64,000 nt of DNA from Pelomyxa schiedti. Its lineage: Eukaryota > Protista > Evosea. Below are positions 1-64,000 of the stretch, in pieces. The stretch spans positions 22,095-86,094 of the forward strand of contig JAHLWZ010000179.1 of NCBI GenBank assembly GCA_020536535.1, in the 5' to 3' direction. Below the pieces are notes generated by a model. It had not been told where the DNA came from. It did no database searches and saw only the letters and a program-made list of their open reading frames with translations. Positions within the stretch are counted from its first letter, which is position 1, and the number at the start of each line of letters is the position of its first letter. The translations under genes and the position numbers were made by a program.

Positions 1-2
1 CT

Positions 3-1478
3 ATGTGTGCAACAAACTCATCGCGTTGGGACAGTAACACTCGTACAAGCAGCGCCGAACCGGGCGAAAAGTTGCCTGCGGTGTCTCACCAAATGCAATT
101 GCGGCCGCGTCGTGTACTCCCAATGTCTTTGAGAATGCAGGCTAAATATGACGTGAGTGATTCCGACACAGACGAACAGAGAAAGAGTAGCGACATACAA
201 AAGGAAGACGAGAAGGCAGTGGTGGACTCTGACAGTGGAGGTGAAGTTCTGGAGAAGAGTGATAAAATTAAGTTCACCTTTCGCAATGGGGGGAAAACGA
301 TGCGCCGCGGGATGAGCCCAACCAAAATTTCTGAGTTGCGTTCCGGGTATCTAACACCAGTAACTACACCCGTCAATTCCTCTCAGATAAAAGTACCTCT
401 CGACTCTGATGTTGAAGAAGTCCCTCTTCCACGCACAGTGAGACCCACCATCATTGACTTGGATGGTGAATCTAGTGACACCAGCACAAATTTATCTGAG
501 GAAAAACCGGAAAAACCACCAGCCTCTGCTTCACGCTCAACTTGGGTTCGTAATACTGGCAGCCCTTCGACATTGAGTGAAAGGGAACTACAAGTACTAA
601 GAGACGAAGAGTACGCCAAACAACTTGCACGCGAACAAGAAGAAGCAGCAGCATCTATTTTCATTCAAAGTATTGCCCACCACACACCGCCATTCGTGGA
701 AGACCGTTCTCACACTTCTTCTTCCCACACTTCCCCTTCTCATACGTCCCATTCACACATGTATCCTTCCAACACACCTCCTTCGCGCACTTCGCCTTCG
801 CACACGTCTCATTTCCACACTTCTCCCCACACCTCAACCAACACCTCAACCCACACCTCAACCCACACAACTTCCAGTCGTCCATACAGACCCCCCGTGG
901 ACACGAAATTTCACCACAGACCCACTGTTGAATTTCACCATAGTCCTAGCACAAGAAAGCCACTCGCACATTCTGTGCACGTACCAGCCGCACATTCTGT
1001 GCACGTACCACCAGCTGAAGCGTCATCGAAAAAATCACCTCGACTCCCAAGAAATATTTCCGACTTGCAACACAGGTTCCCTCTTCTTCGACAGTCTTAT
1101 TTGCTCTTAAAACCTCAAGAGAGCTATCAAGTGAGGACTATGAAACTCTCCTGAAGCTTGATGAAAAAATCCCTAACAGAAAAGGAGCCCGTAAAGATGA
1201 AATAGCCTCTCTGGAGCTCATCAAAGCACAGGTAGTTCCATCTGCATGTGGGTAACTAGCGTTGTGATTGTGCCTTCAGGCGGGTTCTGACACAGAATGT
1301 TCTATCTGCCTCGACAACATACAATCGGGACAAATGACCCGCGTTCTTCCATGTGAACATACCTTTCACCAGAAGGTACAACACTTATGTGCGAGTACTC
1401 GCAACTAACTCAATGCAGTGTATTGACAAATGGCTCATGCAAAACAGAACGTGTCCCGTTTGCAAGTCATCAATCTAA
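3..1478 (+). CDS. RING-H2 (C3H2C3) E3 ubiquitin ligase with long S/T/H/P-rich disordered N-terminus; multi-exon, 5' end may be incomplete
   Basis: Splicing intron 1376-1418 (GTACAA...CTAAC...GCAG) gives CSICLDNIQSGQMTRVLPCEHTFHQKCIDKWLMQNRTCPVCKSSI*, a canonical RING-H2; stop TAA at 1476-1478. Also contains a DEEYAKQL UIM-like stretch. Confidence 0.85.
966..1010 (+). repeat. In-frame 24-bp tandem duplication (AHSVHVPA x2) in the RING gene; 12-bp ACCTCAACCCAC-type repeats lie just upstream (~832-870)
   Basis: gcacattctgtgcacgtacca occurs at 966 and at 990. Confidence 0.85.
1376..1418 (+). other. Representative 43-nt spliceosomal intron with ACTAAC branch point
   Basis: GT...AG ends, ACTAAC at 1404-1409, and removal restores the RING-H2 motif. 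Confidence 0.9.
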
Positions 1479-1821
1479 AGATAAAGAAAAGTTTTTTTTG
1501 TGCCTTTCGTTGGAGATTTGGAATTGCAGTTGCAGATCGCCAACATGGACCGTCAGTACCGCCACACTTTTTTTTTTCTGTCCCCTGGTTTTTTCTCCTC
1601 GTGGTGATTGACGGTTAATGGCGTAGGTGGCGGGACAGCGACCCCAAGCGGCAACCAACAAATTGTGGGACAACCGACCAATGTCAACCCTCCCCCTTTG
1701 AGTGACAACAGAAACAAGCAGTTTGGTGCACCACACTCTCTTCTTTTTTTTTCTTTCCATTGTGTTTTGTTCTTCCCCTTTTTCTAAATCAAGCACAGAA
1801 GACAAAACAGGCAATCCGATC

Positions 1822-4422
1822 ATGTATACTAGTACCACACAACAAACGCAATTACTACTACAATCTCAACAACAGCAGGCACAGCAACAACAACAATCAC
1901 GGCGCCCCCCGATACCAAGCGCCGCTATGGTGCAAATGCAACAACTAACGGCGCATCAGGCACAACCCCAACAGCAACTACAGGCACAGCAGTTACAACC
2001 ACAACACCAACAGCTTCTGCAACAACAGCAGCAACTCATGCTGCAGCAACAGCAACAGCATCAGCAACTTATACAACTGCAGATGCAGCAACATCAACAG
2101 CAACCGCAGAAATTTATGCAACAACAGTTTCAGCAACCCCTTCAACAAGCACAACAGCATCCTGGCCAAATGCAAGCAAGTATGCAACAAAGAGTGCTTC
2201 AACGTGGACAGCCCCAACAATTTTTGAATCCTAATCAAGTTAACCAGATACCTAATTCACCATCGAGTATAACACCAAACATGAATGCAGTCCCCTCACA
2301 CCAACAAAATTCAGCAGTTCCCCAGTCTCATTTTCCTGCTCAAGGACAGTTGCACGCAATGTCACTGCAGCAGCCTCCGCAGAATTCGCAACAACAAATT
2401 CCTCTGCAGCTTCAGGCACAACCACAACCCCAAGCGCACATGCCTCCAGTTCAATTACCAACCAGTGTCAATCTTCCCCTGCAGAATTCCTTTACACCCC
2501 CTCCACAACACCAACAACAGGCACTGCCCCAGTCGAAACTAATGAACCCATACGCGGCCCCGGGATCCGTTGTTCCCGAGTCAGAATTGGCACTGCAACC
2601 ACTGCGCTCTTTCACTAAGCCAAAATGGTACAAACCACTATCAGCAGATGAGTGCGAAAAAAGAGCATTTCCAGATCTCTTTTTGGCTCCACAAAATTCG
2701 TTAAGTCGATATGTGGTATACATTAGAAATGCATTACTTTTAAACTCATTCCCTCCCAGAAGATACGGGAACTCATTCTTACATGGTACAAGTACACCCA
2801 ACAGATCACTTACACAAACTGTCGCCGGTCCCTCGTCAGCAAGGGGATAACTGAAGACGCATGTTTGATTCTAAGAATTTACAACTTCTTGGTCCATCAT
2901 CACTTCTTTGAAATGTATTTTTATTGTCATAGAACTTCCTTTCTCCTATTTACTTTATCCAGAGCCTCAGCCAGCCCAAGTTCGGCGAATAATGACAGTT
3001 CGTTACGAGACGCTGTGACTACGGCCGCAAGAGTTCCTTCGTCAGATTCTTCCAACATGAATACCGGCTCGAACCTGGATCTTCACAACACCATGCCAAT
3101 TAAGCCTAAATTGTCACAAGTATAGCCGCAACTAACTTTCTAGGACTGACAATTTTGTAGAGGCTATGTGAAAAGTGTGGTGCAGATTGCAGTAAACTCA
3201 CTAAAAATGGATCGATGTTGTGTGATGACTGTGTAGCGCTGGGTGCTGATGGCACGGATCTCAAAAACTCCCTTCCAGAGAATTTGATGGCAGATGCAAC
3301 AACCAGCAACACTCCACATTCGGAGCCCCCATGGACAGAGGAAGAAACCTTCAGGTTACTTGAAGGGCTGGAGATTTACAACATGGATTGGGATAAAATT
3401 GCAAAATACGTGCAGACTAGGACAAAACATCAGTGTGTGGAACACTTGATTCAAATGCCAATAGAAGATCCATATCTTGAAGATAACATCAGCGTTAATA
3501 CAAACAAAGGTTTTCTATTTTCATTGAGATACTGTTTCTCAAATTGTCAAGGAACTGTTCCTGGAACTTTTGCTAGTTCTCCCAACCCAGTCATGACCTT
3601 AGTTTCCTTTCTTGCCGCCACAGTATCCCCCGCCGTTGCCGCAGCTGCCGCCACTGCAGCAAGAAATGCTATTCTGGCAGAAAATTCTCGTACTGATACC
3701 GAGCTGCCTTCCACACCAAGTGACAGTCTTGGTTTGCTTTTACTCATCAAGGTGAATTCTAACAGTTACAGACTCTATTTCGCATGAAGAGTGTCAAACT
3801 GCTTCAGCAGCTGCCCTTGCCTGTGCCGCCGAAAAAGCTTCTGTGAGTCTAATCAGTTTTGTTTCTCCCTCTTACTGGCTCAGGAACTTGTAAAAAGTGA
3901 GGACAGAAAAATTCAGAGTTGCGTAATGGAAGTGATTGAGGAACAGATGCACCGTCTCGAACTAAAACTGAACCATTTCCTGGAGCTGGAAAGCAACTTA
4001 GAATCTGAATGGATGAAGGTAGCTACATTTCCCATATATACAAGCTTGTTTACAAGGAATACTAGCTCCAGCAACTCCAAAAACAGCTTCAGCAGCAAAT
4101 CATCTATCAGCAACAAATCACCCATCAACGAATAGACATGAGCCGGCAAGCACCTCAACTACACCAAATGCAATCACCAGCCAATTACCAGTCATTCCCG
4201 CAAGGAATTCCGTCACAACCAGTGAATCACCCCCACCAGCCCACACCTACCCTGCATCAACAAGTAATGCCTACACAGGCAACACAATTTCCTACCACTC
4301 TAGGGCAGCCTATGTTCCAGCAACTGGCGATACAACAAGCACAACAACAAATTTTGTCACCACAAGCACTCCCTACTCTACAGCCTGGCCAACAAATTCC
4401 GCAGCAGAGACTGGACATATGA
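1822..4422 (+). CDS. SWI3: SWI/SNF subunit SWI3/SMARCC-like (polyQ N-terminus, SWIRM, ZZ-like, SANT, SWIRM-associated helices, Q/P-rich tail)
   Basis: PKWYKPLSADECEKRAFPDLF...YIRNALL and LRIYNFLVHH (SWIRM); CEKCGADC...LCDDC (ZZ-like); WTEEETFRLLEGLEIYNMDWDKIAKYVQTRTKHQCVEHLIQMPIEDPYL (SANT); NPVMTLVSFLAATVSPAVAAAAA and EVIEEQMHRLELKLNHFLELE (SWI3 C-terminal signatures). Confidence 0.9.
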
Positions 4423-4490
4423 CCTAGTCCAATTTTGAAAAAAAAAGATGTAGCAAAAATACATTTTTTTATAAGTTTGTGCTACACTGT

Positions 4491-6792
4491 TCAGGAAAGG
4501 AACGCCACCAGACCCCCAGTAATGAGGGTATGTTGCCAATCCTTGATGGCTTTCTTGAATGAAGTGACACCAATGTTCAGTAATTCACGGAGAGATGCTC
4601 TTGCATCGGCTTCTGTTTTCGTAAGATAGAAAGCGTCATGCAAACAGAGATTGATAGCGTTTTCATCTAACATCTGAGGCGATTGTTGGTGGGGCTGTGT
4701 GTCGTCTTGTGGGAGATAATACCTTGTCAAAAAGTAGGCAGCACAGGTACGTGATTAAACTACTACAACGTCGTAGAATTGTGAAGGCCTCTTCACATAA
4801 ACCAAGAAACCTGGAGGTGTGAGATGTTTTTTTTTTTTTGCCTATGTTAGAAAATACCTCTCCCAAGCACCTGCGGTCTCAAGTTTTTCCCGCAACTCAA
4901 CCGGGAATGCAAACCTATTGGCATCTATCCACGGTTTTGTGTTGAAGATGTATCTGATGTAAGTCAAGAGGAAGGAAAGAAAGAAACTTATTACTTACCC
5001 AAAATCAATGTGGAAGAAGGTACTTGTGGTATTTACAAACATCATATTATCTTGGTGTCTATCTCTCACACCTAAAATATAGCTGTAATGTGTAAGAAAA
5101 ACCAGAATTTCTAATTCGAAGGGGAAGATACGCGGCAACATATCCTCCAGTTGCTGAAGAAAGAAGCTCATCGATTTGTGTCTGGCTGCGTGGATCAATG
5201 GAATGCCAGTTGAACTTGGTGAGTGGAACAGCATTTTCCACAAACTCGATGGCACCAATTGTCTCATTCATTGGTGTGACAATATAGGTAAAGGCACGAG
5301 GTTTAAGTTGCATGGAGCTTGATTCCCATATTACATTAAATATCCCGAACATTACTTGCACCTGCACGAATTAGTCACTATAAGTCTCAAGTCAGTACGT
5401 TTTACCATCATATCCACTCGTAGGTCATCCCCCTTTTTAAGAATAAATCGTTTTGGGGGAGCACCATTGAATTTAATCTCCATTAAACTGGGCCGCGCAT
5501 GTGAATTGAACACTTTCACAACTGTTTGTCGGTTAGTGAAGATAGTGACCTAGGGTGAAACCTTCAATTTGAGTGACTTGAGTGCTTTGCCCAAAAAGAG
5601 GGTCGTACTTCACACCGTGCCATAATTGTTGGTTTGGGGGAGGTTGTGCCTGAGGTTGTTGTGGCCGGGCTGGCTGTGGTGGAGTGGGATTGGACTTTGG
5701 TACATGGAGAACATGAGCTTGAAGCTGTTGCTGCAACTGCTGTTGCTGAAGTTGCAAAGGCTGAGCATTTGTTTGCCGAGGAACTAATATCTGTGGTGGC
5801 AGAGGCTGCGGTGGCAACGGCTGAGGTGGGACCTGTGTGGTAATGGCAGGAAGGGAAGGAGGAGGGGGACGAAGTTGTGGCGTGTGAGGTGGACTCCCTG
5901 GAGACGGGGGAACTTGGGGAAATGCGGAATTTTGAATCTGTTGTAAGTGTTGTGACCACATGTCCTGCCTGAAAGAGTTGATGAAGTGAACAGAAGGCGC
6001 GGTTGTGTTTGTGTTGGTGTTGGCGGGATCCAAGGGAGTCTGTGGAGGAGATGGTAGTACGGTGTTCGATACAAACGCGGAAGAGTCAAAGTGAGAGCAA
6101 GCAGCTTCCATGCTCGAGAAAAAGTCATCAGGAGCCGATTTCACACTCAGTGGTTGGTCCTGCCCGGTCTTTTTCCTGGAACCAGAGGACTTGGCACCAC
6201 AACTGCACGCGCAATTGCACCTGCAGCAGCTGCACCCACAATTGCAAGAACAACACCGCAGCGGCGACCTACACACAACGGGTGGGCGAGGAGGCTGCGG
6301 AGGCTGGGGCAGCAGCCCCGCCGCCTCTGGCGACAAAAACCCACACTTGAACATCCAGAAGGCAAAATGAGCCAGGCACGGCAACGGGGCTGTAAATGTC
6401 GTGGCAGAGGTGCCGCCGCCCCGCTCCCCAGTCTCGCACGGCGACGAGGAGGAAGAAGACAGGAAGGGCGAGGAGGCGAGCAGGGGGGAGCGCCACACGG
6501 CCCGGCAGATCTGGGAGTCCCACTCGGAGCGGACGCAGGGGAGCTGGGAGTGCTGGGCCAGGCGCGCGACGATGGGCAGCAGAAGCTTTACGTGCTCGAC
6601 ACAGCAGGGGGAGCCGAATGCCAGGTCGCAGGTCGCCGCGGCGTCGGCGGCGTCCAAGGACCCTGGGGAAAGCGCCACGATGCACTGCAGCACACGCAGC
6701 ACCCCCTGCGCGTGGTGCCGCCGCCGCTGCTGGCGTTCCCTGAATAGGCTTATGGTACTCTCCGCGGGCGTCATTGTGGCACCGCAACTCAT
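4491..6792 (-). CDS. Phosphatidylinositol 3-/4-kinase-family protein (catalytic domain after a P/Q/C-rich N-terminus)
   Basis: Minus-strand exons give VFNSHARPSLM...FILK, GDDLRVDMM, GAIEFV, ILGVRDRHQDNMM...FFHIDFG and FLGLCEEAFTILRR, all PI3K catalytic motifs. Confidence 0.85.
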
Positions 6793-6963
6793 CGATCCCG
6801 GTTACAATTCTCGAAAGGTATGCCCGTCAATCAAACTTTAGTTCAAGAAGGGCATTTTAGAATCAAATTAAGAGTGCAAGATTGCCACAGATGTCAAAAA
6901 GCACAAAGACCAACAGAAGAAGAATGTCTCGGGTCAGGCCCAGATTACCAATTTGTTGGAGAA

Positions 6964-7142
6964 GTTCTGTCTGTGTTGCTTGGAGCATTGTTGTGGTCTT
7001 TCCCAAATCTGTTTGTGCTGACTGGAGTGTGGCTTTGGTATTTCCCAAGACTCAGCCCTGGGAAATACCAAAGCCACTCTCCAGTCAACACAAAGAGATT
7101 TGGGAAAGACTCAAGCAACTCTCCAATCAACACAGACAGAAC
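6964..7142. repeat. Long imperfect inverted repeat (fold-back): 84-bp arms 6964-7047 and 7059-7142, 11-nt spacer
   Basis: Manual alignment of the left arm with the reverse complement of the right arm gives 74/84 identities; the inner 52 bp have 3 mismatches. Confidence 0.95.
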
Positions 7143-8045
7143 CAGGAGTGGGGATGGTCTAGCAATGCCAAAGACTGCAGTAATTCCAGCTTGTGCAACA
7201 ATGCGAAGTTCCTTTCTACTGCTACATAAACTTCACTGTCGTCAGAGCTGACGGAGCCTCCTTCGTGTAGTTGGAGAGTCTGTCGCCACACAAAATCTTC
7301 AGGAAAGCTAAGCCAGTGAAAAATAAAACACAGAGACTGGATATCGCAGGCTGGGTCTCGGAGTAATCCAAGATGCTGGAATACTGAGGCCCATGTAGAG
7401 TTGCCTCGGAACGATGTAGGGTGTGTGAGGTTGCGGTTTGTGGGGTCCACTCCTTGGGTGGAACTACTTAGGTTTTCAGCAAGGTCGAAATCCACTATTT
7501 TACAGGCAATGAAGTATCGACTGGCACGAAGATGTGTTGTGGCTTTAAATCCAGAATGAGAATGCCTGAGCGATTGAGTGCCGATACGGCAGCAACTACA
7601 CGTGATGAGCAGCTAGGATCAGTCACATTTCACTGCTTAGACAGGTATCACCAACGCTCTGCACTAGGAGCATTTTGCGTGATGATGAGGAGTCGAGGAA
7701 CTGACCAATAATGACGCATGAGGAAATATGCTGGGCAGCCTCCCGTGATGCCATAGCCACCTTGTACGCGTCTTGCTCCCTTGAACACCACTCCTTGACA
7801 AAAAACTTTGATGAAGAACCGTCTATCGTGTTAGACGAACTCTGGGCATTAATACTCGAATCTGAGAATGGTAGCGTCGCGTCACATCTAGTCACTTTGG
7901 TAACGTTGTAAACCCCGCAAAACCTGTGGCCACTAGACGGGCCTTTAGAGTCGCGCAGCAGATGCAATGTGTCCCCCTTAAGAATCGGTGTCGGGTGCGC
8001 CCACGGGTTGAGGATCGTTTCCTGCACTGAGAAAGGCCTTGTCAT
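7127..8045 (-). CDS. Divergent CK1/VRK-like protein kinase
   Basis: After a short intron near 7610-7630: GILILDLKPQHIF (catalytic loop), VKIVDFDLA (DFG to DFD), FRGNSTWASVFQHLG (cf. CK1 GTARYASINAHLG), DIQSLCFIF (cf. DLESLGY); FFVKEW supplies the beta3 Lys. Confidence 0.7.
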
Positions 8046-8109
8046 GCTGTGACTTCGTCTTTTTTTTTTTTTTTTTTTGATTATTACTAATGCCAAATGT
8101 CAACCTCAA

Positions 8110-9273
8110 TTACATGTAATGAGTATCAGGATCTGATGATTGAGTGAGGTTTTGAATCACCCACGAAAACACAAGGAGACATATCGGTAACCACTGTGCT
8201 CCAGGCAGGGGCCGCTGTTGGACCCCAGATGGCACTTGCGGGGTTGCAGTGTCTCTTTGGCCGTTGTCATCGAGCCTATTGGAGCGAGTGTACTTGGTTC
8301 TTGTGGCTGACAATGTTGGTGCGCTTCGTTTTGTCCACTCAATCATTTCAGCTTCGTTGACGGGACTGGATGTTCCGGGCTGTTTGTGAAAGTGCAGAAA
8401 TAGAGCACTGCAGGAGAGGGCCAGCAGCCCAGTCAGTCCCACAATAACATGGGCTATCAGGGGCAGATTGCCGCTTTGCCCAAACCGAACTTCCATCACC
8501 CTCGAGGTGAAAACAGTGCAACAGTAGGAGAAGATAGCGACGCTGGACGTCAAAATCGTGCCCGTGGAATGTGACAACACAGTAATAACCAGTGCCACAA
8601 CAAACTCCGTAGCTGTGGCTACAGGCGCAGCGCACAGAGCAAGCGAGTAGAAAGCCGAGATAGTAGTTACTGCAGCAACCGCACCAAATCGGCTATAATA
8701 CACGTGATAGCAGTATCCTCTGAACACCACCTCCATCAGAAACACCCTCGCCCCAATACTAGCCGGAATTATTGCCGCGCTCAGCACGAAGAAGTACAAA
8801 ACCCTCAGCGGCGACGCACCAGCCCCCCCATCCTCACTCTCCCCAGCCTCCTCCTCAGACAAGAAAATAGCCACCCCAGCACCCACGACTAGGCCCAGGG
8901 CCACACCCAACACAACCGATGCAGCCATGTGCCCGGCGCCGGGCCACCGCAGCCTCAGCACTCGGTGGTAGTCCCCGCACCTGTCAGATAGGGCGAAGCA
9001 GACGCACAGGGACCCCACGGAGAAGCACGCGGCCGTCTCGCCCACCACGGCGAGGCAGGACCAGCCCAGCCACGCTCCCGCCCACCACGACGCGACCGTG
9101 GCGGCGGGCAAGATCCCCACTAGCAGGTTGGCGCGGCCGACACCCCCGCACCTGCCAGCACCCCCCGCCTCGGCCGTGTCTCGCAACCAACCACTCCTCT
9201 CATTGTCACTGACGACGTCGTCTGTATCTCGCTCAGTTATTGAAGCGGCTGCCGCAAACGATCCGTCTTCCAT
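8110..9273 (-). CDS. Multi-pass membrane protein, CPBP/Abi (type II CAAX protease)-like, probably degenerate
   Basis: 387-aa ORF with many hydrophobic segments; FLMEVVFRGY...RFGAVAAVTTISAFYSLAL resembles the EExxFRG...SSxxFAxxH motifs, but one Glu and the His are missing. Confidence 0.55.
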   Translation of the reverse strand: MEDGSFAAAASITERDTDDVVSDNERSGWLRDTAEAGGAGRCGGVGRANLLVGILPAATVASWWAGAWLGWSCLAVVGETAACFSVGSLCVCFALSDRCGDYHRVLRLRWPGAGHMAASVVLGVALGLVVGAGVAIFLSEEEAGESEDGGAGASPLRVLYFFVLSAAIIPASIGARVFLMEVVFRGYCYHVYYSRFGAVAAVTTISAFYSLALCAAPVATATEFVVALVITVLSHSTGTILTSSVAIFSYCCTVFTSRVMEVRFGQSGNLPLIAHVIVGLTGLLALSCSALFLHFHKQPGTSSPVNEAEMIEWTKRSAPTLSATRTKYTRSNRLDDNGQRDTATPQVPSGVQQRPLPGAQWLPICLLVFSWVIQNLTQSSDPDTHYM

Positions 9274-9614
9274 TTTTTTTTGATTCGGAGCTTTTGCTTG
9301 TTGAACTGCAAGAACTTTTTTTATTTTACTTTTTCTGATATTCCCGGCGGGGGAAGAGGGATAGAGTGCTAGTGCTGTTTGCTGGGATTTTGTNNNNNNN
9401 NNNNNNNNNNNNNNNNNNNNNNNNNNNNNNNNNNNNNNNNNNNNNNNNNNNNNNNNNNNNNNNNNNNNNNNNNNNNNNNNNNNNNNNNNNNNNTTTTTTT
9501 TTGATTCGGAGCTTTTGCTTGTTGAACTGCAAGAACTTTTTTTATTTTACTTTTTCTGATATTCCCGGCGGGGGAAGAGGGATAGAGTGCTAGTGCTGTT
9601 TGCTGGGATTTTGT
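9273..9614. other. Assembly gap (100 N, 9394-9493) flanked by an exact 121-bp duplication of contig ends
   Basis: 9273-9393 is repeated verbatim at 9494-9614 on the other side of the N run. Confidence 0.9.
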
Positions 9615-11706
9615 TGGTAGCGGCTGAATTCATGGCAAATTCCGTCGAGAATGACCTGTGGTGACACTGGGCGGCTGGAATCAACAGTTGCAGAGGCATA
9701 TACAAGGCCTGAGTGTGAGGTAATGCCCACTCCAATTGGAGCTGTACCAACTGAGGGGACAAACCCCACTGTGTGCATCACTTTCTTGCCAGCAAAGTAG
9801 AACTGTGTAGGGGGATGAATTATTAGTTTTTATGACTGCGGAGTGAATTCTAACCTGGGAAGTGGGACCAGATATGGTTGTAAAACACAGGCTGAACTTG
9901 GAGAAGTACGCGGACATCAAAAGCTTGAACATTTGAAGAGGAGCTAGGCCAGAGATGTGATGAGCAAGTAAATTCCCCAATGCCTCTCCCTTCTTTTTCT
10001 TTTCCACGACTCTGTTTGATTGTCACTCCTGGAACATGGGAAGTGGATGAAACACACTTGGCTAGAATCTTATTCTTTGAAGAGAGGTCCTCATTTGAGA
10101 CTGGCAGATCAACAAACATGACTCCAATTTGGTTTCCCCAGGCAACTTCCCCAGGCTTTAACTCTGGGCGCAGGTTTCCAGCGAATCCAACACGAACGCT
10201 TTTCACTGATGCAAGGCTGTTGGGTCTAACTGCTTCAATGGCATCACCAATTCCACGTGTAGTACAGGAAAGAACCTAAGAAATTGTAAGAGTTTTGACT
10301 AAGTAATTTGAGCTCTACAATTGAGTTGAAAGTTCCACCCCATTGTTTTCCTATTGATTTGATTTCGTCAACAGTACCCAAGTATCTCCAGGCTACATTC
10401 TTTCTTCCTATTTGAAAACTAAGTTCGATTGGTTTTCTGCTGGAGTCATACCAGACAGAGGACCAACTCTCAGCACTGTGTTATCAGGGAGTGCAATAAG
10501 TTGCAGCAATAACTGGAAGAAGACGTATAAAAATGCAGCAATGCTCTTTGGACGTGGTTTAGAGGTTTTGTTGGCAAAGGTAACATCCTCAGCAGAAGCA
10601 TCCAATTTAATGGGGCTTCTAGAAGGAATGAGTATAGTATAGAGAAGCAGTAAAGATATACCCAGGAGGGCAAAACGGATCTTTATCAAAAATTTGTGCA
10701 ACTTGAAAAAACCCTATACCATCCACAAGGCAGTGGTGAGCTTTGACTAGAAGTGCCCACCCTACTGGCTTCCCATCTTTCCAGACATAGTTATCAAAAA
10801 AGCGAACCTTGACGTGGTGAGAGCAAGCTCTTATGAAAGGAGACTTCACTAACCTGCCATAGTGGCTTGGATTCATCCAAATGTGAAGAGAGAGCTTCGG
10901 CAACACTGTCATTGAAGTGTTCTTCATTAGGACCGTCTAGGGAACAATTAATAAGCCAACGCAACTCTAAGTCCCTACCGAAACGTTCATAGGAAAGGTG
11001 ATAATCCATGTCAATTTCATTTGGCTTCTGGAAAAAAGGCATGGCGGATCGTCTTGAATGTAGTACATGACTGAATCTAAGGATATTTTCGTTAGGAGTA
11101 TTGGAGTCAGAACTACGAAACAAAACCTATCATGGGAAAGAATTCTGGCCCTAAGGACTAACTCCACATCTTCTTTGCTAACGCTTCCCTCGCCAAAGAC
11201 AATACCCTAGAGTATAGTCAAAAACTTACTAGCACCTCCAACCCCGAAATAGGGACTACATACTGCCACCAGTGGAGGATTGGACTTGTATTTTCCCAAG
11301 TTGTACCATACATTATCAGGCAGGCCGAGAAAGTCCGCTCCTCTTGGTACTCTAGATTTTGAACCATTAGTTCCATCTATTTAAACAGTAGAAGGAAGGA
11401 GCGAGGGACATACTTTTTCCACCACCAACAACAGAGTACCAGAGCAATAGGGAGAGCCCAGTAAGGCAACACAGCAGCCATCACAGCCCACCACAATGGA
11501 CTGGGCCTCCCACACACCCCCCCACTCACTCGATACACCATCGCGCACCATACCACCCTCACCACTGCCTCTCTCGCCCACCCCCACCCCTCGTCTCCCA
11601 TCATTGCAATTGCCGGCAACGATGAGTCATCATAGGGCGACGGCGAGGTGCTGTATAGTCCCATGGCTGGAAGGCCATCGGTTCCACTGTTGAAATGTAA
11701 GCTCAT
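9547..11706 (-). CDS. Wax ester synthase / diacylglycerol acyltransferase (WS/DGAT family); start uncertain (11706 or 11945)
   Basis: Intact HHxxxDG motif in WALLVKAHHCLVDGIG; LSLHIWMNPSHYGRL, VAWGNQIGVMFVDLP and ISGPTSQV match the WS/DGAT layout; N-terminal TM segment; stop TAA at 9547-9549. Confidence 0.85.
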
Positions 11707-12080
11707 ACTGCTAGGTGTAGTAATAAATATGTTATTATGTAAAATAAAGCAAATTGCACTGTTCTTGTGTGCCTGGGGTCTTCTGTTGATACTTTTCAAC
11801 GAAACACCAGAGGAGAAAGAACAGTTTTTCTCTCTTGCGTTATCCAGAGAAATCAACAAGAGGCCTGGGCCAAAAAAAGAACACTCAGAGATGAAAGCAG
11901 TCAGTCGAGGTGCTCCTCGTCCTTTGTTCGATCCAAAAATTCTCATCAGGACAAAATGCACGAGCGTGTATCTCAATGTCGACCTCGAGTGGTTGTAAAA
12001 AGAAAACTATGGGATTGTTTGGAACCAAGGATTTTATTGTTTCTTCTTGACAGTGAGAGTGCCTGAGGTGTGGTAGGAGG

Positions 12081-14705
12081 TCAGAAGTGGGATACAATAA
12101 ATACCCAGGAACCAGACAGAGGATTGTAGGACTTTAGGGTGGCTCCAAACTGTTGTGTGGATCTGGCTAGCTTCCTTGCATAGGAGTTGGAATGTGCTGG
12201 GTCACTTGGTAGGCATCCCTCAAGGGTGACTTCAGCCTCGCGGTTCAATCCAAAGCCAATGGGAGGTTTGCGAGAGCCGGGGTAGAGAGTAACTTTGTGA
12301 GGCTCAAACACAACTGTTGCACATAAATCGAGTCCTGTGATGTCAATGTCTGGTCCACTGAATACGACGCGGCCACTACCCTTCTTTCCTATCTCAAAAG
12401 TGGAAAGGTGCTCGAGCTCGTCGGGTGTCATCCTATTCAGCTCATCAACAGGGGGAATAGTGTAGTACTCTGGGGATAGTGTGAACTTGTGCTGGAGGGG
12501 TTCATTTTCTTCTTCGTGGCTAGGTGAAAATGGTGGAGGGGAGTTAGGAATTAGAGTGGGCTTGATTGCTACTGGTGTAGAAGTAGGCTGTGACATATTG
12601 CTGGGTGTTGTGGTCTCTATGGATTTCATGGGGGTAGCTCTGGGGAGGGGAGAAGCTATAATCTGTTCACGGGTGCTGCTTTTTGGTATGATTGGAGAAA
12701 GCGTTGACAACATCTGCGGTGTCTGAGTGATTTGCTGATTTGTGGATGTACTCAGGTCGAATCGAACTGTCTTTTCGGGAGTTGACTTTTGGGAAAGTGG
12801 AGTTGCAGGTAATTTAGAGAATGTCTCCTTTCCAAGACTTGCTGTTGTGTTACTTTTCATTTGGGAAGGAGTCCGATATGGGTTCTGTGACGATGGTGGG
12901 ATTACTTGGCGTCGACTTCTTGTAGGAAGACGATACGGGCTTGGTGAAACTGGGACATCACTGAGAACACTGAAACGAGGGTGCACTACAACTGTGAAAA
13001 GGGTACAAGGGAGGAATCAATACCTTGAAGCGGGGAAGGTGCCAGGGTTGCATAAGAGTATTGTGTCTGTTGAAAGGGTTGATTTGTTTGTGACTTAGGA
13101 ATATTTGCAGCCAAATCCTTAAATCCCGGAATGGACCCATAAGGAGTGTTTGATGCAGTTGAAACACTAGGAGGGGCGTTGTGAAGCTGGGTGGGTGGTG
13201 CAGGCAGAGTGAGAGCTACGTTCGCATTTTGTTCTGGTTACCGTGAAAATACAAACAAGTATGGAAGGAAGATTTACCTTGTTGTGAGGCAGTGTTTATT
13301 GGAGTAGCGGAAAATTGGAACTGTGTTTGAGTTGGTTGTTGGAGTTGAGGTTGTATCTGAGTTTGTGGTTGGACCTGAAACTGGAACTGTGGTTGTGGTT
13401 GTGGTTGTGGTTGTGGTTGTGACTGTGGTTGCGGCTGCGGTTGTGTCTGCTGTAATTGTGGTTGAAACTGCAGCTGTGTCTGTGGTTGCGGCTGAAACTG
13501 CAGTTGTGGTGGTGGTTGCGCTGCCGGCAGTTGTGGTTGGAACTGGAACTGCTGTGGTTGAGTTTGAGGTGATTGCTGCGGAACCTGTTGCTGTGGCTGT
13601 GGCAAAAATGATATCTGTTGAGATGGGGTGGGGGCTTGCTGTGAAGGGGTAGGTGTAAAAGAGAATAAGCCTGGCTGAGCTTGTGTTTGTGGTGGCTGAG
13701 AAAACTGCGTGGAGGGCACTTGTGAAGGTGTGCTTGTGGTATTAGTCGAAAAGGAAAATGCGGTAGAAGGTGGAGGAAAAGTTGAAGATGTGGATGGGGT
13801 TATTTGAGGTGCTGTAGGTGTCTGTGCTGAGGGAGGAAAGGAAAAAGGTGTAGCTGGTGGCTGGGTAACTGGAGTCGAGGTAGGCCTGCAGTTGATCGGA
13901 CCGAAATAAAGTGAACTCGAAAAAAGGCATGTAGGAGGAGAAAATACATTGCTGAGCTTTTACAGTGGTCCCAACGGTGTTCTTCAAAACATTGTGACTT
14001 GTATGGCTCCATGGCAGTAAAGGACATTAGAAGGGTGTCAGGGTCTGCCCTTGTTGGCTCAAAGGGCTTCTTGACAGTTCTGAATGATAACAACAATAAG
14101 TAAATTACAAAAAACAAGAAGAAGAAAGAAAAGGAAAAAAGACATACGCTTGAGCAAGGGGACGACTGAAAGATTGCTGTTGGCTTTGTGATAGAGAGCT
14201 ACCAGTAGGTTGCTGGACACCAAACCCCTGGAATTGTGACAGCGTCGGCTGTGTCTGTTGTGGCTGTGCCTGCACATTTGCAAACTGAAACGGCATCCCT
14301 TGCTGCTGCTGCTGCTGCTGCATAGAAGTGGTACCAGTGGTTCCCCCCCCAAAAGGCGACGCCACCCCTCCGCCTCCCGTGAACGAGAACGCCTGCGGCT
14401 GCGCTTGTGGTTGTGCCTGTGGCTGCGTCGACGGGGCTGGTGTGCCAAAGGAGAAGGGGTTCCCGGGGGGGGGCAGTGGCGCCAGGCGGGGCGGCGGTGG
14501 CTACGGAGGGAGAGGGCGAGGGCAGGCCGAAGCTGAAGGGGCTGGCGGGCGGGGGTGCCATGGTCTGCGGGGGGGCCAGCGCCTGCGCCGCAGTAGGGGG
14601 GACGGTGGCGGGTCCTGGGGCGCCGAACGAGAACATGGGCGGGGGTGCAGTGCTGCTTGTGCTGGTGCTGGTGCTGGCAGTGGGTGTTCCAAATACAAAT
14701 GCCAT
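12081..14705 (-). CDS. NUP98: Nup98-like nucleoporin (FG/FSFG N-terminus, GLEBS, Q/P-rich linker, peptidase S59 autoproteolytic domain); +1 frameshift at G9 run 14465-14473
   Basis: MAFVFG, FSFG repeats; GLEBS-like SFTAMEPYKSQCFEEHRWDH; S59 domain YYTIPPVDEL...FEIGKKGSGRVVF...GFGLNREAEVTLEGC...YNPLSGSWVFIVSHF*. Confidence 0.9.
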
Positions 14706-14779
14706 TCGCGGGTCGCTCCCTGACCTCTTTAATGGTCTTTTGTTTCTGTTGTGTCTTTTTTTTTCAAGACTCAGGTTTT

Positions 14780-16459
14780 TTACAGGGAGAGGGTGAGGGC
14801 TTGTCCTTTGCGAGTGACAGCTACGAAAGCTGAGGTGTCGGTGCTAGGGAGGGTGAGGAAAACTGTGTCTAGTGTGAATCGCTTGTGACAGAGTGCGGCG
14901 CCAGTGGAAAGCTGGAAAACATTGAGGTACCCAGCCCTGTGTGCTAGTTTAGAGATATTGTCGTGGGAGAATGGTTACTTGGTGATAACAAATGCCATTT
15001 CTTGCTTGCATACCTTAGCCATAGGTCAAGGTGGGAAAAAGGAACGCAAAAGGAGAGCGTACCTGTACGCCAACAGGGAAATCGTAGGTATCAGAAGTGT
15101 ACTGGAACTCCAGCATCTTTCTAGGAAAGGGATTTGAAGGATCCCCAGGAACCAGGTCTAGGATGTAAAGAAAGCCATCACTGAACTTCCTTTGTGTAAA
15201 AAGAAACAGAACGCTTGGTACAGTCACTCCAGGAACTCTGTTAAAGAGACGAAAAATCAGATGTAGTAAAAGGGGAAAGACTTACTTGCACTCCGTAAAG
15301 CAGGCAGCATGAGCTTCGATAAATTGGCTAGCTCCTTTTGTGATAGAATGCAACTGTGAACAGCCAACGATTTGTGTTCCCTGTTGGGAGAAATTATGTG
15401 ATTTTTGTTTCTGAAAAGGAGGCTGAGTACCGAACTTTTAATCCCCACAAGAATTAACCAATCCCCCGAGGGATCCCGTCGGTAGTTTATTATTTGGGCA
15501 TCATCAAGGTTCGGTAACCTCTCAAACACCACTGTTGGGTGACTTCCTATCACCAGGTAAATGCTAGATTATAGCTCACCAAAGTTACTTTACACACTAT
15601 CTATCTGCCAGTGATAAACAGTCGTTGACGTGACAAGTGCCAGGCATTTATTTGAAATCCACTTCCAGAAAACGATGTGTCTAGGCATCTTATACTCTTT
15701 GATGAGAGTTACGTCATCCATGTCATACACTTGAAGTGTTCTGCCAGCTGATCCCGGGTTAAAAAAAAGATAGTTGCACACAGTGCATCCAAGGTGGTAG
15801 AGGGTAATAAGATTTGTTTTAGGTGTGCCTGTTTACGTGAGGAGTGCCTCTCAGGTGGTTCCGTGAGTAAAGGCTTATCATCTGGCATCATGCATCCTTT
15901 CTCACCATTGGAGAATCGGCCTGTGTGTACATTTGTTTGTGGAAGTTTGATATTTATCAATTCAGTCATGTTTGTATAAATTGTACCTGAAATTACAAGT
16001 AAGCTCCGATCCGGGGATACAATGGCTGCATTAGCAGTGGTAGAAATTTTTAGAACACCATCTCGAGCTGAAGGGGAAGTGGCGGAAGCTGTTGTGGTGT
16101 TTGTAGGAGGGGGTGCCGCTGTCTCCACATCAACAATAGTTACGGTGTTAGTGCTGGGTGCTTTTTCACAAATGCAAATGTGTTTGTCAGACTCCATAGT
16201 CAGAGCCGTGACAGCAAAATATTCAGGATTTATCCCTAAAGGCCCTAACTAGTGTTCAAACGTGAGACAACCTGAAGGGGAAAAAGGTGTGGATCACATT
16301 AATAAGTTCTTTGCACGTAACAGACACCGTAGCCCCACAACCGCGACTATTTGTAGTGACAGTTGTAGATCTCTCAACCGCCCCTGGCGAACTCCTCCTC
16401 GACCGCTCCGCTGCCCCCGGCGAACTCTTCCTCATTCGGTTTTTCTGGAAATCTGCCAT
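14780..16459 (-). CDS. Clathrin heavy chain N-terminal beta-propeller-only protein
   Basis: Exons give LGINPEYFAVTALTMESDKHICICE, ANAAIVSP, GRTLQVYDM, IVFWKWISNKCLALVTSTTVYHW, AQIINYRRDPSGDWLILVGI, PFPRK...YDFPVGVQ, VITKAGYL and VAVTRKGQALTLSL*; these are colinear with CHC residues ~1-330, and the stop TAA is at 14780-14782. Confidence 0.85.
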
Positions 16460-16652
16460 CTGCGTTTGATGGTTTTCGAACCACAACGATTGAATGTTGC
16501 ACGTGGAGGCTATTACACGGAATGCCTCACCACTCATTTACCCTGCGTGGTTCCCTTGAAAAAAGAGGGGGAAAAAAAGATGAAATTATGAAGGAAGGAA
16601 CTTCTCTTTGTACACCAAATTACCGTTACACTCCCACACAACCGGGGAGGCA

Positions 16653-17535
16653 CTACAATAGTCCTGAGTTTGCAGCCTGTACAAGGTGGTGCCCAAGTTC
16701 ATCAAAGAGTTGTTTAATGTTTTGGCCTGTCTTTGCACTGCATTCCATGAAAATTGGTGACTGTGCCCCGCTTTGGGCCAGTTGCCGAACATATTCCTGG
16801 GCAGTTGCTGTTGGTACAACACGGTGATCCGCCAAATCAAGTTTGTTTCCAGCTATGGCCAGAATGATATTTGGTTGTGCCCGCACTTTAAGTTCATCAA
16901 CCCATCGTTGCATAACTTCATAGGAATCCTAACACAAAGGTAAGTTCGATGGAACTAAACATTGAGAAATGCACACCGCACTGGTGATGTCGTACACTGG
17001 CCAAAATAAGTTAATTCGGAAAAGGATTGAAAGCTAAACATACCGACAATTGCGGCAGACGCTCCTCTAAAGTACATAGGTGTCAAAGAGCGGTACCTTT
17101 CCTGCCCAGCAGTGTCCCATATCTTAGTGACTGTGAGATAAATAAAAGAGTAACAATTAAAAAAAAAAGACCGAAAGGCAGTACCTCGAGCTTTACATCC
17201 CTATCATCAACTGGGACCCTGTGTACTTGAAACGACGCTCTTTGAAAAGTTAATTTGCAAGGAAAAAGAAAGGAAAAGCACTCTACCCAATAGTTGGTGT
17301 AGTTTTTTCGTAATCGTTTCGGCACAGTCTCTCCACAATACATGTCTTTCCAGTGTTGCTGTCGCCAACCAGAACAAGTTTAACTCCTTTTTCCAGAACC
17401 ACGGGTCGTTTCTCCCCGACACGCACACCTGAAGTCGTTGTTGGTTCATCATTATGGGATGAGTGAAGTACCCTGCGCGTGTTTGTCCTTGAGTTGCTGC
17501 TGTTTCTTCGCCTTGTTGCCGTTACAGAACCCCAT
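16653..17535 (-). CDS. Rab5-related small GTPase with predicted N-terminal MGxC acylation motif and no C-terminal Cys
   Basis: [56 protein letters not shown] and FMECSAKTG; 43-nt intron 17429-17471 joins MGFCNGNK... in frame; the open reading ends [10 protein letters not shown]. Confidence 0.85.
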
Positions 17536-17794
17536 CGCGATCTCTTGTTTATTTGGTTTTTTAATTAAGTTTTTCCTTTGTTAACGGTTGGGATATTTTG
17601 CTTGAATCTGATTCAGGTTCAGTTTTCATTACGCCCCGGGTTGCCATTCTGGACAATCTGACACCCGAACTTTGAAGTTCAGAGTTTGAGGAACGTTGAG
17701 AAGAAGGAAAGTCAATTCTTTGCAATGTACAGTTACAGTCCGGTACTGTGAAGTAAATGGCTTCGAAGCCTCGGAATTGATTGTGAGGGACGCC

Positions 17795-20757
17795 CTAGTA
17801 GCCCAGCTTGATGATTTTTATCAACAGCGCGGCATTGTTGGCGTTGATTGCCTCACGGGACGCTGCTGTGATTCTCTTTTTGGGAGGACCAACTTGGAAA
17901 TTCATGGTTGGTGTTGTGAGGTAAACAAATGTACAGAGCAAACCTCGGAGATTGGCAGCGTGTTGAACAAGCAAATTCAAATCTTTGAGTGCAGAGAGAA
18001 GAGCGTTGTAGTTTGACTCACGTTTGCGGTATTCCCTTATTAAGTCTTCATTGACTTCAAATAAACTGCTGTAAGCTTCTTTGGTCCGTTTCCTGTATTT
18101 CATTCGGTCAGTTAGAAAGGGACTGGATTGTGTGTGAGTTTCTCCACATTTCATTTAGAAGCCTGCTGTCCTCGGCCTGTATTAACAATGCTTTGATGAG
18201 AGTTGCACTTTCCGCCATTTCAGCTGTTAGCTTCACCCTAACTTGGAAAAGTAAGCCGTAGAAGTATTTGGAACAAAAAGTCACTTCTGACCTGCTTGGT
18301 ATTCTTCAACCTTCTGGAGTGCTCTACGGTATTGCTCTAAGGAACCAAAGGTTTAAAAACAAAAAACCGTTGATTGCTAGAAACCAGTAATTTCATCAGA
18401 CATTGTTGCAGTTGATTCCAGAGAAGTGACATTTAGGAAGGAGCAAAGATCTTGAATAAGAGCACCTGCCAGGGCAATATCATCCGATTTCAGGGTCACC
18501 TGTCAGTCCTCAAAATTTGGAAATTCCCAATGCAAATTACCCTCCCGTCAACTACTATAAGTCGTAGTGGAGTATTATCCCTTAAGTGTACAAAGGACAT
18601 ATCAATAGAACTTGGTGCACTGTGCGGTGATTCAATTAAGAAACTCTGCTGGAGCCACAGCCAGAACTGAGGATGATTAGTTGAGAATGGGAGGTTTGCA
18701 TTTACCCTATTCACACGCTCCTGTATCTGGAACTCGACCACTGAGACAGGTTCTTTAACCTTTGCACTAGATGTAGGAGCAAACATTGAAAACTTTGGTA
18801 TTCGTTGAACTAAATCTATAACAATGTACTGCTCTCTTTGAGAGTGTTAGACTCTTGTAGGGGGAAAAAAAAAATTACATACGCATTTCTATGACCCACA
18901 AGAAGTTTGATATTCAAATCTTCTGTTGAATCTTTTGGAGGCTGCAAGGGTACGACGGCGCTTATGCATGGCTCCTTGAAATGCCTGCACGGGAAAAGTT
19001 ATATATAAGTTTTCGTCGTTTCACTTACACAGTCAATCATTCTTAACACAACTAAACGCACACAAATTGGTTGCCTGAAGGGAAGACTGTTTCTGAGAAA
19101 AGTAAAAGCCCATGTATTAATAGGCGGTCATCAGAACTGTTAATTCCAACTTCAAGCTGGATGCATTGGACACCAAACGTCAATTTACACAAAGTGCGTA
19201 TGGGTGGTATGGCGTTTTGGGTAGAACTAGTGCTAGAAGAACCCGCAGCAGCATCTTCGTAACTCTTCAACTGGGATAGTAGTTGCTGTATACAGTGATG
19301 TGCTTAACAGATCTGGTTGGAAAAGAGTCTTACTCACTTGCCGTTTTTGATTAAGTTCGATCAAGGACTCTTCAATTTGCGTTCTTTCAATGGATCCGCC
19401 TTGGGCATCTCGAGAAAGTGGAGTGTATCCTCTAACTTGTGGGGAAACGGTGAGTGTATATTAATCAAGAAGATGCATGCAGACCTTCACCACTTTGTGA
19501 GCAAACAATTAGTTCCTCTGTTCCTGTCATCCTATAGTCTGCAGATAAGACAGCAGCAATGGGTGAATCCAAAGTATCTTTGAACACCAAGTCTCCAGTA
19601 CGATCAGAGCGTACTTCAAAGCGACCATTTGTCCACCCTGATACCAGCTCTGCGACACCATCTTGATCAAAGTCCATTCTGATGTAGTGTTACAGCAAAC
19701 AGATTTGACAGCTACTATTGACCCGCAAAGAGAAACTGGTTTATGTCTTGACTTGACCCTCCATATTCTCTTTGTTTTATCGTAGAGGCCAACAATTCCA
19801 TTGGAAAGTGAAAACCTTTCATAGTGATCAAAAAAGGTGCCGAAAGAAGAAGAATTACCCAAAATGAGATCCGTAAAGGGGGCATAACCCTGTTACCACA
19901 TTTGATTCGTTAACTTCAGCTAGCAATTCAGATGTGGAGGAGAAAGCTCGAATGTCAAAATCTTCACTCCCCACAATGAGCTCATTTGTTCCATCCTTCC
20001 TTGAGTTAAAACATAAAAAGACTGAGATATAAGTCCAAAAAAGTACTCACAGAATTGAAATCCAAGACACCCATGCTTGTTACATTATCACCAGTTACAG
20101 TGAAAAATTGTTCTTCACCAGTCCCATCGAATCCCTGAATGTTACAGTTCCCTCCAACAATAGCTTGTTGTACATTGCTTTCACCCAGAGTTCCCATACA
20201 AATCTTGGTAAAACGTGTTTGAACGAAGAGAAATTTGGTGTTGTTGACTATATTCATCATACCACATTTACACCGTCATCAACTTCCTTAAAGAATATGT
20301 CCTGGTTCCGTTCAACATCAAACCTAGAAGGAAATTTACAAAAAAATAGTAAGTAATAAGAGTAATGGAGCTATACAAGTCCCTAAACAAGAACATACGC
20401 AAGAAGATTACTTGGTGTCCCAACCAACAAAACGTCGTGAGCAGGTTCTTTGCCCGAACCACCCAGTTTTGCAAAGCACCCAGAAGCAAGAGCAGTCACT
20501 TTCTCGTTTACATTGAGGAACCTGAATTGGTTCCCCATTGTGTTTATTGCCACAGTACCAGCTGGTGCAACAAACGGTGTATGAACAAATACCTTCCCTC
20601 CTGTAGTACTGCACGCCAACGAAGGGTGTACTCCATCAACTAGTTTGTTGGGGTGTAGTTGAGTTTAATCCGTATGTACGAAATCCATACATTTGCCAAT
20701 GGTCGCTCTTCCTGGTTGAATGCTGGTGTTGAGGTGAAGGGTAAACGACGGCAACAT
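17795..20757 (-). CDS. BBS2: Bardet-Biedl syndrome 2 protein (BBSome subunit)
   Basis: MLPSFTLHLNTSIQPGRATIGK / DGVHPSLACSTTGGKVFVHTP, DVLLVGTPSNLLAY, DFDQDGVAELVSGWTNGRFEVRSDRTG, ADYRMTGTEELIVCS and RITAASREAINANN...IIKLG. Confidence 0.93.
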
Positions 20758-20836
20758 CCTACTGTGGTTGTTGCCGACAATAAAACGGAACAAAAAGCAA
20801 ACCAAAACCGGTTGCACAGAAAATCGTATCCGGGGC

Positions 20837-20980
20837 ATGGAGGACGCCTTCGTGGAGATGCTACTTGGTGTTGCTTCGGGGGTGATCCTTGTTTGTATGG
20901 GCGTGTACATGTTGTATCGCACATTCAGGTTAATGCCCACTGCCCTCACTTTTCGAAAACCTCATCCACCTGTAGAATGA
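20837..20980 (+). CDS. Putative 47-aa single-pass membrane microprotein
   Basis: ATG at 20837 gives MEDAFVEMLLGVASGVILVCMGVYMLYRTFRLMPTALTFRKPHPPVE*: acidic N-terminus, one hydrophobic helix, basic residues after it; it fills the gap between BBS2 and the next gene. Confidence 0.5.
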   Translation: MEDAFVEMLLGVASGVILVCMGVYMLYRTFRLMPTALTFRKPHPPVE

Positions 20981-21024
20981 AGGAAGAGGAATTCCCTCAC
21001 CCGAAGCACAACTAGGTTGTCAAA

Positions 21025-22855
21025 TTAATTGCGTTTTTCCTTCAAAGCACTCAATAGAACACCATTACTTTGGGTCTATGGCGAGATAGCTTTCGTATTC
21101 CGTGATGGGTTGTATGGAGAGTATGTACAATCGCCTTTGAAAAGCATGGAACTGTACGTGCATGCGTTGCCACCTATACTTCCAAGCAAGTTCCGTGTTA
21201 TCTGTGTACTGTGTAGATCAGAATTACAGTAAAGAATCAGAGAACAACTACATCGCCAAAGGGTGCAATAGCCTCTCCTGTTGGAATTGTTAGGAGTGAG
21301 TGGGAGTGCATGGGTCTTACCAAAAACTGCGATGTTTTCTAGTGATCCTGTATTGTCTGATTTTCATTAGTGATGGCAATGTTTAAATTAACCACCTATA
21401 AGTGTAAGAGAGAGAAATCTGGATGCCTCTGTTCCTACAACTCATGTGAGTTGCCTTTTTTGTTTTTTTTGTTTGTGTATGTGTCACCTTTCAGGGCAAT
21501 CTGAGACACAAGGCACAAAATGTTTCCATAGGAACTGAGGGAATTATCCACAAGGTGCTTGGCTCTAGATAGAGGTTTCAAGAAACTCGAAGGAGTTTGG
21601 GCATTACGTCTTTATAAAGAACCACTCTGTGATGTTAGCTTTGTCATCTTGAGTTCCAGGTTTTTTCTTTTTAGAAAAATGAGGTATTTCTCTTGACTGT
21701 ACATTTTTCTTTTGTATGAAGCTCTGGGTTCTCCTTTACCCATGATATCACACTGGAAATTTTTCTAATCACTGATTAAGGTCAACACCACTTGTTAGTC
21801 TTATACGAACTCGTTATGTTCATCATGGCAGTGAAAAACTGGTAACTTAATAAGCAGAACAATAGGAAGGCAAAAGTAACCTTCACTCTTGAAATCGTAT
21901 GTAACTCCTGCTTGCCCATTGAAATGCCGTACTTGTAGATTGGTGAAGGTTAAAACTGAAGGAATTTTAAGTTGTGTGGTCAGTATTCATTTTTGCCATA
22001 CTAGAGTGCCCTTCCTCCCACTCTTCAAGGAGTTGCGTATCAGTTTCCCAGCTTTTTATTGATGATTTTTTTTTGGGGTTTTTGTTTGAAACATACAAAG
22101 TTACAAAGATAGAGCTTGTAGCATCTGCCAATATTATCGATCTTTTTGTTACCACTGTTCCATGGCGTGTGGACACTGCTTTTGAGGATAGTATCTATTT
22201 TCCAGATTAGCTTCTTCTCGGTTTTAGGCTATACCTTTTTCACAGCTCCCACAACATCCACTCGTGCCTGAGATTAATTAATACTGTCAAACAAATGACC
22301 TACTTGATCAGGCAAAGCTTGTATCTGAGAAATGAATATGTATGACGTCCTCGAAGAAGGCTGATCTGAGAGACATTAAGCAAGTTTTTTTCCCTGTTTT
22401 GAACAGATACCATAGGCACAATCAAGAGGCGACTGATGTAAACTTATACAGGGCTCACTGCATACAATTTCATATCCCAGTGAGTCTTGCCTCACCTTTA
22501 CAACAGGACACTGAACGCGAATGGCCTGCCCTATCTGTTTCTCATTAGTCTGAATAAAAACTACTAGTAAGAACATTAATGGAGTCTGCCAGAGCAGCAC
22601 AATTCTTTACGCACACTACAGGTATTGTCCCGCTATCATCCCTTACTCTTTTATCTAGGGTGAGATCGAACTAGAAATGAAAATTCTGAAGTACAAAAGC
22701 ATGGTGCTTCTCTGAGAACTGGGACCAACAACTACCAGAAGTAAGTCCGTAAAGAGTACTACCATAGGCGTACATCTCTTCTTGACAGCATAACCAAGGA
22801 CAAATCTGCTCCGCCCTATGTCGGGATTGAGATCCCCTATGTTGCACCTCCTCAT
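21025..22855 (-). CDS. OB-fold ssDNA-binding protein, MEIOB/RPA1-like, without an RPA70N domain (boundaries approximate)
   Basis: MRRCNIGDLNPDIGRSRFVLGYAVKK (first OB strand), VKDDSGTIPVV, VDVVGAVKK...TRHGTVVTKRSIILADATSSIFVTL/WE (OB fold DBD-B-like); the span fits a ~450-aa protein. Confidence 0.5.
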
Positions 22856-22979
22856 GTGTTTATTATTTCCTTTGATCTCCAGGATCTTGCCTCTCAATTT
22901 TTTGTATTGTTGGTGTCACCTGCCAACATGCCAATCACAGCTAAAAAAAAACCAAGAACTGTTTTATGAAAAACTGACA

Positions 22980-23737
22980 TCACGAAAGTGAACGAAGCAC
23001 AGCACGAACAGGAGACCCGCAAACCCCAGCTAGCTTCAAAGGTAGTGCAATGAGTTCATAGTCACCATCAGGCACACCCGAAAGAGCAAGGTTTTCTAGA
23101 TTTGCCATCCCGCGATCAAGCAGAGCATTGTGAGCAGGGAAATCCTTGCTCTCCGCTTGATCCACAGAGGGGAAGTCAACACCAATGAGAGTGTAGTGCA
23201 AATCCGCCAGCCTGTGGACAAGCTCTACGCTCAGGAACTGTTTGATTTGTCAGCTCCATCAGTATCCCATTGCAGTAAAAAGCATGTACCGGTGCCTCAC
23301 TAGGCCACTGTCCCTCTGGAATCCCACTGATCTCCGTCCTCAGTAAGAGTCGCTCTCCACCCTCGAGGGGCCTTGTTCCTAAATCGGCAAAGTGTATAGG
23401 CCCACGGTGCACTGGTACGTGAACTACACGGCACCTGTGTGTGGGCAACGGAAAATACAAGAGCCAGAAATTGGTGCGTCGTTTGGTTGAGGTCACAACT
23501 AACAAACCTGCCGAGATAATGAGACAGAGGCATGTCGGCCATCGTTACCCCAGAGTCTCGCATGTGCCACGGCGCATCCGCGTGGGTGCCGAGATGGCAA
23601 GTTGCGGAGATGGCCGACAAGTTGCACGAGTCTCCACGGGAACGCAAGCCCGTATATGTAACCGTCAACGGCTGGTCTCCTGGCCACACCTTGATCGCTG
23701 GAGATAACGTCTTGGTGACATCGTAGATACGGGCCAT
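22980..23737 (-). CDS. kynB: Kynurenine formamidase / cyclase-family metal hydrolase (KynB-like)
   Basis: MARIYDVTKTLSPAIKVWPGDQP, HLGTHADAPWH (HxGTHxDxPxH), RLLLRT, LIGVDFPSVD and LENLALSGVPDGDYELIALPLKLAGVCGSPVRAVL; contains introns. Confidence 0.9.
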
Positions 23738-23788
23738 CACTTTTCGAACAGACGAACCACACAAAATCACTTGATTGATTTTCGGCCA

Positions 23789-26250
23789 ATGAGGCGATCG
23801 ACAACAACCTCGACAACAACTTCAGCATCAACGAGAAGCACTACGACACAGACACGTGCTTCGCAAGTTAGGACGGTCCCCAGGGACTCCTCGATGGATG
23901 CCAACAGCGGAAGATCAAACAGAACACCTCGCACACAACGAGAGACGGCTGTCTCGAGCAGGGGATGCCAAAGTGCTGTGTCCGGACGTGGTCGTGGCCG
24001 TAGTGGGGGCGAGGTTTTTGTTGATATACGAGATATGAGGGGAAGAGGTAGCTGCCCGTCAAATTACCTGAGGAGTTAACGCCGACCCCTTAAGATATTC
24101 TTTCGGCTGTCAAGAGGTGTCGACAAACTGGCTCTTTTGTACTCAAGGGATTGGGCCTAAGTCAAATACCAAACGAAGTGTTGAACTATGCCAGCCTCCC
24201 TTCAGATTCCAATGATAAATGTATACTATAGTATTGCAAGTAGAATTAATTGCCTTTGGAAGGGTGGGAGTTCGAGCCACTTCTAAAACTTGACATGAGT
24301 GAAAACCAAATACATGAACTCCCCGCGGCGTTTAAAGGAGATTTCTTTCACCAATTAACTTTTCTATCTCTGTCCAACAATCTTTTATCTGATTTACCTG
24401 ACTTGGTATGCTTGTTTTTCAGTTCCTGTCCATTTTGACTTGAATCATAGAGCTTTTTGTGTTCCATTACCTTTTTAGACATAAGGTACCTAGTGCAGCA
24501 TTAGCGTGTGAATCTCAACCACAATCAGCTTTAATAACCTTTCTTCACTACCCCTGTTGGATGGTTGTCAATGTCTCACAGAAATCCGTGCAAACGACAA
24601 TGACCTTGCTTTTCTTCCAGACTTTCTTCCTCCAACCGTTTGTACGTTCCACTGTCAGCGGAATGTACTTGAAGAATTGCGATTCGAATGTGCTGGATTA
24701 CGTTTCTTCAATGCCTCCAATAACAAGTAGGATAAATTTGCTTTTTGTTTCATTGTAACTTGTTGCAGAATTTCTCACATATCCCGATCTTTTTTCACTG
24801 CCCAACATCTTGAAGAAGTTGATTTATCGCACAACGAGCTCTCTAGTTTTCCCAAGTCCGTTCCCGCTCCTTCTTTTCTTCATTAATCTTCCTCAGAGAT
24901 GTTTCCACCTTGAAGTTTTTGCAAACTTTGGATGTTTCCTTTAATAAGCTCAATGAACTTGACTGCTTTGGGCCTACAATTGTAGAACTCCATGCTGGGA
25001 ATAATGTGCTGCAATCTATTGAGGGTGCATGTTTCTGTCACTCTTTGAAGGTGCGTGTCTGTGGTTCATCCATGTTTTCACATTTTATAGACATTGGACG
25101 TGCATGACAATCTTCTTTCCACAATTCCTGACCAGTTTCAAAATTTGACTTCCCTTACAAGATTTGATGTCTCCAATAACGAACTTGTTGCCCTTCCCGC
25201 GTTCATTGGTAGAATGCAAAATTTATCTAATATGTCATTAACTGGGAACCATCTCAAGTCTGTATGCATCACAAATAATCTCCGTCTTAGTAATTAAAGG
25301 ACTCTTGCCCGACTACTGGATAAGGGAACGGTGGCCATCAAGGAATATCTATGCACTCGCATTGAAGGTCGCATGAATAATCTTTTTACTACCATCTTCC
25401 TTACACTGTGGAAGAGCAGGAATGCGCGGAGGAAGCACCTCCGAACACGCCTATCACACCTGCCCGTCCTTCCCTTATACCTGAATCTGTACTTTATCAC
25501 AACCAGCCTGTACTGTCACTTATAAGCAAAAATTTATACACTGTATGACCAAGTTTTATGAAGTGGAGTTAACGGGGAAAAACCAGGTTCCCCCAGAGGT
25601 TTTTACTTGCACACACCTTACTAGCCTGGATTTATCCAGAAACGCGCTTACTGGGCTTCCTCAGGAACTTTGTTCTCTGAGACAACTCGATTTTCTGAAC
25701 TTAGAAAGAAACAAGCTTGAAACTCTGCCATCATTTCTGTCCTGCTTCACCCGCCTAACAGTGTGAATATTTCGTTCCTTGAACATTACATGATTGATAT
25801 TCATTAGGCAATAAATATCTCCCAAAATCCGCTTCACGCAATACCAGATGTGATGGGTCAGATAGGCTCTCTGAGAGAGTTATTTGCCAGCAGCGTTTCT
25901 GCCCCCAGTATCCCATTATGCCTACTCCGGTTATCACTGCTATCAGTCCTGGATGTGAGTGGAAACAAAATTTCCACAATCCCACCACAAATAACATTCC
26001 TGAGCAACCTTAGCAGTACGCACATACTCCCCATTTCCATTCCGATCCACTCAATCATTAACGTGCAGGTCTTGACATAAGCAACAATGATATATGCAAC
26101 CTCCCACCACAACTGGGGCTTCTGTCCCTCAACACACTCAACTTTGAAGGCAACATCATCAAGTCCATACCCCGAGGTGTAATAGACAAGGGCACCCCCT
26201 CCGTTCTGGCCTACCTCAAGATGAAGCTTCCACCCACTGGTTCCTCGTAA
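23789..26250 (+). CDS. Leucine-rich repeat protein, LRRC40-like
   Basis: AVKRCRQTGSFVLKGLGLSQIP; LLKLDMSENQIHELP; many LxxLxLxxNxL repeats; C-terminal LEGNIIKSIPRGVIDKGTPSVLAYLK. Confidence 0.8.
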
Positions 26251-26377
26251 ATGGATCAAAATCTTCACTTCATACAACGCTCCGCCGCAGCTAAAACCAA
26301 CTTTTCCTGAGGAAAGACTGAGAAAAAGTTGGTTTTGATCACGGAGGAGGGTTGTACATCAGACAATCAATCATAAA

Positions 26378-28681
26378 ATGGACCACAATAACAGAGGTTT
26401 TGACACCAATAACAGCCGAGACGTATCCAACAAGGACAGTAGTGGCAGAGTTGACGAGGCAGAGGAAGTGGCGATGCTGCTCAGGAACTCAGAGGGTGTG
26501 TTTGGGAGCGAGAATAACTGGAGGAGGGAGGACGTGGAGGAGTGCGCGTACAAGGGCGAAGGTGGCGGGGCCAGAGAAACCATGGACAATGTGAGGAGGG
26601 AATTGGAGTCGGAGAGGAGGGAGAGGAGGGCGTTGCAGGATGAGCTGGCAAAGACCACAAAGGAAAGTAATTGGTGATCGCCATAGTTTTGGTGACTTCA
26701 TTTATTCAGGCTTCAAGGGAGTATGCTCAGGTTGTATCTGTTTTGGAATCGCGCATCAGTTGCTTGAAGGAGATGATAGACTTGCAGGAGAGCACTACGT
26801 CTACATCACCAGGGGAACGTGGTGTTGTTCCACTTCTGACAGCTTGGCGTGAAAAAGTTTTTACTCTTCTGATGGAGAGACAAACAGAAAAATTGAACAT
26901 TCAAGAATTGAATCGCAAAACGGTTTCTGTTTTCCCTTTGCCCCTTTAGTTCTGGTTTATTTTGATTACGTAATATACAGGAAGATGAAAGACTAAATCA
27001 TCAAAGGACCATATTCACTCTCGAAAAGCGAATTTCAGAACTAAAAGCTGAATCCGCCATGGTTCAACTGCAGGTATGTCTTTTACTCACAGCTTTGCGA
27101 TGTCATCTCATTTATTTCCTTTCCAAGAGAAAGCAATCTTCGGAACAGGTAGCTTCTCTGCAAGCGAAAAAAGATAATGAAATAGCATCCGTTCTTTCGT
27201 CACACCAAGTGAAAGAAGATAATCTCTACGCAATCGTCGCCAGGTTTCAATGTACATTCCTTCGAGAGCCACCTATACCGCACAGATTTTCTGAAGAAAT
27301 GAACTGCAGCTGCGGGAAGTTTTCCCATGTACAAGAAAAACTCGATATTTTAGACAGCAGACTCAGAGTCTTGTCTTTGAGGACAAAGTTTCTTTCAGGT
27401 TCACCGGTTTTTTCGCGGTTGTTTTGCTTTATTTTCAACTAGACTTTATTCCCAATGTTCCAAAATCCGCGGCTGCCTCCATAGTCTTGTATCTCCCTTC
27501 TCCACTCAAGTATTGTAACAAAGTAATCTAGGGTGCCACCAGCCAAGCTGGACCCTTCGTGCAACTCTCCAGTTCTATGTACTGAGCTCGAGTCTCAGTT
27601 ACAAGTCATGAGGACCCGTCTCCACAACACCGAAGCACAGCTCCAACAACAAACAACGGCAAACATGCAACTCCAATCGCAACTTGAGGCACGCCTTTCT
27701 GAGTGCAATCATCACATGGAGAACAGCAAACACTTCGAGGAACAAGCCAAAAACCTGGAGCACCAGCTCCACCAGCAACAGCAACTTCAAGAGCAACAAC
27801 AACAACTGGAAAAGAACTTGGTTTCCACAATTGAAACGCAAGTATATAAACTCTGCAATTCCCAAGAGCAAGCTCATAACACTCAATTACAAACAGTTGT
27901 TGACCAAGTGGTGCAACATATTGCCAAACACGAACACGACATGCACAGTCAACTTTTGGCTGCAATTAAGTCTCTGGAACGATCCTTTGGGGAATACAGG
28001 GCGGATATTAACTTACTCCGAGACACGGTTATGGATGGAAACATGGAACTAAAATCTATTGGAGGTTTTTCTCAGTCATTTATATCGTTAGGCCTTCCCA
28101 ACAACAAACCACAGATCTGAAGATGTCAATAGAGAGTGTCAAACAAGATTCAGCGTCAAAATCTACACAAGATGCTCTTCAAAAAGAACTTTCGGCAGCT
28201 GGTACCAAGCACCCAGTCTCGATATACAAGTATTGTCTAACAAAACGCAGTGGCGTCCATGAGAGGAATACAAGCTCAGATCAACACATCAACAGAACAA
28301 CATAAGAAAAAGGTGGAAGAAATGCTGAGGGAAATAGAGCAACAGGACGAAACCATCCAAGGGCTCAAAGCAGAAAAAACATCTCTTTTGGTTTTTCATC
28401 ATCCCTGGTTAGTCATTGCATCTGACACCAAACAAACCAGGCAACGACGAGAAGATATGAACAAGCCAGATTGATTCCATCCACGAGAAAACCAACAAAG
28501 AAATCATCACCCCCGATTGTAACAGCAACAAATCCCTGTGTCACAGCCACACCGGAATCATCTCCAGGTATGCATGCTGGAAAAACAAACACCTAACTTG
28601 CAAACAGATACAGATGTTCTGGACCAGCTGAAGGAAATGGAAGCCCTGACTGAGAACCTGTTGCACCAATATGGGGAATGA
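26378..28681 (+). CDS. Coiled-coil protein, CCHCR1 (HCR)-like
   Basis: LESRISCLKEMIDLQE...VPLLTAWREKVFTLLMER resembles CCHCR1 ...ILALQEE...LLNRWREKVFALMV; extensive heptads; final exon DVLDQLKEMEALTENLL...GE*. Confidence 0.6.
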
Positions 28682-28756
28682 ATGTAACAAATGTTGAAGG
28701 AAAGAACTGCTGTTTGTAGAGTACTTTTGAGGGTTGGGGTGTTTGCCGGCTCTTTT

Positions 28757-31700
28757 TCAAGGATTGGACACAGGGTCCCCAGTGGTTTCTTTGAGGTTGT
28801 ACTGCCAGTTGCTTTGTTTTCCATAGGCGTATATCTAGAAACAGTGTAAAGTAGAATTTGGGTTTGAGGAAAAACCTCCTCCAGTACGTGCTCTAGTTTC
28901 CCGGATTCTGAAAGCTGCTGATAATGATTATACAGTGCCAAAGCCTTTTTTTGCGTTATTCATTGTTTTTGAGGTGATTTTATACAGTTTGTGCATCCTC
29001 AATACTGCAGTGATTCTCAGTCTGCACATCAACATGGAGTAGTATCGCAGCAAGAAATTTAAGTGAGAGGTTCCTTTAATTGCATTTGTATCTAGAGTTA
29101 TGACTTTCCTTCAATTCGTACCTATGAAGCCGAAGATGAAAAAGTTCCACAGTGTCAATGATTTGCTTCTTGGGCACATGGATGTTTAGAATCCGGAAGT
29201 CTTTTGTTAAGCCATGGCCAATGAACCTGCACCCAATATCCACAAGATAACGCAGTTTTAAGTAGACAGCCTAAGCTTAATGGTTCATTTTTTGGAATGG
29301 TAGCAATATGTTAACCTTCAGAGTAGTTAAGTTTTTCATGGAAATACTTGAATCCAAGTCACCAGGGTCTATCCCAGAGAACTTCGTGAGGTAATCAATA
29401 ATTGTATCCTTTGTTGAAACAAAATCGTCCAGGAATGGTTGTCCAGCAAAAGGTCCTTCTCCCATAACACAGCTAATCCGAGCTGGGGTGAGGTGTGTGG
29501 GAGAAACAACAACGCGGGTGCCATCCACTTGCAGAGCCACTTTTTCCTACAATGAAAGTTAACGCATAGATGGAAAATAATCATGCAACTGTACTCAGTG
29601 CCACAAATTCAGCATCTATAGCTACGAGCTGAGCAGGCTTTGGTATCACATTAACAAGAGGACGGGATATTGGACGAGGAGAACTATGTATGCTTAGAGA
29701 TGACTCAGAGAAACTATCATACCTCAATACGGACTGTCTCATGGAATTGAAAGTTGCCTCCGATATAGGGCATACAATAGACTCTGGGGGCAGTTTGGTG
29801 TGCAGAAGCGAAGAAGAGTAGAATACTACACAGGGGTGCTAGAGATCATCAGCACTTCATATTACGTTAGATATTTTTTACCTTCCATATTGTATTGAAT
29901 TCCACAACCTGTTGTGGCCAGCAGTGTGCCACAGCCATATCATTGAACAGGAACCACTGTGAGGCCTCTACTTGTGAGTACCCATGAAGTTTTTGGTATT
30001 CCTGTGAAACTGTACTCTTCAATTTTTTTTTTTTAAGGTGCTGAGGTTTCAACCCAACCTGCCACATGAGCAACTAGATTTCCTAAGCGAGATGCAGATG
30101 GCACTTGGTCGGTAACATGACAAATTACGGCCTATGAAAGCATAAACCCAAGGTGGTGAAAAGAATGGCAATCCTACACTAAGATTGTAAATATCCTCCC
30201 CACTATCACTTCCAGTGTACTCTGTAACTGAGATTTCAGAGCCAAGTACAATTTTAAGCCTGGAAAAATGTTAAAGCTGCTGTGTACAAAATGGAGCTTG
30301 CCGCCTCGGAAGCCATGAGCAATCTTGTGTGTGAAAGGTACCATGAGAATCTCCTCTGCCACCTGCTTAAATTTAGTGACACTAGAGGTGGGAGAGCACA
30401 CTATTTGACAAAATAGTCCTCCACAATTCATCCTTTTTTTTTTGTAAGTGAAAGAAACGGAAAGAAACTGTACGTTAGCTTCCATATGTACTCCGACACA
30501 CAGAATATTTGGTAAACCTTTCACTTCCTTCTTTTGTTCCAGAACCTGAAACTGAGAACATCTATCACACCACGCTTTGGTTTGAATCGTGCGGCAAAGA
30601 CTCGATGGGAGAAGGGAAGTAAATTTCAGCTTGGTTGGATCTGTTGTCTTCCAGAGAGTGAGGAATGGCTTTATTGATTTTTCAATGTACCCTGCCCATG
30701 TTAAGGTCAATAACGAAAAATCGAGTTGGACACGCTGAACTACTCCCACAGCTCAGACAACGGATATGTGTTACCAAACTAGTGCCAAATAGTTTGTCAA
30801 TAATTGATGGCTGAGCTTCTTCTCTTGGTAATAGGGTCAATAGTGCTTATGTGCAAAAATTAATCACACGTTGTTGTAAGCTCGTGGTTGAGTTGCTCAA
30901 GTGTAAAACGGCAAAAATTTTCCATGAGCGTTGGTAGGTCAATTTTCCTGCTGGTCGAGTTGGTTCCAGGCTGAGGTTTCAGGGGATCAAAAAGACCAAG
31001 TCGTGTTGCTAACAAAACTTTAAAGGTGCATGAAAAAAAATGGTCTATGTACCCTGCGGAAGTTGTCTCAAAGAACGGGAAAAGTTCCGGGAACTGTGAC
31101 AAGTTCCTGGAGAAGGTGCATTATCAAGCATGTGAAAAAGAAAACCCAGTTCACAAGCAAGACAAAACTCCCGATGGCACAGATGATTAAGGAGGTTTGC
31201 GCGAAGTTGAGGTATAAAGTACAGTACCTGGTTCATGTCACGCAAGTTGTCACAGATGTATACTTACTTGTAAAAATGAATTGGTGTAGCTATTTGGAGT
31301 ATTATTATCCAAGCCAGCAAAGTTTGTCTGATTGCAGATTCTGTTGAGATGGTCAATATTACCCTTGAAACTGCAACAGATACGAGTAATCGAAATCATA
31401 TTTATCTATAGCACTCATCCTTATTCGTGAGGATACAACAGGTCTGTACATTTTAGGTGGGCGTGTGCGTTTTGGCTGCTGAGATTTAAATGCAAGATAG
31501 AAATGTTTAAACAATACCTGCAGGGATGTCGTCTTAAACTTCCTTGCTAAACTCGGATTGGCGGCATTAAGAGCCTTGTGCTGAACCCCACATAAGCAAG
31601 AGTTATTTCTTTTGAAGGTACCTGTAAGTGAGAGAGTTCTCCAATTTTGATGTAACCAAATCCATCCATCTTATTAATGGTAGAGGCCAATACGGGTTCC

Positions 31701-33334
31701 AGCTGAAAGACTGGTCCGTTGACTGGGAATGACATTGTAGAACCCCAGTCAGACAAAAGGGGTTGGTCTAATGGTGGATATGACTGTGATAGAGGTTCAT
31801 CACTGTAAGATATGAGGGAGAGTACGGGTGGGTGAGATACCTTTCAGGAAAATAGAACTTTGCAGGTGAAATCGGTTTACAAAACTGAAGAGGTTCTGAG
31901 AAGGGATTGACCTGAATACTTGTTACGTTTCTTCTTAAAGAAAAGTGGGAACCCGCATGGTGGGGCTACTAGACCACAAGTGGATAAATCCTGACGTATC
32001 ACTGAAAGCAATAGCTTCTCCACTGCTGCTGATCGCCATGGATGTTAGCATTTCCCCATTGGTTTCCACCTGAGTAGAAGGGTCACAACTTGAAGATGTC
32101 TAGGCTGAACTGAACTTGGAAAAGAGTTTGATTGAGACCGCCACCGATTGCATCACATAACTTGAAGATTCCGTCTCGTCCAGTAATAATGATAGAAGAA
32201 GGAAATAAAGGTTCAAATGCACATTTGATCGCTCCTTGGGACAATTAACCTTTTAACAACGAGGGAAGGGGAACCAGGGGTGAACACAAGAGGTTGTAAA
32301 TGCTGTTTTGAGCGGACATCAAAAATTTTAATGTATCTATCTGTTTGGTGCCCTGTCCTGAAAAAGTCAACAAAACACCTCATAGGAGGAGCAAACGTTG
32401 TCAAATAGCCACATGAAGATACAAGGTCAAGGCTGCTGTTAGTGTCCAAGCTGCACACTGCACCACTATGAAGTTCAATAACGTGATCGAACCTCATGAT
32501 TCTGGTATCAAGCTGGGTTAACCACTTACAACGTGAAGGGAAGTGTCAGTAATCATCACAGCAGAGAATAGGTATTCACCCCACAAGAATTCCCACAGAA
32601 AACAGAGTTTCTCCCTTTACACATTGCAGTGATGGGTGCTTCCAATGAAACCTAGGACCAATATTTTAGATCAACGGCAGCTGAAATAAGCTACTTTGGC
32701 CAAGAACTGCCATGTTTGTATGTCCAACAATGATACTGTATTTCCAGCAGATAAGACCACTTTAGTGGAGTTGGGTAGCATCATTATGCAATAAGAAGGT
32801 GATTCAGATAACAAACTGTATTGAGTTTTTGGGGTGAAAAGAAAAAGAAAAGAACAAGAAAGGAAGTACCAAGAAGAAATAGGAAAACCCCCACGTGTGA
32901 ACAGCCTCAATGAATTTTCACCAGCAGTTAAAATCCCGTTCTGAAAAAGGACAGGCTAAGGGACAGGCAAAGGGGTGAATGAACAGTACACTTGAGTCAG
33001 CCATGCAGGTAACAGGAGAACTGTGTGCCTGAAGAGAACAGTACCGATCCAGAGTAGGGCATACCAATGAAGCCACGTGCCCATTCTGGTAACCTCCCCA
33101 CAGTATCTCCTGTGTCCCATCGAAAATCAAGCTCGTGGGCTACGAAATAAGGTCACAAGTGCCAAAATGACATACAAACAAAGGAAATTAAAAGAAAAAG
33201 AACAAAAAAAAAAGGAAAAAAACACCCAGAACCAACCGTGCAATAAGACTCCACAGTTGCATTCGTGGGCTCCCACCTGTCAACAGTTGAGTCACTAATG
33301 CCCAAACACGTACAACACATTGACAAACTCACAT
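28757..33334 (-). CDS. PAN2: PAN2 poly(A) nuclease deadenylase subunit (WD40, UCH-like, DEDD exonuclease)
   Basis: [19 protein letters not shown]; [10 protein letters not shown]...[20 protein letters not shown]; [22 protein letters not shown]...[15 protein letters not shown]; [14 protein letters not shown]; ALYNHYQQL...[14 protein letters not shown]. Confidence 0.93.
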
Positions 33335-33770
33335 GTTGACACTAGTTCCCGGTTGGTCCTCTCACCACCAGCCAACGTCCCTCGGCCCTGTGGGCCACCA
33401 CTTTGGTTTGGATTTTTTTTTCTTTGGCAGTGAGGGTGTTTGGTGAACCACTCAATGGTCGGAATTAGCTAGCGAAAGAAAGTGATTAAGCAAACAAGAA
33501 CAACGCCCTCCAGAGGGAGAACGCGATTTGGTGGGAGGATCGGTGCTTGATCTCCAGAGATCTCCGATTTGGTAAACGTCACTAACAGCCGGGAATCTCA
33601 TTGATCAGCTCACCAGTTTCCTTTCCTGTGCCGAAAATTCTGGCATCAAACGGCAACAACGGAGCAAAAAACAGCAACGTCGGATATCGCGATTCTGTGT
33701 GAAACCCGCAACCCATAAAAAAAAACCTCGTCCAAAAACACAAGCAAAAAAAAAAAGGAGAGAAATAAAG

Positions 33771-36700
33771 ATGAGGCCTCACCGTGTTTGGCCGCTTGCC
33801 GTAGGCGCAGGGCTTTTACTCCTACATTGCTTCACGGCCTGTGCGTCTCCGTGGTGCATCAACGTTGTAGGGTACATTCCCACCAATTACACTTACCCGA
33901 GCCCCGACCACGTCGTGGCCGTGCCCATCGTCTCGTGCGACGTCGTAAGCGCTGCGTTCGTGGACGAGGGATACCTATCGCCTAGCGCCAGCCCCCAGAT
34001 GGACGCGGTGTATACTACAATGAAGTTGCAATGGTGGGTTTCGCTCAAGGCCGAGTCGAGCGTGCTAGCCCGGGGCCCCGACGGCGCTTTCTTGTACGAG
34101 GGATACGAGCAAGGCTTCCACAGGGGGCACCTTAGTTCCGCGGAGACAGCTTACGACCACTTTGACGGGAATTATGGAAAGGAAAATGACTTGGACTACC
34201 TCAACCCCGACGACGATGAGAATTCCACGGGAGATGTACAGTGGGATGGCGGCAAGTCTTATTTGGATATCAGGCGAGGATTTGATGTATATAGTACTGA
34301 TGATGGTGTTTATACTCGCGGTGCATCTTCGCCCTCGAATTCTGTTTCCGATTTCTCGTCATCGGTATCTGATTCGTTAAGTTCTTCAATATCGGAATCA
34401 TCTTCCTCCGAAGTATGTTGTTATCTACCTCTCCCTGAATGCTTAGAAGTTGACTACTTAAAGGTACTGGAAGCGGCTTCGTTCAAGAAAGCCAATGGAG
34501 TACATTTCGCTGCCGTGTGGACTGCGTTCTCAGTCGCAAAATCGATTGGGTATGAGAAGACTTTCAAAGGTAACGTTTAATTTGTATCCAGCACCACTAT
34601 GACAGTTTCTGGATTGGCTGGTTCGGGGCAAGCTCCAACAGAGCCAGCTGCATTCAATATAACTATGTCATGTAAGGAACCAGCAGTTGTGGCTGCCTCC
34701 GTTACTCTCGCCCTTAGTGATACGTCGGCTGTTGTAACCTTTGCACCACGGTGGATGTGTTATACCCAAGGATGTCCTTCATGGTGTTCCTTACACGGGG
34801 TATGCGATACACCTCGCGGAACGTGTGTATGTAATCCTGGGTGGATTGGCGCGGATTGCGGAATAAAAGTAATTTCCACCTGGACTCTGTGCCCTCAAGA
34901 CAGCATCATACTTGATTTTGAGATACCGTGAGCCTTCCCACCGGCTCCATTCTCCTCCCACTAACATGTGAACCCAGGTACACGATAGCGGGAGTGATCG
35001 GTGCCGGAAACACCTTGTTTCAATCCATCATAAGTAGTACGGCCGCATATGACTACAGATACCTTATGACCTGGTCTACTAATGTTCCATCATTGCGCAC
35101 CGTGGGCTATAACACCAATTACACAGGAACTCAAACTACACCCACCTTCCTACCCCCAGGCACCTATGGTATGAGATTTGGAAATGATGCAGCAGATACC
35201 ATCTTATTGACAAAACCATTGACCATAAAGAGTTGGGCGGCCTGTAACGTATCGTCTGCCTGTGGAAACGGCACAACAAATACTTGTGGGAGTGAAATTG
35301 GAAACGGCGTTTGCGTCAGCAGTGCCTGTAAATGCTCTCTAGGCCGTTTCTGGTATGATTGTTCAAGAGGATGCTCTGGCATGATCAAAATGGCTACCAA
35401 AACAGGTAGCATACAGTCAGACTACCCAGAAAGCGGCAACGTTGCTGATATGCGGGATGCGTGTGCTCTGTCAACTTGCAGTTGGCTCATCTCTCCACCC
35501 AACAGCTACGATGAGGTTATGCTAAACTTCACCTTTGTTGAGATGGATTTTATTGGAATTCTCAATGTGTACAAATCTGATGAAAATGCCACCAAAATCG
35601 ATCTCGCAGCGTCAATTAATAACAATGCACCAGCGCCATTTGGAGTTCAATCACGGCATGTTCTTGTAGTGTACGAGAAGTTGGCTACAATGAGTGCACA
35701 CGGCTTTGCTCTTTCATACTACACTCATAATAAACCACTTTCTTCAATTGCTATTGGGTTCACTGTCTTCTGCAGCATTTTGGGAGGATTGATTCTCACT
35801 ACAGCTGGAGGTTTAGTCTTATATTTAATTATCACGAGACAAAAAAGAAAGAAATTACAAGCCCTAAACGAGCCAGCTATTGAAGAAGATATGAAATCAC
35901 CCGAAGAGATTTCAAAAGAGAGAGAGCATTTCGAAGCTCAAAATGAAAGCTTCGTGGCTGCGGGATTTCAAGTTGACAAACAGAGACTGATGTTCAGCTT
36001 GACGGATACAGACCCTTTCCCGATTCAGGAAACACGTGAGGATGTCTTGTGCATCTCAAACAACACCGGAAGGAATGCAAGCTACTGTATTTTTGTGCCG
36101 AAGAAAGATGTACTTATGAAGTTTGATGTAAAGCCTGGCAAAGGGAAACTTTCTGCCGGCACCACTTTGGCTGTTGGGGTTAAATTCGAACTGAGGTACA
36201 CTACCCATTACGATTACCCCATCAGGCTCGAAGTTACATCTTCCAATGGCACTGTTCAATCAATGTATATAACCGTGAAATTCGAGGGTGCTCACTCAAT
36301 CTGGATTGATCCAGAAGATGTACTTTTGGATCAAGAAGTTCTTGCCACAGGATCGTTTGGGTAACAACATTCACAGTGTAATTTCGTTTCACCGTGTTTA
36401 GTTCGGTTCACCGTGGAGCCTACAAGGCCCAAATGCTGGCAATAAAAGTACTTAAAGATCAGGAAGGACTGACTGATGGAGACGTAGCCGATTTTGAGAC
36501 CGAATGCCGGCTCCTGAATCAAGTTCATCACCCCAAAATTGCTCAATTCATTGGAGCCTCCCACGTTCCAGGAAAGTATTACATCACCCCAAGTCTTTAT
36601 TAAATTGATATACAGGCAAGCTCTGTATATGCACTGAACTGGTGCAAGGTGGCAACTTAGCGGCATACCTCAAATCTCGTGCCGAGATTCCCTTTGTATT

Positions 36701-38178
36701 AGTCCTAAAGTGGGCCCAGAATACTGCCGAAGCTTTATCTTTCTTGCATGAAAACAAAATTCTCTACGGTACGTTGGAAACTTGACACGTACTTATCTCA
36801 AGATTCCAAGGTGACCTCAAATGCTCCAATCTGCTCCTTGTTTCAACAGCTATTGATGCTTCAGTGAATTGTAAACTAACAGGTTTCAATCTTTGTATAT
36901 TTATCGAGGGAAAGTGTAACCATTCTGTAGATTTTGGAACTGCTCGAATTGTGGACGAGATTGGTAAAGAGTGCTTTATTTCCCGAAAATTCCTCATTTC
37001 TTCTCCTAGACGACCCAAAGAACTATGTGCACCCACAAGGAACCCCAGCTTATTTGGTTTTTTTTCAAATATTGTAATTAGTGGTAACCTTCCCCAGGCT
37101 CCAGAAATTCACAGGAACGCAAAAGAAACAGAAAAGACTCGACTTAACTATGCCGTAAGTTTTTATTTCTATTGTCAAAAATGACCTTCCTTAGATTGAT
37201 GTATACAGCTTTGGAATGTGCCTGTGGGAGATGTGGTCACGTGAGGAACCCTGGAGTTCCTTACTCTTCTGGGATATTGCCCCTACAGTCATATCAGGAA
37301 AACGCCCTCATATATCATCCAAGTGCCCCGAAATGTACGCTGAATTGATGAAGCGGTGCTGGGTCGACTCTCCAAAAGAACGGCCACACTTCGACGCCGT
37401 CAACAAAGAGCTCGATTTCTGGATCAAGCCCGCCATCGAGTACGTGCGCCAGAACCTACAGAAGCTGCGCCACAACAAAGTTGCCGGGCTGGCCGTGGGC
37501 ACGGTACTCCCTCACTGCAGCGGGACTCCTACCAAGATCAGCCAAGGCTCGTCCCCAGACAACACCGCCAGCAACAGCTCCGGGTTCGCCAGCAGCGTCT
37601 TCAACTTCGCCAACAGCCCGACAAGCTCAACCGGCGCCCCGACGACCTTCTCGGACGCCAGGAGCACCCACACTGTGAACTCGGCAGCAGCCCTCACCAT
37701 CTCCCCGGCTTCCAGCAAAACGCACCGCGGGGTGACCTCCCGCGCCAAGACGGCGGCTCGCACCCGCCACGGCCGCGACAGTGACAGCGAAGGCGTGGAG
37801 CTCAGGCCTATGCCGGGGAGCAGCAGCAGCAGCCGGTCGACCAACTCTGTCGAAAACACATACCAGGCCCTCTCTTCCGACCAGCAGGATGAAATCCGCA
37901 AAATCGCGGGGACAGTCTTGGGCCACAGCAAAGCCAACCTCTTGCCGGGGGCGTCTAGCACCCCGTCCAGCGACCACACCTCCACCCCTCCTACCACTAC
38001 TACCCCCACTGACACAAATAAGTTCAAGCAGCTCGGCGCTACCCACAACATCCGCGGCCGCACTGTGATTTCCACAACAGCCACGTCAACACCTACTTCA
38101 CCAATGATGACCCCTGCTGATTCTTCAGCTGTCTCTGTCTCTTCCAATCCAGGAGAGGCGGCAGAAAACAGAGTGTAG
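33771..38178 (+). CDS. Transmembrane receptor kinase (TKL-type): signal peptide, EGF-like and CUB ectodomain, TM, MSP/Ig-like juxtamembrane domain, kinase, S/T-rich tail
   Basis: MRPHRVWPLAVGAGLLLLHCFTACA; CSLHGVCDTPRGTCVCNPGWIGADC; CSWLISPPNSYDEVMLNFT (CUB); IAIGFTVFCSILGGLIL...LYLII (TM); LATGSFG, LAIKVL, RDLKCSN, DFGTAR, GTP...APE and DVYSFGMCLWEM. Confidence 0.88.
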
Positions 38179-38336
38179 TGTAGAATAAGGAACCCTAGGC
38201 TAAAAAATTTTTGTGGGAATACCCAATGGGCAAGTCTCACTGAGGCATCTTTTCTTCATTGCCTTCCTTTTGTATTTATCATAAAAAGTTGTGTGAGAAG
38301 AAAACAGGGATTTTTTTTAGAAAAACGAAATATTAA

Positions 38337-39601
38337 TTACAAGTTCAGTACGACTGTGGTTGTTGTTGTTGTACGGCCAGAAGTGGTCCTAGTGGTTGTG
38401 GTTGTTGTGTGCCCGTCCCTGGAGGTGTTATGGTGGGTTTCTGTCTGGTGAATTATTGTGTGGTGAACTGGAGAGTACTCGCTGTGGTGGTAGTGCTGGT
38501 GGCAGTTATTGTGAATGGAGTGGTGCAAAAAGGTGGGAGTTGTTGTATTGCTGTCTTCTGATTCCGCACTTTCACTTTCGCTATCACTGTCACTTTGACT
38601 TGACTCCTCACTGCCATCACTATATGTCGAGTGCATTGAGTTCCTCTCCCCGCCATTGTCCCTCTGGAAATGTTAGGTGGTTTCTATTCCACTGAAGAAA
38701 GGTGCCTTGCCTTGGCTGGAAGGCGGTGGGCAATTTCTTCTATATCCTCTTTAACATGTGAATATTCAGGCAGACTGCGCGCAAGATCGATAGCTTTCCA
38801 AGCTTCTTTGTATTGGTGTTGCACTTCATGACACACTGCTTTGCGCATACAAGTTTTCACTAAGATCACTAATGTGAAGTTAAAAAAGTGATGTCACTGC
38901 TGTTGAAATGTACTATGATGTGGGTGTAATTCTAAAACTCTATTGCAATCAACGAGGGCTCTAGCGTGCTGACCGAGCTTCATGTAACACAAGGCTCTAT
39001 TCGCAAGAGGGAAAGGGTCCATGGGTGCACTTTCAGAAGCTAATGTGTAATACTCAATAGCCTGAGTGTAGTCAATCGAAAGCACAAAAATTAGAAAACA
39101 GCGCGGGAAATTTGGTTGCACACATGCCATTGCATATTCACTATTTTTGTAACAATCATTTCCTCTTTTTTTCAGTTCTTCGGTATCTAAGTGCTGTGAC
39201 TCGTAAGATAGTTATCTACTGTGAGGAACGTGGGCTTACCTGTCCAGAGATAGGCCTCCCCGATGCCGAACTGGGTGGTGGTTTGACGTGTGCTCCTGGA
39301 CTTGTTTGGCGTTGCTGGGCAAGGTGGTGCGACACAAGAGACCTCAGTGTCCACGATGGGTGCACGGGAGTTACGCAACCGCGGCACACCGGACACAACG
39401 TACTCTGCTCCATACATCTATTTATGCAGTACTCGCAAAACGAGTGACCGCACCTGTACGGCACAGGTTCGGTCAAACAGAGAAACAACCAACGTTAGCA
39501 ACATACGCAGTTTCGCAAGCATTCGTGAAGATCTCAGCACACACAGGACACAACAACAACGCTTCCGTTTGTCCCCCTCCGATCGTTGTAGATTGCTGCA
39601 T
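38337..39601 (-). CDS. RING-HC plus TPR protein with a S/T/H-rich tail
   Basis: Spliced MQQSTT...LLCPVCAEIFTNACETACGHSFCEYCINRCMEQSTLCPVCR; TPRs DYTQAIEYYTLASESAPMDPFPLANRALCYMKLGQHARALVDCNRVLELHP. Confidence 0.85.
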
Positions 39602-39748
39602 GACTCGCCGCTATTATCTGTGTTTGATTTGTTTGTGTGTTTTCCAGATCCTCTTTGCAACCACTCTGATCTTGAAAACATTTCTCCAAAACAAATAAAA
39701 GTAACACAACCGATTACACAGAGCCCTGCAAACAACATCACCACCGCG

Positions 39749-40250
39749 ATGGCGTCGCGTAGCCCATCACCAGCACCCCCGCGTCCCCTGCGCCCGACCC
39801 CCACCCACTTCTCGTCCTCCGTGGTCATCCCCCCGCCCCTTCCCAGCCCCTCCTCGTCCTCTCCCTCCACCACAGTGGTGACCAACTCCCCCACCCATTG
39901 GAAGCAGCAACAACAGCAGCTTGGATACGGCTACGGGTACGGTGGCGGGCCTGCGCCCCCGCCGATGCCCCAGGCGTCCATGTTTGTGACACCCAACCCA
40001 TCGCCGTACCCGTCGCCGCCGGCCACCCCGCAGCACACGCCCCTCAACTCCCCGTATACGTCGCCGTTCGCGTCTCCCCCGTCGTCGCCGTGTACCTCCC
40101 CCGTGCCCTCGCCCACGCTCATGTGTGGCTCCCCCCTGATGTCGCCCATGTCGTCGCCGCCCCTTTCCCGCCACGACTCCCCGCGGACATCCTGGGGAGG
40201 GGAGGCCTCACTGTCCTCGTCATATTCGCCCCCTCCCTCGCCCTTCGCAG

Positions 40251-40293
<43 letters not shown>

Positions 40294-42149
40294 GACGTTC
40301 ATGTCTGGGCCCGACATACAGCCCAGCAGCTCTCTATCGGCGTCGCTGTCGCCCCCGTCTACGCTGCCGTCGTTATCGACCGCTGCAGCAGCAGCTACGC
40401 AGTCACTGTCCTTGGCAAGAGTCAGCCCCAAAGAAGGTATTCATTCCTGTTCGTCATTCGCATTTATGCTGTGCTCGTGAATTCTAACTAACTTTATAAC
40501 TCCATGACGCAGATTCGACGGCAAGGTGGGCAAGGGAGTTGATTTCTTCTCAACAGCAGCTTTATGAACTTGGCAACGAAATCGGAAGAGGGGCTTACGG
40601 AATCGTTTTGTAAGTATCTTTCTGACTTAGCTTAAACTTACAACACATTTGAAGCTCTGGTGTATGCCTTCAGACTCGGGAGCCAGTTGCTATAAAGTTG
40701 ATTGAAGGCTGTTGCGAGAACGAAAACGAGTCTCGGAGATACATAAGAGAGATCAAAATAATGAAATACTTTGCGCATTCTACTCATGTTCGGATCCCTC
40801 ATAACATGCCAACAAGTGCGAGACAGCTTACTTTTTTTAGGTACTTGGACTCATTGACATTTTCCCATTGAGCGAGGGCAATCAAAAATTTGCACATATG
40901 TTTTTTCCCTCAAACTTTTCTTTCCATTACTTACTTGGAAGCAAAAACACAAGAGGTCTTGTTTCAGAACTTATGGACTGTGACCTTCGCACATTGATTT
41001 ATGACAGGGGTCCGATTTCTTCTGAACAGTGCCGTATCATAATGTACGGAATTTTGTGTGGGGCACATGAAATCCACTCTGCTTGCATTGTGCATAGAGA
41101 TTTGAGGTAATAATATATTATTACCCTGGCGATAGTCAACAATATAACTAGACCAAAGAACATTCTCATTAAAGGCAATCGTGTAAAAATATGTGATTTT
41201 GGCCTGGCCAGAGGTCAGTCACACCGCATGAGTCTACTGTCAAACCTTTCACACCAGTGGTATACTGCTCCTGAAGGTTCTTTTCACTGACCCTTTGTAA
41301 CAATTTCTCACCTTCCAAAAAATAGGTCTTTTCAACAACAACTGGTTCGCGATCCTTTTGCGTTTCAACTCTCATTTTATATAGCTACACCACTGCAGTT
41401 GATGTATGGAGTTTGGGTTGCATATTTGCAGAAATGCTTACAAACCAAATTTTATTCAAAGGCGAATCCAGACGTAAGCTGAATTCATTTCTTGTGGGGA
41501 CTAACTGTACAATAGTTGTACGGCAAGTTGAAAAGATATTTCAAGTCCTTGGAACCCCTAATGAAGAGACAATAAACCGAATTTGTGGCAAACACGAACG
41601 CGTATGCAATGCGTGTGTTATGTAAACTGCCTTACTTTCTGTAGTGGCTTGCACAAATTCAAGAGCTTCCCTTGTACCCTGTCACCCCCTTAGAAACACA
41701 TTTCCCGAGTGCCCCTCCTGATGGTAGGATATATCATGTTGCCTTTCTAATTTACCTACTGACATAAGGTATTCACCTTCTTCAAATGATGCTTGTGGTC
41801 AACCCGGCTGAGAGAATTACAACCACAGCAGCGTTGTCCCATCCTTATTTCACTGGGGTTGCAAACCTCGCTACTGATGAAAAACCCCTTGTGCGTGCCC
41901 TCCCTCTTAAAGTATTCTATTCACAGCTTACACCTTCAAAGAAACCTGCTCCAGTGGATGTACCCAGCATCGCCACCTCTCCCAAGATTCTGAAAGGTTG
42001 TGTGCTTCCCCTCAACTAAACAGCCTTACCTAGTGATAGATATGCTTTACCAAGAGTGCCACACAGTTGGTCCAGTGAGTTCAATGGGATTCCGAAGCAG
42101 GACTTCCCCTTCTTGTTGGTCTCCTTCTCCATCCCTCAGTCACTCCTGA
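39749..42149 (+). CDS. MAPK-like CMGC kinase with P/S-rich N-terminus and non-canonical activation loop
   Basis: [77 protein letters not shown] and [13 protein letters not shown]. Confidence 0.85.
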
Positions 42150-42349
42150 GCCAACCCCCTTGTTTTTTTTGTGTTGTTGTCTATAAATATTTTCTTTTTG
42201 GTTTTTCTTTTCCCAGACGCGGCCGGTCCACCACAACCTCCTCATTTCAAAAAAATTCCCGTGTACGGGTAATCGCCGAAGTGCACGAGCAAAGACCCGA
42301 TCAGCGTCGACCAATAACCAAACACAACTTGTCGTCGGTGCCAACCCCC

Positions 42350-45300
42350 ATGCACCTGATTAAGAAGAAGCTCTCCGGCAGTGGGAGCAGCACGCCGAGT
42401 TCCTCGCACCGCTCGTCGCCCTCACCCGCTCCGGCCCCTGTGTCGCCGACCCTCGGGGCGACGGGAAGCGGGGGGGCTCCACTGGGGCCTGCGGCCGCCC
42501 CCCCGCCGACCAAATCGCCTTCGCCCCCGTCCCCTTCCTTGTCACAAACTACGCCTCCCCCGACCTCCCAGACCGCTGCGCTATGTGGCATCAGCATACC
42601 GAAGCTACAACTGCCCGCCTCGACTCCCGCCTCCGCCGCGGGCAGTGCGGCTTCCCCAACAACGACGGCGTACCCCAGCAAATTCCTCAAGCTACCACAC
42701 TCCCACAACCACTCGCACTCTACCAGCAACAGCGGGGGGGCGGCTACTGCCGCAGCAGCAGCAGCAACAACAACTACTACTACCAGCCCATCATCTGCCA
42801 ACACTGCCTCCTCCTCCGGCTCCAGCAGCGCCCCTTCGTCTCCGGCCTCCAACCCCCTGCCTACTTCGCCGAGGATGTCATATAACTCCTCGGCGTTCTG
42901 TACCAGCCCACGCGTGAAGCCGCACCAGACGCGGGCATGCACTGTTGGGGACTTGCAGATGATGGTGATGGGGGGCGGGGGCTCCGGCAGGCCCCCGGCT
43001 ACCACCCGCGGCGGCGGCGGCGACAAGGAAACCTCTTCGGGGTCACAGTCCCGGTCGCCGTCCCCGGACGCCTCCCCTAGTCCCCCTTTACTCCCTGTGG
43101 ACCCCAGCAGCCCCGTCAGGTCGCCGTCCTCCAAGAGCCCTCCTAGGGACCGCGAACACGGCAGGAGTCCCCACCGTCGTGGCAAGGCCTCGGCTGCTCA
43201 GTCCCAGGTTCAGGCTCAGGGCGAAATGGGGAGGCCGAGTGGATTCATGCCTGTTTGCTTGAACTTCACCCCTGATGGTAATCCTCAGGTCATGATTAAC
43301 GGGGGAATGGGCGTGATGGAGAGACCCACCAAGCACCTTCACCATCACCACCACCGCCACCATACTACAACTAGGCACACACCAAGTACAATAATTGACG
43401 AGAATGGGGGTTACTCCAACACACATCCTCGGCGCAGGTCCTGTTCTTATGCTATACCACTCTCCCTGTCTCCTTCAATGTTTGCAAATCAAGATAGAGC
43501 AACTCCTACCCAGAACCAGACAATACTTCCTCCCTACTTGGCTCTGGCTTCCACATCCCGTGATAAGCACAGCGGCTCAAAAAGCATGCGAGCCAAAACC
43601 GGAAGCAGTAAAAGAGCCAGTGTGGGTCATGATGTATTCCCCCTTGCTGATGATGATTCTACTTATCATTTTGAACTGGGTGATCCAGAACGCACTCTGA
43701 ATATTATGGAACGACTCGGTCTCTTTTCTTGAATTACTCACCCAGTCTGTTCTTACACTCATACTCACAACAGGAGAAGGTTCCTTTGGGTCTGTGTGGA
43801 AAGCCCAGCATGACTCTGGAAAGCTTCTGGCAATAAAGAAAGTAAAAAGAAACAAAGAATAGAAAAACTTAGTACTGATGTACCTCCTTAGGTTCCAGCA
43901 GACCAGGATGAGCACATTATCTCAAAAGAAGTTTCTTCAATGAAAGACCTCTGGAATTCGTACATTGTCAGGTGGCTTTATTATCTCTTCTACTTTTTCC
44001 TAAACCTCAGTAGGTACTGGGCATGTTGCAATGTCAAGGCGGAACTCTGGATTGTGATGGGTATCTCTTACCAGTTCCTACCAATCCTTGACATTCCACA
44101 GACTATTGTAATGGCGGCTCCTTACAAGAAATAATGAAGACTTGTGGTGTATGGATTTCTTTTTGAATGACTTCCACAAACTTTCCCCAGCGAACATTGT
44201 TTGAAAACGAGATAGCCAGTGCTACATGTCATGTATTGAAAGGCTTGAACTTTCTTCATTCTGTCAATAAATTGCACCGCCACATAAAGGTAGACATTTT
44301 CCAGACGACTTTCTTCAACTACAACAAGAAATAGGCATCCAATATTCTTGTGGATGCAAATGGTATTGCTAAGCTAGCAGACTGGGAGTGCCTTGGAAAT
44401 GCAAAGCAGCAGGCCAGTATGATTGGAACACCGTATTGGATGGCTCCCGAGGTTATCATCGCCTTAATTTAGAAGCCCTCACACAAAATAGTTTATACAA
44501 GATGTAGGATGTGACTCACGAGCTGACATTTGGTCACTTGGAATAACTTGTATTGAACTGGCGGAGGTACTTTGAGTGTCTAAGTGGAATAATAATTTCG
44601 TCAGGGAGCTCCTCCACACTGGGAGGTTAATCCTATACGAGCACTGTTACAAATTCCACAGTGGGACCCTCCCACTCTTACACAGCCAGAGAAGTGGTCC
44701 TCTTCATTCAGTAGGTTTTTATCCAGATGTTTGGTGAAGAGGCCAGACCAACGGTACCCCTCTTTCTCTTTTACTCCCTTCTAAATATTTTTTTTCCCAA
44801 AAGACCTCTGAGTAGCGAGTTACTTCAGGAGCCATTTATCAAGCCAGTAGAACGTACAACCCTTATTGGTGTGTTCTTGGGTTTAAAGATGTGTACTTGT
44901 CCCCTAACTTAAAAATGCAACCAGAACTTGTGCAATATCAAGAACAGATGCGCTCACTCCAACCACCAGAAAAGACCCAACCACCCTCGAAAGAGGCCGG
45001 ACCTGCTTCATCCTCCTTGCCAGGAGACAAGGGAAGTGGAGTTCCTTCAACTCCAGTGAGTGATACCAGCGATGCAGACTTTGACATGAGTGGGCTGAGT
45101 GGCATCTGGAGCAAGTTTGTTACGGATAATCCTACGCTGGTAGGGGATGCAGAAGGTGACGAAGACGATGAAGGGGAAGATGGGGATGAAGCAGAAGATG
45201 GTGGAACCACTACCGAGGGTCAGAACTCCGATTTACAGACACCTCGTCACTCCAGCTGCCTGGAACCACAACCCAACTTGACATCCTTTGTTCCTACACC

Positions 45301-45661
45301 GGGTAGTACCGGCGTAACCCCACTCAAGCCTACTTTCATCGATTTCCGTACCGGAATTGCTTCACATTCTACTCCGGCGACAGCCACTACTGCCGGCAAT
45401 GGTACGGCATGCAATACATGTGATGATCTTAAGCACGAGAACAACCTTCTAAGAGCCGAGATTGACAAAGTAAACAAGCTCAATTCACAGCTTTCACAGA
45501 GACTGGAAGAAACAGAGGAAGAGGTTAACACTGCCAAGTCTGATGCTGACCGCATAAGAAGTGAATTCCAGAACTGCAAAAAATGGGGTACCCTACTTAA
45601 CCCTCTGATTTCATTCATTTACGTTAATAAAGATGCAGGAAACGCCGCGCTTCGTTTGTAA
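42350..45661 (+). CDS. STE20/MST-like kinase domain (probable pseudokinase) with long disordered N-terminus and C-terminal coiled coil
   Basis: GEGSFGSVWKA, LLAIKKV, YCNGGSLQEIM, LHRHIK, AKLADWE, MIGTPYWMAPE, DIWSLGITCIELAE and PPTLTQPEKWSSSFS. Confidence 0.85.
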
Positions 45662-45815
45662 ATACAATCAATACCTCTTATGTTTGAAAGCAAAGAGTTT
45701 TAACAAAAAAAGTGTATTTTACTTTTTTTTTCTTGGTTTCGTAGGTTTGTTTTGTGGTTGGGTAAAAAGGCTGCTTTGTTTTCTGTAGCCTGCACAGGTT
45801 TATGGGGTTGGTTGA

Positions 45816-47103
45816 TTAGTGTTTCTTGGAGGAAGTGGCTGCTGGAGCTTTGGTCGAGGATGGGGTCTTTGGGGGTTGTAGGATTGCTGGGGCTTGTGAT
45901 GGAGAGGGTGAGGGTGGAGGTACAAGCTTGTGGGTAGGGGCGGTAGTGGATGTAGTACTAGTTGTTACTGGAGCGGGTACAGTCTCCTTGGGGAGAGCTC
46001 CTCTGGGCTTCTTTGCCTGTGGTTGAGAAACAGCGTCGGCCTCAGCCTCGCTTTCACTGGAACCTCCACTTGTGGGATCTTCTCCTTCGCTATCGGGTTC
46101 TTCCTCATCCTCAGGCTGTTCACCTTCTTCTTCCTCATCCTTGTGTGGTGTCTCCGGGGGTTTGGTTGCCTCTTTAGACGCTTCAGCTACGGGCTTTGCT
46201 TTTGAGGCTTCTGTAGATTCAGCTGTAGAGCGCGTCAGTACAATACATTACGAAGAAGCATCTAACCGGACTCCTTTCCTTTCTTTCCCTTGGAAGATTT
46301 CTTGACTTTCTCTTCCGTTGCTTCCGATTTGGAGGCGGAATCACTCTTCCTGGGTCTGCCGCGCTTCTTTGGCGCCTCAGTGGTGTCAGATGTTGCCGTT
46401 TTGGGCTTTGTTGCCTTTTTAGGCTTGGTAACTTTTCTTGGTTTTGTGGAGGGTTTCCTACAAAAAAGTAAGCAAGCCTTTACAGGGACAGCCGGCTTTA
46501 CCTCACTCGCACGCAACCTGGCCTGTTCATTCCAGGAACCCAGTTGACATCATTGTATGCGCGCCACAAGGATTTGACTGTGGGTCTGTTTTAAGTTAGC
46601 AAACACCGAACGAATTAGAAGGGTCATACGATGAGAGGTAAGGAATCTGGGCTTGGACGGCGGCCACCACAGCTTTGGTGCTGCGGAATCTTGCAAAGGC
46701 CTCTTCGAAGACAGTTAAGTCTCCCTGTGTCCAGCATATATCCTCACTACGCTCTCGTCAAACGAAAAAACACCGAGCACAACATACATTATTTTGAACT
46801 TGGGAATCCTAAGAACGGCGGGAGATATTCCGTTCTTTACAGCGTCTACAGATTTTCGTTAGGTGTTTCCACACATGTTACAGAAAAGAGCATATGTCCA
46901 ACCGATGTATTCCTTAGCTGATTTTCGATACTCGGCGTAACTGTGCTTGATCGTCTTATACTCGTGTTTCTTTACCAACAGTCAGAGCACGATACGTACG
47001 CAATGGAAGGGGAAAAAAAAACTAGACGTACAATAGACACGACGGCGCTTTGTGCAACTTTCTGGTTTTGGGCGTTCATGGCATCGATGGCCTTTTGCGT
47101 CAT
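45816..47103 (-). CDS. Putative chromatin protein with Myb/SANT-like helix, AT-hook and K-rich/acidic low-complexity tail
   Basis: CWTQGDLTVFEEAFARF (Myb/SANT-like); KKRGRPRK AT-hook; KPKKATKPK lysine-rich segment; acidic DEEEEGE tract. Confidence 0.55.
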
Positions 47104-47272
47104 TTTGGTTGTTGTCGTCATCCCGCAGACACGGCTTTCTATCTCTACCGGGAAGAGTTTCTTTTCTTTTTAATTTTTTCCCATTTAGGATTTCTTAGGG
47201 CCACTCTGGTTAATTGCATGCCCTCACAATTGCACGAAAAGGAAAATAACAACAAAAAAGCGAGATCTGTAG

Positions 47273-49761
47273 ATGTCTACCCCGTCGCGACGCAGCCGGT
47301 CAAAATGGGACGTACCGGCGACTGCGCCGTCCACTGTGAACAACGCCTCTGCAACAACGACTACGAGATCCGCCGCAGATCTCGCTCCGGACACAAACAC
47401 AAGCAAAACGCCGTCAGCGGCATCTGTGAGCACAACAAACACCACAACTGCAACTGTTGGCAGTAACGACGGCGCAGATCCGAGTGCGACGTTGGCCTCG
47501 CCCGATGTCGTGGCGGCGCTAACGGCTGCAGTGGCACATGCCGCCTCTCTGGCAAAGGGGGTGCCTCCTGCGGGTATTTGTCGCCCCCCAATTGTGGCAC
47601 AACCCACGTGTTTCTAACTTGTTTATACGATATTTTCTCTCGCCCTCTTCCATGTAGAGTCAAATACAACGCAAGTTGCACTCACTGCTGCAGCCGCTGC
47701 AGATAGAATAAATAAACTCCTCTCTGACAAGGGATTAGTGAAGAAGCAGGTAGCCAGAAACAAACCTGTTTTTTTTTTTTTCCCCTTTTCTTCCTTCCAC
47801 CACCCAACACTTAGGTTGATGGATATTCAAAAGATATCATCATAAACGATTGCAAACCAGAGGTCAGGTATATTCTCACAAAGGGAACTACACATGAGCA
47901 GGTTTTCCAGCATTACTTCATCCCACCCCAATAACTGGTCTAGTTGTACCGTGATACAGGTGCGTCTGTTATTACCAGAGGAAAGTTTCGCAATCAGCCA
48001 TCCACCCTTGCGTCACTGTCTGAACCTGACCCCCCTCTTTACCTTCATGTGAGTGGAGAAACCCAGGAAGTCATCGAAAAGGTGCCTACCCTTGTGCAAC
48101 ACTACATACTTTCTTACGTGCACAGGCATCAGCCCAAATTGAGTCTATCATGAGCACAGGCACGATAGCTGGACTCGTTGCCAAAGTATATTTGGGGATT
48201 GAGAATCCCGACAAAGATTTTGGTGTAGTTCCTCGCATTCTTGGCCCTAAGGTTATCAATGAATATGCCCCCACTTTCTCACTCAGGTGTAGGGATCCTA
48301 TGTAAAACATATCACTACTGAAACGAGGGCCAAAGTTCAACTTCATGGACAAGGTTCAGGGTTTGTTGAACCAGGGTCCAATCAAGGTTTTTGTTTGCCA
48401 CCCATGATTTTGGATTTACACTAGAAGAGTCACCTGAGCCACTGCACATTTTGATTCAGGCCCCCACTCAATCCAGTCTCGATTCTGCAAAGGCTCTTGC
48501 AGAGAGCTTGGTTGGTCATGTACGAGATGAACATAAGAGTTATTTGTGTGTTGTGAGTGCGTCTAGTTAGCACTCACTTTTCAAAAGGGATAACAAACTG
48601 AAATCACCTGTGCCCTCACCAGTCCCTGGGGCGATGTATGAGCTTATCTCTAGTAATAACCTAACAATATTATTTTAGGGGGTATCCAATGATGCCAGGA
48701 TATTACCCATATCCGGTACAGTTCCCTTCATCTCTAGCTCTTGTCTAACATTACCACCCTTTTCTCCTTGTTTAGGGTGGATCTTTTTATCCATATCAGG
48801 TTTTTTTTGCTTCTAAGCTTGGGTTTGTGTCTTACTGCAACAGCAACCCTATGGAGTGTACCCTGGTGGATACCCCCCATATGGAGCCTACCTCCCTCCT
48901 GGACAAACACCCATGCCAACACAACCCCCAACAAATCCTTATCTGGGATACTACACACAAAATACCACACCCGCAACATCTACCTCCAGTACAACCCCGC
49001 AGCCATTACAACCCCAGCAAGATGCCACCGAACAATCACATAGTGCAACCAGTAATTCACAGAATCCACCCGCATCTTCTGAAGAAGAAGAACAATTGCC
49101 AACAAAACGAAGATTTCAAGAAAAGGAATCAGACACTAAAACTTCGGTATTACAGGTGAGTTGCAAGAAAAACCTGCTAAGGAATTTCTATCCTAGGTGC
49201 CAGGACCACAACTGCCCCCAGACGGTGTACCTATAGAAATGTACCCCCAACCAGAGGCTGAGCGCCCCAAGTCTCCTGGTAACGCAACGGACCCTCTTTT
49301 TCTTATAATAGCTTAATATTAATTGAATTAAGGAACCCATATGCACGGTGTTTTATAAATGTGTCTGTGTGATTGTTTATGTGTTAAGTGAGCAGGTTGT
49401 ACAATGAGGCGGAACAACAAAACAACTCCCTTATCCCTAATTTTTGCTAACATCCAAAAAACAAAAACCAAAAAAAATACCATCTAATGCTCCTTCTCCT
49501 CTCCCCTCTCATCTGCTTCCCTCTTACTCATTTCCTCATCATCTTACTGTTGCAGAATCTAAGAAGTCTAAGGTGAAGTACGACAAAGCCCCCAGCCAGA
49601 CAAGTACTGGGGGAGGCACTTCCCACCCCAATCACTCTCACAGCAGCCCAGGTTCTTCCCCCTCCACAGTTCCTCCACCATCCGGCCGGGCTTTCTGGGC
49701 GGTTTCCGCCGACCAAGCCTCCAACAACGGTACTCCCTCCTCGACCAACCTACACTCCTAA
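47273..49761 (+). CDS. KH-domain splicing factor, KHDC4/BLOM7/RIK-like
   Basis: RSKWDVP; DIIINDC...RYILTKGTTH...TGASVITRGKF...PPLYLHVSG; KVYLGIE...FGVVPRILGPK, GSYVKHITTETRAKVQLHGQGSGFVEP. Last exon taken as 49557-49761 from a strong pyrimidine-rich acceptor. Confidence 0.8.
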
Positions 49762-49870
49762 CAGTATTGCACTAGTTTTTGCTCCTAACACCGCCGACCA
49801 ACCCGCGAAACAACCAAAACCCCAGCTCCCTTGAACAGAGAATAAAACAATTTAAAATTCTGTTGTCCCT

Positions 49871-51405
49871 TTATCTTAACACTTTACTGGTGATCCACGC
49901 CTTCTTGGTGAGTCGGTGAAGCAAGTGGCAAACTTCATACAATGTACTTCATTACGTCTGTAAGGGTCACAACCCTAATGGGTGTGTCTGTGGTTCCGCG
50001 AGTGACATATACTCGGTGCACTTTCGAGGTGACCATTCGTGCAAGTGCTTCGGCCAGGGTGTCTTGTTCCGTTACTGTTACTACGCGTGTGCCCTCCCCG
50101 TGCTTTTTAGGGATTGTGTTAGAATCAAGGATGACCGCGATGTCAGGGAGAAACCTGATGAAGTTCAGCCAGGAATTCCATTATGTTGAGCATAAGCATT
50201 CCTCGAGTAGGATTCTTCACGAAAAACTGCAAGGTGATAAGCACAAAGATGCTTTTCAGAGGTATAGTGATTGCTTTTCGGAGGTATATGGTACTTTCAA
50301 ATCCCTGCTGCTAGTGTTTGCCTGAAGGTGCCCTGCTGAATCAACTACGGCAACGCCACTAATATGCTTGTTGTCCATTAATCTAAGGTGGGTGCCAGTT
50401 ATTCCAGCCAAAGAAGACATAAGGGAATACCGGAAAGTGTCAATGGCTGTAGTTTCTGGTGTTACTGCCAAAACCGGTGCCTGTCCTATCGTGAGAGCAC
50501 CTAACTACAGAGGTAAATAATTTGGTAGATGTTTATATTAATTTGTTAACAGGACTGTTCGCCTTGTGCTGGTACATACCGGAAATGAGGTCTCTCCATG
50601 AAGTTCTTTTGTCTAAAGAAAACGTTAAATTCTATCAAACAACAGTTTGGTGTCTACATGATCAACCAAAAACCTATTGATCGCCGACTGGGATATAATA
50701 CTTCTAACTTTTCCGGTAGCATCAAGAATAGGAACTCTTTTTACTCCTGGAACCGTCACATTTGATGAGTGCGGGTGGACAGAGAAAAAGGAACAGCCTT
50801 ACCTAGAGCAAGAATTCTACAAACATCAGCTAAGGAAGAAGTTTCATTCACTGATCTGAAAACATTCCTTCGAGATAAATCTGCAAGGGGAATTGATTAA
50901 CAACTCGGGAAATTGGTGGCTTATTGATATACACAACGGACGAACATTTGACATTGACGCCATCAACAAAGTTCTTGAACACGGATGCGCCTGGGTTGGT
51001 GATGTCTAGTACCCTGGTAGCAGCCAACGTGTCGTTGGGGTCCTGCTGCTCGTCATAGAGGTAGACCGTGAATGACACCAGGTCTCTTAGGTCCAGGAAC
51101 CCTGTATATTTGCCAGTTTCTACGTCAAGCACGGGCGCAGATAGAATGTCATTGTCCAGGAGTTTCTGTTTTGTTTCTGGAACGTAAGCTCCAACACATA
51201 ATACATTCATATTTCAATGTTGTGTCTTTTGATTGTGTAGTATTTGTTATGACTCAAAGAACACAAAACGAGAACGGCCGAGGAGCACCTGAAATGCAGC
51301 AGCAGGTGTCTCAGTGCTATTAATTTCAATCACGGGTGATGTCGCGTTTAGTGCGGCGATGACACCAACGTTGGTGCTTTGCAACAACCTCTTGATAAGG
51401 CTCAT
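49871..51405 (-). CDS. Tandem CBS-domain protein (SDS23/AMPK-gamma-like); 3' end approximate
   Basis: KLLDNDILSAPVLDVETGKYTGFLDLRDLV; MDNKHISGVAVVDSAGHLQANTSSRDLK; TLAEALARMVTSKVHRVYV...GVVTLTDVMKYI. Confidence 0.85.
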
Positions 51406-52144
51406 AGATCTACCCACGTATAATGTCGCTGTTTGTCGTTGTTACGGTACCTCGGTAGTGGGACTATGGCTATTTGGCGTTTGCTTTTCGATTTTTTCTT
51501 TTCTCACGGATTTTTTTTCGTTAATCGCCAACTGCGAAGGAAATTGTGTCTCTAGCCCAGAGAGCCTCAGCGAGTGGGCAAACAAAAGTACTCAGTTGTA
51601 AAAGGAGAGCGCACTTAGGAGTTGATGAACGCGAGGGCCTAGTGTGGGATTAGTGACAAGTGAGAGGGGTGTGGGGCTGCACACATTTAGGGCAGGTGAG
51701 AAAGGTGGTATGGGTATTGGTATGACTGGGGAGAGTGGGAGGGATGGGGAGGGAGAGAGATATTGATGGAGCGTGGGGTGGGAGCGCAGATGTGGAAGTG
51801 AGAGTGAGCGCGGGAGCAGTAGAGGGAGAGGGGGTGTCAGAGGAGATGCTAAGGAGGAGGATAATGTGTTGGCCGTTGCGGTGTTCCCCGTAGAGCCATT
51901 GTCCGCTACTTGTGTGTATTAAAGCCTTCTGTGAACACTCTTTCCTGGTTGGTTTGTGTATGTTATGACTTGGGAAAAAGAGCAGATTTTACAGGGTGTC
52001 GTGCAAGTCAAAAAAGAAGGAAACTTCTGTAGAGTGGAGTAAACTCGGTGGGATTTGCACTCTTGTTTCCATTGTGGAAGAGTTCATGTAGATATATGAA
52101 GCTAGTCCATCTCTTTTTTTTTTTTTGTTGTTACTAAAAAAAAG

Positions 52145-53763
52145 TCAAGCCATTGAATTACTGTACGGTACTAGTATGGAGAGGGGCTCGGATAGAGAGA
52201 CGTTCAACATTCGTATGTGCTTGGAAATGTGGGCACCCAGTTTGTCGAACCACTCAAATATTAAAGGAGTTTTTGGTGGAACCAGGAAGAAGACGCAGTT
52301 GAAACTGTGTACCTTCACACATTAAGTTCTTTTGCTGTTGAGGAATGGGAAGTACAAGGAATTGGACTAGAACATATCGTGCACATTCATTGCCAATATA
52401 CACATATGGTGCACTGATTTTTTTTGTGCTATGGGTGTTCCTTGGTCCGGTGGTAAAACTCCCCTTACCACATGGCCTGTATTAACAGAGGATTTGGTTA
52501 TAGTGGCAAATGGACAAGTATCAACATAGGAGATATATTGGCTGTATGATTGAAAACCCCGTCAAACTGCAGGAGGCAGGAATAAATTGCATATATGCAA
52601 GCAAAATGTACTTGTACCTCCTTATGAGTAACACACAATGGAAATAGTAGTTTGTATAAAATCCGAAGATCTTGTGGAGGCAGATCATTAAAAATCACGT
52701 AGTCCCTGCGGCCAGATGAGATATTAAGTACAAAAAACCATATAACCTGTAAAAGAGCGAAATAAAACTTATAGAAGAAAATCGGCATTTTAGTGCCAAC
52801 ACAAAACTTAGGATATCGTAATGTGATTCCGGAGGGAGATTCATAAGTTTTATTCCTGTTATAACTATGAGGGCTTAAAATAAACATTCCAGTGTGCCAT
52901 TGAGAACTGTAAATAAATCAAATAACTCAGCGGTTTCCATCCCGGCAAGAATTGCTGGTAAAATCAACTGTAACTCTGTTTTAAACCGCTGAACATCAGA
53001 GTTCTTCAACATTTGTGTAAAGGATCCAATAAATAGCTGCATTTCTTGTTAATGAAGCTGATACTTAGTTTCCCTCCCTTGCACTGACGGGAAAGTACAA
53101 ACATGACAGACTCCATAAATATTCTTCAATACAGTTTGAAAAATAGCCAAGTCCTTTTTTCTTCCTAGATTTTTGAGAGGATCCTCCGAATTGTTCAATA
53201 CCTCACTTGTGTGTTATTTTTGGCCTCGTATTTTATTTATTTAGTTTATATCTATCGAGCTCTACCAGAATGAACCAAAAATCCTTCTCAGGACTATGCA
53301 CAAACATGGAGTGCCTTTGTGTTTGTACGAATTCCAGAGGGTGGGAAGAGAAAGTGCTGTTTCAGAGTCACAAAAAGATGGGAGCAGAAAAGAAATACCC
53401 CATAAAGAATGACACTGCCGTGCATAAACCCACACGAGCTAGCACCACTTTGGGCGTTAGTGACGAGGGAAAACTGTACAGAACATGATAGTCCTCAATC
53501 TACACGGTAGAAACATGTCAGTTCCGAATACTCTCCAATTGATAGATTAATGAATTCCCTCCAGGTTCACCTCCTCCTTTGCCAATGTCGGGTTGAACAC
53601 AATGAATTCCGCAATTCTCCCTGTCCAGTGTCAGTTGCCAAAACTAATTCTCTCGAGACTCCCACTCACTCGGCGTCACTCCACCCCGCTGTATGTCATT
53701 GGCCGCCGACACTGACGAGCCGCCCTTGTGGGACCCAGGCACCACGCGATGGGTTGCGTCCAT
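52145..53763 (-). CDS. CCZ1-like longin-domain protein (Mon1-Ccz1 GEF subunit family); 3' end approximate
   Basis: Spliced IAEFIVFNPTLAKEEIEDYHVLYSFP...VGLCTAVSFFM, TFSSHPLEFVQTQRHSMFVHSPEKDFWFIL parallels CCZ1 FFIYNP...ILFYHP...VGLCEAIVQF..TFS...EPEENFWMVM. Confidence 0.65.
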
Positions 53764-53836
53764 CACACGGTTTACGTTTTTTCTATGTTTCTAATCTAAC
53801 CCCGAAAAAGCAGAAAAATAAACAAAAAAAAAGGGA

Positions 53837-54880
53837 ATGCAGGAGTCACACGCGCCGCGTATTGTGTCGTCGGCACCCAAGTTGGCGCCTTCTCGATTCT
53901 CGCCTTATGTGGACAACGGGGGGTACTGTGGCCACCACACTTTTTATAAAAACCAAAACAAACGAACGTTAATAAGCTGTGGGTGTTGGATTATATTCAC
54001 GGTTATGGGTGGGCAGGACAACGGCTGCGGTTGTGGGAAGCAATTTCTGCGTGATTGCTGCCGATACGAGAATGAGTTTGGGTTATTCCATCCCTACACG
54101 TAACTTCACAAAGCTCGTTCAACTGTATGTATTGTGATTGCTCTTTGATTGAAGAGACTTTTTCCTCCTCTGATAGTTGTAGTACACCAAAGGCTGTACT
54201 AGCATCCTCGGGCATGCAGGGTGACATTTTAACAATCGCAAAGAGGCTCAAATGGGAACTCAAGGTTGTGCAATTGTTCTTATCTTCTCCATTCATGTCT
54301 TGTTAGTGGTACGAGCACCAACACGGTAAAACCATGTCCACTCCAGCTTTAGCTCAGTTTTTGGGCAATATCTTGTACTCGAGGCGGTTCTTCCCTTACT
54401 ACGCTAACAACATTCTTGCTGGGATTGACGAAAATGGTGTGCTGTCTCTGAATAGACACAACACTCACGAATCCTAGGGGTTGGGTGCTGCTGGACTTAT
54501 GATTCTGTTGGCTCCCATGAGCGAGTTGTGTACGGGTCGTCTGGTTCTGGCCAGGGTCTTATTCAACCATTTTTGGACAACCAGGTATTTAAACAATCAA
54601 AATAGTGAATACACACCTATACCCTTTCAGGTTGCCAAGAAGAACCAAGTTTTCCTTCCTGAAGGCCCTATGACTTTAGAAAACGCCAAGGTCTAAAAAG
54701 AAAACCAACAGTAAACCGCTCTGACAAAAAAAAAAAAAAAAAAACAAAAACCAGGCCATTGTAAGAGACGCTCTGTGTGCTGCAGCTGAACGTGACATAC
54801 ACACTGGTGATTATATGGATATGATTGTTCTCACACCTGCAGGACTCGAACAGCACCGGTTTGAGCTTAAATTTGATTAA
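53837..54880 (+). CDS. PSMB1: 20S proteasome subunit beta type-1 (beta6/PRE7)
   Basis: [38 protein letters not shown]; GMQGDILT; [14 protein letters not shown]; IQPFLDNQV; [10 protein letters not shown]...FELKFD*. Confidence 0.95.
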
Positions 54881-55097
54881 AGCTAAGAAAACAAAACATT
54901 TTTTTTGAGCTGTGTGCCAAAATAAGGCTGTTGGTTCACTAGTGTTCCTCGTTTTTATGAGAAACACTGTACGTGTGCCTTGTGTCGTGTGTTGTGGTGT
55001 AGTTCTGGTATAGGGAATTTGGCCTAGGTACAATTTGCAAGCAAGGCTCATAAGAAGAGTCTTCCTTTAAAAAATGAGATACAACAAAAAGTAGTGA

Positions 55098-56447
55098 TTA
55101 AGGTACATGTCTCGGAATCTTTCTCCAAGGTTCCTGTGATTGTGTTTGAACTTCAGGGTTTGGTATGCTCAAATCCATCTTTCTCTTTATACTTCCAAGT
55201 TGGAGCATTCGTGAGCACAATTCTTCAATAGATTGTGGCTGCGTCAACCCTTTGGCTCTAAGTGCTGTAAGTTCGTCCTTCATCACAAGAACAGTCTCTG
55301 CTTCAACGTTATCCACACCAGAAATTGTCATTATAAAGTCAACCTCGATTAAATGTTAGGTCGAATTCAGGCTCTCTGGTATGTACCTCTTGATCTTTGT
55401 TAGGGTGAGTGAGTGAAGCGCGGCACATTTTTTTAATGAGAGCCTCAAGTGCTTGAGTGGGAGATACACCAGTCTGTAGAACATTAAGAAGAAAAATGGG
55501 TGAGCAGAAATCATACCCTTGTGAGTTTCGAAGCTTCAGATATGGCAACATCCCTGAAGTGAGAAATGGCCCGCCGTATTGCGGTAGCTGACGAGGCGTT
55601 GTTAGTCAAGCAAGCATCACCACTAGCTCCTGAAGAACTGCACACCACAGGGTGTGGTGTGTAGTTGCGCGAAGCGATATACTTGTTTACCGGCACGCGT
55701 GATTGCCTTGATTGAAACGGATAGGTAGCGGTAGTAGTTGGCAGTGAAGGTTGCCCAAATTGATAGGAATAAGGATTGTAAGAATTGTGCATAGGCAGGA
55801 TGGGAGTAGTGCTCAAAGGAGGCACAATGGCACGTCGTTTAGGCTTTGGTGCCATCCACCCTGTAATGCATGTCAAAGATAGATAATACATCGAGGCCTA
55901 GGAACACAGAATACAAAATACAAATCACACAACACAAGAAAAAGAACTAACCGTCGCCCTCGGACTCCCTAGACGCCGCGAGGGGCTGTCGCTTGCAGGG
56001 CACGGACGCCCACACCACCGCCATGTTGTCCAGTGCCTCTCCTGTCCCCGGCCCTGCCCCTGCCCCTGCCCCTGTCCCAGGCCCTACCGCCACCACCGCC
56101 CCTGTCCCAGCCCCACTGCTCGCTGTTGACATCGCCGTAACTTGTTCCCCCCCAGATCCCACCGCTCCGCTCCTGCCCTGTTCCCCTTCGCGTCCGCCGT
56201 CGATCGCTTGTACCGCTGGTTCTTTTTCCTCCTCCTCCTCCTCTTCCTCCTCCTCAGCCTCTTCCTCCTCCTCCGCTTCGTCGTCGTCGTCGTCGAACAC
56301 GAAGTGGTGCGCGAGCTCCTCCTGTTGATCTTCGTCGGCGTCGTCGCTGCTGCTGGAGAAGTCGTCGCTGTCGTTGGAGTGATTGTGGGGAGGTGAGGCC
56401 AGGCGTTGGGCGTCGCGCTCCGCTGCGGCTCCACCGACGCTCATCAA
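55098..56447 (-). CDS. Hypothetical protein with acidic N-terminal tract and possible C-terminal UBA-like helices
   Basis: Open exons 55947-56447, 55511-55891, 55339-55551 and 55098-55331 with GT/AG borders; IEVDFIMTISGVDNVEAETVL weakly resembles UBA-like domains. Confidence 0.45.
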
Positions 56448-56723
56448 CTTGTTGACTGAAATTTGGGCTGCAATTTACACCAACTTATGATTACTTAGGG
56501 ATTTTCTTTCCAGATCTCCAACTGTTCCCTGCAGGGTCTGCCACCACACCCACAACAATGCTGTTACATTAGCTAAAGGTACCCTCTACTCCCTTTGTAG
56601 ACGTGCACTTTTTGGGCAGCGCACAAGTGTTCAGCTATTCTTGGCTTTCGCACTAAGGAGGAATAAAGTTGTTGCCGGAAGGACAGCTATTTCCGTAAAA
56701 GCAACAACAAACAAACAACAAGA

Positions 56724-57249
56724 ATGTCGGGACCAGCGACGAACCCCGGCGCCCCTCCACCTACGGGACCTCCAACGCCGCAACCACCAGCTGTGCTGGC
56801 GTTGGCTACGGCGCCCCGCGCCCCTTCGTCGCCGGCCATTAGACGGCCCGCGTTCGCGGCGCCGCCCCCGCCCCCCAACACCGCGCCCGCGGTACTTCAG
56901 ACTTCTCACTCCTCCGCCTCGCCGGGGCAGCAGGTGCCGCCGCCTGGTCCTACGCCTCCTTCCACGGCCGCCGCCGCCACAACCGCCACCACTCCCGCCC
57001 CCAACCCCCCGGCCAACACACCCCACCACGGGCCGCCGCCGCATGCTGCGCCGCTTCCAGGGCAAGGGTCCGCCCGAGCACCGCCCCTCTCGCCCCTGTC
57101 CGTGGCGCTGCCGCCCCCATTGCACGCTCCCCCGCCTCCCCCCATGTCCCTGGACCACACAGCCCCCCCCGACTATCTCCACGCCGCATCCCCCCCCGCC
57201 CACATCCACATCCACGAGCAGCAGCAACAACAGCGGAACAGCCACATCT

Positions 57250-57280
<31 letters not shown>

Positions 57281-60200
57281 TGGGCGTTGGGGGTGGCGGC
57301 ACACCGGGGGTTGTGGTCTCGCCTCGTAACACAACACAACCTCAGGATGGTGCGTCGGCCGTGGCGGTTGACATTCCACCACCACCACCACCGCCCGAGC
57401 ATGTGAGGCCATCGCCCCCAAACAAGGAGCTGCCTGCCACACCCCAGAGAGAACCTTCTGGTCATACCAGGGAACAGCCTCAGCCACAACAGCAGCCGCA
57501 GGGGCCTCTGTCTGTCTCGGATACTGGTGGTGTTGCCTCAGGGGGGGCTTCTACTGGCACTCCTCTCAATACTAGTGCTCCCATCCCAGTTCCACAGGGA
57601 CCTGAGGGCAGCAGCGGGACTTCGAGCAATCGCTGGTCATTCTCCCCAGAGACAGCTAATAAGCGTGGCATCAGGCGCCTCCTATCGAGTCTGGCGTCGT
57701 CTCAGGTACCTTCTGACCCCGCGGCACAGCAAGCCACTGCTGATGCGGATCACCCTTTGCATGACGAGACTGTGCATGCCGTAATGTATGTTGGGTGATT
57801 CTACTGTTTAACACCCCAGTAGTGGTACCCACTCATTTACACAGAAATTTACCTCCCCAAGTTGCCACGCATGTCTCCAACATATTGGTGGAAGGCATTT
57901 TCGTTAATATGCCAATTCGAGCTGTGATGTTCCAAAGTGGTAAAACGTTAGCCATGGCAGGGCAGCAACCAAGTGTTGAATTTGCTACCCCGTACACACA
58001 ACCACCAAAGGTTTTTGCTTGGTCCTTTGGGTATGGGGACCAAACTCCTATGGCTAGTGTCCCATCAGCAAAATTAACTATAACTCTTACGGGTACCTCA
58101 TTTTCCCTTCTAATAGAAAAATTGATTGGCATTAGGTTTTAGTATTGCTATTGATGGAAATTTTGACATATGTTGGGTAGCCTTCAACTTGCCCACCACC
58201 AATCCCGTTCTTAAAGAAGCCATACGTTTGATACTTACTCATCCTCCTGAGTTGAGCCCCAAATTACAAGAAAATGTTGAAGAAAGTGTGCGGGTGTGTT
58301 CTCTGTGGCATAGATAAAACAGCCAAACTATATCAGGAAGTATCAGTCAATGGCACTGCTGCTGATGGACAGACTTTACTGCATGCAGCTTCATATGCTG
58401 GAAATCTTGAACTTATTATGTGGCTATTAAAGCAGGGAACTGAAATTGATCCCAAAGATGAACTGGGATGGACGCCACTCATGTCAGTTTGCTATTTTCT
58501 GTTCACAATATTAAATGTTCCAAGGTGTGCCGTAAATCAAGGCCATTTCTCTGCAGCACAGTGTCTGATGGAAAAGGGAGCCAGCTGCCTGCAAATGAAT
58601 GTAAGAAAGCAAACAATTTTGCACTTGCTTGCCAAGTCTTACAATTCTGCACACCCAAGTTCACATATGGTATCTTCATTGATTAAATATCTCACTTACT
58701 TCTCGAAGATCTTGCATTCGTTACTATCGTCCGAAATTGACATAAATGGTAGGTCAGATAGTGGAGATACTGATCTGATGTTTGCCTGTTCCTCAAATAA
58801 TGTGCAAATGGACCTCATTACCACTCTTCTGGAGGCTAAAGCTGATCCAAGTAGGTAAGAAAACTTGTCAATAAGACTAACAGGAAAAAGATATTTCTAA
58901 TTTTCGTGGTGACACCCCACTTTCCAAAGCAACAGCAAGTAACAACCAAGAGCTGATTGATGCACTTTCACTGTAACTCTCATGTCAATATCACATCGAC
59001 ACCTTATCTAAGCAGTTTCACAGATATAGTGCTGGTCCCTCTCAAACACCACAAGACACAGCCGAGGCACCAACACTCCCTCAGGTACCAGCAGTTGGAC
59101 AGCAACAAGTCTCACTCGAGTTGGCCCGTGATATATTTTCCAAGTTTCCAGAAAAGGCTGTTCTTTTTCAAAGCGGGAGGTTCAAGGCACAATATGTGAA
59201 GCAACACATTGATTTCACAACATCGTTTGCTCGTCAGCCGCGAGTATACGCATGGTCTATATCTGGAACACAGTCTCTAATTGCAGAAGTTGGAATATCC
59301 CTTAGTTTGACTGGTGCCAACCCCACATCCAAACAAAAAAAAAAGAAGTGTAACCATAACTAGGCTTTGATATTCTCCTTACGGGAACCCCATACAATAG
59401 TGCTCTCAATTGGGTGGCTTTCTTGACACCCCAAGTTGGAGAGGGGAATACTGAGACCAGTTCCCTTACACAGCAGCATACTGTGGAACAAGTACCTTTC
59501 GTGGGGCTTTTTCTTACATTCTTACCTGACACAGAAACCTGTCCAATCTGGCCCTCCTATTCTTCTCGTGTTATCACCAAAATCTGCAGAAGCCTCTTCC
59601 GTGGTATACAATTGCTCTCAGGTTTCTTCGTCTCTAATTTCCTACAGCATGTACTTGAGCCCAATGAACCTCCACTCGATATCTATGAAAAATTCACAGA
59701 ATATTATACTGCCTTTGAAGAACAGGACTCTGACGATAATGTAAGATGGTCTGTTTTAGCAAGCAATTGTGTAAGTGCTTTCCTTCTTCTGCATTTTCTC
59801 ACGGTTGTCAGGAGTCCCTCACAACCAAGGATTATACAATTCGGGGTGGGAATATATTCAAGCTCGTTCAATACCTCACCCACCAAAATGAAAGTGGTGA
59901 GTACCGTATTTATTCTCCTTTTATTAACACGTCGGAGATATGGAATTTGTTCATTCCTTTCTCATTTCACATCCCGCTTTTATTGATGAGCTGAAGTTTT
60001 TGGATCTTCTCACTGTCAGGTACTTTTTGTTAAGAAACTGGCTGGACTGTATTAACTCCTACTGAACAAAGATATTTTATTCGAAAACCAGAGCAATTTG
60101 ATACCAATGTCTTCAACATTCGTGTCAGAAATATCATCCGACTAAGGTTCCATGCCCCTGTAATTTTTCGTTTCTTAAAAATTCCAAAAGAATTGTTAAC

Positions 60201-61610
60201 ATCCTAAAAACTTGGGTGTCACTCTATTACGAGGATTTTGCGGAGAACCCCACTATGCTCCAAAAGCTTTCAGAGATGTTATTACTATTTTCTAAAACAT
60301 GCAAAGCTGCATCACTTGTTTTAAAAGTTTTGGAGAGGGTATGTACTGCAAGTTTAGAGGTGTATCTGAAGTAACAAGCTTTCCAGCAAAAAGCTGCACT
60401 AGCTGCTCCGGTACATTTGGGTGAACCTCCTCCCCCATCTATTTTGCTTGCCAAAGGCGAACCCAAGTCGTTACTCGATTTTCATCCTGAAGAGCTAGCG
60501 CGGCAGATGTCACTTATAGAATGGAACATTTGGAAGAGAATTCGACCCAAAGGTTTGAAGACTTGCCTTCCATTTTATTTATCACCTCCTAGAGTTTATA
60601 CGAAATTCATGGACAAAACCTACCCTCAAGGACAAACTTGCCCCCAACATAACGGCTATGATAAACGAGTCAAACAAGAGAACACTGTGGGCAATAGCAG
60701 AAATTCTTCGGCATCCACATGAAAAAGAAAGAGCAATTGCTATACATAGACTGATATTGACAGCTGAAGTATGGACGACGAAGAAAATCACGACGCTAAC
60801 CAACACTTTTGTAGGCCTCCCTGAAAATTCGAAACTTCAATGGTCTAATGGAGCTGGTCTCAGCAATGCAAAATTCAGCCATTCACCGTCTCAAGAGATC
60901 CTGGAGGGTGACTTTGCTATTTTTTTTATTGTCCGACAGTTAACATTTTACACACCTGTAGCATCTACCTGCCTCAACGTGGGAAATATACGACAAGCAC
61001 TGCGCACTCTTTGAAGCAAGAGGAAATTTTCAGATATACCGAGAAGCAATAAAACAAGCAGTTCCTCCGTGTATCCCTTATCTTGGTAACAAAAGTAGGA
61101 ATTCTGAGTGTTATCTTATATTTTTCAGGAATGATTCTCACAGATCTCACTTTTGCCAATGACGGGAACCCAGATCTTATTGCAGGAACTCAATTGGTCA
61201 ACTTTGCCAAATACCGCAATACATCCAATATAGTCAAGTACTCTCAACTAGTTCCCATACCCATTCAGATTCATTTGGGTTTTTAGAGCTCTACAATTAT
61301 GGCAACACACTGGGCCGAATTTTACGCCAGTGGAAATACTACAGCACGCTCTAGCTAATGGAACCGGGCCAGTCGTTACTGTAGACGAGGCATTTGAAAT
61401 AAGTACGCGTATTGAGCCTCCAATACGTGATAGTGCAGCAACAACAAAATCCACTCCATCAACCACTGACAAAGTATCAAAGGTAACAAAACGCTGCAAC
61501 ATCATCAACCTTAATGTTTTAAACAGGACATTTTCAATAAAGATGACAACACCCTCGCCAAAGCTAAAAAAAAAGCCTATGCCAAACTCACTAAAGACTC
61601 TAAATCCTAG
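56724..61610 (+). CDS. RasGEF (REM + CDC25) with Pro-rich N-terminus, ankyrin repeats and two H-type-lectin-like domains; apparent +1 frameshift near 57163-57170
   Basis: ANK: DGQTLLHAASYAGNLELIMWLLKQG, GWTPLM, GDTDLMFAC. REM: IQFGNIFKLVQYLTH. CDC25: LLDFHPEELARQMSLIEWNIW, LNNFNGLMELVS, PPCIPYLG, MILTDLTFANDGNPD...VNFAKYR. Confidence 0.88.
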
Positions 61611-61777
61611 CGGCCTGTACAATACAAGTAATGTGTAAATTTAATCACCCACATCCACACCACTTTTTTTGAACGTGATGCACTATGTAACAAACCCATT
61701 GCTGAATTAATCAGTTCGTACTCCCTGAAAAACTTTCCCCAGACCAACCTGTCTCGGCCAAACAAACAATTTAACCA

Positions 61778-63184
61778 ATGTGTAGTACAAAGGATGGGCA
61801 TGTGGAGTTAACAGACATCTCTGTTGTTGGTGAACAAGGTAGTACTGAGAACTGTCAGTGGTCAGAAGGTTCATTGGTTCCGTGTGAATTTTGGAACAAG
61901 TGCTGTGAAGTGTTCAATGGCCTACCAAAGAAAGGTACTTGGGTTGTTTTTCTTCATATTTTGAGGTTTCACAGCCGGAGTGGACAATGTCAATCTGGTA
62001 TCGATTGTGGATGTGAAGGCACAATGGAGAGCAACCTACAAGGGTGCCACTATATTTAAGTGCGACTGTATTCTCAGTATGCTGGAGCTGAAAAACAATG
62101 GGATGATGTCAGTGAAGAGTTTCGTTTTGGGTTGTTACTTGCTAGCCCAGTGTGGTCGGCCAGAACACTGCACTGTTCAGCAGTACAGAGATAGGTACAA
62201 TTTCGTGTTTCTTGTAGTGTCATTTCCAAACTCATCTCTCTTCGTAGTGGGTTCAAAGGCTCTGATACCCTTTATCGGCTTTGCTCTAATGAACAAGATA
62301 GACATTCTATGTTGCGTTGTTTTGGCATTTTGCTTGTTGTGAACCTTTTCCTCTCGGTATAGTAAAAAATGCAGTACATTTTATTCTGTTGTGCTCATAC
62401 TCTTAGATTGCCAGCATATCATACTGGGCTACTTCTGTTTTGGGGATATTAACATTAGGCATTGCAATTTTCTTGCATTTGCTGTGGCACAGGGTTTTGT
62501 TTATATGGAGCAATGAGCATCTTTCAGGTTGCGTACTGTTCCAATGACTGGATTTGTTTGATAGTTGGGAAATTAGGCAGTACTCTTGGCATTGCCATTT
62601 TTGCATGTGTCTGCTTAATTGGTGGTTTCGTAGGTGACATATTGACGGGAGCTGAAACTGTGTTTTGGTACATCTACTTGGGTGGATTTGGGCTCCTCCA
62701 AGTGGTCTATGCAGTGCTCAGCACAATACTCCTTGCAAACATATGTTGTTTGTTACACAAAATGTCATTGAAACTCTCTGTTCCTGTTCCGGAGGTTAAA
62801 TACCCATTGCCATATATATATAAAGTGGGCTTGGTTGTTAAATAATACTATAATAAGCACTTACACAAATGAAAACAGTATTCAGTATACACCTCGCTTC
62901 TTGTAGCTGGTATTGTCTTCGTCAGTGCAGAGATTCCTGCATCCATTTGTGCGCTTATTGTTGGTGCCTTGCTTGGGGCCAACGAGCTGGTGCTCATCTC
63001 TTGCACTGTGGCCACTTTGGGGATGTTACCAGTTATACTTTTTATATCAATGGTGTGCAAGAGATACCCATCACAGGCAACAATTCCTGGCATCACTGTT
63101 TCCTCCCTTATTGTTGAGCTGGCAGTCGTGTTAATTGTATTGCAGTGGACAGGTCATCTTGTTCCTCATGACAGTGCAATGTGA
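61778..63184 (+). CDS. Hypothetical multi-pass membrane protein
   Basis: Consecutive plus-strand exons with many hydrophobic, Cys-rich segments (e.g. LGIAIFACVCLIGGFVG, GITVSSLIVELAVVLIVLQW); no recognised family. Confidence 0.5.
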
Positions 63185-63299
63185 CTTTCCATTTCACCAG
63201 CAGTAAATAATGTTTACAATAAATTTAATGTTAACAGTGTAGTTGTAGTGGTTTGTTGTTTCCATTGTACAATCAAGCATAAACCAGCTCTCTGGCCGT

Positions 63300-64000
63300 T
63301 ACAACTCGATTATATCACTCAAGCGCCATAAAGAAATCACCCTGGACAATGTTGTGGGCACAACAAATGTAACACAGTAGTGGCATAAGAAGCCAGGCTC
63401 TCCATCACTGAGCGTCCGTTGCTACTGAGGAGGAATTGGGTGTCACCGACCGCGGCAACATAAGTAATGCCAAACGAGTTTCAGTCATCAACGAAAAAAA
63501 CAACATACAAGGAGCAGAGGGCAAGGGCAACCACCGAAACATACCACCGCGGTGGTATGTTTCGGTGGAGAAGGAGATGGGTAGGGTGAGTTCATTGGTG
63601 GGCGTGAGGGTGTGAGGGTAAGGAACTGATGATCAATGTGAGTGCCAACTTTATAAATAACCTAAATGAGTCAAAAATCACCCTGATCACCAGAAGAGAT
63701 GTGTGCTGGTCGAGGTACTCATACTCATTTTTTGAAATTTTTTTGGAACTTGCTGATTTGGATCTTAGCACCTCTGCGTCAGCAGCCACCGGACCTACGG
63801 CTATGCAACGTGTCTTAAAAGGCTCTTAGAATAAGAAATACCAAGAACGAAATGCTGAGCAAAAGCGATGCTAACGTTGATTGTTTTGGTTACGGCCATA
63901 TTAGTTGGTAAACTCCACTTCCCGTCCGATCAGTGAAGATAAACCAACTGAAGCACTGCTAGTACTAGGGTAAGGGATTACCTGGGAGCGCTGTGTGCTG
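63300..64000 (-). CDS. Possible 3' exons of an unidentified gene extending beyond the window
   Basis: Minus-strand open segment KTRCIAVGPVAADAEVLRSKSASSKKISKNEYEYLDQHTSLLVIR followed by GT; splicing pattern unresolved. Confidence 0.25.
63531..63568. repeat. Perfect 38-bp palindrome with no spacer
   Basis: ccaccgaaacataccaccg|cggtggtatgtttcggtgg; the two 19-mers are exact reverse complements. Confidence 0.97.

Follow-up and report, generated by a model that had tools for sequence, protein, structure and literature searches.

Does the short minus-strand gene that ends at position 14780 encode a clathrin terminal domain as an entire protein, and is that protein likely to have a task of its own? 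The terminal domain is the hub for adaptor recruitment of clathrin and has been studied with recombinant fragments and Pitstop inhibitors. To our knowledge, no organism has been described that encodes it as a separate, maintained protein. We analyzed the locus within the window (the whole 64-kb stretch of DNA from the anaerobic archamoeba Pelomyxa schiedti) and against the rest of the genome. We read it, with a probability of about 0.65, as a protein-coding, propeller-only clathrin paralogue that is a 5' partial duplicate, has no lattice role and is likely a soluble motif-binding monomer.

Gene model and transcript evidence

The propeller gene consists of nine exons on the minus strand (16435..14780), with GT..AG at every intron. 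Translated from the ATG at 16435, this model gives exactly the public 403-aa protein KAH3765970.1 (Pelomyxa schiedti, GenBank title "clathrin heavy chain family protein"), which was found by an exhaustive HMMER search with exon 2 and is 100% identical. The gene is therefore already in GenBank under a generic name, yet it is undescribed in the genome paper on Pelomyxa schiedti, which does not mention clathrin; that paper used single-cell genome and transcriptome data, built gene models by Augustus, PASA and EVM, and reported 7.4 introns per gene. The features of the locus, in the direction of transcription, are as follows.

16298..16435, minus strand: exon 1, coding for the Ser/Arg-rich extension followed by propeller strand 1 (...VSVTCKELIN); alternative start at 16459
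16367..16426, minus strand: imperfect tandem duplication in exon 1, two 27-nt units (16426-16400 and 16393-16367), 33 nt apart
16249..16297, minus strand: intron 1, 49 nt, GT..AG, phase 0; position and phase equal to those of canonical intron 1
15987..16248, minus strand: exon 2, strands of blade 7/1 (GINPEYF...TMESDKHICICEK) plus a 16-aa Thr/Ser/Pro-rich insertion
15837..15920, minus strand: exon 2b, 84 nt, in frame, 28 aa, predicted to be disordered; RNA joints 15919>15986 and 15747>15837
15598..15747, minus strand: exon 3, 150 nt, from the clathrin-box strand GRTLQVYDMDDVTL... to FWKWI...VYHWQ; RNA joints
15431..15546, minus strand: exon 4, which holds the W-box QIINYR motif
15286..15380, minus strand: exon 5, 95 nt, with the arrestin-box residues K265 and Q269
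15063..15237, minus strand: exon 6, blades 5-6
14979..15013, minus strand: exon 7, 35 nt; the 49-nt intron between it and exon 6 is not in the canonical gene
14780..14936, minus strand: exon 8, last blade, end ...VTRKGQALTLSL, stop codon TAA (14782-14780), overlapped by a GT (14783-14782)
14706..14779, minus strand: spacer, 74 nt, A-rich, from the TAA to the ATG of a Nup98-like gene

RNA evidence was drawn from contigs of two single-cell RNA runs of one sample, compared with positions 13800-17600, and splicing was seen in these contigs for seven of the eight introns. The long second intron of the earlier note turned out to be two introns flanking the 84-nt in-frame exon 2b, which had been missed there: RNA contigs resolve the 239-nt "intron 2" of an eight-exon model into introns 15986-15921 and 15836-15748, and exon 2b is also included in KAH3765970.1. 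The contigs agree to the base with introns 3 to 7 of that eight-exon model. Exon 2 is partly present in the RNA (one contig spans 15986-16111). In the two runs of this sample, no contig lay over exon 1 and intron 1 or over 14797-14350, and the nearest contig at the 3' end reaches 14798, 16 nt before the stop codon. The 89-nt intron 15748-15836 is retained in one contig of run X1, in which the upstream 66-nt intron is spliced and one T is missing from the T-run at 15761, and is spliced out in a contig of run X2; the retained form is probably unfinished pre-mRNA, since retention would end the frame early.

In-frame ATGs stand at 16537, 16459 and 16435, with no stop in between. The public annotation starts at 16435 and not at 16459, where the gene had been placed before, and use of the ATG at 16537 would make the N-terminal tail up to 34 aa longer than annotated. 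Measured against canonical exon 1, the N-terminal extension comes to 28-36 aa; its length had thus been overstated at ~40 aa, while the SSPGAAERS/SSPGAVERS duplication described within it is real, its two units being identical at 20 of 27 nt and each preceded by basic residues (RK/RR). TRF gave no score for this duplication.

Upstream of the propeller gene lies a small GTPase gene (16625-17544; G1 GDSNTGKT, G3 DTAGQE), five introns of which (43-62 nt) are confirmed by RNA. Its RNA contigs are far deeper than those of the propeller gene and end 24-28 nt past its stop, about 90-190 nt before the possible propeller ATGs. A Rab-propeller fusion was rejected, since the Rab frame is closed by a stop of its own and the RNA contigs of that gene end at ~16625.

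Architecture and origin by partial DNA duplication

Compared singly with the PDB, the exons matched solely clathrin heavy chain terminal domains, and the matches were collinear (exon 2 with residues 17-83, exon 3 with 85-132, exon 6 with 211-265 and exon 8 with 280-327). The whole protein likewise matched clathrin terminal domains only (phmmer, E = 1.4e-60). Residue 401 of KAH3765970.1 aligns with human residue 327, and its end (residue 403, ...RKGQALTLSL) lies opposite ~329, in the last propeller strand. The initial observation that the exons track the clathrin heavy chain up to the end of the propeller and then stop is borne out by these collinear matches and by the position of the TAA.

An AF2 model of the 403-aa protein, with 37 aligned sequences as input, shows about 28 strands and a core with pLDDT of 85-95 from residue 160 onward. 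Values are below 50 for residues 1-34 (the N-terminal tail) and 138-159 (exon 2b), and the Thr/Ser/Pro-rich loop at residues 94-107 forms a third low-confidence stretch. In a Foldseek search with this model, clathrin terminal domains came out on top (best 5m5r, TM 0.84, rmsd 2.1 A), and generic WD40 propellers reached TM 0.5-0.6. The Pfam profile Clathrin_propel (PF01394) gave 15.4 bits for the whole protein, under its gathering threshold of 21.3 bits; single exons had no Pfam match, and a six-frame PF01394 scan of the genome did not pick up the propeller gene; homology is established by the other comparisons.

The remaining parts of a clathrin heavy chain are absent. The propeller gene has no CHCR leg repeats (PF00637) and no alpha-zigzag linker (Clathrin-link PF09268, Clathrin_H_link PF13838), for which clear genome-wide matches were found solely on contig C416, and the 403-aa product is devoid of the trimerisation and light-chain-binding region. 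Whole-genome six-frame scans gave no PF00637, PF09268 or PF13838 match on contig C179, which carries the gene, and tblastn of all canonical clathrin pieces against the 64-kb window found nothing outside 16236-14786. These results support an architecture that comprises one complete clathrin-type propeller of seven blades, with no other part. Because the protein has no linker, legs, light-chain-binding or trimerisation region, it cannot form triskelia or enter a lattice. As a rule, clathrin terminal domains that were crystallised extend into the first linker helices, which counts somewhat against the propeller-only reading.

A canonical clathrin heavy chain gene was found on C416, with propeller, linker, H-link and many CHCR matches (at least seven repeats), and its large ORFs align with human residues 785-1359 (E = 2e-200) and 1533-1625 (trimerisation region). 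The separate full-length heavy chain for which the earlier note had called is therefore present, from the propeller through the trimerisation region. We modelled the canonical N-terminal exons for an intron comparison and found six intron positions and phases common to the two genes, together with identical lengths of exons 3 and 5 (150 and 95 nt). The intron between exons 6 and 7 occurs in the propeller gene only, the 16-aa insertion of exon 2 is missing from the canonical gene, and exon 2b is placed inside the ancestral second intron, the counterpart region of the canonical gene being one 42-nt intron. The canonical last-blade exon continues into the linker without an intron, and the propeller copy ends within this ancestral exon, at the propeller/linker boundary. 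The six intron positions and phases common to both show that the propeller gene originated at the DNA level, by a partial duplication that copied the 5' portion of the canonical gene; a retroposed origin was rejected, as introns are common with the parent gene. After the duplication, the copy gained one intron, one in-frame exon, the loop insertion and the N-terminal Ser/Arg-rich tail.

Other clathrin-derived pieces were also detected in the genome. An intronless 656-aa ORF at C806:51175-53145 (plus strand) is clathrin-heavy-chain-like, more diverged than the 403-aa protein, and combines a propeller, a disordered stretch, a linker and one CHCR. In the PDB this ORF matches clathrin (E = 5e-64); its identity to the canonical copy is 31%, and it stops near human residue 630, the 2.8 kb downstream being free of other clathrin-like sequence. 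The 1.6-kb contig C2390 is filled by a version of it with 92% identity (79-1581, minus strand). At C1450:2517-3176 (minus strand), a 219-aa ORF resembles leg residues 862-1070 (E = 3e-31, PDB; 33% identical to canonical) and stands between a Sel1-repeat ORF and, on the opposite strand, a 490-aa ORF; this may be a clathrin fragment of a third type, or else a relic. Exact look-up of the ORFs on these three contigs returned no match. Judged by these ORFs, partial duplication of the gene for clathrin heavy chain seems to be recurrent in Pelomyxa.

Constraint, groove residues and alternative explanations

The propeller copy and the canonical domain are 47.6% identical over 317 aligned pairs, with pN of 0.35 and a saturated pS of 0.77, and they differ at codon positions 1, 2 and 3 by 0.39, 0.30 and 0.64, respectively. 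In neutral simulations to equal divergence, the frame was kept open in 0 of 5000 cases (mean of 11 stops). All 403 codons of the actual gene are open, which upholds the original view of a frame intact over several introns and of no decayed pseudogene. Relative to 15 plant outgroups, about 55 changes are unique to the copy and about 23 to the canonical domain (p about 1e-4), and the copy evolves about 2.4 times faster. The ~23 canonical-specific changes point to a duplication that is not very recent. Taken at the codon level, the comparison indicates clear coding constraint on the copy despite its faster evolution.

No orthologue of the propeller-only gene was found in the databases searched, which included some EukProt entries and no dedicated protist genome set. 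Besides KAH3765970.1, the exhaustive search returned only weak matches (E = 1e-6 or worse), comprising canonical N-terminal fragments and two low-complexity matches. A word-based protein search with KAH3765970.1 returned the protein itself and one canonical fragment, and the same kind of search with residues 160-262 returned the protein itself only. A profile search gave 443 canonical fragments, mostly from plants among the 120 matches listed, and in JGI metagenomes 40 patterns matched, with no relative of the propeller copy. For all of the retrieved homologues (128/128), the closer match was the canonical Pelomyxa domain and not the copy. The literature was searched for Pelomyxa clathrin or propeller-only clathrin, and nothing was found.

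We further compared the peptide-binding grooves, using human numbering from the phmmer alignment, 25-28 canonical sequences as reference, and the roles of groove residues given in PMC11543927. The anchoring glutamines of three grooves are present in the copy (Q167, Q229 and Q269, equal to human Q89, Q152 and Q192), and E11 and R297 of the Royle box are kept, as are I154, I170 and T87. The substitutions R188K, N296K and I93M are common to the copy and canonical Pelomyxa. Changes found in this copy alone are K96V, K98L, F27V and F91Y, at positions nearly invariant in the 25-28 canonical sequences. In the clathrin box, V174 and L176 of the copy thus replace K96 and K98, and on the W-box floor V59 replaces F27; the three residues are R, K and F in canonical Pelomyxa and K, K and F in the 25-28 other sequences. 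Two disordered insertions, the loop of 16 aa and exon 2b of 28 aa, flank the strand of the clathrin-box groove (blade 1-2). Conservation of this groove, a point raised in the earlier note, is accordingly partial: the anchoring glutamine and hydrophobic residues are retained, and K96 and K98, together with W-box F27, are lost. With Val/Leu in place of the basic clamp K96/K98, and Val in place of W-box F27, the copy has probably changed in specificity; we infer that peptide binding itself is retained.

The same substitutions bear on the possibility that the gene is a functionless transcribed leftover of the partial duplication, under relaxed constraint and one of several clathrin heavy chain fragments. 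The 2.4-fold faster rate and the loss of the otherwise nearly invariant K96, K98 and F27 also fit relaxed constraint, and the gene has thin RNA contigs only and no orthologue in the databases searched, while the truncated clathrin-like pieces on C806, C2390 and C1450 suggest frequent partial duplications. Such a leftover is nevertheless hard to reconcile with a 403-codon frame, 16 splice sites and a new in-frame exon that are all intact while synonymous sites are saturated, with the failure of every neutral simulation to stay open, with a codon-position pattern of constrained coding sequence, or with the confident AF2 prediction of the propeller core. We therefore regard it as unlikely and prefer a protein-coding propeller-only paralogue.

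A less probable alternative concerns the 3' end of the gene. The downstream gene has its ATG at 14705 on the minus strand, opens an FG-repeat ORF (MAFVFGTP...) and carries a Nup98 autopeptidase domain (12084-12473, minus strand), and is hence Nup98-like; the distance of ~75 bp from the propeller stop reported at first proved to be 74 nt. The propeller could be the N-terminal part of a fusion with this neighbour if the GT at 14783 served as the donor of an intron of 38-68 nt that joined the frames. Four GT..AG options of 38-68 nt lead in frame into MAFVFGTP..., confirmed introns here measure 42-89 nt with one reaching 47% A, and no RNA contig of the two runs from one sample covers the junction region. 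In composition (53-60% A, 11-13% T), however, the candidate introns fall outside what the 13 RNA-confirmed introns span, though not by a wide margin, and the 38-nt option is shorter than every confirmed intron. Nup98-type proteins start with an FG motif right after the ATG, and this Nup98 ORF has an FG motif directly behind its own ATG. Moreover, no intron interrupts the corresponding position of the parent gene, and the public EVM/PASA transcript-informed model ends at the same TAA. A fusion is thus quite improbable, and the spacer at 14706-14779 presumably holds the 3' UTR of the propeller gene and the promoter of its neighbour.

Within the Nup98-like gene, a C9 run (14473-14465, minus strand) shifts the FG-repeat frame from ...GATAPP to ...PPPGNPFSFGTPAPS; this break is probably a homopolymer length error of the single-cell assembly, or else a real frameshift. 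Two other regions (C646:1035-1496 and C825:41774-42166) give a match to the Nup98 autopeptidase domain that equals or exceeds that of the window locus, and the nucleoporin is therefore present in at least three copies or alleles. That the propeller gene adjoins Nup98 is probably a coincidence.

Finally, we give almost no credence to an assembly artefact, namely a chimeric join close to 14780 by which a longer clathrin-like gene lost its remainder. In its favour, SPAdes assembled the genome from single-cell data and RNA reads served for scaffolding, the C9 run that breaks the Nup98 frame would reflect local sequence errors, and C1450 holds an orphan leg-like fragment. Against it, chance would hardly place a stop exactly at the domain boundary with a gene start 74 nt on, the C1450 fragment has only 33% identity with the canonical leg and lies between unrelated ORFs, and 99% of the sampled 31-mers of 14100-16700 occur in run X3, which may be the assembly source and not independent.

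Putative role and comparison with known systems

With the clathrin fold kept, along with the glutamines that anchor peptides in the clathrin, W and arrestin boxes, the propeller-only paralogue most likely still binds short linear motifs of adaptor or accessory proteins as a soluble monomer. The free propeller may act as a competitor or buffer of the canonical terminal domain, or may recruit motifs to a non-coat task, so that a role as decoy, regulator or scaffold can reasonably be inferred. A more far-reaching proposal, which we put forward tentatively, is that Pelomyxa keeps a selected soluble terminal domain that titrates or redirects adaptor motifs with retuned specificity, as an endogenous natural competitor of the adaptor hub of the coat, and that this protein and the 656-aa propeller-plus-ankle protein of C806/C2390 belong to a small group of truncated clathrin derivatives in the lineage, which together would use clathrin modules outside the lattice. 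If functional, the copy would offer a natural experiment on a free terminal domain in a cell, show which groove residues may change with the fold kept, and provide an example of partial gene duplication yielding new trafficking regulators.

The closest structural counterpart is the terminal domain of human clathrin (CLTC residues 1-330; PDB 1BPO, 1C9I and 5M5R), which is the same seven-bladed propeller (TM 0.84). In described clathrins this domain is the tip of a chain of ~1675 aa, whereas in the Pelomyxa copy it is the entire protein. The copy further differs from the CLTC terminal domain in the replacement of K96, K98 and F27, in the insertions of 16 and 28 aa, and in a basic Ser-rich tail of 28-36 aa. 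The canonical C416 gene continues in the same exon to the linker and on to at least seven CHCR and the trimerisation region, whereas the copy stops at the propeller/linker boundary and carries one additional intron and one additional exon.

Short clathrin entries also occur in plants, including Daucus carota isoforms X6/X9 and hypothetical proteins of Ensete, Vitis and Triticum (356-403 aa), which carry Clathrin_propel only, with or without Clathrin-link. They are near-canonical, and each of them aligns with a higher score to the canonical Pelomyxa domain than to the copy. They look like partial models or isoforms, and, as far as tested, none of them appears to be a diverged, separately maintained gene.

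Vertebrate CHC22 (CLTCL1) is likewise the product of a clathrin heavy chain duplication and has diverged in its adaptor specificity. It has the full length and assembles into triskelia, which the Pelomyxa propeller copy cannot form. Single propellers that work without an attached alpha-solenoid are represented in the protocoatomer world by the single beta-propeller coat and pore proteins Sec13 and Seh1, which are WD40-type propellers completed by a strand of their partner.
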